A stretch of 64,000 bases of DNA from Styela clava. Its lineage: Eukaryota. Shown here in pieces: positions 1-64,000 of the stretch. The translations under genes were made by a program, and so were the position numbers. Where the stretch lies: the NCBI RefSeq assembly GCF_964204865.1, contig NC_135251.1, forward strand, positions 15,500,001-15,564,000, written 5' to 3'. Each line of letters starts with the position of its first letter. The first letter of the stretch is position 1. Under the pieces are notes generated by a model. It was not told where the DNA came from. It made no database searches and saw nothing but the letters and a program-made list of their open reading frames with translations.

Positions 1-1339
1 GACCCAAGAACACTAAAAATCTAACTGAAACAACCGCAGCTACATTACTGCAATCCACAGCCTTCTCTAACAGGATAACAAAAGAAAGAGTGACAGTGCC
101 GTAGCGTCTCGGTGTCTCCAAAGTTAAAACACAAAATATAGCAGTAATATCAAATAACAGCATTCAAAAGACAAAAAAAAGCATGTCACGCTTTAATCAA
201 CCAATGAGCATATATGCTCATTGATTCAACGAAATCGAGTAGGTTTATTTCATTTTTTGTCTAAATAAGCCAGGCTGATCGGCGCGGCCGATGGCGCATC
301 GCATTCACTTGTCATAGTGTCACGGTAAAAAAAATGTTGCTTCTGTGGTTGTAGAATGTAGATGAATCAGAAGACTCAAGAATTCAGGATTGGTTGTTTA
401 TTGCACGGCAACTCCAATATCAAACTTAAAACAGCATAACAGATTACATCACTAAAGAACTAAAAAACACGACCGCCCGCCAGCGCAGCAGCCGCAGAAA
501 AAAGGGGAAAAGACATAGGTAGTTTTTTTCTTACGTGTCAGTGGTCGGAGTCCAGATCCGACAAAACAGCATTAAACAAGGGTAAACATACTAGTCTATA
601 AACATAAAAAAAATATATACACACAATGGACCTTTCCCCGAGCATCGACTTCCGTGTTTACTTCGTGACATTGGCCAATCAGCAAGATGCAAAAAGTGAC
701 GTAACAATGCCCCCTTTTCCCATCCGCTCAGACACTTTTCTCACTCAGACAGATTTTCAAGCGTGGTTGTAAACCTCGTTTTTGAACCCTATTCGTTTGT
801 TTTCAGTTGTGTTTCGGAAACTTAAATAAAAATCAGATAATTCAATGACCACTCTGTCTTCCTAGAAGTTTTAATTTAATTGCAGTAATAAAAATTAGTG
901 TAGAAATAGCTGTGATAGACTAGCCTGAAATTTTTTACCGGTACTTTTAAAAAACAGATTGTTGTGTGCGATGAAGCATAATGATGGTTTGAAACACATA
1001 CCCCATTTTACAGGCGCTAACTCGCAAAAGCACTCCGAAAATAGCACTGAAAATTTTGCAATGGTAAAGTATAGGAAGAATTTTACGGGGGTCAAAGGGC
1101 GGGGAAAGGTCCATATAAACACGGACACTTTAGTGTTTAGTCCGTGACAATAGCACCTTTTGGGTAAGCGAACACGCACTACTTCTTGTATCAATACCTT
1201 CCCACCTAAAATCTGTACGCTTCAAACCTTACTTGAGGTTTGGTTTACTTTTCCAATTCTATAATCAGTTTTAATTATTTTGTTTTTATCAATTTTTTTA
1301 TCGTCTGTTGCTGATTATGGAGTCGAAATAAACTTATCG

Positions 1340-1500
1340 TTATACCTCCGATTACCCTATGTGGGTTCGTAGAGGCTGCTTCATCACCCGTCGAGTCCAT
1401 GCATCTGAAACAAATAACTGACTATCTAACCCCACACCCGACAAGAACTAGTGATCGGACGAGACGCTGTGGTACGCGATATTGTTAATCCGTCTCATCA
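1340..1500 (+). mobile_element. Internal fragment of SINE family A
   Basis: Shares 'gtccatgcatctgaaacaaataactgactatctaa' and 'ctc.gattaccct..gtgggttcg' with the copies at 5088 and 16232; boundaries approximate. Confidence 0.6.
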
Positions 1501-2148
1501 CTTGCACTAAATTGTTCTTTTCCGTTCTTACTCCTCAGTATCCTGTCACAACTGCTTTATTCTGTCGCGTGATGGCGCTATGGATCGAATTCATATTTAA
1601 CATTATGTGTTAGTGAAGTCGACCGATGGAAGTTCTCAGAATATTCTAAGCCGATCTTTGAGCTTTCAGACCAAGCTCAAATCACGAGCAAATTACTGAA
1701 CTACCGGTACCGTATCAGGTTGAGATAAAAATAGCTTTCATTGAATATGATGATTTTTAAAGGATAATGAAAGCCGCAGCGGGACAGCAGGAAGAGTATT
1801 TGAGAGCCGCATGCGGGGTTGCACATCACAGATCGAGATAGCCTAATCTATTTTGAACTCGTCGTACAAGTTATTGTCATTTTACACTCAGACATCTGAA
1901 CATTACCTTGAAAAGCTATGGCTGTATGGTAACACATTTTGATATGTCAAAATCTACAGATCTAAGGAAATGACAGTTGAAGTTGAGACAATTGAAGTAT
2001 AAATTGATTTTTGATTGCTTATTATTTCTTTAATCTGTTAATCAGTAAACTTTAAAATGAATGAAGTGAATACCAAACAGCAAAATTGAATTTTATATTT
2101 TCTTAGAAAATTAACCATTCTTATTGCTATATTTTAGAGTTTGTCATA

Positions 2149-3639
2149 ATGTCAGTTTCCTTTGGATTCAAGAAGAAAATAGAATCCAAGGTTGTGAATG
2201 TTGAAAAGCCTAAAAATGAAGAGCCGGATTATCTTGAAACCGTAGAAGGAAAAGTAATAAAATCAACTAAACTTCAGAAAGAACCACCAAGGGATTTGGT
2301 TATACCCCTAATTAAACAAAATGTTTATAAAATACCAACATCTGTGAATAAACAAAAGACATCAGCAGAAAATGTTATCAGTAGTATTGATGCGGAAGCA
2401 GCTAAAGAAATTCTTGCAGAATCTAAAACATTTTTAGAAGATACTGATCAAAACGGAGAAGATTTTGAAAATCTTGCAGTGCCACTTCTTATGAAAAATA
2501 AGGTGCCCGAGGGATATGAAACTGATAATAAACTAGATGTATCATTGCGACCTGATGAAGCATCAGAGGCCCAATATGATCAAATCCCTGTGGCTGCATT
2601 TGGCATGGCAGTACTGCGTGGGATGGGTTGGAAACCTGAAGTGGGAATTGGCCGAACTTTCAAACAAAACACAGAAATGTTGCACCAGCAAGTTAGGCCT
2701 AAAGGTTTAGGTCTTGGTGCTGATGTGGCTACCCCAATAAAAGCTGATACAACTAAGACTACAAATCGAGATGAAACTCATATAGAGGAAAATCAATTAG
2801 CACTTGAAAAAGGTGCTAACGTATTCATTCACAGGGGCGCATTGAGAAACAAATATGGTGTCATTTTGGGCCTAGACATTGAGACTGCAAGATGTATTGT
2901 CAAAATGGCAATAGGGGGTAAATCTGAACAAATTGGACAACACTGTCTTAGAGTTGTTACAAAAAAGGAATATGATAAAAATGCGAAGGATTTAAGTAGA
3001 CTTAGCAAAGCATATACTGGGGATAACATGCTTATAATAGGTAATGGAAAAAATACAGAGGAAAATGATAAAAGACGAGAATCACCAGGTTCTGACAGAG
3101 CTATGTCACACCAAAAAGATACAGATATGAAGCATAAAGAAAAAAGGAAAAGAAGACACAAAGAATATTCACCACCAAAACATAAAAAATCAAAGAAACA
3201 TAAGTCAAATAGAGAGATTTCTCCAAAACAAGACTCAAATTCTACTCTCTCGCATTGGGTACAACCTCAAATGAGAGTCAGAATTGTTGATAAATCGTAC
3301 AAAAAAGGCAGATACTATCTTGAAAAAGTAATTATTGAAGATGTTTTAGGTGGTGGACTTTGTTGCTGCAAAACGACAGATGGTAGATTGTTGGATGATA
3401 TTGAAGAATCAATGTTAGAAACAGTTATTCCAAAATCAGCTTCCGATTCTTATATAATTATAGTGAAATCAAAATTCAAATCGAAACATTCAGGGAAACT
3501 TGCTAAAATTCTAGAAAAAGATAAAGCAAATTGTGAAGCTCTGGTTCAGTTAATTGAAGATAGAGATGTTGTGGTTCGGGTTGCTTTTGAAGAAATGTGC
3601 GAGTATACTGGCGATGTTGAAGCCAGTATGATGTTTTAA
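2149..3639 (+). CDS. GPKOW: G-patch domain and KOW motifs-containing protein (Spp2/MOS2 homolog), single-exon CDS, 496 aa
   Basis: G-patch 'FGMAVLRGMGWKPEVGIG..RPKGLGLGA', N-terminal 'SFGF', 'LVIPLI', C-terminal KOW region 'WVQPQMRVRIVDKSYKKGRYY..LETVIPK'; acceptor ttttAG at 2137 just before the ATG. Confidence 0.92.
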   Translation: MSVSFGFKKKIESKVVNVEKPKNEEPDYLETVEGKVIKSTKLQKEPPRDLVIPLIKQNVYKIPTSVNKQKTSAENVISSIDAEAAKEILAESKTFLEDTDQNGEDFENLAVPLLMKNKVPEGYETDNKLDVSLRPDEASEAQYDQIPVAAFGMAVLRGMGWKPEVGIGRTFKQNTEMLHQQVRPKGLGLGADVATPIKADTTKTTNRDETHIEENQLALEKGANVFIHRGALRNKYGVILGLDIETARCIVKMAIGGKSEQIGQHCLRVVTKKEYDKNAKDLSRLSKAYTGDNMLIIGNGKNTEENDKRRESPGSDRAMSHQKDTDMKHKEKRKRRHKEYSPPKHKKSKKHKSNREISPKQDSNSTLSHWVQPQMRVRIVDKSYKKGRYYLEKVIIEDVLGGGLCCCKTTDGRLLDDIEESMLETVIPKSASDSYIIIVKSKFKSKHSGKLAKILEKDKANCEALVQLIEDRDVVVRVAFEEMCEYTGDVEASMMF

Positions 3640-4370
3640 TTTTGCCCAAAATAAAAAGCATTAATTATATTTTGCCGTTAGGTTGATGGTAAGATGTTAC
3701 AGCGTTTTCAATATATTTTGGATGCCTTTATTGGAATTCGAAAACCTTATCATTTAGATATGTGTTTTATAAATTTAGATACGATTTGTAATTTTGTTCA
3801 TTTTCTATAACCTGATGCCTTTGGATAAAAAACAATCTTATATCAACAAGTTTATCATAATATGATTTTGATATAAACTACTACTCTGCTAACTGATTTG
3901 ATTTCTAAATTTATGCTTCGATAATTATCAATTAATCTCCTAAAACATGGTAAAATAAATTGACTAAATACTGTTCACACACAGAAATTTTATATCAGTC
4001 ATCCAAGTATTGCCAATGTTGAACGAACGGTTTTCGATTCCTAATTTGACAAAAAATAGACAATACGAGTATTCTGCAAGTGATAATATCTCTTTATTGT
4101 TGCTTCTAACAATTGCAGATGATGAATTGTATTAAAATGGAATTTCTATCGCACTTTTATATTTATGTTTTGTAATGATGTCTTTTCAGTAATAGGGTAG
4201 TAATAATTTTTAGCTTTTATAAGCATTCCATCATTAAATTGATTGGATATACCTTCATCAATAACACAAATGATAGTGAAGTACTAACCAACCCTGCACT
4301 GCAGTGACTCAATATTTGCCTGAACCACACTGTGAATAGCTCAATATCTAGGTACAAACAGACGAAAAAA

Positions 4371-7300
4371 ATGTCGTATCCACATCCGACTAATAATTAC
4401 TACCCCCCTCCACCTCCAAACATATCAATGGATCCACTTCCTCCAGGTATGTCCTTAATTTTCTATTAATGTTGACCATAAATTTCCTGGTCCTGAGCTT
4501 TGATAATGTTTTGAATCAGGATGGGAAATGAGGATTGACGAGGCAACAGGATGGCCCTTTTTCATTGATCATAGAAACCAAACAACTACATGGCAGGATC
4601 CAAGGCCTCCAAAACACCAAAGCTCTTATCCGCATCAGGTGGGTATTTCATGTAATTAGATTGATCATAAAATTTTTCTTGATACTCAGTCTCAGTTTTG
4701 TTAAAATTAGAAAATTCAATGCTTTGATAAACATTCATTTTTTTAGAAATTGATATAGTTTATGTAAACTTTTTCACTTCCAGACTGGAAATTATTACTT
4801 GTGTCTTCCTTTATTAAATAAATTTTGGCTTCAGGGTTTCATTCTATGTCATATGCATACATTCAGTAATGATGTTTATTGAAAATAATTGCATGGCTGA
4901 ATCTTGAAACCAAGTAGATATGAATAACACAATTAACAGAGCACTTTGAGCGAATGACCAGTTAATTTGGAGTCAATGTTAGTGTGGAATTGGAACATGA
5001 CATATTCATACTCATTTTCAACTTGCATTCTCATTCTCTGTGTCAGAGTAAACCCTAGAGCCAGAAAATTAGATTGTAAATTTTCTCCGAGCTCGGCGGT
5101 GTGGCGCATCGAACTAAGCATTGGAAATACGCTCGTCACCGCATCTCTGATTATCCTGCACTCGTTTGAATTCGATGAGACACAATTATAAGCGAGAGAC
5201 TCCTCGGTGCCATAGAATGGTTCACATAAGCGCTGGTCGGTAACGGCTTCCTCTACCATCAAGCCTTGCATCTGAAACAAATAACTGTCTAACTGATGCC
5301 ATACGAAACATGGACTTGTAATTGACGGTTGGCCGTGGTTTTTTATATGATTAAATCGTCTTTTATTAAAGATTTTTTCCTCCCCAGGATAAATATGTAA
5401 GTCCTAACATAATAATCATAGTACTTTTATTAGAGTAGTTGATGGCAACTGATGTAAAATGTAACATAAGATTGTGAGGATAAAATTTCAGAGATGCATA
5501 ATCTTTACAATCTAATCTTATTTCAATGACTAAGTCAATTAACACTATGATTTTTTACTATTGATATGTGTTAGTGTTATCTAAGCTTATAGTAATTGGC
5601 GTTATTGTTAGGGAGGAAAGAAACTTTTTCATTCAATAAACATATGAATATCTAATTCTATTTTCACTGATGTATAATATTAAGATAATTTGTATATTGG
5701 GAGCTTGCAAAAAATTCTTGCGTTGCGAGTGTGGTTACTGCAGCTGTCGCTTTACCTTCTAGAATAAGAGACGATGATAAGAATAAGCTCGAGTAATGAA
5801 TTCCGATATTCCGCCGCACGGTATTTAATAGGTATGCATTTTATCATTCATTTTCTCGCTTAGTAACGGAGCTCCGTTTCTCTGGAAGGTACATCATTAA
5901 AAACAGTTGGCATGTGCGACTTCGTCACGCAATGATATCGTATTCCGAGTGAAAATAACGCTTGCGTTATAGTTTTGTTATTAACGTGTGAGCTCGATTA
6001 GTCCATGACTATATCCATCGTTGTCTCGTGTCGCGTTGCTTTCTAGAATTCTCTCGATTTATTTTCTCTCGTCTGATTTGCGAAACCTCTAGTACTGTCT
6101 CGAATTGACAGCGTCATAGACTCGATTGTTTGCGCGAAATTACAGGAGATTTCTGGAATAGCCCAAGCCTGGTTTATATCTCGTGGGAGATGACTGCCGA
6201 CTATTTTATTATTTGAATCCTTCGCTAGCGTAGTTTAAATTTATTCGAGACAGATGCTCGCCTTTCCCAGATACTTTGACATGTTTGAAATGAAACGGCC
6301 TCAATTTATTAATCGCTATTTTGAAGACGAGGACGAAAGCCCTTTTACGGTAAATATACCTATTTATGTATATGAGTTTTTATTAACCTATTTCGTCTTT
6401 ATCGGTATCGGCGAGGGTTAAAACAGTAGGTTCCATTTTCTAAGAATTTTTATTAAATTCCTTCTTAAGTGCAGTATTACAATTTAGAATTAATTTTATC
6501 GTTATCAGAACAATCAACTGCCTCAACAAAATAAGCAACCCAAACGCATACAAGTACCTGTTCAACATGAGCCAACTGCACAGCAATATCAGCGTCAGTT
6601 TCAGCAGATGCCTATACCACAACCGAGTGGTGTTTCTCATAGTCAACAACACAGAGATACAACAGCGCCTGTGAACAACGAAATGCACCGGTCTGCTGAA
6701 ATGGTAAGAAATCTTACTGAAATTCCAGTTCGACATGTCCCTTTAAAGGAACACGGTGAATATGTTTCGCCACCTAGTTATTTGCAAAGTAATGTGGATA
6801 TTGAGAAAATGCCAAAAGAAATGGCAGTATTAGATACTCCAATCGAAAATAAAGTGGCTGATGAGTGCAACTCAAAAACGGATGTCTTGGAATCACCACA
6901 GGAAACTGAATCACAGAATTTGGCAGAAACATCAAAGCGCCCAGTGGTTCGGAAACAAACATCTTTAATTGTGTCTGACGATCACACCACCCCAATACCG
7001 ATGCCATATGATTCTCTTGATGACAGTATACCTGAGGAGATAGAAGATGCTAAGGATAAAAGTCCTCAACCTAAAATGAAGACCCCCACCATTCGAAAAC
7101 AAACATCTCTCAGAGTATCGGATGATCACACAACACCAATCCCAATGTCGTATGTGCAACCATCATGCTTGGAATCACAGATTGAGGAGGAGCAGAATGA
7201 ATGCGAAGGAAATCAAAAATTGGAAATGAAACAAGATTCGCCTTTGATTGATAAGTCTTCAAATTTGATGGAAGACACAGACCCGAATACATGTGAAAAG

Positions 7301-8324
7301 TCTGAGAAGGTTGTTATTAGCCGTTCAATGTCACATGATGAGGAAATGGCAAAGCACAAGGAAAGAGTTGCACCCGCACCACGAAGAGTAATACCAATAA
7401 AAGTTGCTAACACATCAACAGCTCAAGCGAGTAAAGTCCCCTTGTCATCAAATCAGGTACTGGAGGAGAGTGTGATGCATCTTGGTTTGAGCAAGCTGGC
7501 CAATCATCATTCTTCAGAGCAAGCTGGCAATCACGGCGCATTTTCATCACATGCAAATTTCATTAAATATCAAACAAATCCATTTGCCTTATACTGCTTT
7601 GATGTAGCTTCCATGCATGCAGAGTGCTTTTACTAAATATTAATCATCTCTATTTTTGTTTCAGGCAAGAGAAGTGCCTATAAATGTGCAACAGGGTACA
7701 GCCAGGCCAGTTCAGAGGCAACCAAGAATGCAAAATCATGTAACTCAACCACAGGTGAGTAATAATTTTAAAATTATTTACAATATTATTTTTGTATAGT
7801 TATCTAAAAAGTAAATATCTTTTGCTAAATTTGAATGCTCATGTAATCGAAAATAATTTATTTATAAAACAGCAATATATTTTTAATTTCAGCATCCCAG
7901 CCCAGAACCAACCATGTCGACTCCTGTTCAAGCTGGAATGCCAATGCCCCAACCACAACCTACAGCTCAAGCAGCACAGCCGAGCACTTCTTATACTGAG
8001 CAGGGTGACACATACACTCAACCTAAGCCACCTGCGCCAAAACCCAAAGAACAGTGGGTTGATCCGAGAATTACTGCTGCTCTGGAATCTATACAAAAAA
8101 TAGCTGATGAAGCAAGGACTGTTGGTACACAAGTCGACGTAATTGAAGTGACATCGAAGGATAAGAAATATCTAACTTTAGAAGAGCAATTGACAAAACT
8201 TTTATTGAAGTTGGACTGTATTGAATCTTTTGGAGATGAAAATGTGCGGTCAAAGCGAAAAGCATGTATAAAACAAGTTCAACAAACGCTTGATGCTCTT
8301 GAACTTAAGTTAATTGCTAGCTGA
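4371..8324 (+). CDS. BAG3: BAG family co-chaperone BAG3-like (WW + IPV-like motifs + BAG domain); exons 4371-4446, 4520-4638, 6509-7456, 7665-7754, 7893-8324
   Basis: Exons 1-2 encode the WW domain [34 protein letters not shown]; the last exon encodes a BAG domain '[47 protein letters not shown]'; all junctions are GT-AG and phase-compatible. Confidence 0.9.
5088..5408 (+). mobile_element. tRNA-derived SINE family A, near full-length, in BAG3 intron 2
   Basis: A-box-like TGGCGCATCG head, degraded B box, body similar to 16232-16525, tail 'ggataaatatgtaagtccta'. Confidence 0.75.
6041..6180 (+). promoter_or_regulatory. Heat-shock element array plus TATA-like box (candidate internal BAG3 promoter)
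   Basis: Alternating nGAAn/nTTCn units: TTC-ta-GAA-tt-CTC-tc-GAT (6041-6058), GAA-ac-CTC-ta-GTA-ct-GTC-tc-GAA (6082-6104), GAA-at-TAC-ag-GAG-at-TTC-tg-GAA (6136-6158); TTTATA at 6173-6178. Confidence 0.6.
6254..6349 (+). CDS. BAG3: Putative alternative first coding exon of BAG3 ([32 protein letters not shown])
   Basis: ATG at 6254, 32 open codons, phase-0 donor ACG|gtaaat compatible with the phase-0 acceptor at 6509; lies just downstream of the HSE/TATA array. Confidence 0.55.
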
Positions 8325-9186
8325 AATTGATAGTACTTTATTGTGTCATATTTAAATTTGCATGTTCAGTAGCCTTCATGTGATCTCTGTTTTTCACATA
8401 GTTCATAATATTGAATGGGAAGGGTTAACCTAGTTTCAGGACTCTGACCTGAGGTACTATGTTACCAACCTTCTGTATCCGTCATACATCTTGCTCTGTC
8501 TGGGATCTAACTTCTTGATCTATTGTGTAACAGAACACCTTGAACTAGTGCTGGATTTCATGAATTTTTTCAGTTTCTTTATATATCTTATCTCGCTATC
8601 TGTATTTTCGCAATATTTTCACGAAGAACTTTCTCATACACCAAGAATAATAAATTTCATCATTCAAATTCATGCTTTTTGTTGCACTTTTTATGAAATT
8701 TTTCGTGTTATATTTGCTTGTTATAATAAACAAACACGTTTCAAGTGATCTCCATTTTGTCTTTATTGACATCTGAAAAGACTTGCGAGAACCATAATAT
8801 GGCAGGGCTGCGCGTATTTTTCAGTTATAATAAATAAATAGGAATGAATCTACTATTTCGAATGGATTGTAAGCTGAAATAATTTATCATATTTACGGGT
8901 AGCTGAAATTTCAGGTTACACGGCACACACTGAGCGTGCGTGTTTCGGCTTTGTGGTGAACTGTTTCGCCTTATGACGATTTGCACTATTAAGTTTTTTC
9001 ACCTTTTTTCAGAATTGAACTGGTCTTTCTATTAATAGTCTTTTATTTAAATGCAGAATTAAATGAAAATGATGAACAACATATCTATATTTTACATTTT
9101 AACATACTGACGACCGCGCGCCTGTACGCCAGCCGCGTACGTCCGCAAATCGGATGGATAAGTCGTTGTATTAAGTATATAAATAT

Positions 9187-12100
9187 TTATTTTTCGAATA
9201 ATCCCATCCGTGCGTTAAAGCTTGGTACTGATATTGGGGTTACCAAGTTCTGGTCATCTGCATCGTTCTTTAGCTTCCAAGCCTTTGATCGGAGTTTATT
9301 TCGAGATTTCTTCGATTTCGTGTCACATTTATCAGCGTCACTGTTTTCAGTTTTCGAATATTTGATTGCAATATCCAATTCCATCCGCGCTGGAAGTATG
9401 GATGTGACATTAATTTCATAACATACCGTTTTCACTGGCAGGCGCCAAGCGACTTTGTCGGATCACTACTAGTTTAAAAACATAGCATATAGATACTTTT
9501 CATTAAACCGTTTTGGTAGTTAGTCGAATTTCAGTTTTGTCTTGTTTCTTTTAGCAATATGAAAATAGGAACAGCTTTAATATATAAGTCTGTTAACTAG
9601 AGCCATGACGAGAAAAACTTCCACCAACCCGTATTATAACAGGTTACCATGCAAAGAAGGTTGCGCGTTTAAAAATTTATCGTCCGCCTTCCAGTGTAAG
9701 AAATTTAGGCTACGTTCCTGCTCTAGTAGGGCAAAGGCAACATATGGCGGGTGTGTGGGGAGTAGGAATTGTTGATACCATATATCAGGGGTGGCCAACC
9801 TGCCTTCGACCGCGATCGACTAAAATCTTTAAAATAGCTCGCGATCGACTGATCGGTAATAGGGTCCTGCACAAAGACGAATGGGTAATGAATACACAGA
9901 TAACTGCACACAAGCATAAAAAATTCCACCACTGCCAATAAACAGGCTTTTTGGGCGGATTCTTGATAAAATCGACACAAATTTTTTATTTTTTTGTTCC
10001 ATTTAAGTTGTTGATTTGATTATTTAATTGAACCCGGAGTAAATGTTTCATCATTTATTTAAGATTTTTTTAAATCATACAATTCAGATTTTTAGCCGTA
10101 CGTGTTGAAAATTCTTTAAGAAACCTTGCCAAGTATTCATGTATAATCTAAACAGCAAAAAAATAAATATTCTCAAACCATGAATGTTACATGACTTCTC
10201 AGACAGTATCTAATTTACAATTACCAATTCTTCGCTCGCTTGGAACTAGAAAAAATTGCGCATTGTGATGCCCCTGCTACCATTGCGACTGAAATTGATC
10301 TCACTACTTTTGGAGGGAGACAATAACTTTCGCATACTGCAGTAATTATTGTAGGATCGTTTGTCAGTCAAGACACGCGATATTCGGCACTTCATTTTTA
10401 AACCTCGGCAGCGGCAAAACTTGCATTTGTTAGGACGTTAGGTAACAATATGCGCTATTGAGCTTGCCCAGAATCAAATACTACTGTATGTGTATATTGT
10501 ATTTTTCGCATGTACAGTACTGTATTCTTCCTGTTTTAAAACACACAACTGGTTCAAGGCGATTTTTTTGGGGTCTTTCATTAATTCACTCAACATCAGT
10601 CGACCGGTCGATCGACGTGTTGGCCATGTTGGCCGACGTGTTGGCCATGTATGAATCACCATAAATATGTAAATCCTATCCTATGTCCCTTTTGATCGGG
10701 TTCAACCTTCTACAAAAGTTGTGAGACAATTAAGGACAGTTTTAATTTACCATTAGCTATAGATCATCATCTTTGTTTATAAAGTTTCTTAATATACGAG
10801 AATAGTAATCATTACCTCTTGCTAGATCTCCTTGCGCTTTATCGGGTTCTGAATTTTTTTCTATAATATTCGGTTTCTCCTGTCCCAATTGGTCATTACA
10901 AAGCTTCATATCACCGCCTACGTCGCTTTTCGAACCACGTATTTTAAATCCTCGCTTTTTCTTACTTTTATATCTGATGAAGGTATTCGAACTTGACGTC
11001 TCTGTTAATGAAATTTGACCTAATAAAATTTGAACAATACCAATCAATCCAAGTAAAATTAATAAATGAATAATTCAATCGAAATAAGGTGCTTGGAATT
11101 TCTCTTGATAAGTTTGATACCCGACATCGGGTTTTTGAAATTTTATTTCGAAAGTCCTATGCAATAGCCAAGTAACCAAAAGACATAATGAACTTAGGTC
11201 CTAGTGTTGTTACGTCATGCCTACTAGCACATAGGTTCTCAAAATGCTCCATACGGAGCCCCATAGCTCCGCAAGAAAAAACCAGGAGCTCCACGAGAGA
11301 AAACTAGGGGCTCCGCGAGCTATTCGTTTACTTATTGAAATATTGAATATTTTTAAATACAAGAGATCCGGGTCATTAAATAAAGTAATTTTAGTTTACT
11401 CAAGAACATTATTCGGTGAATAAACATTTTTTTGTTAGTTGTTTTTATAAATTTATTATGGAACTCCGTAAATAATAGTCAATCTCCTAACGGGCTCCAC
11501 AACCCGAATAGTTTGAGGACCCCTGTACTAGCACACTCTTGGGGTTGGGAATGTGTCAATTCGAGTAATTTTCAAATATATTCGTTTATTACTACGATTT
11601 CGTGGATTTGAAACTCTCATTTATGACGGCATAATACTTTTTACGAATACACTATGGCGTCACAATGAATATTCATTTATAGTGTTTTAAATAAAAAAAT
11701 CTGTTTTTTCCAATATTCACGCAATCAATTTCGTTTATATAAACATGTGAGCATGGAAAATCATAAACCTGTAGTTATTTCTTTTTTAATTGTAAGTTCG
11801 ATTTCGCTCCTGTATCTTTCCACCTTTTCTCGCAAGCTATCCACCATTGCTTGTTGGTTAGCGCAAAATGCTTTGGCTCGGAATAGACCTGACGGGCATC
11901 TGTGCATTCGATTGCCACACATGGTATCGTGATCAGAGTCATCATAATTTGCCATTCCTGGCATTGGCTGCGTTTTCTTGGCAATTGCAACTGATATGCC
12001 AGGGGCTACTGGCGGGGCGTATGGGCAGATGGTGCTCCAATAATCTGAATATGAAACATAAATACAATTGCATAATGCATACGTGTTGATGTGTCAACTG

Positions 12101-12501
12101 CCTTTTATTCTTACTTGGTATGCTCGATCATACCAACAATAGGAATCCACAGAGAATCGATACGAAAGTAGTAAATGGGTTTAGGGATTGCTTTTGTGTA
12201 AGTGCAGTTTGAGAATAGTAGTAGTTTGCTACTACGACCTACGTAAATGCACATAACCTTTTCCTATTTAAATTGGTAAAACTAGACTCATTTTAAATAT
12301 AATTAAAAGCATAGCTGAGCCGATATCACACCCCGTGTATAAAATTGAAGCCAACATGGTCAAATGGACATGGATATTAATTATTAAATATTATCTATCG
12401 TGTATTAAGATTCTATTGTGCAAATCATGAAATAAACTGACCTAACGGAGAATTCACATTCTTTGGGATGATGATACCATTGCTCAAGCATTTTTTACAA
12501 C
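9187..12501 (-). CDS. Putative spliced gene of unknown function (possibly a pseudogene); candidate exons about 12501-12442, 12044-11769, 11020-10757, then about 9722-9648 and 9468-9187
   Basis: Phase-1 GT-AG joins give GCKKCLSNGIIIPKNVNSPL-DYWSTICPYAPP..MCGNRMHRCPSG..EITT-GQISLTETSS..DDDL*; no recognisable domain; start exon not resolved. Confidence 0.35.
9786..10650. mobile_element. Non-autonomous hAT-like DNA transposon, degenerate right end
   Basis: Left end CAGGGGTGGCCAACC with gatcgac subterminal repeats; right end 'gtcgatcgacgtgttggcca' locally duplicated; TSD unclear. Confidence 0.55.
10661..10686 (+). mobile_element. 3' tail remnant of SINE family A
   Basis: 'ataaatatgtaaatcctatcctat' matches the tail at 16501-16525. 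Confidence 0.5.
11230..11525. mobile_element. hAT-type MITE
   Basis: TIRs CATAGGTTCTCAAA / TTTGAGGACCCCTG; perfect 8-bp TSD TACTAGCA (11222-11229, 11526-11533); repeated gctcc subterminal motifs. Confidence 0.85.
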
Positions 12502-13643
12502 CTGAAGACATTATGAGATGTATGTATGAACATCTGTCGACGAAATTTTCGAGTCTTTACGGACTGAGGTTCATATACTATTAATATTACATTATTATGC
12601 TGTAATAGTAAGCATTTTTATGGACACAATCATTGAGTTTGCGAACAAGATGTTTCGTTATTGGGTATTTTCAGCATGTTGAAAAAAGAAACAAGCTAAT
12701 ACCGATTCTGCGATTGTCAGCGTTTCGCAGACTCTAACGTTGAGGATGTCCGGGAATAATAGGCTTTTACGGACTAAGCTCTCAAGTCGACATTTCCAGC
12801 TGGACCGTAATATAAACTACGGTAGTTAGAGTCTACTGCTACGGTTTCATCTTATACATGTGACTACAGACTGGTTTCTTAAAAGCACTTTCGGCGGTGT
12901 ATTACTTCTTACGTACGTGCTATTTCCCATCTCTCAGTCAATATGTGGTTGACTGACACTCTATAAAGTAATCAATCGTGCACCTAATTTAGCTATTTAA
13001 TTTGGGTCTTCCGTAGTTTCTTACCCGTCAATTTCCCATCGCTACTGTTGTCATGTTTTTTATTCTAAATCTAATTCTCAATCATATTTCGGGTTCTACT
13101 GCAAACACTTTCTAAAGCTACTGATTTGCTACTGATTCCCGTACATCTACTATAAAAATACAATTAAATAAACCTTCATAATACCACAGAATCATCACAG
13201 TCCAGGACCGCCTGCTGAAGATAGGCTCTCATTTACAAGGTGTCCCAGGATGATAAGATTTTTAATTGTTACGTCACCGACAACTTGTTATTTAGACTCC
13301 AACAAAAAAAGTAGTATTGGTTGATTCTCTTGAACTTTTTTTCTCGATGAGACATGTGCAGACAATTCACCGTCGGTATTCATTTATACTTTGCATGATC
13401 AACGCGATAAGCAAAGTGCCGATTCGCTTCGTTCGTTCTTTGTTGCGTGACGTGAATCAGCAAATGTATCTATGATGCGTCATTATAAGTTCAAAACACA
13501 AACGAGCAAGGATTGCTGAAGTATAAGTTGTGTTCTGCAGTTCTGGCGCTGATTAATCTTCCGTCTATCCGTCTATCGACACAAGACAAAGCATTAAAAA
13601 CATAGTTTTAGGGCGTCATATATTCCTCAGTGGAGTAGACAAT

Positions 13644-16600
13644 ATGGCATCTATGTACAAATACTCCTGTTCGATATATGGCCATAATTCTGATGTTAGG
13701 GGGGTTCAGCCTTCCCCGTTTTCATCGTTGGGAATTTTATCAGGATCACGGGACTTCACCGCCAGGCTCTGGGAGCAAGACAGGTAAGTAACCTAGAAAC
13801 CTGACTAGAATAAGATATCGTTCACATTTTTGGGGAGTAAACATAACCATTTTAAATGAAGTAACATAATGACAGCCCATTTTTTTAATTGTGTTTAGCA
13901 CCGACAATTAACTTGAAACCAAATTCAGAAATTGAAGTGGATAGCAGAAAACTGCCCTTAACTAATCTAATGATTATCTTGTTTAAGTCATGAAACTTGA
14001 ACTGTTTTGATATTGAATAGTGAGGTATATTGCTCCATTGAGAATTTAAAACATTTAATGTTTGACAGTTGTCGAGTTTAAAATGAATGTAAAATATATA
14101 TATATATTGATTCATTAAACAAGGTTTTTCAAATTGTATTTGGATGATAAAATCTTTTATTTATTGTACCTTCTCTGATCGCAAATAACTTTTTTCAAAG
14201 CGATGGAAAAGGATATCATCAAGCTCAAGCATTCGAAGATCACACAAATTTTGTATCATGCATTGCTGCTGTAGCACCATCGGAAGATCATCTTGAAGGA
14301 CTTATATTCACAGGATCAAGTGATAAGATTATCAGGGCCTTTCGTCCATCATCAACTAAGGCAGTATTTGAGATGAAGGGCCACACAGATAATGGTACAA
14401 TTTCCTATTATTGAACTCTGAAATAATTATTTTTTTCAATTCTTTTCTTTACTGACTCTTTAGAAGTTCTAGGCAACCAGCACTGGGATATGGATATACT
14501 ATTTCGGATGCGTTCTCGAATATAGGATATTGATAGGTTCCAAATTTTGTCATGTTCAACTAAGAATGCATAGAATGGTTTTATTTACAATGAGTTAGTT
14601 TTGCAGGAAAGTTTCAAATAAACAGTGGCTTTATTTGTCATACTTTGAGACTATTTCCAAGAGGAGTATTCAGAATTATTTCTTTACGAAAACAAGAATT
14701 TAAAATATTGAATATAATTTATTTTGAATGAATTCAAATATTTTATTTGTTTTACACATCCCTGGCTTTGTTTAATATAACTTGATCTAATATATGCAAC
14801 CATAGGCAAATTGCGACTGATCTGAAATGGTCTCAGAATTTTATTCAGTTATAGGCCCAAATAGATTGTGAAGATGTTTCAAAATGATCTAGATATATCA
14901 CCCCAAAATTGTTTACCTAGTGTATGGTGGCATTCAATGTCCTAAATTGTCTTTCATCTGTGGCATTGTTTTATCTCTGTTCATCATTATAACATCTGCA
15001 ACCTCTCATGTTTTTTATCTTCTTCATAGTGTGCACACTCTCTGTTGGTAAATTCCACATGCTCATCAGTGGATCTTGGGATAAGACAGCTCGTGTTTGG
15101 GTTTATAAAAAAGATGAAAGTGGGAATATTGGTGAGTAACTCAAATTTTTCTTTTGCAAAAGATAATGTAGAAGGAATATATCAATTAGTATGAAAATAG
15201 TAAAATTTTGGTGAATTCAATAATTATAGAATTTTTTTCTTCAACATGCAAGTTTAAGTTAGCAAGCCAAATTTAGAAGTTCTTGCTCATTTCATCTTAT
15301 TGAATTGATGATGCATGTACACAGTGTTGTGTACTCAAATGTGCTGTATGTTTTAAGGTTTGATCCAAGCTTATATTTCTATGACTGTTTTTGAAGGTAA
15401 TCTGACATATTTGTCTGACATATCTTGGTATTTATGTGTGATGTATGGTAATTTTTGCAGATGGAAACAATGTATTAACATTGCAAGGTCACACTGCATC
15501 AGTTTGGGCTGCTCTCTTATTGCAGCAAGGTGTTATGGTTACAGGCTCAGCCGACAAAACTATTAAATTGTGGAAAGCAGGAAAATGTGTTCATACATTT
15601 ACAGGTAGGCAGGTCGTGGGACACTAGTGGTATAAAGATGCAAGTTTACTACAGTAATCAGTAATTCATGACCACATTATCATCCAGGTCTTTTTCATAT
15701 ACAAAACTTGATATTTATGTAACCTAAGTGTTGAAGTTTTGTGTGTCTGTGTGGATCAATTTGGAATAAATTGTATTCAGAATTTTCAATTTTAGATTCC
15801 TGGTATGATGCAGAATAGTTTGAAAATTGATCATTTTGAAAAATTGAAGTCTCACTGTGAAACCACAAAGGCCTGACATTTCATTTCTGAAAACTATTCT
15901 GCAAAATGGAAAACCAATCCAATTACTGTTTATCATAAATTTTCTCCATTTCCAAATCTACTTCTAGATCTTTTTTGTTGAATGTGACCCAGTTTAATTA
16001 AAATATATTTTATTTTTTGTATAAATATAGGCCATGAGGACTGCGTTCGAGGACTGGCAATGGTATCAGCTTGCCAGTTTTTATCCTGTGCAAATGATGC
16101 CACGGTGAGAAGATGGACAACTACAGGAGAGTGTTTACAAGTGTACTATGGTCATACAAGCTTCATTTACTCAATTGCTATGTTGCCTGGAGGGAATGGT
16201 TCGTTATTTCTATATTTCAATAACCTCACAGTGAGGGCGTGGCAGTGTGGTTCATTGTGCTAAGCGTTTTGAATACGCTTGCCACCGCACCTCTGATTAC
16301 TCTGCGTGGGTTCGCAGGTTTGAATCCCATGCAGCCTGCAGGGATGGTGCGAGAGGATTGCTGGACTCCACTATCAAGTCCATGCTCTCGAAAAACAAAT
16401 AACTATCTAGTTCCATACCTGACTTGAAATGGTAATAGGACAAGAGGCCGTGGTTCACCATATAGTTAAGCCGTTACGCTTATCGGCATTCCTCACCACG
16501 GGATAAATATGTAAATCCTATTCCTGACTTGTATTCTTAACATAGTACTCTTACTATTTATATTGTTTTTCAGAATTTGTCACTGGTGGGGAAGATCGTT

Positions 16601-19600
16601 CTGTAAGAGTGTGGAATTTAGAGAAAAAAGACGCAATCCAAAGTATACCATTACCTGCACAGAGTGCTTGGGATATCACTGTACTTGGGGTTAGCAGTAT
16701 TAAATTTTTGAGTGTATATATACTATTTATATACTATATACTCAATGTACTGTATAGATATGTTGAAAGTATTTCCAAAAATGTCCAAATATTTTCTTGA
16801 AATTATTGATTCAATTTCTATGTTACCATTACATTGATTTATCTTTTCCAGCAATACATTTTTATTTAGTGTTTCGTACTATGTTCCCTTTAGCATTACT
16901 TTTACGCTAAGACTTATTTCTATTCCTTTTTGTTTTTCTTATAGAATGAGGATCTTGTGATAGCTCTAAGTGATAGTACCATGAGAGTATTTAGCAGAAT
17001 TGAATCTCGAATCGCATCTGAAGCAAATACTGCTGCTTATGAAATTGAACTGTCTGAAAGCTTGAAAAAATCTGATGACGGAATCAGTGATATTGACGAG
17101 AAAAATATTAAAGATATATCAGCTCTTCAAATCCCAGGTATTAGATTTTGCTGTCTACCTTTTAAAACTTGGATCCTCATTCTGCATGCATCTTATTCTA
17201 TGGAAATGTCACATATATTTGGCCATAAAGTCAATTTAGGAGTGATAATCAAATTAAACTACCGGTACATTGTTAACAAATTTGATTTTACTAAATAGGT
17301 GGAAAGATAGGTTTGAAAGAACCAGAATCTTTCTGTTCTGCATAGCCTACCCAATTTTGGTACATCATGGTTGAGGTGGAGCGCATGGGGTCCGAACATT
17401 GAACCAAAGATCTTTCACAAGCAACGCCAACATAATTGGTTCCAATGCTCTAACAACTACGCACATGTTGATAATATATACTGGTATTATTCAATCCTGG
17501 TATGTGGTTTCATAACCCCTTCAATTTTTTGTATCAAAGGTACTAAAGATGGTCAAGTTATCATGGTTAGAAATAATGACAAAGTGGAAGCTCATCAATG
17601 GAATCAATCTTCCGCTCAGTGGACAAAAGTTGGAGATGTTGTCAGTGCAAAGAACACTAAGAAAGCATATAATGGTTAGATATTGATGTTTTCATGGTTT
17701 GAACCTTTTTTGAACAAAAGAAAGGATTACATTATTGCTGGTCTGTTACAGCTTCCTTTGTCCAAATAGTATATGGTTTTGGAAGTATATGGTAAATGGT
17801 TATTTGTTTTCATACTAAAGCAGGACTGGCAACTGGTCAAGAAGTCAGTCATTCACCATATAACTTAACCACCTTTTGGCTTCCCTCTCTATGGAGAAAT
17901 ATATGTGAAGAATCCTATGTAATCCTTATATGACATATACATACTATATCAGGGGTACTTAAACTGGGGTGCGCGAGATGCTCACAGGGGGGGGGGGGGG
18001 GGGGCGCGAGAAGTCACAAGATGGAATCGGAAATTGAAATGTATTGGCTCCTGAAACGGTCTCCGCGTTCATTAAAAATACCAGCTTTTTTGTGTTGTAA
18101 TAAATTTTTCTGTCTCGTAATAACTACAATAATTTAAAATGTCTCTCTATTTTGATTTATTTCTGTCCAAGGTAACTCGCGGTTGCGGCAACTCACAACA
18201 AAATAAACCTATTAGCTATCTAAAAGTATTCTATAATGTCACATTTACAATAAAGAAATTTTTAGTTACGGTCTTACGGATTCACTTCTTTATTCTATTT
18301 TTAGCATCTCGTCGCTGATGATTATAATAAAAACTGACTCTTTTTCCTCAGAGGTGTCATGGTTCCATTCGAGAACAAAAAAAGTAATCATAATCGTCTT
18401 CGCTGCTCAAGAATATGTCAAGGGAAATTTCGGATTTAAGAAGAATAAACACCGAAATCAAGATTTTTAGGGCTTGAATAACACGCGATGACGCTGACGT
18501 AAACAATGGAGATTTAAACAAAATGCAATCGCCAACGCCTTAGGGACAACAATTGATTGAAATTTTACGTGTCTTATGTAAACGTTTAAGCAGAAAATAC
18601 ATTAAAGCATAGGTTTATTGCTTGTTTAGTTTTACTTAATAATTAGTTTGACTTTGCCAAGTATTGCAAACTGGGCGGGAAAACGAGAATGTATGATGAC
18701 CAACCACTATTTGGGCTTTATACATACGACAGTGAATGGCGAAGTTGTACTCCGAAGCGTTTCATGCCTAAACAATCTGAGCATTGACGCTATGAGACCA
18801 ACACTCAGTAATAGCGCCATCTTAATATATAACAACTTGTCTATCACAAAAGCATTTTTTTAAAGCAAAACGAGGGGGGCGCGGAGTTTGTAAAATTTTT
18901 CAAAGGGGGGCGCGGATCAAAAAGTTTAAGAACCACTGTACTATACTGTAAGTTCACATATGTTGTGAGTGTGACTGTGTTAGGTGTTGATAATATTGGA
19001 CTATCAATGAGTTGTGTTGCTGCAAGATTGGTCATTGCGTTCCCATTATTAATTTTTTTTTTTTATCCATACTTTGCAACCACTCATTTTGGATTTTGGC
19101 AGTGTTTGGGAGACTCAGAGTCATTGACTCTACTCAAGTCAGTTTTTTCAAAGACGTCATGTGACTTGAGTCATCTCAGTGAAAAAGCAAATTATTGCGT
19201 AATCACCTGAGGATTCAGGACTCTGACGTGACTCTGGGGTTTCAGAATTTGTACTCTGTGTTGCTATTTGGAAATAGAAATTTTTTAATAGTAACAGGCA
19301 GACCTTTGGGGTTTTTATTTCAATGAAATAAATATTTCATAACAAAAAAGTTATTTTCAGTTTCTTTACATTTTCAGGCAGAGAATATGATTTTGTGTTC
19401 GACGTTGATATACAGGAAGGTGCTCCTACTCTAAAACTACCTTACAATCTTGATGAAGATCCATGGATGGCTGCTCAACAATTCATAGATGATAATGAAC
19501 TGAGTCAAGATTTTCTTGATCAAGTTTGCACCTTTATTATGGATAATACGAAGGAGGCAAGGAGTAAAAGTGGAAAAGAACCAAGAGCACCTGCAGCCTA

Positions 19601-22600
19601 TGATCCGTTCACAGGTATAATTTTTCATTGTGGTTCTTTATGGAGTCAAAAGCACAAAGTGATATGCAAAATAATGTATTCTCTATTCCATTTTTCCAGA
19701 ATTAGGATAACATTGCACTTTATATTTAGAGTAGGTATATTTATTTAATTTATAATTAGAGATGATCGATCTTCGATGGACTAGTGGTTTCCAATTCTTA
19801 AATATTTCTAAAAACTTGCATACACTGCAGCAAAAAAGTAGTCTGAGCATAATTCTGTGCAATCTCATTTTGAATGTATGAGTTTAATAATTCGTGATAG
19901 AAAAAGTATCCATAACCAGTTTATTTGTTAACTACGACAGACACCTACGTCTTGAAGTCTTGTGCTGATATTGAACAGTTTTATCAAATTTTTATACATG
20001 ATATTCTTGCTGTTATTAATTTTATTTGCTTACAAAAACACCAACAACCTCTATTTTGAAGTTTTTAACATATCGTGGCATTTTTTGAAAATTGATAGAG
20101 ATATGTATGAATTTACCTGGCTCATTTCAAACACAAGACATGGCGTTATATTGCATCCAACCTTCTAAATATTTCACCATTCCTGTTATCAGGTGGTACA
20201 AGATATGTGCCTGGTGATACAGAGTCTAATGTAGTTGGAGGACAGGATCCATATACTGGTTCGTGATTTGCTTTTCTATACTTTCTATCTTTTTTCACTC
20301 AAATAATTTCCATGAGTTGAATGTTATGCAGCATGATATAACCACTTTTCCTCTGTATATACAAGTCATATGCCACACTAAAAGTCTATTGTCACTAATT
20401 ATGCACACAGAAACTTATTTAATAGATTTCATTTTATTGATTTCTAAAAGTAATCTGTAATCTGCTCGTTCTCTAAAGGCATGGAATCTTGTGTATAAAA
20501 ATTCAGGGGACTATATTTTAAAAACATGATTATCTCCATCGGATGTGTTTAGTTTTTTTTTCTTTTAATCGAGAGCACAAATGAGGAAATAAAGCGATCA
20601 GTGTTCTTAAAATCAACTTCGTTTTGATGGTGTTATGTAAGTAGTGTTTCTTTCCACTGAGTTGCCACATTGTAAAAAAATGATTTTTATATACAGGCAG
20701 TGGTCGTTATGTTGCAGAAAATTCAAATTCCCCTGCAATGAATGGCACTGGTGAAGACCCATTTACAGGAGGTGGTAGATATGTACCGGAAAGTGGAGAA
20801 AGTGATGTGAAATTAGGGGGTGGTGCAGCAGCAGACCCTATGATCAATCCTAACAGGTCAGATTCTCACTTCAAAGTTAAAATGGAAGAATTGCATAACA
20901 AATGTAAAACTGTAAATGACTTGAACTGACTTGAATAATTTTTCAAAAATTGATTTCAATTTTGATTTTAAATTGATTTTTCAAAATTGATGATAGAAAG
21001 CTTTACGATTAACTTTTACTGATACATTGTATACATTTTTGGTCATTGATATCTTTTTATTACTTGATATTTGTGATGCTGGTTGCAAAATACTACAAAA
21101 CGTACTATTTATTCTTTCGTTAGAGTATTAGACAACTCTAGCTATTGCCACTAAACTTAAATTCGTGCCAATACTGTCAGTAAATCACCTAGTAATTAGA
21201 CAATGCACAAGATATTGATAATATAGATATATTCCTTATAGATATGCGGACAAGCTATTTGATCTGTTAATATTAACAATTTCAGGTATATACCGGGAGA
21301 TGAAGAAATGGATACTTCAGATAATGTTGTGGTTAATTTCAAACCTCGACAAATTGAAACAGTGAAGGAATATTTTCCAAAGGAAGGATTCATTACTTTT
21401 GACAATGCAAATATAGATGCAATATTAGGTAAGATCAGCCCAACGTTTTTACGTCTCATTTTGAGATAGATATGGAATCATTCAAGGCATTTTTCTTGGT
21501 AAAATTGCCAAATTGGCTTTTCAATCGTATATATATATTCAAGGTTGACTATATTCCATAACATAATGAAAAAATTTCCTACTTTTCCAGGGAAACTGAA
21601 ATCATTTTCTGAAAAATGTGGAGAATTGTTAGAAGCTGATCTGGAATGTTTGAAATCGCTCACTTTGCCTGATTATAAATTGAAACCATCAAATTTAGAT
21701 GTGCTTTGGAAAGTATTGAGCTGGCCCGCAGGCAAGTTGAAACATACAATATTTTCTAAATAAGTTTTATGTGGATGAGTATTTTGTAAATAATTTCAGG
21801 AAAAGAAGAGAGCCATTGTGGTTAACGTGGCTGGCCACATTACCAGCCCAATCCATTATGGGAATAAATAACAACTTATTGTTTTCAAGCAAAAGCAGAC
21901 GTCAATATGCACAAAAATTTAAACTTAGGTTTAATTCGTATTTAAATATACTTCTTTCAGAAAATATGTTTCCCGCGTTGGATATTTTACGCTTGACATG
22001 TTTGCGACAAGAGGAGTCTTGTCGGATATTGTGCACTGGAGCAAATGATGAAGACGTCCGACCTCAGAAACTTTTGGAAATGTTGTGCCTTCTCATCTCA
22101 GCCACTGGAAATGAAAAACACGTCAATGCAAACAGGCTTCTAAGTCTTCGAACATTATGCAATTTATTTGAATCACCTGATGGTTCAGCATTCCTAACAG
22201 CTGGTTATAAAGACATTTTCCAAGCTCTGTCTGCAGGATTTACTAGCGGCCTTGATGAAAATAAGGCACCTTTCTATGGGAATAAAAATGTCCAAATTGC
22301 TGCTGCTACATTACTTCTAAATTTCGCCGTGTTGGTGTCAAATAGTTCAACAAAAAATAAAAAACTTTCACCGATTGTGGAGAAATTGTGCGATGCAGTA
22401 CGATCATCGTGTGTCGAGATTGCTATTGTTCATCTGGTTGCTGGGGAACATACTTCGGATCCTGAAGCTATTTTCAGATATTTAGTTTGCTTGGGAACCC
22501 TACTAACTGGAGATGATAGATTTATAAAAGACGCTAATGATCTCGGTGCAGAAAAAGTTGTTGAAACTACTGGGGCATTGTATTCATCGGTTCCAAAGAT

Positions 22601-22646
22601 TTATGAATGTACAAAATCACTATCAGTGTTGCTATTCGTGGATTAA
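13644..22646 (+). CDS. PLAA: Phospholipase A2-activating protein / Doa1-Ufd3 (WD40 + PFU + PUL), multi-exon
   Basis: WD40 exons (GHNSDVRGV, ISGSWDKTARVW, GHTASVWA..TGSADKTIKLW, GHEDCVRGL..SCANDATVRRW, TGGEDRSVRVW); PFU 'YDFVFDVDIQEGAPTLKLPYNLDEDPWMAAQQFI'; DPFTG-RYVP linker; PUL 'FPALDILRL..KNVQIAAATLLLNF..EAIFRYLVCLGTL'. Confidence 0.93.
16232..16525 (+). mobile_element. tRNA-derived SINE family A in a PLAA intron
   Basis: A-box-like TGGTTCATTG, B-box-like GGTTTGAATCCC, homology to the 5088 copy, tail ggataaatatgtaaatcctattcct. Confidence 0.78.
17821..17930 (+). mobile_element. Degraded 3' fragment of SINE family A
   Basis: 'ttcaccatataacttaacc..ggcttccctctc..ggagaaatatatgt..aatcctat' resembles the family 3' end. 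Confidence 0.4.
17950..18938. mobile_element. Non-autonomous hAT-type transposon in a PLAA intron
   Basis: TIRs CAGGGGTACTTAAAC / GTTTAAGAACCACTG; TSD TACTATAT vs TACTATAC (7/8); gggggcgcg subterminal repeats. Confidence 0.85.
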
Positions 22647-25244
22647 CAAATTAATTAGAAGGTTCATGCATTTGTAAAAGAGTGAATCAGTGTGAGAACT
22701 GGTCGAGAAGATTTTCCCCAAACTGCAAACAATTCTTTGAGCCAGAAATAAAGTGTGTCATGCATGACTCAAAAAGTTGAAACAGAAAAATATTCATTTT
22801 TTATAGATATAAAGTGAGGATATATTAGATTGATTTGCAATTGAAAATCTCTTGTAGCGTTCTAGGGAATTATATTTTCAAATTGAGGTATTCTAACATT
22901 TTTGTTTTTTCGAATATCAAAACCGGTTATTTCTTACATTAAATATTCTGCAGTTATTAAATTTTGATTGTAACTGAATATTTGTTACGTTTAGACACAC
23001 CTTTTGTTGATACTAATTTTACAAAATCAGTATAAAATTTAGCAAATGTTTTAATTGTACCAATTCTATTTGGTGGCACATTTGCATGTTCCATGATTTA
23101 GTTCAAATAAATATTTTTGTTCACTGTTTCACTTGTTTATTATTGACCAAATGCAGGTAGATTGGAATTTGAGGGATATGTATTTAAGTGTTTGTTAGGC
23201 AAAATACCACTTGAACTTCCATGTTGAATCGGTGTTACAAATCGTGACAGGCAATCAAATTAAGTGTGATTCGTGTCAAAATGGTGGTTCTTGGTCTGGT
23301 TAGATATTTGCTGTTGCTATAAATTCCACACCTAACTGGTGTATGATACATTCCCTTAGGTCATGTTGATCGATTTCTAAAATATGAAGTATCAAGTGGG
23401 GTTAGATCAGTGGTTCTTAAAATTTCATTCATGATCCGTGTTCCCCTTCAAAGACTCTTAGAACACTTCTATCCTGGTCTTCTAAGAGAAAACATCCTTT
23501 TAGCCGACAAAGCAAATTAATTAATGGTAATTTACTCAGTAGTAGTCATGGTGAATGGGACTAGAGAAAGTCTTTGCTCATGGTACCTATGATTATCAAA
23601 TTTTAATCAGTAACACTCTTTCCCAAATTTGGCTTTGACATTTGGCACGCAATCTGCATAATCCACTTGTGTAAAAGTAAGCGTTGTTAAAAGGCCTGTC
23701 CACGAAGTCCTGGCACTGTAGCTCAGTAGTTAATTTCATTAATCTAACCAGTGTTGCATGATTGATGTACTCTTAATTACCTAATTCCAAGGCCTGTTTT
23801 GAGTAATGCATTATGAAAAGCAGAGCATAAGATGTGAATACACAGCCCGGTTGAAGAATGTGTGCCTAAGGCTCCAGTTCCTCAGCTCATTTTTTTACGT
23901 TTCATCAACCTTAACCAGTATCACATTGACTGATGTAGCCTAGCCTACTTTTAATCTCTTTTCCTAGCACCAAATCTTTCTTCTTTTCCATCAATAAATA
24001 ACAATACAAAGTTCCAACTGTACATTTTATTATTTATCTTCCAGAGGGACTATTAAGCAGACAACGAGATGCGACTAAAGTCGCATTGATTGGGATTGAA
24101 ATCTAATTCGGCAGTAGAACTGTCCATTAATATTGTTTGGTCGAAGATACGTATTGGGTCGCCATATAATTCATCAAACCAGTCACTGCAGAGCAGTCAT
24201 AAACCAAAGATTAATTTAGCAAACCTATTATGATGAAAAAAATGAGTGAAATCACCAAATATAAAGCCATTATTATGCCCTAAATATAATTTAGCTTAAT
24301 TCACTGTGATGTAGTTCAAAAATGATTGAAATTCTAATACAATACCAATACAAAAAAATTTAAGTCTTCTTTTCTGGAGACTTATGACAGTTCTCAAAAA
24401 CACTCCCACAAACTGTAAACCTATCAAAGCGAATTTGTTTGGTAAGAGACATTCACCAACGCCAAAAATATTTGTAAAAATCATTTTCAGTTCCATACAT
24501 AAAAAAAATCCAGTAAATATGTAAACCAAGAATCTGAAAATTATTTTTGTCAGTTATCACTACTCCAGAAATATTTGGTACTCAACAAAACAAAGATTAA
24601 AAAATATGTACATGTAAAAATCTAAAAGCTCGACATCATTCCTGAACCCACTTATGATAGATAATCACCACATTCTTAAATTAAGAAATGCTCAAATAAT
24701 TTACCAAGGAAAATACACTAATTGTTTGATGATTTGAATAAATAACATCAAATTTTTTTTTTTAAAGAACTTTGTACAGTGAATTGTGGTTAGCTTTGAA
24801 AGAAATATCTGTGATATGACACAATTCTCCAGATGATGGCGCAACTTGAAAATAGGGTATGTATTGTTAAACTCTGAATGTTACATGATCGAAAACTTGC
24901 TAGGAACATTTATCAGAGAGGCTAAAGTTTAGTTATGCCTGAAATAATTATCAAACTGAATTAATGTTTTTAAAGTTCAGGAAAAATTGCCTATTTTTGG
25001 GGAAGTTTTTTTGCATTGAAAATATTCACATCATATCAGTTAGGATTCAATGAGACAGAAAATTCATACATTTTTAGTATGCCACTGACTTCCAACTTTT
25101 GCCTTCAAAGTATTTAACGACCATGCAACAGTTTATGACCTGTTTATGACCTGTTTATGACCATGACCTTTAAGGTTGTACAAAAATTCAACCAATATTG
25201 TGAATCTGTTTGTTTTTCAGTTCTACATTGTATGTATAGAGTCA

Positions 25245-28200
25245 CTACAAAACATAGTCAAGTTCATAACGAAGATACTGATTTTTCTCGTCATTATAAA
25301 AACGAGGATATGACGGCACCAAACTGTCCTGTGCTCCGATGTATATGCTGTTGTATACTTTCCAATACACATCACGAACTTTCCTAGCGGGATGGAATAG
25401 TCCTTGCAGACAGTACTGCAACAACCTTGCTGGTCCAAGAGCAATCCTCATTCCATCTATAGCAGACATGACAGCCTGGATAACGTGAGGTGATGTTTCA
25501 AAAATATTCGGCCATACATAGTTGAGAAGATGATTAAGTGCGTCCTCGCAACCAAAACCATACACACCAAGTGACATATGTCCTATTGCTGCTGACGCTA
25601 TCTGTCGGTGAACTAGATCACGTTCCATTAGAGCATCTTCCAGAAGTGTAGACACTGCGTAGATATAATCTTTTCCCATTTCTCCAATATATTCAAAAAG
25701 GAATGACAATGCTTTGAGAACGCCATTTTGTACGTTCAGTTCCGGTACACGATACTCATTCATCAGGGCAGGCAAAACAGTGAACGGAGAGCAGGTTTCG
25801 GCAACAATAGCGATAGCCACTGTGGTACAAACACGATTCTGTCTTTCTTGAACTTTAAGATTATTTAAAAGTGTTGCAAGAACATCGTGTGGACCAATGG
25901 CTTTTGCAATGTAACCAAAAGTGTTGACAGTTGCACGACGAATTGATTTCTTATGTGCTTTCAACAATTCCAATAGTTCAAAACAAATTCTCATCCACTC
26001 TCGAGCACTTACATATTCAGCGCCTCTGTCAGCAATACGGCCCACCAAATCTATACAATTTTCCTGTACTTTTTCATGACGATTTTTCAAAATCGGTGTG
26101 AGACGTGGTAGAAGATCTTTAATCGGTGGAGTCATTTTATGCATACCAATCACATTAACAATAGACTTCAAAGCTCCGAGGATTGAACCCAACACTTCTG
26201 GATATTCTTCACCAAGGTACTCATAAAGCACAACTCCAAGATGGCCCATTAATTTTTCTTCTTGACATGTCCGCATCACTATAGAAATACGAGAAATTAA
26301 ATCTGCTGCCTGTTGTCGAACTTTCGCTGATTTGTTATTGAGTCGCCACAAAACAGTACCACAAATCTGTGGAAGGTACGGTTTTACTCTTTTACCCAGG
26401 GTGTTGACCACAGTACCAAAACCATTCAACATCACAATGTCTTCTGTTGTCTGTTCCTGGAATGCATACAGTATACCATCAATCAATTGCTCCTCAAGTC
26501 TGTGATCAATATCTGCTGAACCGAGATTCACCAAAATTTTGTCTATTGTTTCCATAACCATCTTTCTGTATTGTTCATTTTCATCTTTAAGATCATCCAC
26601 AATCCGTTGCACCATTTCAGCTGAACCGACTTTGTTTGCAATTTCAACTGTTGTGTCAACTAATTGTCTGTAATTACGTCGATCGAGAGCCATTCTCTGG
26701 TTCCAAAAATGCTTGAAAAAGGGAGGCAGAATTTCATTTTTAATGTACTGGGGTTCAACACCATCCGTTCCACAACATTGCTTCACCACTTTAAGTACAA
26801 TTTTCTTCATTTCTTCATCAGGTGACTGAAACTCTCGAATCAGGATCAACATTACTTCACGAGTGTAGTAATTTGCATACTCGGCATCCATAAGTGGAAT
26901 GAGGTACCCAATAGCCTTTAAAAAAGCTGCCAAACCTTTTCCTCTATGAGTTCTGATACCTTTCCAGAGAGGTTTCAGCACACTGTCAAAGGATTCGATA
27001 CCATAAGGTGTTGCAGCTTCAGCTAACGCAGCCAAAGCAAGGGCAGTGATGGTTCTTACTTTCTGTTGTTCATCTTCCAAACCATGCTCGATAATTTCAA
27101 CTAAGTTTCTCAAATGTGGGAGAATGGCACAACCCATCAAAATAGCAATCTGTTGTGTAATCTTGATTCCAGTGTGACGTGCCTGCCAGGATTTTTTACT
27201 CCTGCAAACGGCTTTCAGAAAGGGAAGCAGGGAGGGAATTCCAAGGGCAGATGCGACAACAGCAAAGGCTCTTGCAGTCGTATTACGCACATATTCATCC
27301 ATGTTGTCAATATCAGGTCTCATTACGGAAATCATAGTAGCAAGTCCAGCTGCTTTTGCCAAATTTGAAATAATCTCACGTCCCTCCACTCTGGCATAAT
27401 AGTCTTCATCAATCAGAAGTGGTTCAATGACGACAAGAATTTTATGTACATATGGCCGAACCATATCGTCCAACTTGTAAAGAATCCTGTCGATGACTTT
27501 AACGAGAAGATGACGCTCTTGATCTTCAAGAGTGGGTGACATGAGCAATGGCAAAATTTGATTGAACAAAGGTCCTGCACCAAATTCCCGAGACTTGTCT
27601 GTTATCTGACGCAGTGCACTTTTTCTCATTGGCGGCGTGCCATTTTTGATTTTGAGTAGAAGTTTCATTATTTTTCTTTCTTTTTGTTCCTCTAAACTCA
27701 ATGTTGATTCATCTACTTCAACAAGTAGTTTGTCAAAATACTGAATATCATCAGGTTTCAAGAATGGCAGATTCCCAGTCGGCTGATCAGTAATTCCTTT
27801 CATCGACTTGTCTTCAACCTGGATATGAAACCCAGTGGATCCTCCCATTGGGGTTGGAGTTGCAGTAATTTTTCTTGCAGGTGTACGAATAGGAACATAA
27901 CCAGCTGGTGGTTGCAAAACTTTGTAACCTTCAGGGAACATTCCGTCAAGCTCTTCATCAGATAGTGGGCGATTTCTTTCATCAATTTCCCGTTCCCACC
28001 TCCATGCTTGAAGTTGCTCAGGTGTCATGGACATCAAATGACCAGGAGTTGGAGTAGCCATAGCCATTGCTTTTGTACCCATGGGTGTGACACCTGAAGG
28101 GGTAAAGAGTGAGGGTGTTCCTAAAGAGCCTGGTGTTCCCATTCCTGATTTTGGGGTGAATGCGCTTGGAGTTCCACCAGGGGTAAAAACTGGAGTAGCA

Positions 28201-29285
28201 GACCCCGGTGTTTGACTTCCCGGTGTGGCAGCAGCTGGTGTCAAATCCCATCTTGATTTTCTCTTGCTGGTACCACCAGGAATTCTCTCAGATTCGTCTC
28301 CATGATCAGCTCTTGGTGTTTCAGCCCATCCAATATTTCTGCCAGGGGTTTCTCTTTCCGTTTTGGGAGTTTCATCCCATCTGTTTTTCCTTACACTTGC
28401 ACTCGGTGTACCACCGATGCCTGGGGTTGCATGTCCAGGAGTTGTAGCACCTGGAGTAGCATGACCAGGTGTGGCATCCCACATTCTGGTACTTTGTCCT
28501 GGTGTTACCATTGCTCCAGGTGTTTCGCCACCTTTTGGTCTGCCAGGTGTTTCATCCCATCGCAATGGTGTTGGTGCATGTCCAGGAGTGGAAGCATCAG
28601 CCTGGTCCCATGTCATTCGTTTTTTTGGTGCATCAGGGGTTGGAGTTGCATCCCATCGCCTCTTTCTTTCTCTTTGAGCAGGTGCAGCGTTAGGTTGAAC
28701 AGCTTTAGCATTTCCATTTACATGGACATCACCAGACTTCAGCTTTTCACTAATTTTCGATCTAATTTCCCGTTCTTCTTTAGTAAGAGCTTGGTGTGTC
28801 ATAACATCTTTGTACTGCGCCAATTGAGGATCAGGTGTTTTACCACCATCAGCAAAAGGATCATGACGTGCAGGAGATATAGCTCTTTGTAACCTTTGTC
28901 TTCTATATTGGTCTTCCCTGTTTAGAATAGGTTGTGCTCTAGTTTCTGCAAAAGGGTCATAAGATTCATCACTCTGTGGGATATCGTTAAGAACAGCTGC
29001 AGGAGCAGTGTATGTCTGTCGTTTTCCCAGTAAAGCGGCATTCACATCTTCAACTTCATCATCATCCTCTTGTTCATTTGGAGCGATGGATGTTACATAT
29101 CCTGCAAATTTACTATTCGAACCGCCATAGATCTCCTGATCATAATGACCTTCTTGACCGAGTCCAACTCGAGCTTCACCATCTGTTGGTTGTTCAGGGG
29201 AACCCTCATCTTCATTCTTGCTCAATGCAACTTTCCTTTTTTGGATCGCCTCAATCTCAGACACATAATCATCCTTTGTTGCCAT
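25245..29285 (-). CDS. SF3B1: Splicing factor 3B subunit 1 (U2 snRNP), single-exon CDS, 1346 aa
   Basis: N-terminal RWDETP ULM motifs and TP repeats, '[14 protein letters not shown]', HEAT repeats '[14 protein letters not shown]..', C-terminus 'RYELDYVL'. Confidence 0.99.
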
Positions 29286-29992
29286 TTCGAGGCAACGTGT
29301 ATTTGAATACCTTTAATACTATATTTTTTAGTGTTTTATATTATTCTAAAAGATAAAAAGCAATAAGTTATTAGCACTTTATTAGTTTTCGATAAGCTGT
29401 GCCTGTAGGCAGTATAACTCACTGCAAACAATTATAAATACTTACAGTTACAAGCGCCAATGCAATAACATTCAACAAGACTGGAGTTCATGATACACCA
29501 GTAGTTACCAAGATGGCTTTTAACACATGTCCTACTTGGCCAAAACAAACAATATTCAGCCTGATATGGAGAACAATGGATGACTTAGGAGCACTAGAAA
29601 TTTTGAACATAAAGCTCATCTGGAACTCATACATTTGGATCCTTTCAAATTAATTATTTCAGCGCAAGTATCAAAAAATTATAGAATAAGCTTGTTAAAA
29701 ATTGCTTGTTGGATTTCAATAAGCTATTACAAAAGAATTAGGTACCTACATATTCACTATATCTCAAATTTCCCAAAAACATTCATGAAATATTACAAAC
29801 CGAATTACCAAATCAGTTTTTAATAGTAGATCAAAAAACAGTTAAGACCAGATGTGGCTTATTAACTGTAGTGTTGTAGTATCCCATTTAGCTACACACA
29901 TCAACTTGGCCCCAAAAACCGCACTCCACATGGGCCACTACACCCTCAACAATTACAATTTTTGAGAAATATTCATCAATTTCACTTCAGTC

Positions 29993-30730
29993 CTATGAAG
30001 TTGATGTTGGCTTAAAAATATGACCTTTTTTAGACAGTACTTCCATAATACGAATCATGTTTTCGCAATCACTCGTACCTTGGTGAAGTTCACCAAAAAC
30101 TTCCAAGTCTAACAATCGCAGCATAGCATGGAGTCGACCTTTGCCAAGTCTAGGCCATTTTCCCATCGTTAATGCATACGACTTGTTTATATTTACATAA
30201 GGATAAAAATATTTAGGTAAAGTCAAATTTTTCATCTTACATTCACTGGGTAACATTTTCATCAAGTCCCAATCACCAGATGTACAAAAAATAAAGTTCT
30301 TATTATCACTAAGGACATGTTTTTCCATCCAAATGTCAAACAATTGCATAACTTCTTTTAAAGTAGGCTTATCATCTACTTGGAATTGAGTAATTCCAGT
30401 TAACTGCATACAAAATTCTGATAATATTGGTTGTATAGTTGGTCGGACGAAGGAATGAAAACATTCTTCGATTTGATATGTTGATGAATTAACTTTAAAT
30501 GCTGGAAATTCTATAATCTCTTGATCATAGGTTAGTTTTGATCTCTCACAAGTTGCTTCAAAATCAAGAACAATGAAATAGTCATATATCTGATGCCTTC
30601 TCAAGTCTTCCGGCTTCTTCTGCACAAGATCAGTGAGTAACACTTGTTTTTTCCTTGATATATTACGGCAGCTCAGTACGAGTGGGAAGAAACTTTGAGC
30701 TCTATTGTATTTTTTCAACAGAAGCATCAT
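29993..30730 (-). CDS. ERI1/ERI3-family DEDDh 3'-5' exoribonuclease (ERI3-like), single exon; ATG start probably 30730
   Basis: ExoI 'YFIVLDFEATCE', 'QEIIEFP', 'FHSFVRP..LSEFCMQLTGITQ', ExoII 'GDWDL', ExoIII 'HQGTSDCENM'; no SAP domain seen. Confidence 0.88.
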   Translation of the reverse strand: MMLLLKKYNRAQSFFPLVLSCRNISRKKQVLLTDLVQKKPEDLRRHQIYDYFIVLDFEATCERSKLTYDQEIIEFPAFKVNSSTYQIEECFHSFVRPTIQPILSEFCMQLTGITQFQVDDKPTLKEVMQLFDIWMEKHVLSDNKNFIFCTSGDWDLMKMLPSECKMKNLTLPKYFYPYVNINKSYALTMGKWPRLGKGRLHAMLRLLDLEVFGELHQGTSDCENMIRIMEVLSKKGHIFKPTSTS

Positions 30731-30980
30731 ATAACTTAATTTGATCAATAGAAAAAAAAATATTCAAATAAAGTACTTATAATGGATGAAAATTTGGGGA
30801 CCGGGTCCACTCATTTGATTAAGACGATGATCGCGTAATAACAGTTGCGTTTTTCTGAACTAATTTATAGTTTTGTGAGCAAAATAAAAATAACTACCCG
30901 TGGTAGTACAGCACCCAATACCTGTGCATACCTGAGATAATTGTGGTGGAATTTAGCTTAACAATGTCGATGGACCAAAT

Positions 30981-31444
30981 CAGTGGTTGCCAACCTTTCT
31001 ACCATGGTGGAAAAATTAAATAAAGTGTACTCGCAGACCGGCAAAAATTGAAATGAGTGGAACAGAACATATATTTGCACAATGTCGGACAATCAGTATA
31101 TACTCTTCAAAAAAAAAGGGTACACTTAAAAACATTTCACATGAGGAAAAACTATCAAATAATGTGCAGAACAGAAAGAGCGCGCATGCTCATTTTCAGA
31201 TTTTGGAAACTTGCGAGATTAGACGGAGCGATTCGCGATGAATCGGAACCGAAAAAGCGAAAAGTGTGATTACTCGGCGCCAAACGTCACCGGGCCATAC
31301 CACACCTATCAAACAGCAATATGACGGCGGAAGAGAAATTGCGTAATAAACCAACGTAACTACCTCTTTTCGGCTTCAGTAAAGCGATTGGGGCGGTAGA
31401 AAAACACATTAAAATTTTCGCGGACCGGCGGTTGGGAAACACTC
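30981..31444. mobile_element. hAT-type MITE
   Basis: TIRs CAGTGGTTGCCAACC / GGTTGGGAAACACTC; TSD GACCAAAT vs GACTAAAT (7/8). Confidence 0.78.
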
Positions 31445-32949
31445 GACTAAATGACACTTACACTGACGATAAACAGTCAGGATTTATAACAAAAAATTAG
31501 CGGTGTTAAAAAGTGTGTGTGTTGTTAATGAGGACTTCTGGACTTCGATTTTACTGCATAATTTAAAACATTTCACTGGACGCCTAGCTGCTCTGTCTCT
31601 GTGCTTTCCAGTTTACCACAATTCATAGATAGGCCTATATGAATTGTAATGTTCATATCGGTACAGTAATACCGGTACAGGTTTCTTTTCCTAGAAGCAA
31701 GAAAATCACTAATTTCAATCATATCTGACTTACCATTTGTCTGTTTGTACTTATGACTGTTTTACAATGATACATTCATAAAGCTGTAAAGCCTAATTCC
31801 TATGTACTTGGATTTTAGAAAACTGAATAATATTTATGTCGGTACCTGTACCGGTACCTATGAAGCTATGTCTGTATGTGGGGGATTTTAGAATGTATTC
31901 GGAATTCCAGATTTGAAAATATTTTTTAGAATGTACGGGTATTCGAAATACTGAAGTATTAGATGATGGCCATCACTGTTAACTTTTCAAGCTCTACGTC
32001 TGTACATCCTTATATCGATACACATGTCTGCATGTAAACACCTGCAGACCTGTCTGTCTGACATTCTGACATTACATCATTATGTTTTCTGCCAAAAAGG
32101 TAAAAAATCTTGAGCCACAGCTCTAGTAGTGTAGTAGCAACTTTACCACATCATTTTTTGTATGTATAATGTACCGCACTTATTCCTCCTCCTAATCCAC
32201 TTCTTCCAATGAATAATAGAATTTGGGGCCAAACAAATAGTGGCCAGCCCGTAACTTCCATCGACCAACGCTACATGGCAAAACGTTTTTCATGCGTTTC
32301 AGTATAGAATAGAAAGTATGTTGCCACATCTACACTTGTATAAAAAAAAACGAATTTCAAATATTTGTACCTTTACGCATTAAAAGTATTTAAAATTAAA
32401 AACTTACTAAAATAATAAGTTTAATACACATAAATTAAAAGTATATCAATAACATTTGAAAGTTTGTATGCGTGTATTGGCTGTAGTTTATAATTTAACA
32501 TGGGTTGTTCTCCATTCTATTTTTCAATTATTCCCCGAAATTAAGTTCCATTAGTATTCCAATATTAGCCCTATAAGACTCATTTTATTTCTGACTTTTA
32601 ATGCCTTCATGTACAATATTTTACTTGATAGGTACTCTCAAAGCGGGAACACTCAATTTACCTTTAGGCACCTCCTCTCAAGTATTTGTACACCTATCTC
32701 ATTCCAGCGAATCGATGGAGTAGGCTATATTAGCAACATCTATGGGTGTTCATATTCACTGGAATCATACTATTAAATTTACAGTACGCGTCATTCAACA
32801 ATATAAAACCCACAAAAAGCATATACTGTATTATTTTGCATATTCCAGCTTAAGCTCAATTTTGAGATCTTGCAATTTTTATTGTTTTTTTGTACCTTAT
32901 AAACTGTCGTTTTAATTTATTTTGTTACTTTGTAATGATTTTGTTTAAT

Positions 32950-33410
32950 GATTTATATATATGCTGCGCAATTTTTTCACTATTTACACAAAATGTTATT
33001 GTGTGTTCTTCAATCCGAAATACCCGATTCCACACAATTTATGCTCCATTTACTCAAAAATACTTATTCATGTCAAATTTGATCAATACCACACTTGATC
33101 AAGTGTGTAACATTTCCGAAATTTTATTTAGCGTTAAACGCCTATATGTTATTGCCTATTGTGTATTTCCTTTCCATGGAAACTTAATGTTGTTTTTAGA
33201 CACACCTGAAATACGTTAAAACATATCTGAACCATTTTTTATTCATGTTTATTGATATTACTATCGGGTGGTAACTGACCCGATGACCGCATGGTCGTAT
33301 CGTTGCCACCCAGTCAATACCGAAAACTGTTTTGCTTTTTGATAATTATGTTTTTTTGTTGTGTAAATTTTTTTCTGGTGAACAAAACAAATAAACTCTC
33401 ACTCTCTGTA
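32950..33410 (+). mobile_element. Possible 3' remnant of an L2/CR1-like LINE
   Basis: Hairpin 'gggtggtaac..gaccgcatggtc..gttgccaccc' followed by AATAAA and a (CT)-like tail; no RT motif seen. Confidence 0.3.
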
Positions 33411-34018
33411 TTGTCTTTCGTGGCCGGAAAGCAGAATGAGTATGATTGACTTGAATGAAAAAACACTTGTTTGTTGCTTTAAAAAATATATACGAAAATC
33501 AAGCAACAAAAAATTCTACATATACAAACATATTGGGAATGTAACAAAGTAAAAAAATCTTCAAATGCAAAAAGAGACCTATAATTAGTGGTTCAAATGC
33601 GTACTGATATCAATCCACATTATAGGTGAAATCAAATGTCACCGACATTTGTCACCGGTGGACATGATAATTTGTAAATCAACAGGCGAATGTCCATTCA
33701 TCAACATAGCTCACATTTGACTTGGAAACCAGTGAAAAACACCTCCACAACTACAGGCATTATTGTGACGTAACAATGTAAAACCAAACACAAGTGACGT
33801 AACAACTAGCTTGACGTGAATCTTGCTGGATACGTTCTTCATCCTCATTCTCTATCAGAGATGTACTGGTACTACTTTTGCTGCCGATACTGACAAGATA
33901 CCAACAAAACAAAAAACGCTGATACCGATATGCCGATATCATCGGATACCGATATTCCGGTACTATGTAATTATTAGCTCACGTGTGCAGGGCAGACGGT
34001 CTGTGAGCGTTGTTTGTA

Positions 34019-34620
34019 TGTAGTAGTAGTAGTAGTAGTAGTATTTTATTTCGTCAACAATGTCAAAATCAAAATACAACATACAACATTTCAAAATTAA
34101 TTTCCAAGGCATTGTGACGAGGCTGTGACGAAGCGACCGTTAGGTCATCGAGTCAGTCACAGCCTTTAAAAAAATATAAAATTACCATTTTTTAAACGAA
34201 ATGAGCTGAAGTAGCATACACCGAAAATAAATTAACAAAACTAACAGAGAGGAAAACAAAAACAAAAGAAAAAACAAAACTCAATTGAATATGTTTAAAC
34301 CATACTATGGGGGATGGCATGTACACAGTATAATTCAAGCCTAACCAACTGGAATAATGGTCTTTTACAGTTAATGTTCTATAGTAGAGTCGTATGTTTC
34401 ACGAAAAAGGGACTCTAGCTTCGCTTTAAATACTAGTTCGATACATTGAGTGGCATGTAAAATCGTTAGAGTGACTCAGACAGGAAATAAATTACAATAA
34501 ACTGTGCAGTAATAATTAGAGGTATGACATCATCAAAATTGTCAATTGAAGCCTTGAATTTGAAAATTCTGTAAATACAATCGTGAATTTTAGAGTATCC
34601 ATTCTTGCTATAATAGTGGT
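34019..34620 (-). mobile_element. Possible 3' remnant of an L2/CR1-like LINE with a (TAC)n tail
   Basis: On the - strand: stem-loop ggctgtgac..gtcacagcc (34121-34164), then AATAAAA and (TAC)n microsatellite (34019-34043); 'FKAKLE' resembles LINE ORF2 C-termini. Confidence 0.4.
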
Positions 34621-35380
34621 TTTGGTGTTGTTCTGTTGGAAAATAACACAAGAAAACGTTGAAATAAAAATTAATTAACCTCTACTAGACACAAAATCTC
34701 GCAAGTTCAAGGTTGTTCAATAGAAATTTTGTCGCATAAAAAAATATTATTTTAGGAGTGTGTTTTAAACATACCGGTATATAACTGAATAGAACTCTAT
34801 TAAAAACACGCTATGAAAAAGTCATTTAGGGCTTAATGGTTGACAATTAAAATAACCCATGTAGAATGGCCACAGAGCGACTGGCGGAGTAGGGTTAAAA
34901 CACAGTAATTTCTTGTCCTCCTACCAACAGCGACCGATGGTGTGAGTATGTCACTTGTAGCTATCGATATATTTTTTAAAAAGTTTGCGGGCGAAGCATG
35001 CATAGCTGCAGTCTTTTATTTCCTGACTAGCCTATGTATGTATGTTTATTTGCATCAAAAATGTAACAGTATCTGCATAATAGTTAAACGGTATAACAGA
35101 GACGGGGTGCATGTTACTGGCCTAAGAAACAGATGTGCGACATGCACCCCAACAAGTATAACTGCAGTTTAGGACTGCTGCGTTATAGTAGGACAACAGA
35201 CAAATATACAAATAAAACTCTTGTACAATACACAGGACAAAGAGGTACGGAACCATGACGATATTCGTAGTGCACATTATTTCAGCTTGAAAAAGAGATA
35301 TTCCAGAACAGGCCTGTACAACTCAAAATACCAAGAGGGCCGCACGCATAACTCTGAAGGTCCGACGGGCCGCAAACTTT

Positions 35381-35600
35381 TTTTTTGATCTTAGTTACCC
35401 AGGGTAGGAAATAGCACGACACTTCCTAGCCATCGGAAATAGCGCTTAACACGACTCCAGCTGAAATCTACTCTGGAGTCGGTGCCTTCCTCGGAGAGTA
35501 AATTTTTTGTTTCTTGTAATTCCTTCAGACAAAGTGCCAGTGCCTGGAATCGAACCCGAATCTCAACGGTGACAATCGTTACCACTAGACCCCACAACTC
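35381..35600 (-). mobile_element. tRNA-derived SINE family B nested in the hAT element
   Basis: - strand head: gagttgtggggTCTAGTGG..GGTTCGATTCC (A/B boxes); A-rich tail; flanking 13-bp direct repeat ggccg(c/a)aaacttt at 35368-35380 and 35601-35613. Confidence 0.75.
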
Positions 35601-36028
35601 GGCCGAAAACTTTGCCAGATACAGATTTCACAAGTATTTCGGAATGAAGAATCTTCATTAAACTTTCTTTATTTTCTTCTCATTTTTATCAAATTTGGCG
35701 AAATTTTTGTAATTCATTTTAAAGTGTTGTCTTTAATACCCCCCCAAATATTGGTATGTCAATTTATTGGATATTTCCATTGTAGGATAGACAAATAATC
35801 TATTTAGTAGCAGTATATCTTCATCAGTTGTACTTTTTTTTATTGACACACCATGCATTAATGAAGGAATTGTTTTTGTTTTAAATTTGAATAAACTAAA
35901 AATTATAGAAAGCCTAATGAAAATAATAGGTTATAAATTGATTACTAATATACACTTATGGGGGGTGTGATTGTATACCGACATTTTTTTAGGCGCGATT
36001 CTGTCTGAATCATGAGGTTTTTTAAATC

Positions 36029-36715
36029 TAGGGCTGGGAATTTTAGGGAAAACACTTTGATCGTTACCCGGGTAAAATGAAGCGGTTAATCGCCACGTGA
36101 CGTTTGACGTAATAATTATAATTTCAGCTTGTTACGTCATAATGGTTATAAAGCAATTTCGCGTGTTCTTATCCCGGTATCGCTCAAAATTATTCACGAA
36201 TCGAGATAGTTTCATGATTCCTCTGCTGCAAAAGATAGGCAGCGTGGTTCGGGCATGTGGAAATATTTTAGAAGACCCGATTCCGTTGTTAAACGTCATT
36301 TATGTGACAAATTTTGAGTGTTCTATGTACAAATTCCACTTCGAGATATATATCATAAAGAAAAACGGCATCAACTGCACACTTGTTGTATGAAATTGAA
36401 TATCCGAGTTTGCAATGAAATCGTGAACAATGTATTTCGAAATCGACCGAAAACTGATTCTGAATTCATCATTGTAAATTTTCATCATCAGCAACCTTGG
36501 TGCTTCCATTATTTTTCACATTTATTGATTCCTTACCCACACAGTTAGTAATATTTTTTTGAATTAAATGCCGCAAAAGATAAATTTGCGATAACGTAAT
36601 CATATTTGACGAAATTGTACGGTATAAAGATGATTTGTACCTGAGATGTCAGTTAACGGTTAAAATAAATCATAACCGTTAACCATATGAAATCGGTTAA
36701 CCATTCTCAGCCCTA
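36029..36715. mobile_element. TAGGG-ended hAT-type MITE nested in 35309-36785
   Basis: TIRs TAGGGCTGGGAA / TTCTCAGCCCTA; TSD TTTAAATC vs TCTAAATC (7/8); ggttaacc subterminal repeats. Confidence 0.78.
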
Positions 36716-38269
36716 TCTAAATCACCCGCGGGCCGCACAGAAATATCTAACAGGCGGCCCGTAGGCCGTATGTTGTGCAGGCCTGTTCCAGAACATAAGA
36801 AATTGATGATCGCACCCGCGATCGGAAACGCGGTGTTCAATTAAACTCGGTTGGCTTACTATGAAAGGTAAAATAAATGAATGTTTGCTTATCCTATCAA
36901 ACTGACTGATACATTGACTTGCGTGCGCGGGATTTTGTGCCAATATAACGTCGTGTATTGTCTTACACATTGAAAAATCCACTAATATTCGATTGGTATA
37001 TTTCTACATACCGTAATTACCATGTCATATTGAAAATGTCAATGTAAAAATTTGGCAGCAAAAATAGCCAAATTAGTTGAGTTAGTTTGGCTGATAGATA
37101 GCTTTAAACACGTCAGAATCCTGTTCCGTTTCCACTCGTTGGGGTGGGGACGAGCATGGCTCAGAGGTAATGAGGCAAATATTGCGAACATGATCCCCTT
37201 AATTCCAGGGCTACAATTTATGATTGGTGACTGTGAAAAGGGTGATGTGTGATAAGATTATTACTTGTTACGAATAGAAAAACATGGCGGCCGCAACTAT
37301 AAGTAGGCTATACTTACAATTTGTAAGCGATCTTGTTTTTCAAAATATAGCTATGACAAAGTGTTTTTAAAGTACAACAGCTCTAAAGTTCAATACATTC
37401 GCGTATTTTTGTTTGTTTATTCATAATGGCTCTGGTTTATTTATGACCCATGCCCGGTTTTTGTAATTTTTTATGTGTGTGCGATGATGAGCTGCTCCTA
37501 ATGCAGTAATGCGCTGCCCTCAGCGAAATTTTTAGGCTACCACCACTAATGACTGTCAGGGAGACTTGGCTTGGGACAGCCACCTTTCCATCTCCCATTA
37601 CAAGAAGAGCCTCCGCACAGTTGCAGGCTAACCCGTTAACCGCCGTCGCATGGCGAGTTAGCCTCCACCCGTAAATAGGACATAGCCTACTTGCATGAAC
37701 CGTGATAAACGGTGCGCGACACTACAGGTACCGGTACCTATTGTGATATATAAACGCCTACCGTATGTCTGTATACTGTATGTCGTTTTATGTGACTAAT
37801 GCTGTAATGTCTGAATGTAACTTAGACTATATACAGATATATCGATGATAAGATCAACTCAAAATATGCCTGGTTCAGAGGTTGTTTATCATTTCCGAGA
37901 TAGCTAAACAATCGAAAAGTAATGTGACCCTCCACATGTGGTGTTGATATCATGTCACCTGTTTTGTGCTCTTCTAGTACGGTACCAAGTGCCGCTGGAA
38001 TGGCAATCCTGCAACATATGCAAGAAAAGAGATTTAATCAGTCAGTAGGCTAGTTTATACTTGAAATACACTGTACACACACAATGTCGAAATGAATAAA
38101 AATGGGATTACAGGGTGAAGGGTGATACAAACACCACTTCCATCTGATTACACTTCTGTGCATTCACAGGAATTATATCTGTAAATATGTCTGAATTCAA
38201 CTTTTGTATACATTTACAGGATATTAGACATAGTATATTTCTGAAGTCTGGAAGTCCAATGAGAGCATA

Positions 38270-39997
38270 ATGAATATTGGTGAGCTGCTCGATTATAAGC
38301 CGAACTTGGGTAAAAGAGATATTGATGGCAATGATAACCCTTCAGAAAAGCCAAAGAAAAAGGCTGCTAGACTTCAGCTGGGTAATGATATGTCTGTCAC
38401 ATCAGGTATAAAAAGAGGTTTCAATACAGTCCAGACAACACAATCTATATCAAATATTGAAGAAGAAGAACGACAGATGAAACTTTTGGAAATGGTGGAA
38501 GGTCAAATTCAAATTTCTGCAGATGCGATAGAAACTTTGGATGATCAGAGTATCAAAAAGATGATTCTTTCATTCGAAAAACGTGTTCTAAAAAACCAAG
38601 AAATGCGAATTAAATTTTCCGATAATCCCGAAAAATTCATGGAATCGGAACTGGACTTGAACGATATAGTTTCTGAAATGAAAGTACTTGCTACGATGCC
38701 TGAACATTATCATTACTTAGTAGAATTACGTGCTGTTAACTCATTTCTTGCTCTGGTAAATCATGCGAATGCAGACATTTCGATTGCAGTCATTGATTTA
38801 TTACAAGAACTAACAGATATTGATACATTAACTGAAAATGAAGAAGGTGCAGAGGTCCTAATTGATGCTCTGATGGATGGGCAAGTATCATCTCTTCTTG
38901 TACAAAATATGGATAGATTAGATGAAACAGTAAAGGAAGAAGCTGAAGCTGTTCACCACACCTTGGGAGTAATTGAAAATATGATCGAACTAAAGCCAGA
39001 ATTATGTCCAGTTCTTGCACAGCAAGATTTGTTACAATGGCTCCTCAAAAGGTTAAAATTGAAAAAGGAATTTGATGCCAATAAACTATATTGTGCTGAA
39101 ATCTTGTCAATATTACTTCAAAGACATGATGAGACAAGGAAACTACTTGGAGAACATGATGGTATTGACATTTTATTACAACTTCTAGCTGTTTATAAAC
39201 GAAATGATCCAATATCATCAGAAGAAACTGAACTCATGGAGAACCTTTTTAACTGCCTTTGCTCTTCATTATTGTATGAAGGAAATCGATCACTATTCTT
39301 GAAAGGTGAGGGACTACAACTCATGAATTTAATGTTAAGGGAGAAAAAGATGTCAAGAAACAGTGCGTTGAAAGTTCTTGATCATGCTATGACTGGATAT
39401 CATGGTGCAGACAACTGTGCCAAATTTGTTGAAATTCTCGGTTTACGAACTCTTTTCCCACTGTTTATGAGGCCTCCGAAAAAGCAGAAGAAAGGCGGAG
39501 TCAGAGTAAAAGTACACGAAGAACATGTTGTATCTATAATTTCCTCCATGTTACGAAATTTACAAGGACCACAACGGCAGAGATTGATTAGTAAATTCAC
39601 TGAATCGGATTTAGCAAAAGTGGATCGTTTAATGGAGATACACTTCAAGTACTATTCCCGTGTACAAGCTGCAGAAAACAAGTTGGAAAAGGAGAAAGCA
39701 ATGTTACAAGCAGAGGGAAAAGATTGGGACGAGGAAATGGAAGATGAACATTATATGAGTAGATTAGATGCCGGGCTTTTCATTTTACAACAAGTAGATT
39801 ATATTATTGTTGAAGTGGCATCTTCTGGTCTGTCAGCAATTAAACAACGCATTCAGCAGATATTAAATCTACGTGGCGGCTCTGTTAAAAGCATCAGAAC
39901 AATCTTGCGAGAATATGCAGGAAGTATAGGGGAGGGAGAAGATGAATCTGCGAAAACAGAACAGCAGAGAATTATGGGTCTTGCTGACAAGTTCTGA
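38270..39997 (+). CDS. CTNNBL1: Beta-catenin-like protein 1 (Prp19/CDC5L complex), single-exon CDS, 575 aa
   Basis: 'MNIGELLDYKP', 'FEKRVLKNQEMRIKFSDNPEKFMESELDL', 'GEGLQLMNLMLREKKMSR', 'RLDAGLFILQ'. Confidence 0.97.
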   Translation: MNIGELLDYKPNLGKRDIDGNDNPSEKPKKKAARLQLGNDMSVTSGIKRGFNTVQTTQSISNIEEEERQMKLLEMVEGQIQISADAIETLDDQSIKKMILSFEKRVLKNQEMRIKFSDNPEKFMESELDLNDIVSEMKVLATMPEHYHYLVELRAVNSFLALVNHANADISIAVIDLLQELTDIDTLTENEEGAEVLIDALMDGQVSSLLVQNMDRLDETVKEEAEAVHHTLGVIENMIELKPELCPVLAQQDLLQWLLKRLKLKKEFDANKLYCAEILSILLQRHDETRKLLGEHDGIDILLQLLAVYKRNDPISSEETELMENLFNCLCSSLLYEGNRSLFLKGEGLQLMNLMLREKKMSRNSALKVLDHAMTGYHGADNCAKFVEILGLRTLFPLFMRPPKKQKKGGVRVKVHEEHVVSIISSMLRNLQGPQRQRLISKFTESDLAKVDRLMEIHFKYYSRVQAAENKLEKEKAMLQAEGKDWDEEMEDEHYMSRLDAGLFILQQVDYIIVEVASSGLSAIKQRIQQILNLRGGSVKSIRTILREYAGSIGEGEDESAKTEQQRIMGLADKF

Positions 39998-40501
39998 TGA
40001 ATTCTAGAAATTTGCTCTGAAAGTTTTTAACAAAGAATAGCTCTCAAAACTAGAAAAAATGCTCATTGTCAACATTTTACTGGATGGCAGAAGGGAACAA
40101 GGCGAGGAAGGTGTGTGAATCTTCACAAAATTGTCAAAATGTTGGCAATACCTACCAAGAATAAAATTAATTCCATGCGCTGAGTAGTACTTTGCCAAGT
40201 GCCGTCTATGGATAGCAAAATATGTTGTACGTGATTTATTCAAATGGTCTTTGAGTAATCGTTTATTTTTTATTATACAATGAATTCTCATTTCTGATTA
40301 GTTCCAAGTATGACTGGGGAATTCGCAGCTTAACGTTTTGTAAATTATAGTAGAATAATCCTCTTGTTATTCTGGACTACAACGTTTTTGCAATGTAACG
40401 CATATAAATTCTCATTGCCAAAGCTATGGTTGTAAACACGATAGCAAACCATCCACCTTAATTTTATTCTGTCTGAAGGGGGATTTGGTTAGCGACAGGC
40501 T

Positions 40502-40738
40502 CAGTGGCGTATCTAGGGTGTGGCAGCCATGGGCGCAAAAACGTCGAAAAGTATTAATAATAAAACGTTTCAATGAAATAATTTCAAATTAGGAATAACT
40601 GAAACTTGTATTTTTACTCAAATATTAACGTAGAAGTATCCTAATCCATTAATAATCATTACAAATTGTCATACAACTATCAAGGGGGCGCAATTTTAGA
40701 CTTTGCCATGGGCGCCATTTTAAGTAGATACGCCACTG
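40502..40738. mobile_element. MITE between the convergent CTNNBL1 and VIRMA 3' ends
   Basis: TIRs CAGTGGCGTATCTA / TAGATACGCCACTG; TSD GACAGGCT vs GACAGACT (7/8). Confidence 0.85.
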
Positions 40739-41140
40739 GACAGACTACATGTGAACTCACTTGCTGGGATATATTTTATCGCACATCTTGAAATGTACAT
40801 ATGCTTAAATTAAAACAGTGAGTGGATTACGATTACAGTCACAAAATATCATGCGTCCACTTTACAACCTGTATGACAAAAAGAGAACAAGCGCTAACTA
40901 ATTGTTATTTTACCAGAATCATTAGACTGACAGATTTTAAACCGACAACCAACAAAACACTAGAGACAGTTTATACATTTTAATTAAAAAAAAGTTACCA
41001 AACAAATTTTTTCTTAGATGAAACAACACAAAACATACCATCATGATTGAGCAAATTGCATGAAAACTCAGAAATCATAATTATAGAAAGGGAGTGGGTA
41101 TATATTGCCAAGTTATCATATTTCGCCCATCTGTTTAATT

Positions 41141-44100
41141 TTAACGTGTAAATGACCTCAAATGCTTGCCTCTTGGTTTACCATAACCCCTTCCTCGTCT
41201 TGGAGGCATCCCACCCCATTTGTTAAAATTGAATGGCGGGGGCCCAAGAAGGGGTCGTCCAATCTTCATAAGGGCTTTGGCTCGGCCACCCCGGAAACCA
41301 CCTGGCGATGAAAAGTTTCCACCAAAGTTCCTACCATTAGGAAATGACCAAGACTGTTGTGGCTTCACTTTAAAGTTGTCTCTGGGCGAAAATGAGCGTG
41401 TGGGGTCCCGCCCACGACCCCTGCCTCTTGGAAATCTGTCTGGCATTCTGCTTGTAAGGCTTCTGTTCCTAAACTTGTCGTTGGTGTTGGACAGAGGCTC
41501 AATATTCGTACCTGAGCCGAAATGATGTTGAAAATTGCCTCTGCCAAATCCTCTCATAGATCCACGACCTCTTCCGCGAGGTACATAATCTCTTTTGAAT
41601 GGACGTGCAGTTCTTCTTGATGTTATGAATGTTGGTGGAGGTGGTGAGGGAGGGGGCAATTCAGTTTCTGTACCACCACCCTCTTCGTCTGCAGCTACAA
41701 AATCATCCACATGCATGGATGGTGGACGACTGGTATTTTGTTTTCTCTGTCTGAATAAGTCGTAATTTCTCCCCGAGGACATACCACCTCGTCCACGCCC
41801 TCTACCCCTGGGAGGGGGGCCAGCAAGTCCGTGTGAGCGTTTGATGTATGTCATTGTTTTTCCGTGTCGTGTTGAAAACGTTTCCATTTTCTTCAACCTC
41901 TTTGCTTTCGCTTCCATTCGAATCTTATCAATATCTGTTGTTTTGGCAGACTCTGTAAGTTCTTTTAAACTTTTTTCTAAACTGTATCCTGTGCAGAACT
42001 TCTCAGCCATATCAACAAGATCTGCCGAAATACTGCTTTTCGACTTGATAATTTTTGATATAAATGATTGTTCTGTGTTTCCCTGAAGAACGGACAATCT
42101 GGCAGCAAATATATCATCATCCCCGCCATATGCAAAAATCATTCTCATCTCAAACTGCTCCTGCAATGATAAAGGCTTGATGGCTTTGTCCTTCACATTC
42201 TTTTTCTCTTGAACTTTATGTTTCAGAACGTGTGATGTTCTCAATGTTTGACATAAAACTGTCACCTCATCCAGAGCACAGTTTACGAATTCATCATCAG
42301 ACTCGTCCGCTTCAAGTTTTGTCTTCAATGAAATTAACGGGTGTGTCCCGGTAGCAAATTCTTTGTTCCATCTCAAGATCGAACGTATTTCAGCTTTCGT
42401 AAGATAACTGTGCCTACACTTTTCTGGTCTGCACAGAAGTCTCACAAAAATGCAGAAGTCCAATAGTGTGGCAACTGATTGCATATACTCTCTGGTCCAT
42501 CTTCTCAAGATTGTTTCTAGAACATTATTCAGGGTGGAATGGTGTTTTATTAGAAGAGATCTAATCTCTTTGTACCATTCTTCAGTGGATACCAGTGATT
42601 TCAGAGAATGAAGAGCACAATGGATAGTTTGCAATGATGCTGAATTTAAACAGTCTACAGACAAACTCACAATGTCCTGTAAGTGAGATTGAGGAATCAA
42701 ACTTGGTTGTGTCAATTTTGTAGGAACCAGTGTTATGTTTGGGTCAAGTAGAACCCTTGCAAGTCCCATAGTAGCTTCATTGAGACGTGACGACCTGTCA
42801 TTTATTTGTTGTTTTGCAGTTTTCCACAATGAATTCAAAGAATCTCTCTTATTTTCCTGAATAATACTCAAAATAGTTGCTTTCGATGAACCTTTCATTG
42901 CAATTTCTGACAATATGGATATTTGGTGTGAGTTATAAATGTACTCCTCTTCTTGGACAGGTTTGTCTTCAGCATTTTCTGTCTCTACCACTGGCTTGGA
43001 AGCATGAACGCAAGTATCAAGAACTACATTAATAACCGCTTGTGATAAAGTCGGAGAAAGATCTGAAATTTGTTGAATTAGCGGTATGAGAATTTCAAGC
43101 CATGGCAGACATGTTGAGTGGCATGCTACAGAAACTACATTAGATAGCTCATCCATCACTGATTGAAGGGATTCATCCCATGCAACTCTACATTTTTTTA
43201 CCGACTTGATAGCTTCTCCATCCAGCTCATTGGAAATAACAATTGGTAATGGCAGTGGAAGCAGATGTGAAAGTAGAATCATTCCAGGCACCATAGACTG
43301 ACAATGTTCCTGCATGCTGGAAATGATTTCAGTCAAAATCTTACTTTTCTGGTTCCCATCATCTGAAGTGTTGTTATCAGATGTTTTCAAGAGCAGGGTA
43401 AGTATGGATACAATTAATTCTGTTATAATGTCCAATTTTTCGATACATGACTGGCGTAATACAGTGTACATACCAGCATAGTGGTGAACTAGTAATTTTG
43501 TCAAACGATCTGGTTTGAATTTACCTTCAGGTGTACTGAGCAGCACTTTGAGCAAATGATTGACAAGTAGCAACAAGTTTTCTGATAATACAGTAACCAA
43601 ATTATGGAAACTAGATGATAAGATTGTAGTTAGTGAATGCTGGCTATAACAAGGATAGGTGAAACATTTGTTAAGTTTTTCTATCCCATCTACCAATACT
43701 GAAAGACCTCCTCCAGAAAATATTTGAATGGAGGTGCGGTACATTGACATTGGTATTTTTTCATCCATGGAAGACATCCTGAAAGCAAGGGGATGTTTCA
43801 CATCACTGGTATTACATAATATTCGCAGTGCTGTGCATAATCCAGGACCAGACGTCATTAATGTATTCCACTCCAATTTTTCGAAAGTAGTTTTTAAAAA
43901 TTCCATGCATCCCGCAATAGCATTTTGTGGGCTTTTCAATGTATTAAGAGGGCGTAACCACTCTTGTACCTCTTCTAGAGAATGACTCAATGTTGCAGCC
44001 TTAATAGTGCTCAAAATGACTTCATGATGTAATAAAAGATGGGACACATTCTGTGACATTTTCAAAGTTATAAGCAAAATGTTCATTGCGTATCCATTTG

Positions 44101-47100
44101 CTGCCATTTTCCGCTGAGGCTTTTTCCTTGGTTTTTCGAGATTCTCTTCTCTTTTTTTGTCTTCTCCCACATCCTTAGAATCCTCCTCATCTTTGGCAGG
44201 TGTTTCTTCTTTGTTGACTTTTTGTATACATGCTAATAATGTAAGTATATGATCATCCATACTTAAGATTTTTGCCACCCAATATTTTCCAAAAGTCTCG
44301 TAAGTTAGTGAATAAAGCATTTTTAGAATTTCAGCAGCTTCCTCTGCTATTGTTTCATCAAATTCTATTTCAGGAAATGTCCCAAGTTGATCCACACATT
44401 GTATACACTGAAGATGAATTGCTAATTTTGCACCAAGATGAGATGCAGTGCCCACAGATTCTATCTCAGTAGTGGACAAGTTTGGTGTAGAACATAATAA
44501 ATGTCTAGCAATGCAATAAACACAATTAAAATTTGATGCCAAAAAAAGCAATCCATCCTGTCGCATCATTAAAATATCCAGAAACGTATAAGTCGCTTCG
44601 TAAACATCTTGTATGCTTGAAATTACAGGAGTACAAAGCAAAGCCTGGACAGCAGGGAGAATCTGGTAATATTCCATCATGCGAAACATACTGTTCAATG
44701 CAGGACCATCTGCAATTTCCTCTAAATTTGATTCTGTAGGAAAAACCCGTTTTGGAAGTTGAGCAATAGTTGATTTGATGTTCTGTATAGTGTGAGTTAT
44801 CAGTCTCAATGATTCCAATATGTTTTCAACATCGTTCACTTTTATGTTAGCTTCATCAGTACAAATGGCAGCTTCTAGAGGAACAGTTGTATCTTCTGGA
44901 GGGGTGTGTGGTACATGTATTTGCTGAGCATCACCATCAGAAAGTTTTTCAGTAAACTCTTGGTTTTCATAATTACGAAGATTTTTGTTCGTACTTTTTT
45001 CTTTATTAATTAGTCGAAAGTGATCAGTATCATCTTCTTCATCATTTGAAGTAGATGACATAACAACCATTTCTTCCTCCTCCATGACAACCTCCTCAAC
45101 AACATCGCTTTCCATATCCTCAGTCATGTACTCATCTTCGAAAAAATATTCATCTTCAGCATTAGGTATTTTTTCGGTTATCAGATCATGTACAACCGTT
45201 TTAAGTCGCCACATAGAATGAAACAATGTTATTTTGTTTATAAGTCTAGATAATGCTTCAGCTACTCTCGCAGCCTGTGGCATTAGCATGACCTCAACAA
45301 GTGCTGAGTATTGTTCAGAAGAAACTATTCCTTCTTCATTAATGTATGCACCAATTGATAATGGCCATGACAAATAAGCATCTAAAGCATGGACAATCAT
45401 TATTTTTAAAGAAGACGCCATATATTTCATACAAAGCAAAGATATGAGCTTTGAATCCAGTTTTGATGATGTAAAATATGATACAATGTCTTGTGTAGTA
45501 GAACAGAGTTTGTGAGCTAAATTGATCCCACATTTCAGCATCCTAAGGTTAGTTCCGATAGATTGTGTAGACGCTGCAGCACTATCTAATCCAGTGAGTA
45601 CCCACATAACAAGCAACGATATATATTGGTCATACTTCTCCCGATGGTTAACTCCGATCAATGGAAGAGCTGTCGAGATAAGAGGAATGAATTCCTCTAT
45701 TACTGCAACCCATTCCTTCCCTTGTTCTGCATTTAATATCAGAACTGGCAAACCAGAGTCCGTAGTTTGTATTTTACCAATTTTTCTCGCTTTAGTGAAT
45801 AGAGATTCAAATCTAGCAACATCAGCTTCATCCCCATTTTGGTGAGGCTGTTCCTGCTCCTGCTGTAAAAGCAGATTGTTGCATTCAATCTCAAATTCGC
45901 TCATTTCTGGGTGATTAAAATGCATCAGCTGAACGGGTTCCATCATAAAAGGATTAAAAGCCATTGTACTGGTGGAACTGAGAACTTCAACATCTATTAA
46001 ATCCTCCATATCTTGTAAAGCCGCAGCACGTTCCTCTTCAATCTCTTCTTCACTGATTTCTTCATATTCTCCACCCATCCACTGGCTACGTTCTTTTGCA
46101 TGGTCTTCCCCTTTACTATCGACACCATGTCCTATATCTTTAGTCTCACTGTTATCTTCAGACAGGCGTTGCTCTCTTTTGTTTTCACCGTGATCAGTTT
46201 GTAAATTCCGTTCATTTCCACTTCTTTGCTTATGAATACCTACATCGATGTTGTCAACTATTTCATGTCGCATGTGCTGTCTCTGATGGAATGCTTTATT
46301 TTTATCTTTATACGAAAAATGATCACCATCATTTCTAAATGAGTTATCCTGCTCCGTGCCTGAAAGCAATGTTTTTCGACCCCCCATTACCCTGTTATAA
46401 TCCATTCTCTCACCCATATAGTTTTTGTGGCCGAACCCCTTATTCCGCTGTTGACGTCTATCATAGTATGGCGGAGGAATAGCATCTAGGTCCATGTCAT
46501 CCTCCTGGAATCCGAAATCATCTAAAACTCCCCTAGGATTGTCGTCAATTCCTCGTCGCATAAACTCTGCTTCTCCTGTTGCAGGAAAAGATGCCATAAG
46601 CGGTTCTGGTTTGTCTAGTTCTTTTGGCAATTGTGGTACATCTTGCACACCTCGAATATACACTGACCTTCCTTCAGGTTTCTCATGAATAATAAGTGAA
46701 GGAGTTTTCATATTTAAATCTAGAAGAGGTGGAGTGGTGCCAACATCACTAAGAATTCCTCCGTATACAGCAATTGTGATTTGACTGAACCAACCATTTA
46801 AAAGAAGTTTTTCACTGTACAATGCAGATGGGGGGTGAAATCTGTTAGGAGAACCCTCAGCATATTCCATGGAACCTACATGTTCATAAGTGGTCATGGA
46901 AGCGCTGCGATCATCCGAAAAAAATTCAATACGAAATTTACTTGGTGAAGTTTTCCCTGTAAACTGATCTTCATGAAGTTGACTGTGGGTTTTTACACCA
47001 GGTGGAACAATTCTAATTTCATCTACAGCAACCATGCAAGGAAATTTGATGACAGCCCAATTTCCATTCGCCCCTTGAGAGTCAAAATTGTAGGTATTGC

Positions 47101-47116
47101 AGAAAATAAGCTGCAT
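41141..47116 (-). CDS. VIRMA: Protein virilizer homolog (m6A methyltransferase complex scaffold), single-exon CDS, 1991 aa
   Basis: VIR_N-like 'VIKFPCMVAVDEIRIVPPG..LNGWFSQITIAVYG'; conserved C-terminal 'DLFRQRKQNTSRPPSMHVDDF'; RGG-rich tail ending 'HLRSFTR'. Confidence 0.92.
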   Translation of the reverse strand: MQLIFCNTYNFDSQGANGNWAVIKFPCMVAVDEIRIVPPGVKTHSQLHEDQFTGKTSPSKFRIEFFSDDRSASMTTYEHVGSMEYAEGSPNRFHPPSALYSEKLLLNGWFSQITIAVYGGILSDVGTTPPLLDLNMKTPSLIIHEKPEGRSVYIRGVQDVPQLPKELDKPEPLMASFPATGEAEFMRRGIDDNPRGVLDDFGFQEDDMDLDAIPPPYYDRRQQRNKGFGHKNYMGERMDYNRVMGGRKTLLSGTEQDNSFRNDGDHFSYKDKNKAFHQRQHMRHEIVDNIDVGIHKQRSGNERNLQTDHGENKREQRLSEDNSETKDIGHGVDSKGEDHAKERSQWMGGEYEEISEEEIEEERAAALQDMEDLIDVEVLSSTSTMAFNPFMMEPVQLMHFNHPEMSEFEIECNNLLLQQEQEQPHQNGDEADVARFESLFTKARKIGKIQTTDSGLPVLILNAEQGKEWVAVIEEFIPLISTALPLIGVNHREKYDQYISLLVMWVLTGLDSAAASTQSIGTNLRMLKCGINLAHKLCSTTQDIVSYFTSSKLDSKLISLLCMKYMASSLKIMIVHALDAYLSWPLSIGAYINEEGIVSSEQYSALVEVMLMPQAARVAEALSRLINKITLFHSMWRLKTVVHDLITEKIPNAEDEYFFEDEYMTEDMESDVVEEVVMEEEEMVVMSSTSNDEEDDTDHFRLINKEKSTNKNLRNYENQEFTEKLSDGDAQQIHVPHTPPEDTTVPLEAAICTDEANIKVNDVENILESLRLITHTIQNIKSTIAQLPKRVFPTESNLEEIADGPALNSMFRMMEYYQILPAVQALLCTPVISSIQDVYEATYTFLDILMMRQDGLLFLASNFNCVYCIARHLLCSTPNLSTTEIESVGTASHLGAKLAIHLQCIQCVDQLGTFPEIEFDETIAEEAAEILKMLYSLTYETFGKYWVAKILSMDDHILTLLACIQKVNKEETPAKDEEDSKDVGEDKKREENLEKPRKKPQRKMAANGYAMNILLITLKMSQNVSHLLLHHEVILSTIKAATLSHSLEEVQEWLRPLNTLKSPQNAIAGCMEFLKTTFEKLEWNTLMTSGPGLCTALRILCNTSDVKHPLAFRMSSMDEKIPMSMYRTSIQIFSGGGLSVLVDGIEKLNKCFTYPCYSQHSLTTILSSSFHNLVTVLSENLLLLVNHLLKVLLSTPEGKFKPDRLTKLLVHHYAGMYTVLRQSCIEKLDIITELIVSILTLLLKTSDNNTSDDGNQKSKILTEIISSMQEHCQSMVPGMILLSHLLPLPLPIVISNELDGEAIKSVKKCRVAWDESLQSVMDELSNVVSVACHSTCLPWLEILIPLIQQISDLSPTLSQAVINVVLDTCVHASKPVVETENAEDKPVQEEEYIYNSHQISILSEIAMKGSSKATILSIIQENKRDSLNSLWKTAKQQINDRSSRLNEATMGLARVLLDPNITLVPTKLTQPSLIPQSHLQDIVSLSVDCLNSASLQTIHCALHSLKSLVSTEEWYKEIRSLLIKHHSTLNNVLETILRRWTREYMQSVATLLDFCIFVRLLCRPEKCRHSYLTKAEIRSILRWNKEFATGTHPLISLKTKLEADESDDEFVNCALDEVTVLCQTLRTSHVLKHKVQEKKNVKDKAIKPLSLQEQFEMRMIFAYGGDDDIFAARLSVLQGNTEQSFISKIIKSKSSISADLVDMAEKFCTGYSLEKSLKELTESAKTTDIDKIRMEAKAKRLKKMETFSTRHGKTMTYIKRSHGLAGPPPRGRGRGRGGMSSGRNYDLFRQRKQNTSRPPSMHVDDFVAADEEGGGTETELPPPSPPPPTFITSRRTARPFKRDYVPRGRGRGSMRGFGRGNFQHHFGSGTNIEPLSNTNDKFRNRSLTSRMPDRFPRGRGRGRDPTRSFSPRDNFKVKPQQSWSFPNGRNFGGNFSSPGGFRGGRAKALMKIGRPLLGPPPFNFNKWGGMPPRRGRGYGKPRGKHLRSFTR

Positions 47117-47417
47117 TTCGAACTAGCTAACTTTAGTTTACATAGCAAAAACTATTATTAATAGAAAAACATTTATTGTCAAGGAGCAAGAGTACCCAGA
47201 GATATGAATAAATTGATCATACACAATGCTGCAATGAGAAAGCCTATTAAAATGACTGAGACAATAAATATACAAATTTTCATGGAATGCTGAGCATGCT
47301 TTATGTCACATACGAAATAAAATAAAATGAATTTTGTGAAATCTTGCAGGAATAAGATCAAATACTAAATGGCAGGTACCATAGTGCTTCTATGGTCACA
47401 AAATTATTTCACTAATA

Positions 47418-48388
47418 TAGGGATGGGCAATATAAAATACCGAAAATATTACATATTTTTCGGTCGGTTTCTATCGTTCAAGATAGATGCACGTTTGATC
47501 GAGTGTCTGTAGTATTTTAGTCGCAAATAAATTTTGAAAAAAGTTGCCACATCTGGCGAAGATAGTGAATTTGAGTAGGGCTAAGTCTGGGTAGATAATG
47601 ATTAATGATAACATTTCTATCGTTCAAGATAGACGCATGTTTGATCGAGTGTCTGTAGTATTTTATTCGCCGATGAATTTAAAAAAAAGTTGCCTCATCT
47701 GGCGAAGATAGTGACGTATTGAATTTCAGTAGGGCCAAGTCTGGATAGATATTGATATGTAACGATAATCATAGAAAATGAATTCTTCTTTAGATGTTAT
47801 TACCTAATAACTAAGTACGAAATCGCGTTTACGGGAACTTGGTTTTACGTGTCTTGCTCGCACAGAATAAAAAGTTGATTTTAATTGATAGTGGTTAAAT
47901 TTAATATTTTACAACGGCGCATAGGTTGCAGCGGCCACACGCTGATTCTGCATCTAATTAATTCATCCCGTATGTTTTAGTACACTCGACAGACTTACAT
48001 TAATAATGATTTAATGCCGTTTCATGTCTATTTTTGTATTCACCCGCTTACTATTAAAGCGTGTCTTAATTTAACATATCAGTATTTATTAGTATTTAGG
48101 GATTACATACATTTGGAACAATTGAAGGCAAAAAATATTGTGATATTCCTAAATTTTATTGTCCTGGGAACTGCCTGTTTAGTATCAAATGAAATCCAAT
48201 GTTCAGGACATTTCCAAATAAATAATACATTTATAGTAAGTAATACATTTGCAATTTTTTAACATCTAAATCCAGCAATGTGGAAATTCCCACTATTTGA
48301 ATAAGTATGAAAATAGAATAGGATTCGGTATTCTGGAATCGATTTAACTATTCTAGAATTGTAAATTATTTTACATTGCCCATCCCTA
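47418..48388. mobile_element. TAGGG-ended hAT-type non-autonomous element with an internal ~145-bp tandem duplication (about 47468-47755)
   Basis: TIRs TAGGGATGGGCAAT / ATTGCCCATCCCTA; perfect TSD CACTAATA. Confidence 0.88.
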
Positions 48389-48854
48389 CACTAATACAAA
48401 ACAACCATATTTACATAAAAAAAATGTTGACCAAAATTCACCTTAAAATTTCACTACATAATAGGAAAGCAGAGCCAACATCAGTGAGATAAAATTGTGG
48501 CGTGGGGTAGCTTTACTGATTCATGGGCTATAGCCTATAGCCGCTTGCACAAGTTTAAATTTTTTAAATATTAAATATTTTCTTATAAACATTTGAACAT
48601 AGCTACAATTGCCAGATACAGCAAATTGCATTGTTATTTGCACAGCATTATTAATGATAGATTAAATAACTAATTGTAATGTCAAAACGAAAAATAGATG
48701 CTGACAAGTTTACACACCGTGATACTGCCAAGTGCCCACATATACAATTATTATTAAACAGTTCATACTGAATACAAAACTAACGACAAAATTTGCAAGA
48801 AAATGAAATCAATAACTTGTATATTTTTTTTTAAAAACAAGTGATCCAACTTTG

Positions 48855-49513
48855 CAAGTGCAGTTTTAAGTATTTTGTGGCGTCTGCAGCTGCCGCAAAA
48901 CCATGGCGGTATTTCCATACCATGGCCGCTACGGCCAAACCTATGGCAACTGACTTTTTAGCTGCCACAAACCAATGACAAGCTGCCGTTACCGCGGCAG
49001 AAAATTGAAAATCAATGGCAGGTAAAATTTGGCTGCCGTAACCACGGCAGGTGGGCCGTAGTGACAGGCCTGTCCCTTATGGTGACAAATGTTGAGTAAA
49101 TTGGAACGTTTTTCTTGTGAATACAGTTTTGATGGAGTTAGGGTTAGGGTTTAAGTAGATATAATTTCGGTTCCATTACATTTGAATCCACGTACATTTG
49201 AACTCATGACAATTGCACCTGCATACTATTGCACCTATGGAATATTTTTTTGTTTTACGGATATTTGAACCCATACTAACCCCAACCCATGGGTTTTAGC
49301 ACCCGCATATAGATTGAACCCGCGGATATACACATGGGTTCAAATGTACGGTCACCATAATTCCGCATGATCAATTAAAATCTGGTACATTAATTTGTGA
49401 ATATACCGTCAATACTTATTACAGAATACTAAAAAGCTCTATAAAACCATGGCAAGAGCTGCCGCGGTTTGTTCGTGGCAGGAGCTGCCATGAAGTGGTA
49501 TGAACTGAGCCTC
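48855..49513. mobile_element. Unclassified 8-bp-TSD element with TTAGGG core, copy 1 (carries a nested insert)
   Basis: Ends CAAGTGCAGTT / AACTGAGCCTC; TSD CAACTTTG; many gctgcc/ggcag motifs; gagttagggttagggtt; closely similar to 50248-50709. Confidence 0.85.
49169..49356. mobile_element. GG..CC-ended MITE nested in copy 1
   Basis: Absent from copy 2; TIRs GGTTCCATTACATTTGAA / TTCAAATGTACGGTCACC; TSD ATAATTTC vs ATAATTCC; internal ctaaccccaaccc. Confidence 0.82.
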
Positions 49514-50247
49514 CAACTTTGAGTCACGACCCATTACAGCATTATCACAAATAGGGATCTCATATATGGGGTTTTAAATATTTTGGAATAATTATTGAAT
49601 TAATTTGATTACAATAACTGAATAAAGGAACAATTAGATACAGGTATCTAAAAACATGTTCTATACTACAGTACTAGACAAGTCCAAAATGAACATGGTA
49701 TCATATCAAACCGTGATCAAACAAAGAAGCTCAGTACAGGCAGGCAAGCAGCACTGCAGACCGGTCTGCCGGTAGCAGTACCGGTGCAGGGTTGTTCAAA
49801 CGGGAAACTTCTGAACTGAACAACGCGAGTTATGGAATAATCACCTGTCAGGTTTCAGCCTTTGCAGCTTTACTCAAAACATAACTGAATAGCATAACAG
49901 GAGTGAGAAATTGAGTGAAAAACGCAAGTATTTTACAGTTTCTGATGCTATTATTCGGGATCGTGTAGTCCCGGTCTTGCCTATGTCATTCCTAACCTCC
50001 ATCTAACTACAGAACTACTGGACTGCGTACGTCATCCAAAAATTATGTCACTACTACGACACAGTGACTTAATGAGGTCCGCCTGGATATCATATAAGGA
50101 TGGTCATCCAAAATGCCCAGGCGATCACCTCAAATCGTGAAATGATTCACTTAACGAGGAAAACAGAGAGTACGGTACGACCTTGTACGCCCTGTACATG
50201 ATGTAGCTTGTTTAATTTCAGGTGATCGTCTGTACCGCTAAACATGG

Positions 50248-50709
50248 CAAGTGCAGTTTTAAGTATTCTGTGGCATCTGCAGCTGCCGCAAAACCATGGC
50301 GGTATTTCCATACCATGGCCGCTACGGCCAAACTCATGGCAACTGACTTTTTAGCTGCCACAAATCAATGTCGAGCTGCCGTTACCGCGGCAGCAAATTG
50401 AAAACCAATGGCAGGTAAAATTTTGCTGCCGTAACCGCGGCAGGTGGGCCGTAAAGACAGGGCTGTCTATTATGGTGACAAACATTGGGTAAGTTGGAAC
50501 GTTTTTCTTATGGATACAGTTTTAATTGATTTGGGGTTAGGGTTAGGGTTTAAGTAGATATAATTCCACATGATCAATTAAAATCTGGTACATTAATTTG
50601 TGAATATACCGTTAATACTGAATACTGAATAGCGCTATAAAACCATGGCAAGAGCTGCCGCGGTTCGTTCGTGGCAGGAGCTGCCATGAAGTGGTAGGAA
50701 CTGCGCCTC
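50248..50709. mobile_element. Unclassified 8-bp-TSD element with TTAGGG core, copy 2
   Basis: Ends CAAGTGCAGTT / AACTGCGCCTC; TSD AAACATGG; ggggttagggttagggtt core. Confidence 0.85.
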
Positions 50710-51505
50710 AAACATGGTTGCCACTTTTGTCTGAATAAAACATCTAGATGAGGGGTCGGCAACCCTTGGCATTTCTCATTAGGCCGCGAGCCGAGGCCCT
50801 GAAAAACGCCTAGAAAGTTAGTTTCGTAGCGCACATCAGGTAACTACCTGAAAATGATTTAAATAGGTTAAATGATTTTAAATGAAAATGATTACAAAAT
50901 GTTAAAAATTTAGAAACAAATATTGCCTTGTTCCCACTTCCAAAAGTTGCACGTTTTACGGAAAAGACGCTTTTACTACAAGAAATATGTGCTACGATCT
51001 GTCCTATATTCTCTACATTTTCGGCAAGGAACAATGACTTCTGTATGACGTAACAATTGAATCGAATCAGCTGTTAGCGAACGGATGAATATTAGTTATT
51101 ACTGCTCGACCTTGCGTTGAGTTGGGCAGCCTTTCCATAGTCCTGTTTAGTTATTATTAGTTAAGTTATGCTAAGACGTTGTTGAAAAATGTTTAAGTAA
51201 GTTATTAAACACTTGTAGATACTTACCGCGGATATGGGCCGTGAGACGAAGCCTTGAAAACGCCCAGAAAATGAGTTTCGTAGCGCACATCTGGTAACTA
51301 AATAAATTCTTCAGTTTTGTGTGAAAATGAACATACTGAACGCATTACAGCTTGTTCCACAATCCTGATGCGAAATTGAATATAAGAGGTTCCCGGAAAT
51401 TCAATAACCATAATAATACAAAATATCGATCAAATTTGAAAGACTCGGAACCAGTACTGAGACCTACCGAAATTTTGTAGTGAAGCCATTTTTTTGCAAT
51501 GACAT

Positions 51506-51811
51506 ATTCCCTTCCTAGTCAGTTATTGATAAAATAAGTACTTATTGTGTGCAAACTGTCTGAGTGATGAATTCCGTGTTTTCAGTAATTCATGCTTCTG
51601 GAGGACCTTTCACAATAAAAAAAATCATATATAATTGAATATATTTTTTGTAGGCTATTCCCTTTCTAGTCAGTTATTGATGAAATAAGTTCTAATTGTC
51701 TGCGAACTGTCTGAGTGATGAATTCCGTGTTTTCAGTAATTCACGCGTCTGGAGGACATTTCACAATAAAAAAATCAATAAACAATTGTATATATTTTGA
51801 GTAGGCTATTC
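51506..51811. repeat. Tandem duplication of about 150 bp
   Basis: 'tattccctt.ctagtcagttattgat..gtctgagtgatgaattccgtgttttcagtaattca..aggctattc' occurs twice in tandem. Confidence 0.85.
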
Positions 51812-52351
51812 GAGATTCAATTCAAAAATGATATTTGATTCGATTCCTAAATCTTTAGGTATTCGAAAATGCCTAGGTATGGTAATTATTTAGCTACTAC
51901 ATTTGTAAGATGTAAACATATACGGTTTTTGGACTTTTTATGTCATCGAAGCAATAACATTGCCACACGTTCAATGGATGTAAAAACAGAACGCAAAACG
52001 GTATTAGTCATCACTGTTTCCATTTGATGTCACTGCATTCTATGCCAATAACGCGGCTAGTTACCCTGACATGCAACGATTGATTTTTTTCGAGAACCGG
52101 TGCCGATACTCGGTAACTGACTTTTCGTTCGCGCATTTCAATTCGATCCCTCGGGCATAATATTGCTTGTTGTACTAGATAAGAAAGTTTGATTAGGCAC
52201 AAATTAATATTAGTACCGTATATGTATTTCGAGGCTGTGCAGACGTACTATCGTGGCATCTACAATTTTCAGTCCAGAAACCGTTTTTAACATCGTACAT
52301 GAGACTGGAATATTATTCTGTATAGTCTTCAGAATCTGCTTTGTTGGTGCT

Positions 52352-55300
52352 ATGAATATAAGAAGTGTATTCTACAAACTTGAGCATGTAAAATTACGTA
52401 CTGTATTTTTCGTATTTGTTGCTTCGTTCACCGGACTTATTATTTCTTGGACGACTTTTGTGACTAACAATTATCACGATAGTCACGACTTCTTAGCGTT
52501 AACTCGCTTACGTCGATTATTGAGTGGGCCTTCTCCCAGAAATGTTGTCATTATCGTTTCAAATCGCCGTTCGGGAACAACGTTTTTAGGGAAAATATTT
52601 AGTCAAAAACAGGAAAGTTTTTATTTGTTCGAACCGCTTCTTCCCTATACAACGGAATGTAATACGCTGAAAGATGAACGAGTTACCACACTGACAAAAT
52701 TCCTGGACTGCAATTTTTCATCTGTCTATGAAGATTATGAAAAAGCTTTAAAAATAACTGGATATTCAGACAAATATTCAAAATGTATGCAACATACTAC
52801 TTGCTTTGCGGATAAAAATGGGGCATTGCTAGATGACTATTCTCAACTCTGTGGCAATAAACAAAATACATTGGGTGATGAATATTTTGACCCGGAGTCC
52901 GAAGAATGCGGTTATCCACTTAAACCACATCTCCTTTCTGAATTGTGCAATTCAGCGAGTATTGTAGCTTACAAAATTGTTCGTGTATGCTCGTTAGAAA
53001 TGCTGGAGCCGTTATACAGACATCTCACTATGAGAGGACACCGAGTATTTGTTATTCATCTTCTTCGAGACCCGAGGTATAATAGTAGAATGAGCTATAG
53101 AAGTATAATATTAGAAACAACTGTATCACAATAGTTTTCAGTCCTTCAACTATGTAGGTAGAAATAAAGATTTTTGTTCAAAATATCGGCCTTTTTTTAA
53201 AAAAAGATATCGTTCTACTAAACAAACCCTATTCAATTAGCCAACTTGATGCACTGAACTATATAATTTGGAACAACGGTCTCCACTCACCATATCCTCA
53301 ATTATGTATTTCAGGGCCGTTTTGGCGTCCAGATTACAACTCGGATTAGATGGATTAAATAAGACCACGTTCCTAAAAGAAACTAGATCTTTATGTGAAA
53401 GATACAGAACAAATATTAATTATGCAAATCGAATGAATATTTCTGAAAAAAAAGAAATAGGTAGGTCTTATTTCAATTAATAACAAATTTAGGTAGCACT
53501 GCATTGAATTCCATAATTGTTCATTATGTCTTCTATTCATAGCATGACGACGCCTTGGCACTCGCGAATTTTAGCGCCCTCATACGGATTGCACCCGCGG
53601 ACATCTGCACCAGCGTACAACGTTTGCACCCAAAAATTGTAATATAACATTGGTTACTGTCTCCAAGTTTTTACAGTCCTATTTAAGGTAATAATCCGAC
53701 CCCGTATCGACCTTTGTTACGGTCACTTCCTTACAACGGAATAACGCGAACGTACTGCAATCCTGTCATGAATCGTACACCCCCTTGACCTACTCCCTCT
53801 ATCGCGCTGTTTGATTAGTTCACGCAGGCAATTACACCGTATGAAAACTGGCTACAAGCTAAGTAACTGCACTGGTGAAACGTGCGCCGACAAGGAATAG
53901 TAATAAAGTTAATAAGAAAAAGGGGGAGAACGGGAAACTCGGAGAAGCAAGATGTATAATTCAGGCCTGCCCAACCTTTTTCGTCTCGCGGGCCACTTTC
54001 ACGTGGCGAAATCGGTCGCGGGCCGCAAACGCTTGTACCAAACATTAATACCAGATGAGTCCTGATTTTGGTGTAGGTAATAACATAATACATAAAAGGC
54101 GGGTTTATTAACACGAAATCAATCAAATGAATATTTGCTTTCTGGTTACTGGGTAGGGCTGCCAAATTATTCGAATATTAGAATAGCGGTTTACTATTAA
54201 AATATCTGGTAAACGGGGCGTGGACATAACACAATCGGGCGACCGAATCAAAGAATCAATCATTACACAACACACTTGCGGTTTTTTGGCGACCACGCAA
54301 GAAACACACACATCACGTCAAAGTTGAGTGTTATATTTGCGTTATAGTGTTTTTATTCATTTATTTTCAGTAGCTACGATACTGCTTTAATGTTTAAATG
54401 AGCATAATGTGCGTCAATGTCGTGGCAATATCAAGTTTTAGTGGGCCGTATCGTAAAATTTGAAACACCAATACAAGTATTTAATTAATGAAGTAACATA
54501 ACGAAGATTTCTGAACGAATAGTCGATAAATACTGATTTGTGACTAATTAGTAGCATTGCCATTACGTCAATTTCATCAGAATTATCGACATTCCAAAAT
54601 CTTATTTAACGCGAACATAACATGAATAAAAGTACAAACATAAAAAGACAACGAGTCCGGGGACCAGTACCCAAGATATTGTTGACTTTTTATTTCACGT
54701 TGGCGATAAAAACGATCAGAGCCGACACGAAAGAAAGCAATCAGAATGAAATTAAATTGCAAACTTAGGCTCCAAGTTCATTCCTATATTTGCGCTCAGC
54801 GTTTGTCCCCAATTATCGCACAATATCTTTACAGTTCGTCGAACAGAGTGCACAGTTTTGCGATAAATAAAAAAAATGACCTTTATGTCCATCAGGGTGC
54901 AAGACTTGACACATACGTAAAAAGAAAAAAAAAACATTTGAACGTAGATAGATGGCAGGAATAATTACACCAAAATCACGAAAGATACTATTGTATAGGA
55001 AAATGTATGTAAAAATTTAAAAAGTCTGCTCACAAACTTTATAGGGCGGGCCGCGAAAAACACTCCGGGCAGCCCTTGACAGCCTTGATGTATATCAACC
55101 AAGTATTTTACGACACGGGGGCTTAGTTTGTATTGTTGCGTCATAATGGGATCCACTGCTATTATATATGTTTTTAACGTTTCCAGTTATTTCTTTAAAT
55201 AACATTTTTGCTATGAAAACTCGCTATTTTGACTTGCTTGTTGAGGACACGCCGAAATCTTTCGTGTTTATCAAGTTGATAATTGATACAAATACTCAAG

Positions 55301-58300
55301 GTGAGCACAGGTACAAATATCTGTGTGTGCAAATGTCCATGGGTGCAAAAGTCCGTGGGGGCAAATGTCCGTTGGTGCCGAATGCAATTCAAGGACGGAC
55401 TTAGCAATAATATATTTTATCTCTAATTACTTTTCAAATTTTAAAAATTAGGGTTCGAAAATTTTGAATTTTGTTATATTTTTAATCAGGTTCAAAAGCC
55501 TACATGTTTGAAAGCTGAAAAATTCAAATCGGTCAAATATATGAATTTGGCTAAATTTGAAAAACTACTATTTTAATTTATTTCAAAAATATTAAAATAG
55601 CCTTCAAATTAATTAAACTCTTTTTACCCTCGGAATGCATTTATTTTTTGAAAAATATAAGAAATAACAACAACTGTATTAATTTATCTACGCAGCAATG
55701 AAACTGAAAGCAGCAAGCTGCAAACTGCAGCAATGAAATTTTTAAATTTTTTGATATCCAGGGATCTTTTTTATCGTGATGAGATGATGATTATATTTAT
55801 CAGTAATGTTTTTTGTTTGTCAGTTTTAACCCTCCCTCTCAGGACTAGAAAAGGGTGATATGATACCAACGCACATATATAAAACTTCGTATTCCTATCA
55901 AGTATTTCGAAAATTCTGTTATGGTAACATAATAAATTCTCATAAAAGGTTGTATGATGTCACTGTGGGAAGGGAGCCTGACAACCGAAATAGCCGAGTG
56001 CCTTCTGTCGTCTAAATCTACCCCTGGTGCAAATGCGTGGGTGCAAAGATAATCGAACCATGAATCCGGTAGTGGGAAAATCCGGGAATTTAGTCGTTAT
56101 ACAGTTCGGATTCAAAAACATCCTTTCAAACTTGCTGCAGTCGATATTGCATAATTTCAACTCGAGATTGAATAACTTACTCAGTACAAGCAAAGTCTAT
56201 ACAGTTAAATTTTTGTTGTCCAGACTCAGGCTATACAATATTTGGACCTCCTGAAGTATGCGCACCAAGATGGCGCACAACCTGAACACAGGTTGTGTAC
56301 CAGGTTAGGGTTCAGATTATGCGACATCTTGGTGCGCATAGTTCCAGAGTACCCAATATTTTATATCCAGAGCCATTGTAAACAGAAATATTTTCCAGGT
56401 TCATACGAGGAGAACGTTGTCACTGACGGCCGTTATATGAGAATAAGATATGAAGATTTTGTGTCGGACGCGGTTGGAGTTGCTTACAAAATATATGAGT
56501 ATGTTCTTTCTAATATTTGTCGGTTTGTTCGTGTTTGTAGGCGCGTAATTATACCGAAGTCATACCTCAAGAATTGCCCGATATTTAAAAGCATTGTGAA
56601 TGCATCTTGGATTGCTACAAAACATTGTCATGACGCCAGTCCAGATAAACCCGCATTTTGATTCGAATCTTACGCTGAAACTCACATTTGTTGACCCAGA
56701 CTATTTTCGTGCATGTCCCACACTTGATTACTACGCAGTTTTAATAGCATTGCTCTGTTTTTTCTTTGCATTTCAGTTTTATGGACAGTGATCTTCCACC
56801 AGAGGTTGAATCATGGATTCGTAGTTCTCAAGTGCACTCTGGCACTCTGATACAGCAAGCCGCGCAGAGAAAAGACAAGTCACTAAGAGAAAAGGTCCCC
56901 TCTAATATAAATAGCTATACTATGATTATTGGACACGTTAGTGAACCTATGGATCGTTTCAATATTATGTTGTTGTTCTTTGACACTTTTTGGACACCTA
57001 GTGGAAAATCTAAAAAGTCGCTTTTCTCTTTGATTACTGGACTAATTGCTTTGAAATTTTTAGTGCTTAAAGATGAAATTTTTATCCAGAAGGCTATTAC
57101 CTTTATTGGACACGTAGTGAACAAAACGATCGTTTTGTTGTTATGTTGTTCTTGTTGTTCTTTGACACGTTTTGAGGGGAACCGCTTTTTTTTTGATTAC
57201 TGGACCAATTGCTTTGAAATTTTCAGTGAGTAAAGATTGATGTTTTTGCCAGAAGGGTATTACTTTTATTTATTTCTAAATTTCGCATGAAAGCTGATAT
57301 TTCGTTCAAAATTGCGCTGTATTATTTTATCCATGGGAACACTGGCTGTCCGGTTTGATTCTGTAAATTAATTCTACGCGAAGCTCGGATTTTTTTGTGG
57401 GTACCGGTAGCGTCAAAGGTAAGTACTGCTTCGCTCTGGTTAACGTGTCCATATATTTGAGCATAGCTTTCTTGTTTATTTCAAATATTTCTGTTGGCTC
57501 TGTGCTGGCACTCCTCTTCATGTCTTTTGATCACGTGCCATTGAACGTCGTTGGTTCATAATGGAATCCTTGCTTTGCTAAGATTTGAGGAATGGTGAAT
57601 GGCGAATAATGCCGTACTTGGTGTTATATTTAGGCTTACTATACGTCCCGCTTTAGGCGAGACAGTCCCCCCTTTCAGCGTTTTGTCCCGCCGTCTAAAC
57701 TAATTCATAGCCGTCTGGTAAAAGGGGGGCTTGTTTTTTTTTATTTTGTTCCAATAATGGAAAAGGGAATGAAACGGATTACTTAGTATATCAATTCATG
57801 TTGGAATTGAATAGAGAAGAGTAGATCATTGTCACGGGACATGTGAAATGTAATACGGTAGATATTTGACTCATATCAAAAGATATTTCAATTGATGTTT
57901 CAATATAATCAAGAATATTGGATCATTGTCACAGGACCTAAAATATCTATGACAGTCCCTGTACCGTCACAGTACCCCGATACATGTACTGGTAAGTTAC
58001 CGCATATGATTTTTGGGGAATTATTCTGCGTGTCCATATATTTGAGCATTGCTCTCCTGTATTATTGACAATTATGATCAACATTGCCCCACCCCAAAGG
58101 TCCATATTTCTAGGATTTTATGAAACTTGTTTCACTGGAGCTCCTGTGCTTTCATGGGTCAATGTGTGATGCTTGTTAATAATATTAAAACATATAGGCA
58201 AATGAAATATGTCAGAAAAAAGTAAGATATAACTAGGGAGCCCAGTGGCACTTTTAAATGCGATAACGGGTGGAATATTTATTGATATATTTATCTGAAT

Positions 58301-58605
58301 CCCGTGCCGAATCGCACATGTTTGCGCATCAAGGAAAATATTCTCTCAAAGTTTGTTTTTCACTGTAGCCGTAACGATGCTATCATCTTTGTTAAAAGGC
58401 TACACAACGTCTGGGAGAATTAGTCCACCCGTTTGGCACAACAAGAGATCCCAACAAAGTTTTACGGAAATGGAGATGGTTTTTCACATTTCAGTACATT
58501 GAAATCGTGCAGCAAGAATGTCGAGACGTAATGAAGGAGCTCAATTATGATCAATTTCACTCGTATAAAGATTTATTGAATTTTTCAATGCCATCTTACC
58601 ATTGA
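52352..58605 (+). CDS. Golgi type-II carbohydrate 6-O-sulfotransferase (CHST1/GlcNAc6ST-like); exons 52352-53076, 53315-53460, 56399-56498, 56777-56894, 58399-58605
   Basis: N-terminal TM segment; 5'-PSB 'IIVSNRRSGTTFLG'; 'FYLFEPL'; 3'-PB 'HLLRDPRAVLASR'; 'YMRIRYEDFV'; C-terminal 'FGTTRDP..KWRW..VQQECRDVMKELNY'; phase-compatible GT-AG junctions. Confidence 0.85.
53557..55380. mobile_element. Degenerate composite of MITE fragments in sulfotransferase intron 2
   Basis: ttgcaccc arrays at 53585-53632 and inverted gggtgcaaa arrays at 55310-55378; hAT-like end CAGGCCTGCCCAACC at 53962; TAGGGCTGCC at 54154; TSDs not resolved. Confidence 0.5.
56244..56353. mobile_element. 110-bp fold-back MITE with TTAGGG core
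   Basis: GG..CC ends; long inverted arms tatgcgcaccaagatg / catcttggtgcgcata; perfect TSD CAATATTT; ggttagggtt inside. Confidence 0.85.
56926..57265. repeat. Imperfect tandem duplication of about 175 bp in an intron
   Basis: 'ttattggacacg..gatcgttt..gttctttgacac..ttgattactggac.aattgctttgaaatttt..ccagaagg.tattac' occurs twice. Confidence 0.75.
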
Positions 58606-58802
58606 GATATTTTATTTATCCTCACACATTTATTGAATATCAAGATGTGCAGCACACGATTGACATTGCCTAACAAACTCTTTATTCAACAATAACATTT
58701 TTACTGCTTAATATGCTAAATTAATAAAATACTCGACAACAACGGCCTTTAGCATCAGTTATAACTGAGATTCATTCGTTCAAATCTTGCTTTACCGTAG
58801 AC

Positions 58803-59816
58803 CAGCGTTTCCCAACCTCTTTTTGTCGCGGTCTATTTTCTCAACGGCGGAAACCTCTGCGGACTCAAGGTGCGTTTATTCCAACCGTACTCTGTGTGAA
58901 GAAGTAATATAACCAAACATAACAGAATTTTAACAAATTTCAAGATTGGAAATTCGTCGTTAGAAAAATTCTACTATTTGCGATAAATTTTCAGAAAGTA
59001 GAACTTGATTTAGTACTTATTAAAATTATTAGTAAATCAAAAATACATATATATTCACCGCCTTGCTTTATTATTAATTTAATCATGATTATTTTAATCT
59101 GCGGTTGTGTTGACGAAATAAAAGCAATACTACTCAGAAAATATCATGACAATCCGAGGACACAAAAATGCGTGGTAAAGTGCCCAATTATGTTTTGTCT
59201 GATTCGCATTTTTGTGAATTCGACAAATCTTAGCTGTTCGTACAACACTTACGGCGCTCCAGTACTGTACATACCAATGTGGGGACAGTAAAGCAAAAAA
59301 TTCTAAGGAAAAAGGCATTAGTACGTATACTGCGGTAGAACCCGAAATTTTGCGATTTGCAATGTCCAAAAAGCGTTTTTGATCGGTGGTGGACCATTAT
59401 AAAACGTATGGTGTTTTCCGTTTTATTTTTAGTATTTTGAATTATTGCTTTTCAATTTAGAAAATTTGGATTGCCACCATTGACAGCTATCAGAATAAAA
59501 TTTATTCCTCGTAGTTCGAACTCGCGAGAAACACCACTTAGATATCAATCGACGCGTGTGCCGACTCATGTTTTCGTCGGAAATCCGCAAGTGAGTTGTG
59601 AAATCCAACTGATTGAAGGGACGCGCAAGTGACCTGCCGCTTCACCTGTTACAAAATTTTTGAATAGTAAATTGCTTTTCTAACAGTTGAATATTCGAAT
59701 ATATGCTCAGTAACCAGTAATTATTGACTCGAATAATGGTATGTGAATAAACTTGCTTTTTATTCAAACACTCCGCGGACTCATTTGAGACCGCGGACTC
59801 GGGTTGGGAAATACTG
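58803..59816. mobile_element. Non-autonomous hAT-type transposon
   Basis: TIRs CAGCGTTTCCCAACC / GGTTGGGAAATACTG; perfect TSD CCGTAGAC; gcggactc subterminal repeats. Confidence 0.88.
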
Positions 59817-60754
59817 CCGTAGACTGTAGGGGGACCAACGGGGCAGTGTGCATCGCATCTGTCGGCTTGTGAAATATTTAAAAGTTATGTATCAGATTCA
59901 TGTAACACCAGCAGTGTTAATGTTGCTAGTGACATACATTGATAAATATGACGTTTGAATTGTACTTATCATGTAATCTTTGTTTTACTGTTGTACTTTA
60001 TTGCTATAACTTAACATGGTTTTCTGAAATGGGGGCACCTGTTACTAATGATTTCAAAACAAAACCCTTCTCTAAAATTTTGAATCTCTTCACTGGATAG
60101 CAGTATTCAAACACTTACTCCGACACGGTAGATTTTCATCGTTGCTCTACTTGGACTGGGGCGTTCCTCACGGTGGCTTTGTAGGTCAGAGAGACAGAGA
60201 CTTATAACCAACACTTCGAAGAGGGTATAAGGTTTTGTATGCTACACCGTGAAGGTAACAACAAATTTACTAGCTTTCACAATATGTTTATTAAGGTAGG
60301 CATCGCCGAAACAAGAATATACTTCCAGGCAACACGTATAGTATTGGTTTTGAGATAGCAGTTACAAAATAGCAAATAAACATAAATTGGAGAGTTTTGG
60401 GAAATAGTGTGCTTTGAAAATCCCGACTAAACGTTATTCTCAGATACATTGTCACGGGGTATCTCAGGTTTTATATGAAATATGTTGGTCATAAGTAAAG
60501 TTTTTTGTATCCTTATAGAATATAGAGCGATATCAAATTATGTAGACACCGGTTTAAATGAACGCATTCGGATACCTACAGTTGGTATTCAAATAATTTC
60601 GTCCGGTTACCAGACTATGTCGAGTATGGAGATAGTTAACTATAGTCATTCTTTAAACATCCATGCACTTCTTGGCGGCAAAGCCAACTTATGACGGAGA
60701 AGAAAAAAGGGAGTTTTCACGCGCAGAATTGGGATTTGAATCTGCCCATAATAA

Positions 60755-60808
60755 TAATAGAGGAAAGCCGATAAAGCGGCTTAACCATATGGCTAACCAG
60801 GCCGCACC
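60755..60808 (-). mobile_element. Short 3' fragment of SINE family A
   Basis: Reverse complement 'ggcctggttagccatatggttaagccgctttatcggctttcctc' matches 16446-16494. Confidence 0.55.
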
Positions 60809-61662
60809 AAGTTCGCGATAAATCCATATTTGGGCATTATATGCTGTCAAACTGACAGTGAATTTTACTTACGTAAGCATTTTTAATAATTTCCCATTCC
60901 TAACATGCAGCGGCCTTTAGACAAAAGTTGACCATTCGAATCAGGCTGTTTAAACTTGTTATCATGGTAAAGCGTCCTACGATCTTTTTTTTTTAAACGC
61001 CTAAAATGAAAAAAATTTATAATATCCCATTGCCGTTCGTTTCTGTATCTCAATTTCATATCATGAAATAGTACATTTTCTTACAATACACAGAGCTTGA
61101 TGATGTTTGAGAATAATAGGGAAAATGATTTCGAACAATTAGGTCAGAATGGCATTAAGTTTTAAAGGTCTAATGACACGCGATTGAAAAATAATATTGA
61201 AGCGATTTATGGATTTAATGAAGATGTTGCCGCCTTCTGTCGTCTGTCGATTTCGTTTAAATGCCACACAAAACAAAAGAGTGAAACTCAGTCAAAAATA
61301 AATTCTAAATCAATAAATTTAGGTAATGAATAATTCAAAAATAATATATTTATTCAAAATGATAACTTTTATACAAAAAAATATAGAAATACATGTATAT
61401 TTTTGTCAATAACGAAATGAAGAAGATGGATTATATAAACATGGAACACCTAAAATATCAAATTTTATTACGAACTATTTGTTTGAACGTTCAATTTGGC
61501 TTGTCAGGCCAACATGGGATTGGTGTATAGTAAAAAAATGGAAAACGGTTCTTAAAAAAATGTTGTATTTAAGAATCGCGCATAATAACAGTCATTGAAA
61601 CAACTCAAATCTATAGTTTTCCATTTAAATAGTGATAAAAATAAATGATAAATACATCTATG

Positions 61663-64000
61663 TCACTGTTGAGCGTCATAAACAGGTAAGCCCAAAATTT
61701 CCTCAGAGAACATGGACGCTGTAATTTGCCCAGGAAGAATACTATCGAGAAAGTCACTTGTTGTTTCATCATCATAAGTTTGGGTAAAATCTGTGCTTCC
61801 ACCTTCAGCATTTATGCCAAGAAGGGTGGCCAGATGATCAGAAAGTTCTTGTTCTGTCATATGTTCTCCTTTCCGCTGCAGGATATTGTACAAATCTAGT
61901 TTTGCGATATTTGATTCTCCTGGCACCGAAACTATGCCCAAAGTATTGAATGCTTTCTGTATTTCATCTGGTGAAAGACCGAATGCAGGTCTGTGGTTGA
62001 CGTATAATTTAATAAAATCACCAAGATTGATCACTGAGACGTACTGCCCGGTTTCAACATATTCAGAAAATTTAACCTCATTGAGCATGTCTTCTATCTC
62101 CTGTTCAGAAGGATAAAATCCTAGGGCACGCATGACAAATGGGATTTGATCCAGTGGTATAACCGTTGACACCTCTCTTGATTCAGTAGTGTCGATGCTT
62201 TGGCTACGTAACTGAGCAAAGTAAAAATAATTTTCCAATTCTGCAAAAAGTTCTCCATCTACCCCGCCTTCCAAAAGTCCATAAAATGGTACAAGACCAT
62301 CACCGCCTAATGCTGCAGCGGCCTCCAGAGCCTTGACTGAAGCAGACCACATATGAACACAAGAGTCTTTCCCTCCTGCTGTGAACAGATATCGACCATC
62401 ATGAGAGCAAGCTAAGTGAGAAATTCCATTTGGATGTCCGACCAGTGCAACAGACTTATGTGGATTGCCATCAAGAGGCAAAATTTGTAACCCAACCTTA
62501 TATTTGCTGATATAAGCAAGAAGTCTTGTTTTATTGTTTGGCTCCCGTTTGTCAACAGGAAGCGGAAGTATCTTGCGTATTGATGATCCATATGTTGGAG
62601 CAAGTAGAGTTTTTCTACACATTTTTGTTGTTGTGTTGTATAATTTGAATTTGTATTGATCATTTGCTGTAACTAGAAAACTTTCTTTTGTGACATCAGG
62701 ATACCATGCCAAACAACTGGGAACAGCACTTTGTTCTATACGATCCACTGACAATAACCGTAGATCATCTTTAGAACTATTCGGCAGATCATATTCCACT
62801 AATGTTCTATCCTCTCCCAATGTCAGCAATCGGGGTGAGTTGGAATCCAATGCTACTCCGAATGAAAGATCCTGGATGGGCTTGTAATGAGCTCGATATC
62901 GTCCTAAATACTTCCACCCATAGTCTGTTTCATATTCAAATACAGTGGTTGCTAAATCTGCATCTGCCGTGGCGAGATACTTAGAATCGTGTGAGAAAGC
63001 AATATGAGTGACAGCATCTCTGGCATACCGGAATGGCTTGCCCACAACGTTTGTCAAACTGATAGTGTCAAGAATATGAACTGTACCATTAGTCATTCCA
63101 ACAGCAACTTGCAAACCTAACATATCAAAAGCAAGGCATTGTATGTTGTTACCTTTTTCAAACACTCTTGACACCATGCACTGTTTTGTATCATAATTCC
63201 AAATTTTTAATAATCCTGCGTAACTACCAATACAAATCCATGGTTTGGTAGAAGATGTTGCAATTGCATGGACAGCTGCATCATGTTCACGCAATATATG
63301 ATGGAATTCACTTCCTTCAGTATTGACAATAAATATTTCAGCATGCTTCGTAGATACAGTGAAATCCCTGACAATAAATGGATTAGCGGGGATGGTGGCA
63401 TCTTCAGGAAATGTCTTGGTTTCTGCTAGAATTTCAACATTAAATTCTGGATTGTATTTAAATGATATAGATGTTACAGGACCAATTTGCATTCCTTTGT
63501 TGTACCAATTGATCAAGTTCAATGTTGAATCATAAAACTTGATAGCACCAGTAACGTCACCAGTGACAATGTATCCATTTGTTTGTGTCACAGTTGTTAT
63601 TGCTCGGTCTTGCAATCTTACCAATTTCAAAGCGCGTTTGTGTATTGGTGAAATTTTATCCTGGCCATATTTCACATTTGGTCGCTCAGGATCCCACACC
63701 ACTATATTTCCTTGTGAAGTTCCAGTCAATGCTTGCCTTGAATCAACTTGATATATGGTTTGACTATACAACCCAACTGCACGATTGAAAACATCATCTG
63801 ACAGATAGGGCGCATGGTATTCAAGTTTTCCAGATGCCCAAGAAAAGAATACAACTTGGCTATCACTATTTGTCACAAATTGCTCATTGTCATCTGCACA
63901 AAATTGTACGCGAGATTGAACACCAAAAGCACTTTGCAGTTTCACGGAACAAATCGGCTCATTTGAAACAGATGTCCAATCCCAAACACTGACTGTTTGA
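61663..64000 (-). CDS. CFAP251: Cilia- and flagella-associated protein 251 / WDR66 (WD40 + EF-hand-like C-terminus); 5' end outside the window; uninterrupted over at least 2.3 kb
   Basis: 'KFKLYNTTTKMCRKTLLAPTYGS', 'LPLDGNPHKS', 'FYGLLEGG', 'FVMRALGFYPSEQEIEDMLNEVKF', 'FIKLYVNHRPAFG'; frame stays open to the window edge (QTVSVWDW..). Confidence 0.92.
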   Translation of the reverse strand, partial: QTVSVWDWTSVSNEPICSVKLQSAFGVQSRVQFCADDNEQFVTNSDSQVVFFSWASGKLEYHAPYLSDDVFNRAVGLYSQTIYQVDSRQALTGTSQGNIVVWDPERPNVKYGQDKISPIHKRALKLVRLQDRAITTVTQTNGYIVTGDVTGAIKFYDSTLNLINWYNKGMQIGPVTSISFKYNPEFNVEILAETKTFPEDATIPANPFIVRDFTVSTKHAEIFIVNTEGSEFHHILREHDAAVHAIATSSTKPWICIGSYAGLLKIWNYDTKQCMVSRVFEKGNNIQCLAFDMLGLQVAVGMTNGTVHILDTISLTNVVGKPFRYARDAVTHIAFSHDSKYLATADADLATTVFEYETDYGWKYLGRYRAHYKPIQDLSFGVALDSNSPRLLTLGEDRTLVEYDLPNSSKDDLRLLSVDRIEQSAVPSCLAWYPDVTKESFLVTANDQYKFKLYNTTTKMCRKTLLAPTYGSSIRKILPLPVDKREPNNKTRLLAYISKYKVGLQILPLDGNPHKSVALVGHPNGISHLACSHDGRYLFTAGGKDSCVHMWSASVKALEAAAALGGDGLVPFYGLLEGGVDGELFAELENYFYFAQLRSQSIDTTESREVSTVIPLDQIPFVMRALGFYPSEQEIEDMLNEVKFSEYVETGQYVSVINLGDFIKLYVNHRPAFGLSPDEIQKAFNTLGIVSVPGESNIAKLDLYNILQRKGEHMTEQELSDHLATLLGINAEGGSTDFTQTYDDETTSDFLDSILPGQITASMFSEEILGLPVYDAQQ

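What the first reader, a model, noticed from the sequence alone, without database searches (positions are those of the whole stretch)
6041..6509. Hidden heat-shock promoter and alternative first exon in BAG3 intron 2 predict a WW-less stress isoform
Seen: three phased, degenerate nGAAn/nTTCn arrays (6041-6058, 6082-6104, 6136-6158), a TATA-like box 15 bp after the last, then a 32-codon ATG exon (6254-6349) whose donor joins in frame to exon 3. The peptide is too short for the ORF track. It is rich in F/D/R ([15 protein letters not shown]), loosely like small-HSP N-termini (impression only). Established: HSF binds such arrays; BAG3 is HSF1-inducible and its WW domain links it to PPxY partners in CASA autophagy and Hippo signalling. 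Inference: a promoter switch produces an sHSP/Hsp70 adaptor uncoupled from WW-dependent functions under stress.
Basis: partly seen in the sequence, partly recalled or inferred. Interest (0 to 1): 0.75.

Follow-up and report, generated by a model that had tools for sequence, protein, structure and literature searches.

The report
Heat-shock-type promoter inside sea-squirt BAG3
Inside the sea squirt's BAG3 chaperone-helper gene lies a second, heat-shock-style start site whose transcripts are real and already in the public annotation, giving shorter proteins without the WW docking domain; whether heat actually switches it on is still untested.

Summary
The window is Styela clava (a tunicate). The gene is its single-copy BAG3 orthologue: the WW domain is in exon 2 and the BAG domain in the last exon.

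- **HSE arrays:** the three arrays at 6041-6158 are the three longest of 14 such arrays in the 64 kb. This density was reached in 0 of 200 whole-window shuffles, 0 of 2000 local shuffles, and 0 of 20 real 10-kb flanking samples.
- **Promoter layout:** the order proximal HSE, TATA, ATG matches small-HSP promoters of the same genome.
- **Exon 6254-6349:** it is spliced to 6509 in 4 of 4 RNA-type runs from 4 studies.
- **Not hidden:** RefSeq already lists the WW-less isoforms, XP_039258793.1 (521 aa) and XP_077976499.1 (270 aa).
an internal donor at 6703 removes 251 codons, including the I-P-V motif. This short form has the deeper contigs in the three runs where it was found.

Not shown: heat induction, the transcription start, and conservation. 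The peptide has no detectable relative, and the small-HSP resemblance failed.

Verdict: a real alternative promoter and first exon, probably HSF-driven (about 0.65). It is a new variant of a known kind and of moderate interest.

The parts
4372..4447 (+). Canonical exon 1 (ATG at 4372), bypassed by the alternative start
   Evidence: Sequence. Joint 4447>4520 in 3 of 4 runs. P0006/X1 554 aa.
4520..4638 (+). Canonical exon 2, encoding the WW domain; absent from the alternative isoforms
   Evidence: Pfam WW PF00397, E 6.4e-9. PDB hits are class-I WW domains. Joint 4638>6509 in 3 of 4 runs.
5551..6600 (.). Patch where CpG is not depleted (o/e 1.3-1.84), inside a CpG-poor gene body (0.2-0.7)
   Evidence: 400-bp windows at 5701-6200 rank 2nd and 4th in the 64 kb.
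6041..6058 (.). HSE-like array 1: 4 units, 10/12. A T>A variant at 6058, seen in 3 runs, makes it 11/12
   Evidence: variant, table 3.
6082..6104 (.). HSE-like array 2: 5 units, 12/15 (the weakest)
6131..6158 (.). HSE-like array 3, proximal: 6 units, 15/18.
6173..6179 (+). TATA-like box TTTATAT, 14 nt after array 3 and 79 nt (from TATAT at 6175) before the ATG
   Evidence: Same layout in small-HSP promoters L010, L011 and L016.
6200..6253 (+). Inferred 5' untranslated part of the alternative first exon. The start is not mapped
   Evidence: Inference from the TATA position. No ATG in 6193-6253, and an out-of-frame ATG at 6190 lies just upstream. RNA contigs run through 6254 without a joint.
6254..6349 (+). 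Coding part of the alternative first exon: 32 codons, donor GTAAAT
   Evidence: Identical to residues 1-32 of P0001 and P0004. Joint to 6509 in 4 of 4 runs.
6509..6703 (+). Exon 3a (65 codons, holds the V-P-V motif at 6548-6568), ending at the internal donor GTAAGA
   Evidence: joint 6703>7665 in 3 runs. P0004 and P0007.
6704..7456 (+). Exon 3b (251 codons): I-P-V motif at 6722-6736, two 20-residue repeats at 6950-7009 and 7094-7153, and V-I-P-I-K-V at 7388-7405. Kept only in the long forms
   Evidence: P0001. Contigs 6675-7439/7665.
7665..7754 (+). Exon 4 (30 codons)
7893..8324 (+). Last exon, with the BAG domain and the stop codon
   Evidence: Pfam BAG PF02179, E 4.6e-16. Best PDB match is the BAG3 BAG domain 1uk5, E 2.2e-11. 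Joint 7754>7893 in 3 runs.

Best explanation
Intron 2 of the single-copy Styela clava BAG3 orthologue holds a second promoter of its own.

Layout: a 118-bp cluster of three heat-shock-element arrays, then a TATA-like box 14-16 nt after the last array, then a first exon whose ATG lies about 79 nt further on.

Transcripts from this promoter splice 6349>6509 and bypass exons 1-2. The proteins therefore lack the WW domain and begin with a 32-residue lineage-specific peptide. They come in a long form (521 aa) and, through an internal donor at 6703, a short form (270 aa). The short form keeps one V-P-V motif and the BAG domain.

Shown: the exon, its splicing, the isoforms, the non-random HSE cluster, and the match to small-HSP promoters of the same genome.

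Inferred: transcription starts near 6200-6210, HSF binds the arrays, and stress raises this promoter's share of BAG3 output. The canonical promoter carries no such array and would supply the WW-bearing form.

My odds: about 0.97 that the exon and isoforms are real, about 0.85 that there is an internal promoter, and about 0.65 that it is HSF-responsive.
For: - Identity of the exon: residues 1-32 of RefSeq isoforms P0001 (521 aa) and P0004 (270 aa) equal the exon, followed by exon 3.
- RNA: the joint 6349>6509 with GT..AG ends is in 4 of 4 runs from 4 studies. No joint enters 6200-6254 from upstream in any of the 4.
- Motif density: 3 of the window's 14 arrays, and its three longest, lie in 118 bp. 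At least 15 units per 150 bp occurred in 0 of 200 whole-window and 0 of 2000 local shuffles. None of 20 real 10-kb samples has two arrays within 350 bp.
- Same-genome controls: small-HSP promoters L010, L011 and L016 carry 3 arrays in 100-320 bp, including degenerate 6-unit arrays. Their proximal array is followed after 13 nt by TATATA, and in L011/L016 the ATG comes 85 nt later. Here the figures are 14-16 nt and 79 nt.
- Canonical promoter: no array lies between 371 and 6040.
- CpG is not depleted across 5551-6600, although the gene body is CpG-poor.
- The region 5550-6508 is single-copy, so it is not a repeat.
- Contig depths of the alternative versus canonical junction are 2239.7 vs 111.3 in X1, 131.9 vs 284.8 in X2 and 13.1 vs 26 in X6. 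This suggests separate control, but the tool warns that contig depth is a poor measure.
- Literature: HSF1 regulates mammalian bag3 (PMC3122056, passages read). Ciona bag3 rises together with hsp70 and dnaJb4 (PMC10294541, abstract and passages read).
Against: - No heat-versus-control comparison could be made. The runs are coded, held as contigs only, and their conditions are unknown.
- The transcription start cannot be read from contigs.
- The reference allele has no run of three perfect units, unlike the HSP70 pair, which has perfect triplets. Array 2 is weak.
- The isoform is present in all 4 runs, so the promoter is not silent without a known stress.
- The 32-residue peptide has no relative at E up to 0.001 among 1.84 billion representatives. 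Orthologous loci could not be fetched, so conservation of the exon and the arrays is unknown.
- A cluster this dense in one 64-kb window could still occur by chance a few times across a 377-Mb genome.
- Tunicates trans-splice leaders (my recollection). A 5' end there need not mark a promoter.
Confidence: 0.65

Rival explanations
1. The internal promoter and first exon are real, but the promoter is constitutive, tissue-specific or developmental. The GAA/TTC arrays are not used by HSF.
For: - The junction is seen in all 4 runs, with no known stress.
- The arrays are degenerate, with no perfect triplet in the reference allele.
- If study P1 is a developmental series, which is unknown, stage could explain the very high alternative share in X1.
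Against: - The density of arrays is unmatched in 264 kb of real sequence and in the shuffles.
- The spacing to the TATA box copies this genome's small-HSP promoters.
- BAG3 is an HSF1 target elsewhere (PMC3122056).
Confidence: 0.2
2. There is no internal promoter. The alternative 5' end arises from pre-mRNA started at the canonical promoter, for example by spliced-leader trans-splicing onto an acceptor just before 6254 (or at 6270/6271), or by other processing.
For: - Tunicates use spliced-leader trans-splicing (recalled; my paper search found nothing holding all four terms).
- AG dinucleotides with some pyrimidines precede 6254 and 6271.
- Contigs cover the whole intron at low depth, for example X2 4609-6267.
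- Contigs cannot show starts.
Against: - It would leave the HSE-TATA-ATG layout and the CpG patch as coincidence.
- None of the loose ends listed lies at 6254 or 6271, although 34 loose ends were not shown.
- The alternative-to-canonical junction depth ratio differs about 40-fold between runs (rough).
Confidence: 0.08
3. The exon is only a 5' leader. Translation starts further down (for example the ATG at 6608), so the 32-residue peptide is not made, or is irrelevant. The product is simply an N-terminally truncated BAG3.
For: - The ATG at 6254 has a weak context (C at -3, C at +4).
- The peptide has no detectable relative and no Pfam family.
Against: - All three ATGs of the exon are in the exon-3 frame, with none out of frame. 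The inferred leader 6193-6253 has no ATG.
- The only variant seen inside the exon (6268 C>A) is synonymous by my reading of the codon.
- RefSeq models start at 6254.
Confidence: 0.07

Closest known systems
RefSeq models of this very gene: XP_039258793.1 (isoform X2, 521 aa) and XP_077976499.1 (LOC120335364 isoform X2, 270 aa)
   Same: Both start with exactly the 32 residues of 6254-6349 and continue into exon 3.
   Different: These are automatic models, one of them misnamed 'flocculation protein FLO11-like'. They say nothing about the promoter, the HSE arrays or stress. No paper in the library names them.
Mammalian BAG3, induced through HSF1 acting on the gene's promoter
   Same: The same protein family (WW, I-P-V-type motifs, BAG domain), and HSE-type control of a stress co-chaperone (PMC3122056, passages read).
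   Different: In mammals, HSF1 is described as acting on the bag3 gene promoter and inducing BAG3; no separate isoform-specific promoter is mentioned (PMC3122056, passages read). Here the arrays sit in intron 2 and the canonical upstream region has none, so induction would yield WW-less proteins. A 40-kDa mammalian short form exists, but its origin is stated to be unknown (PMC3122056).
Small-HSP and HSP70 promoters of the same genome (L010, L011/L016, L001/L002)
   Same: - Clusters of 2-3 arrays within 100-350 bp, some with degenerate units.
- In small-HSP genes, a proximal array, then 13 nt, then TATATA, then 85 nt to the ATG.
   Different: - The HSP70 pair and L010 contain perfect three-unit elements. 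The BAG3 cluster has none in the reference allele, but more units (15 in 118 bp).
- In HSP70 promoters the array-to-TATA distance is about 60 nt.
Ciona bag3, co-upregulated with hsp70 and dnaJb4 in a stress response
   Same: A tunicate BAG3 that behaves as a stress gene (PMC10294541, abstract and passages read).
   Different: That paper does not address isoforms ('isoform' occurs 0 times). I could not compare the loci.

Membership tests
BAG3 orthologue | C-terminal BAG domain closest to BAG3 | tested here: met
   Pfam PF02179, E 4.6e-16. Best PDB match is BAG3 1uk5, E 2.2e-11, ahead of BAG4 and BAG5.
BAG3 orthologue | N-terminal WW domain | tested here: met
   Exon 2: Pfam PF00397, E 6.4e-9. 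This holds for the canonical isoform only; the alternative isoforms lack it by construction.
BAG3 orthologue | I-P-V-type motifs that bind small HSPs | tested here: inconclusive
   Motif search only: V-P-V at 6548-6568, I-P-V at 6722-6736 and I-P-I at 7388-7405. They are conserved in P0002, P0003 and P0005 by eye. Binding was not tested.
HSF-driven heat-shock promoter | At least three contiguous alternating nGAAn/nTTCn units | tested here: met
   Arrays of 4, 5 and 6 units. Every unit matches at least 2 of 3 letters and keeps the key G/C. There is no run of three perfect units in the reference allele.
HSF-driven heat-shock promoter | Arrays lie just upstream of a core promoter and transcription start | tested here: inconclusive
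   A TATA-like box lies 14-16 nt downstream, as in small-HSP genes of this genome. The start cannot be read from contigs.
HSF-driven heat-shock promoter | Transcription rises on heat or proteotoxic stress | not testable with these tools
   Only contigs of coded runs were available. The depth ratios differ between runs, but the conditions are unknown.
HSF-driven heat-shock promoter | HSF occupancy | not testable with these tools
   No ChIP data are within reach.
Alternative first exon / alternative promoter | Spliced to the common downstream exon in RNA | tested here: met
   Joint 6349>6509, GT..AG, in 4 of 4 runs from 4 studies.
Alternative first exon / alternative promoter | No upstream exon spliced into it | tested here: met
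   None of the 4 runs shows a joint ending in 6200-6254, and an in-frame TAA lies at 6236. Contigs drop rare forms, so this is not proof of absence.
   No Pfam family at E up to 1. tblastn against 8 small-HSP loci of the same genome gave a best E of 1.5. Only a four-residue R-x-F-D-x-F pattern is shared with the L010 N-terminus.

The most novel reading that the evidence does not exclude
In this basal chordate, BAG3 is split between two promoters.

- An array-free upstream promoter makes the WW-bearing scaffold.
- A dedicated intronic heat-shock promoter makes a 'mini-BAG3'. It has no WW domain and, after the 6703 splice, no central I-P-V region. It would act as a plain stress-induced Hsp70 nucleotide-exchange factor rather than as an autophagy or Hippo adaptor.

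Its lineage-specific N-terminal peptide, with an R-x-F-D-x-F pattern, might give it a docking function of its own.
Probability: 0.3. Interest if true: 0.6.

Novelty: new variant of a known kind. Interest (0 to 1): 0.38.

Why it matters
BAG3 links Hsp70, small HSPs and, through its WW domain, autophagy and Hippo partners. In mammals, stress is reported to induce BAG3 through HSF1 acting on the gene's promoter.

If a tunicate routes its heat-shock control through an intronic promoter that leaves out the WW domain (and mostly the central region), that would be a natural separation-of-function allele set. It would show which BAG3 activities are needed acutely under stress and which constitutively. 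It would also show that promoter choice, not only protein level, can tune a chaperone hub.

On the practical side, it corrects an uninformative RefSeq name. It also gives a compact, testable stress-responsive promoter for ascidian transgenesis.

Tried and rejected
- **Insect origin.** I first took the AT-rich, short-intron gene for an insect starvin/Samui gene.
- **Small-HSP-like peptide.** No Pfam hit and nothing above noise against 8 small-HSP loci of the same genome. Rejected as a family claim.
- **Paralogue, or a repeat-borne promoter.** Exon 3, the 32-residue exon and the DNA 5550-6508 each match only themselves in the genome.
- **Structured RNA.** Rfam found nothing in 3600-9000 at E up to 0.1.
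- **Conservation.** The exon-3 search gave three relatives with 39-50% identity, all of them starting inside exon 3. The search with P0001 added none. The 32-residue peptide against 1.84 billion representatives found only P0004 itself. A relative with about 60% identity over 32 residues would fall below that search's threshold, so this is weak evidence of absence.
- **Transcription start from contig depth.** I tried to reason from the depths of the X1 and X2 contigs ending at 6306 and 6267. I gave it up: both a start near 6200 and other readings fit.
- **Literature.**
  - No paper names the gene or its accessions.
  - None links Styela, the BAG family and heat.
  - None describes a WW-less BAG3 from an alternative or intronic promoter (I saw the listings and abstract starts only).
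  - The S. clava genome paper has 0 occurrences of BAG or HSF.
  - Supplementary tables of PMC7540406 and PMC10294541 were not opened, and they could hold expression values for this gene.
- **Earlier notes of this scan.** Nothing near the place. The two notes returned by words were unrelated.
Full report
**What the locus is.** The window is AT-rich (GC 0.37). It lies at 15,500,001-15,564,000 of a 31,344,463-base contig of the assembly.

Between 4372 and 8324 on the + strand lies a five-exon gene, read:
- exon 1, 4372-4447
- exon 2, 4520-4638
- exon 3, 6509-7456
- exon 4, 7665-7754
- exon 5, 7893-8324

Exon 2 encodes a WW domain (Pfam E 6.4e-9). Exon 5 encodes a BAG domain (E 4.6e-16). The BAG domain's best solved relative is the BAG3 BAG domain (1uk5, E 2.2e-11), ahead of BAG4 and BAG5. 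The WW domain resembles class-I WW domains.

An exon-3 query found RefSeq and UniRef proteins of Styela clava at 99% identity. Exact look-up gave these models:
- XP_039258792.1: 'BAG family molecular chaperone regulator 3-like isoform X1', 554 aa
- XP_039258793.1: isoform X2, 521 aa, misnamed FLO11-like
- XP_077976496.1: isoform X1, 303 aa (later annotation round)
- XP_077976499.1: isoform X2, 270 aa (later annotation round)

So the organism is a tunicate, and 'BAG3 intron 2' is the right description. The gene is single-copy in its genome.

I scanned with a fixed rule: at least 3 contiguous 5-bp-phased units, each matching GAA or TTC in at least 2 of 3 letters, each keeping the key G or C, and at least 2 units perfect. 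The 64 kb holds 14 such arrays.
- 6041: 4 units, 10/12
- 6082: 5 units, 12/15
- 6131/6136-6158: 6 units, 15/18

The five-unit 13/15 array at 6136 is the only one of its kind in the window.

The total number of arrays is what chance gives: the shuffle mean is 13.3, and 200 kb of real flanking sequence has 13.1 per 64 kb. The clustering is not what chance gives:
- At least 15 units within 150 bp: 0 of 200 whole-window dinucleotide shuffles (maximum 11).
- At least 3 arrays within 150 bp: 1 of 200.
- Local shuffles of 5800-6400: 0 of 2000 had 3 arrays.
- Real sequence: none of 20 10-kb samples from the same chromosome has even two arrays within 350 bp.

This shows non-randomness at the scale of the window and its neighbourhood. 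Across 377 Mb a few such clusters could still arise by chance.

**Positive controls from the same genome.**

A divergent pair of intronless HSP70 genes (L001/L002) has perfect three-unit elements at -193 and -212 from the ATG, with TATAAA about 60 nt downstream of them. It also has an 11/12 four-unit array.

Small-HSP loci carry clusters much like the one here:
- L010: three arrays in about 110 bp.
- L011 and its near-duplicate L016: three arrays in about 300-330 bp, including a degenerate six-unit 16/18 array.

In these small-HSP promoters the proximal array is followed after 13 nt by TATATA. In L011 and L016 the ATG I read from the printed sequence lies 85 nt after the TATA start.

In BAG3 intron 2 the proximal array ends at 6158. 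TTTATAT starts at 6173 and TATAT at 6175. The ATG is at 6254, which is 79 nt after 6175.

Caveats on these controls:
- L011 and L016 count as one independent example, and L010/L015 as another.
- Of the 13 heat-shock-family loci scanned, 6 had at most one array. The two arrays of L004 lie inside its reading frame. The motif is therefore neither universal nor exclusive.

**Further sequence support for a promoter.**
- CpG observed/expected is 1.3-1.84 across 5551-6600. In the gene body on either side it is 0.2-0.7. That is the pattern expected of a germline-unmethylated island inside a methylated gene body. This interpretation comes from my own knowledge of tunicate methylation and was not tested.
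- The canonical upstream region has no array: none lies between 371 and 6040.
- The stretch 5550-6508 is unique in the genome, so it is not part of a repeat. A repeat does sit further upstream in the intron, at about 5091-5412, with at least 40 scored copies at 71-77% identity.
- The inferred leader 6193-6253 has no ATG. The only nearby upstream ATG (6190) lies before the expected start. All three ATGs of the exon are in the exon-3 frame. A TAA at 6236 closes the frame upstream.

**RNA evidence.** One run search listed 11 runs guessed to be RNA and 4 further runs of unrecorded kind ('?'). Those four hold 0.90-1.00 of the sampled words, and I take them to be DNA.

I laid contigs of four runs from four studies on 3900-8900. 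GT..AG joints at the gene's introns show that the runs contain spliced RNA.

| Joint | Runs | Contig depths |
|---|---|---|
| 6349>6509 (printed as 6348>6508, cut +1, skips 159) | 4 of 4 | X1 2239.7, X2 131.9, X6 13.1, X10 2.9 |
| 4638>6509 (canonical) | 3 of 4 | X1 111.3, X2 284.8, X6 26 |

No run shows a joint entering the alternative exon from upstream. Contigs run straight through 6254 (X1 5799-6306, X6 5885-6306, X2 4609-6267).

The alternative exon thus behaves as a first exon. Its share of the traffic into exon 3 looks very different between samples: roughly 95% in X1 and about a third in X2 and X6. The tool warns that contig depth is a poor measure, and the sample conditions are coded. 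I take this only as a hint of separate regulation.

Contigs cannot show where transcripts begin. I tried to infer the start from depth steps and abandoned the attempt.

One variant, 6058 T>A, is present in X1, X2 and X6. It turns the last unit of array 1 into a perfect GAA (11/12). The other variant inside the arrays (6090) falls in a spacer. These are too few to test for constraint.

Exon 3 has an internal donor at 6703 (GAAATG|GTAAGA, phase 0) that joins exon 4 at 7665.
- The joint appears in X1 (depth 1685.7) and X6 (115.7). In X2 it is printed as 6705>7667 (304.8).
- The contigs covering the long part of exon 3 have depths of 428.9, 11.9 and 48.2 respectively.
- It matches the 270-aa and 303-aa RefSeq models.
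- It removes 251 codons. These hold the only true I-P-V motif (6722-6736), two 20-residue repeats (6950-7009 and 7094-7153) that are conserved in the three relatives P0002, P0003 and P0005, and a V-I-P-I-K-V stretch.

The short WW-less product keeps only a V-P-V motif (6548-6568) and the BAG domain. Whether the alternative promoter and the 6703 donor are coupled cannot be told from short contigs.

**Tests of the rest of the interpretation.**
- The small-HSP-like flavour of the peptide did not survive. There was no Pfam family at E up to 1 and no alignment better than E 1.5 against eight small-HSP loci of the same genome.
- What remains is a four-residue R-x-F-D-x-F pattern shared with the N-terminus read from L010. 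It recalls a conserved N-terminal motif of vertebrate small HSPs that I remember but did not test.
- The peptide has no relative at E up to 0.001 among 1.84 billion representatives other than the gene's own product, and no second copy in the genome.
Conservation of the exon and the arrays is therefore open, not refuted.

**Comparison with what is known.**
- HSF1 control of bag3 is textbook for mammals (PMC3122056, passages read). The same review mentions a 40-kDa short form of unknown origin.
- In Ciona, bag3 is co-upregulated with hsp70 and dnaJb4 in a stress response (PMC10294541, abstract and passages read). That paper does not deal with isoforms.
- I found no paper naming this gene or its accessions, none on Styela and the BAG family under heat, and none describing a WW-less BAG3 from an alternative or intronic promoter (listings only).
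- The S. clava genome paper reports that dispersed Hsp70 genes rise at 32 degrees C but never mentions BAG or HSF. Its supplements, which I could not open, may hold expression values.

**Verdict.** The isoform itself is already known as an automatic annotation. What is new is the reading of its upstream region as a heat-shock-type promoter, and the consequence that stress induction would yield WW-less, mostly central-region-less BAG3.

I rate the exon and isoforms as certain for practical purposes. I put an internal promoter at about 0.85 and HSF responsiveness at about 0.65.

I did not build or search a joined spliced model of my own. The database's own isoforms were used by id.

Noticed in passing
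window 6703/6704 to 7665: An internal donor in exon 3 skips 251 codons, including the I-P-V motif, two 20-residue repeats and V-I-P-I-K-V. Its junction contigs are deeper than the long-exon contigs in X1, X2 and X6. It corresponds to the 270-aa and 303-aa RefSeq models.
   Followed up: partly
window 6950-7009 and 7094-7153: Two near-identical 20-residue repeats (R-K-Q-T-S-L ... T-P-I-P-M-x-Y) are the best-conserved part of exon 3 in the relatives P0002, P0003 and P0005. Their function is unknown. They may be a phospho/14-3-3-type site plus an I-x-I-type motif, which is my guess.
   Followed up: no
window about 5091-5412 (intron 2): A roughly 320-bp interspersed repeat with at least 40 scored copies at 71-77% identity (2183 first-look candidates). 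RNA contigs pile up here with many loose ends and non-canonical joints, as expected of a repeat expressed elsewhere.
   Followed up: partly
window 2149-3639 and 3640-4371: The upstream neighbour on the same strand is an intronless GPKOW-type gene (G-patch, KOW and GPKOW_C domains). RNA contigs holding BAG3 exons 1-2 extend upstream past 3900 (X2 record of 3024 letters). The canonical leader is therefore long, or continuous with the neighbour's 3' end.
   Followed up: no
window 6058: A T>A variant in all three S. clava-labelled runs laid turns the fourth unit of HSE array 1 into a perfect GAA. The reference allele carries the weaker form.
   Followed up: partly
L001/L002 (G000:C17:10527367-10535285); L011 and L016 (G000:C8:19198855-19210514); L010/L015 (G000:C8:10312373-10315896): A divergent HSP70 gene pair shares a 1.29-kb promoter region with perfect HSEs. 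Small-HSP genes have HSE clusters 13 nt upstream of TATATA. These are useful reference heat-shock promoters for this genome.
   Followed up: partly
run X10 on window 6290-6348 + 6508-6666: A run labelled as a different organism (B) holds the spliced alternative-exon junction, with 3 differences in 59 letters of the exon and none in 159 letters of exon 3. It could be a close relative, a mislabel or contamination; I did not resolve which.
   Followed up: no
window 8551-9450: Another stretch where CpG is not depleted (o/e 1.25-1.78) begins about 230 bp after the BAG3 stop codon (8322-8324). It looks like unmethylated intergenic DNA or the next gene's promoter.
   Followed up: no
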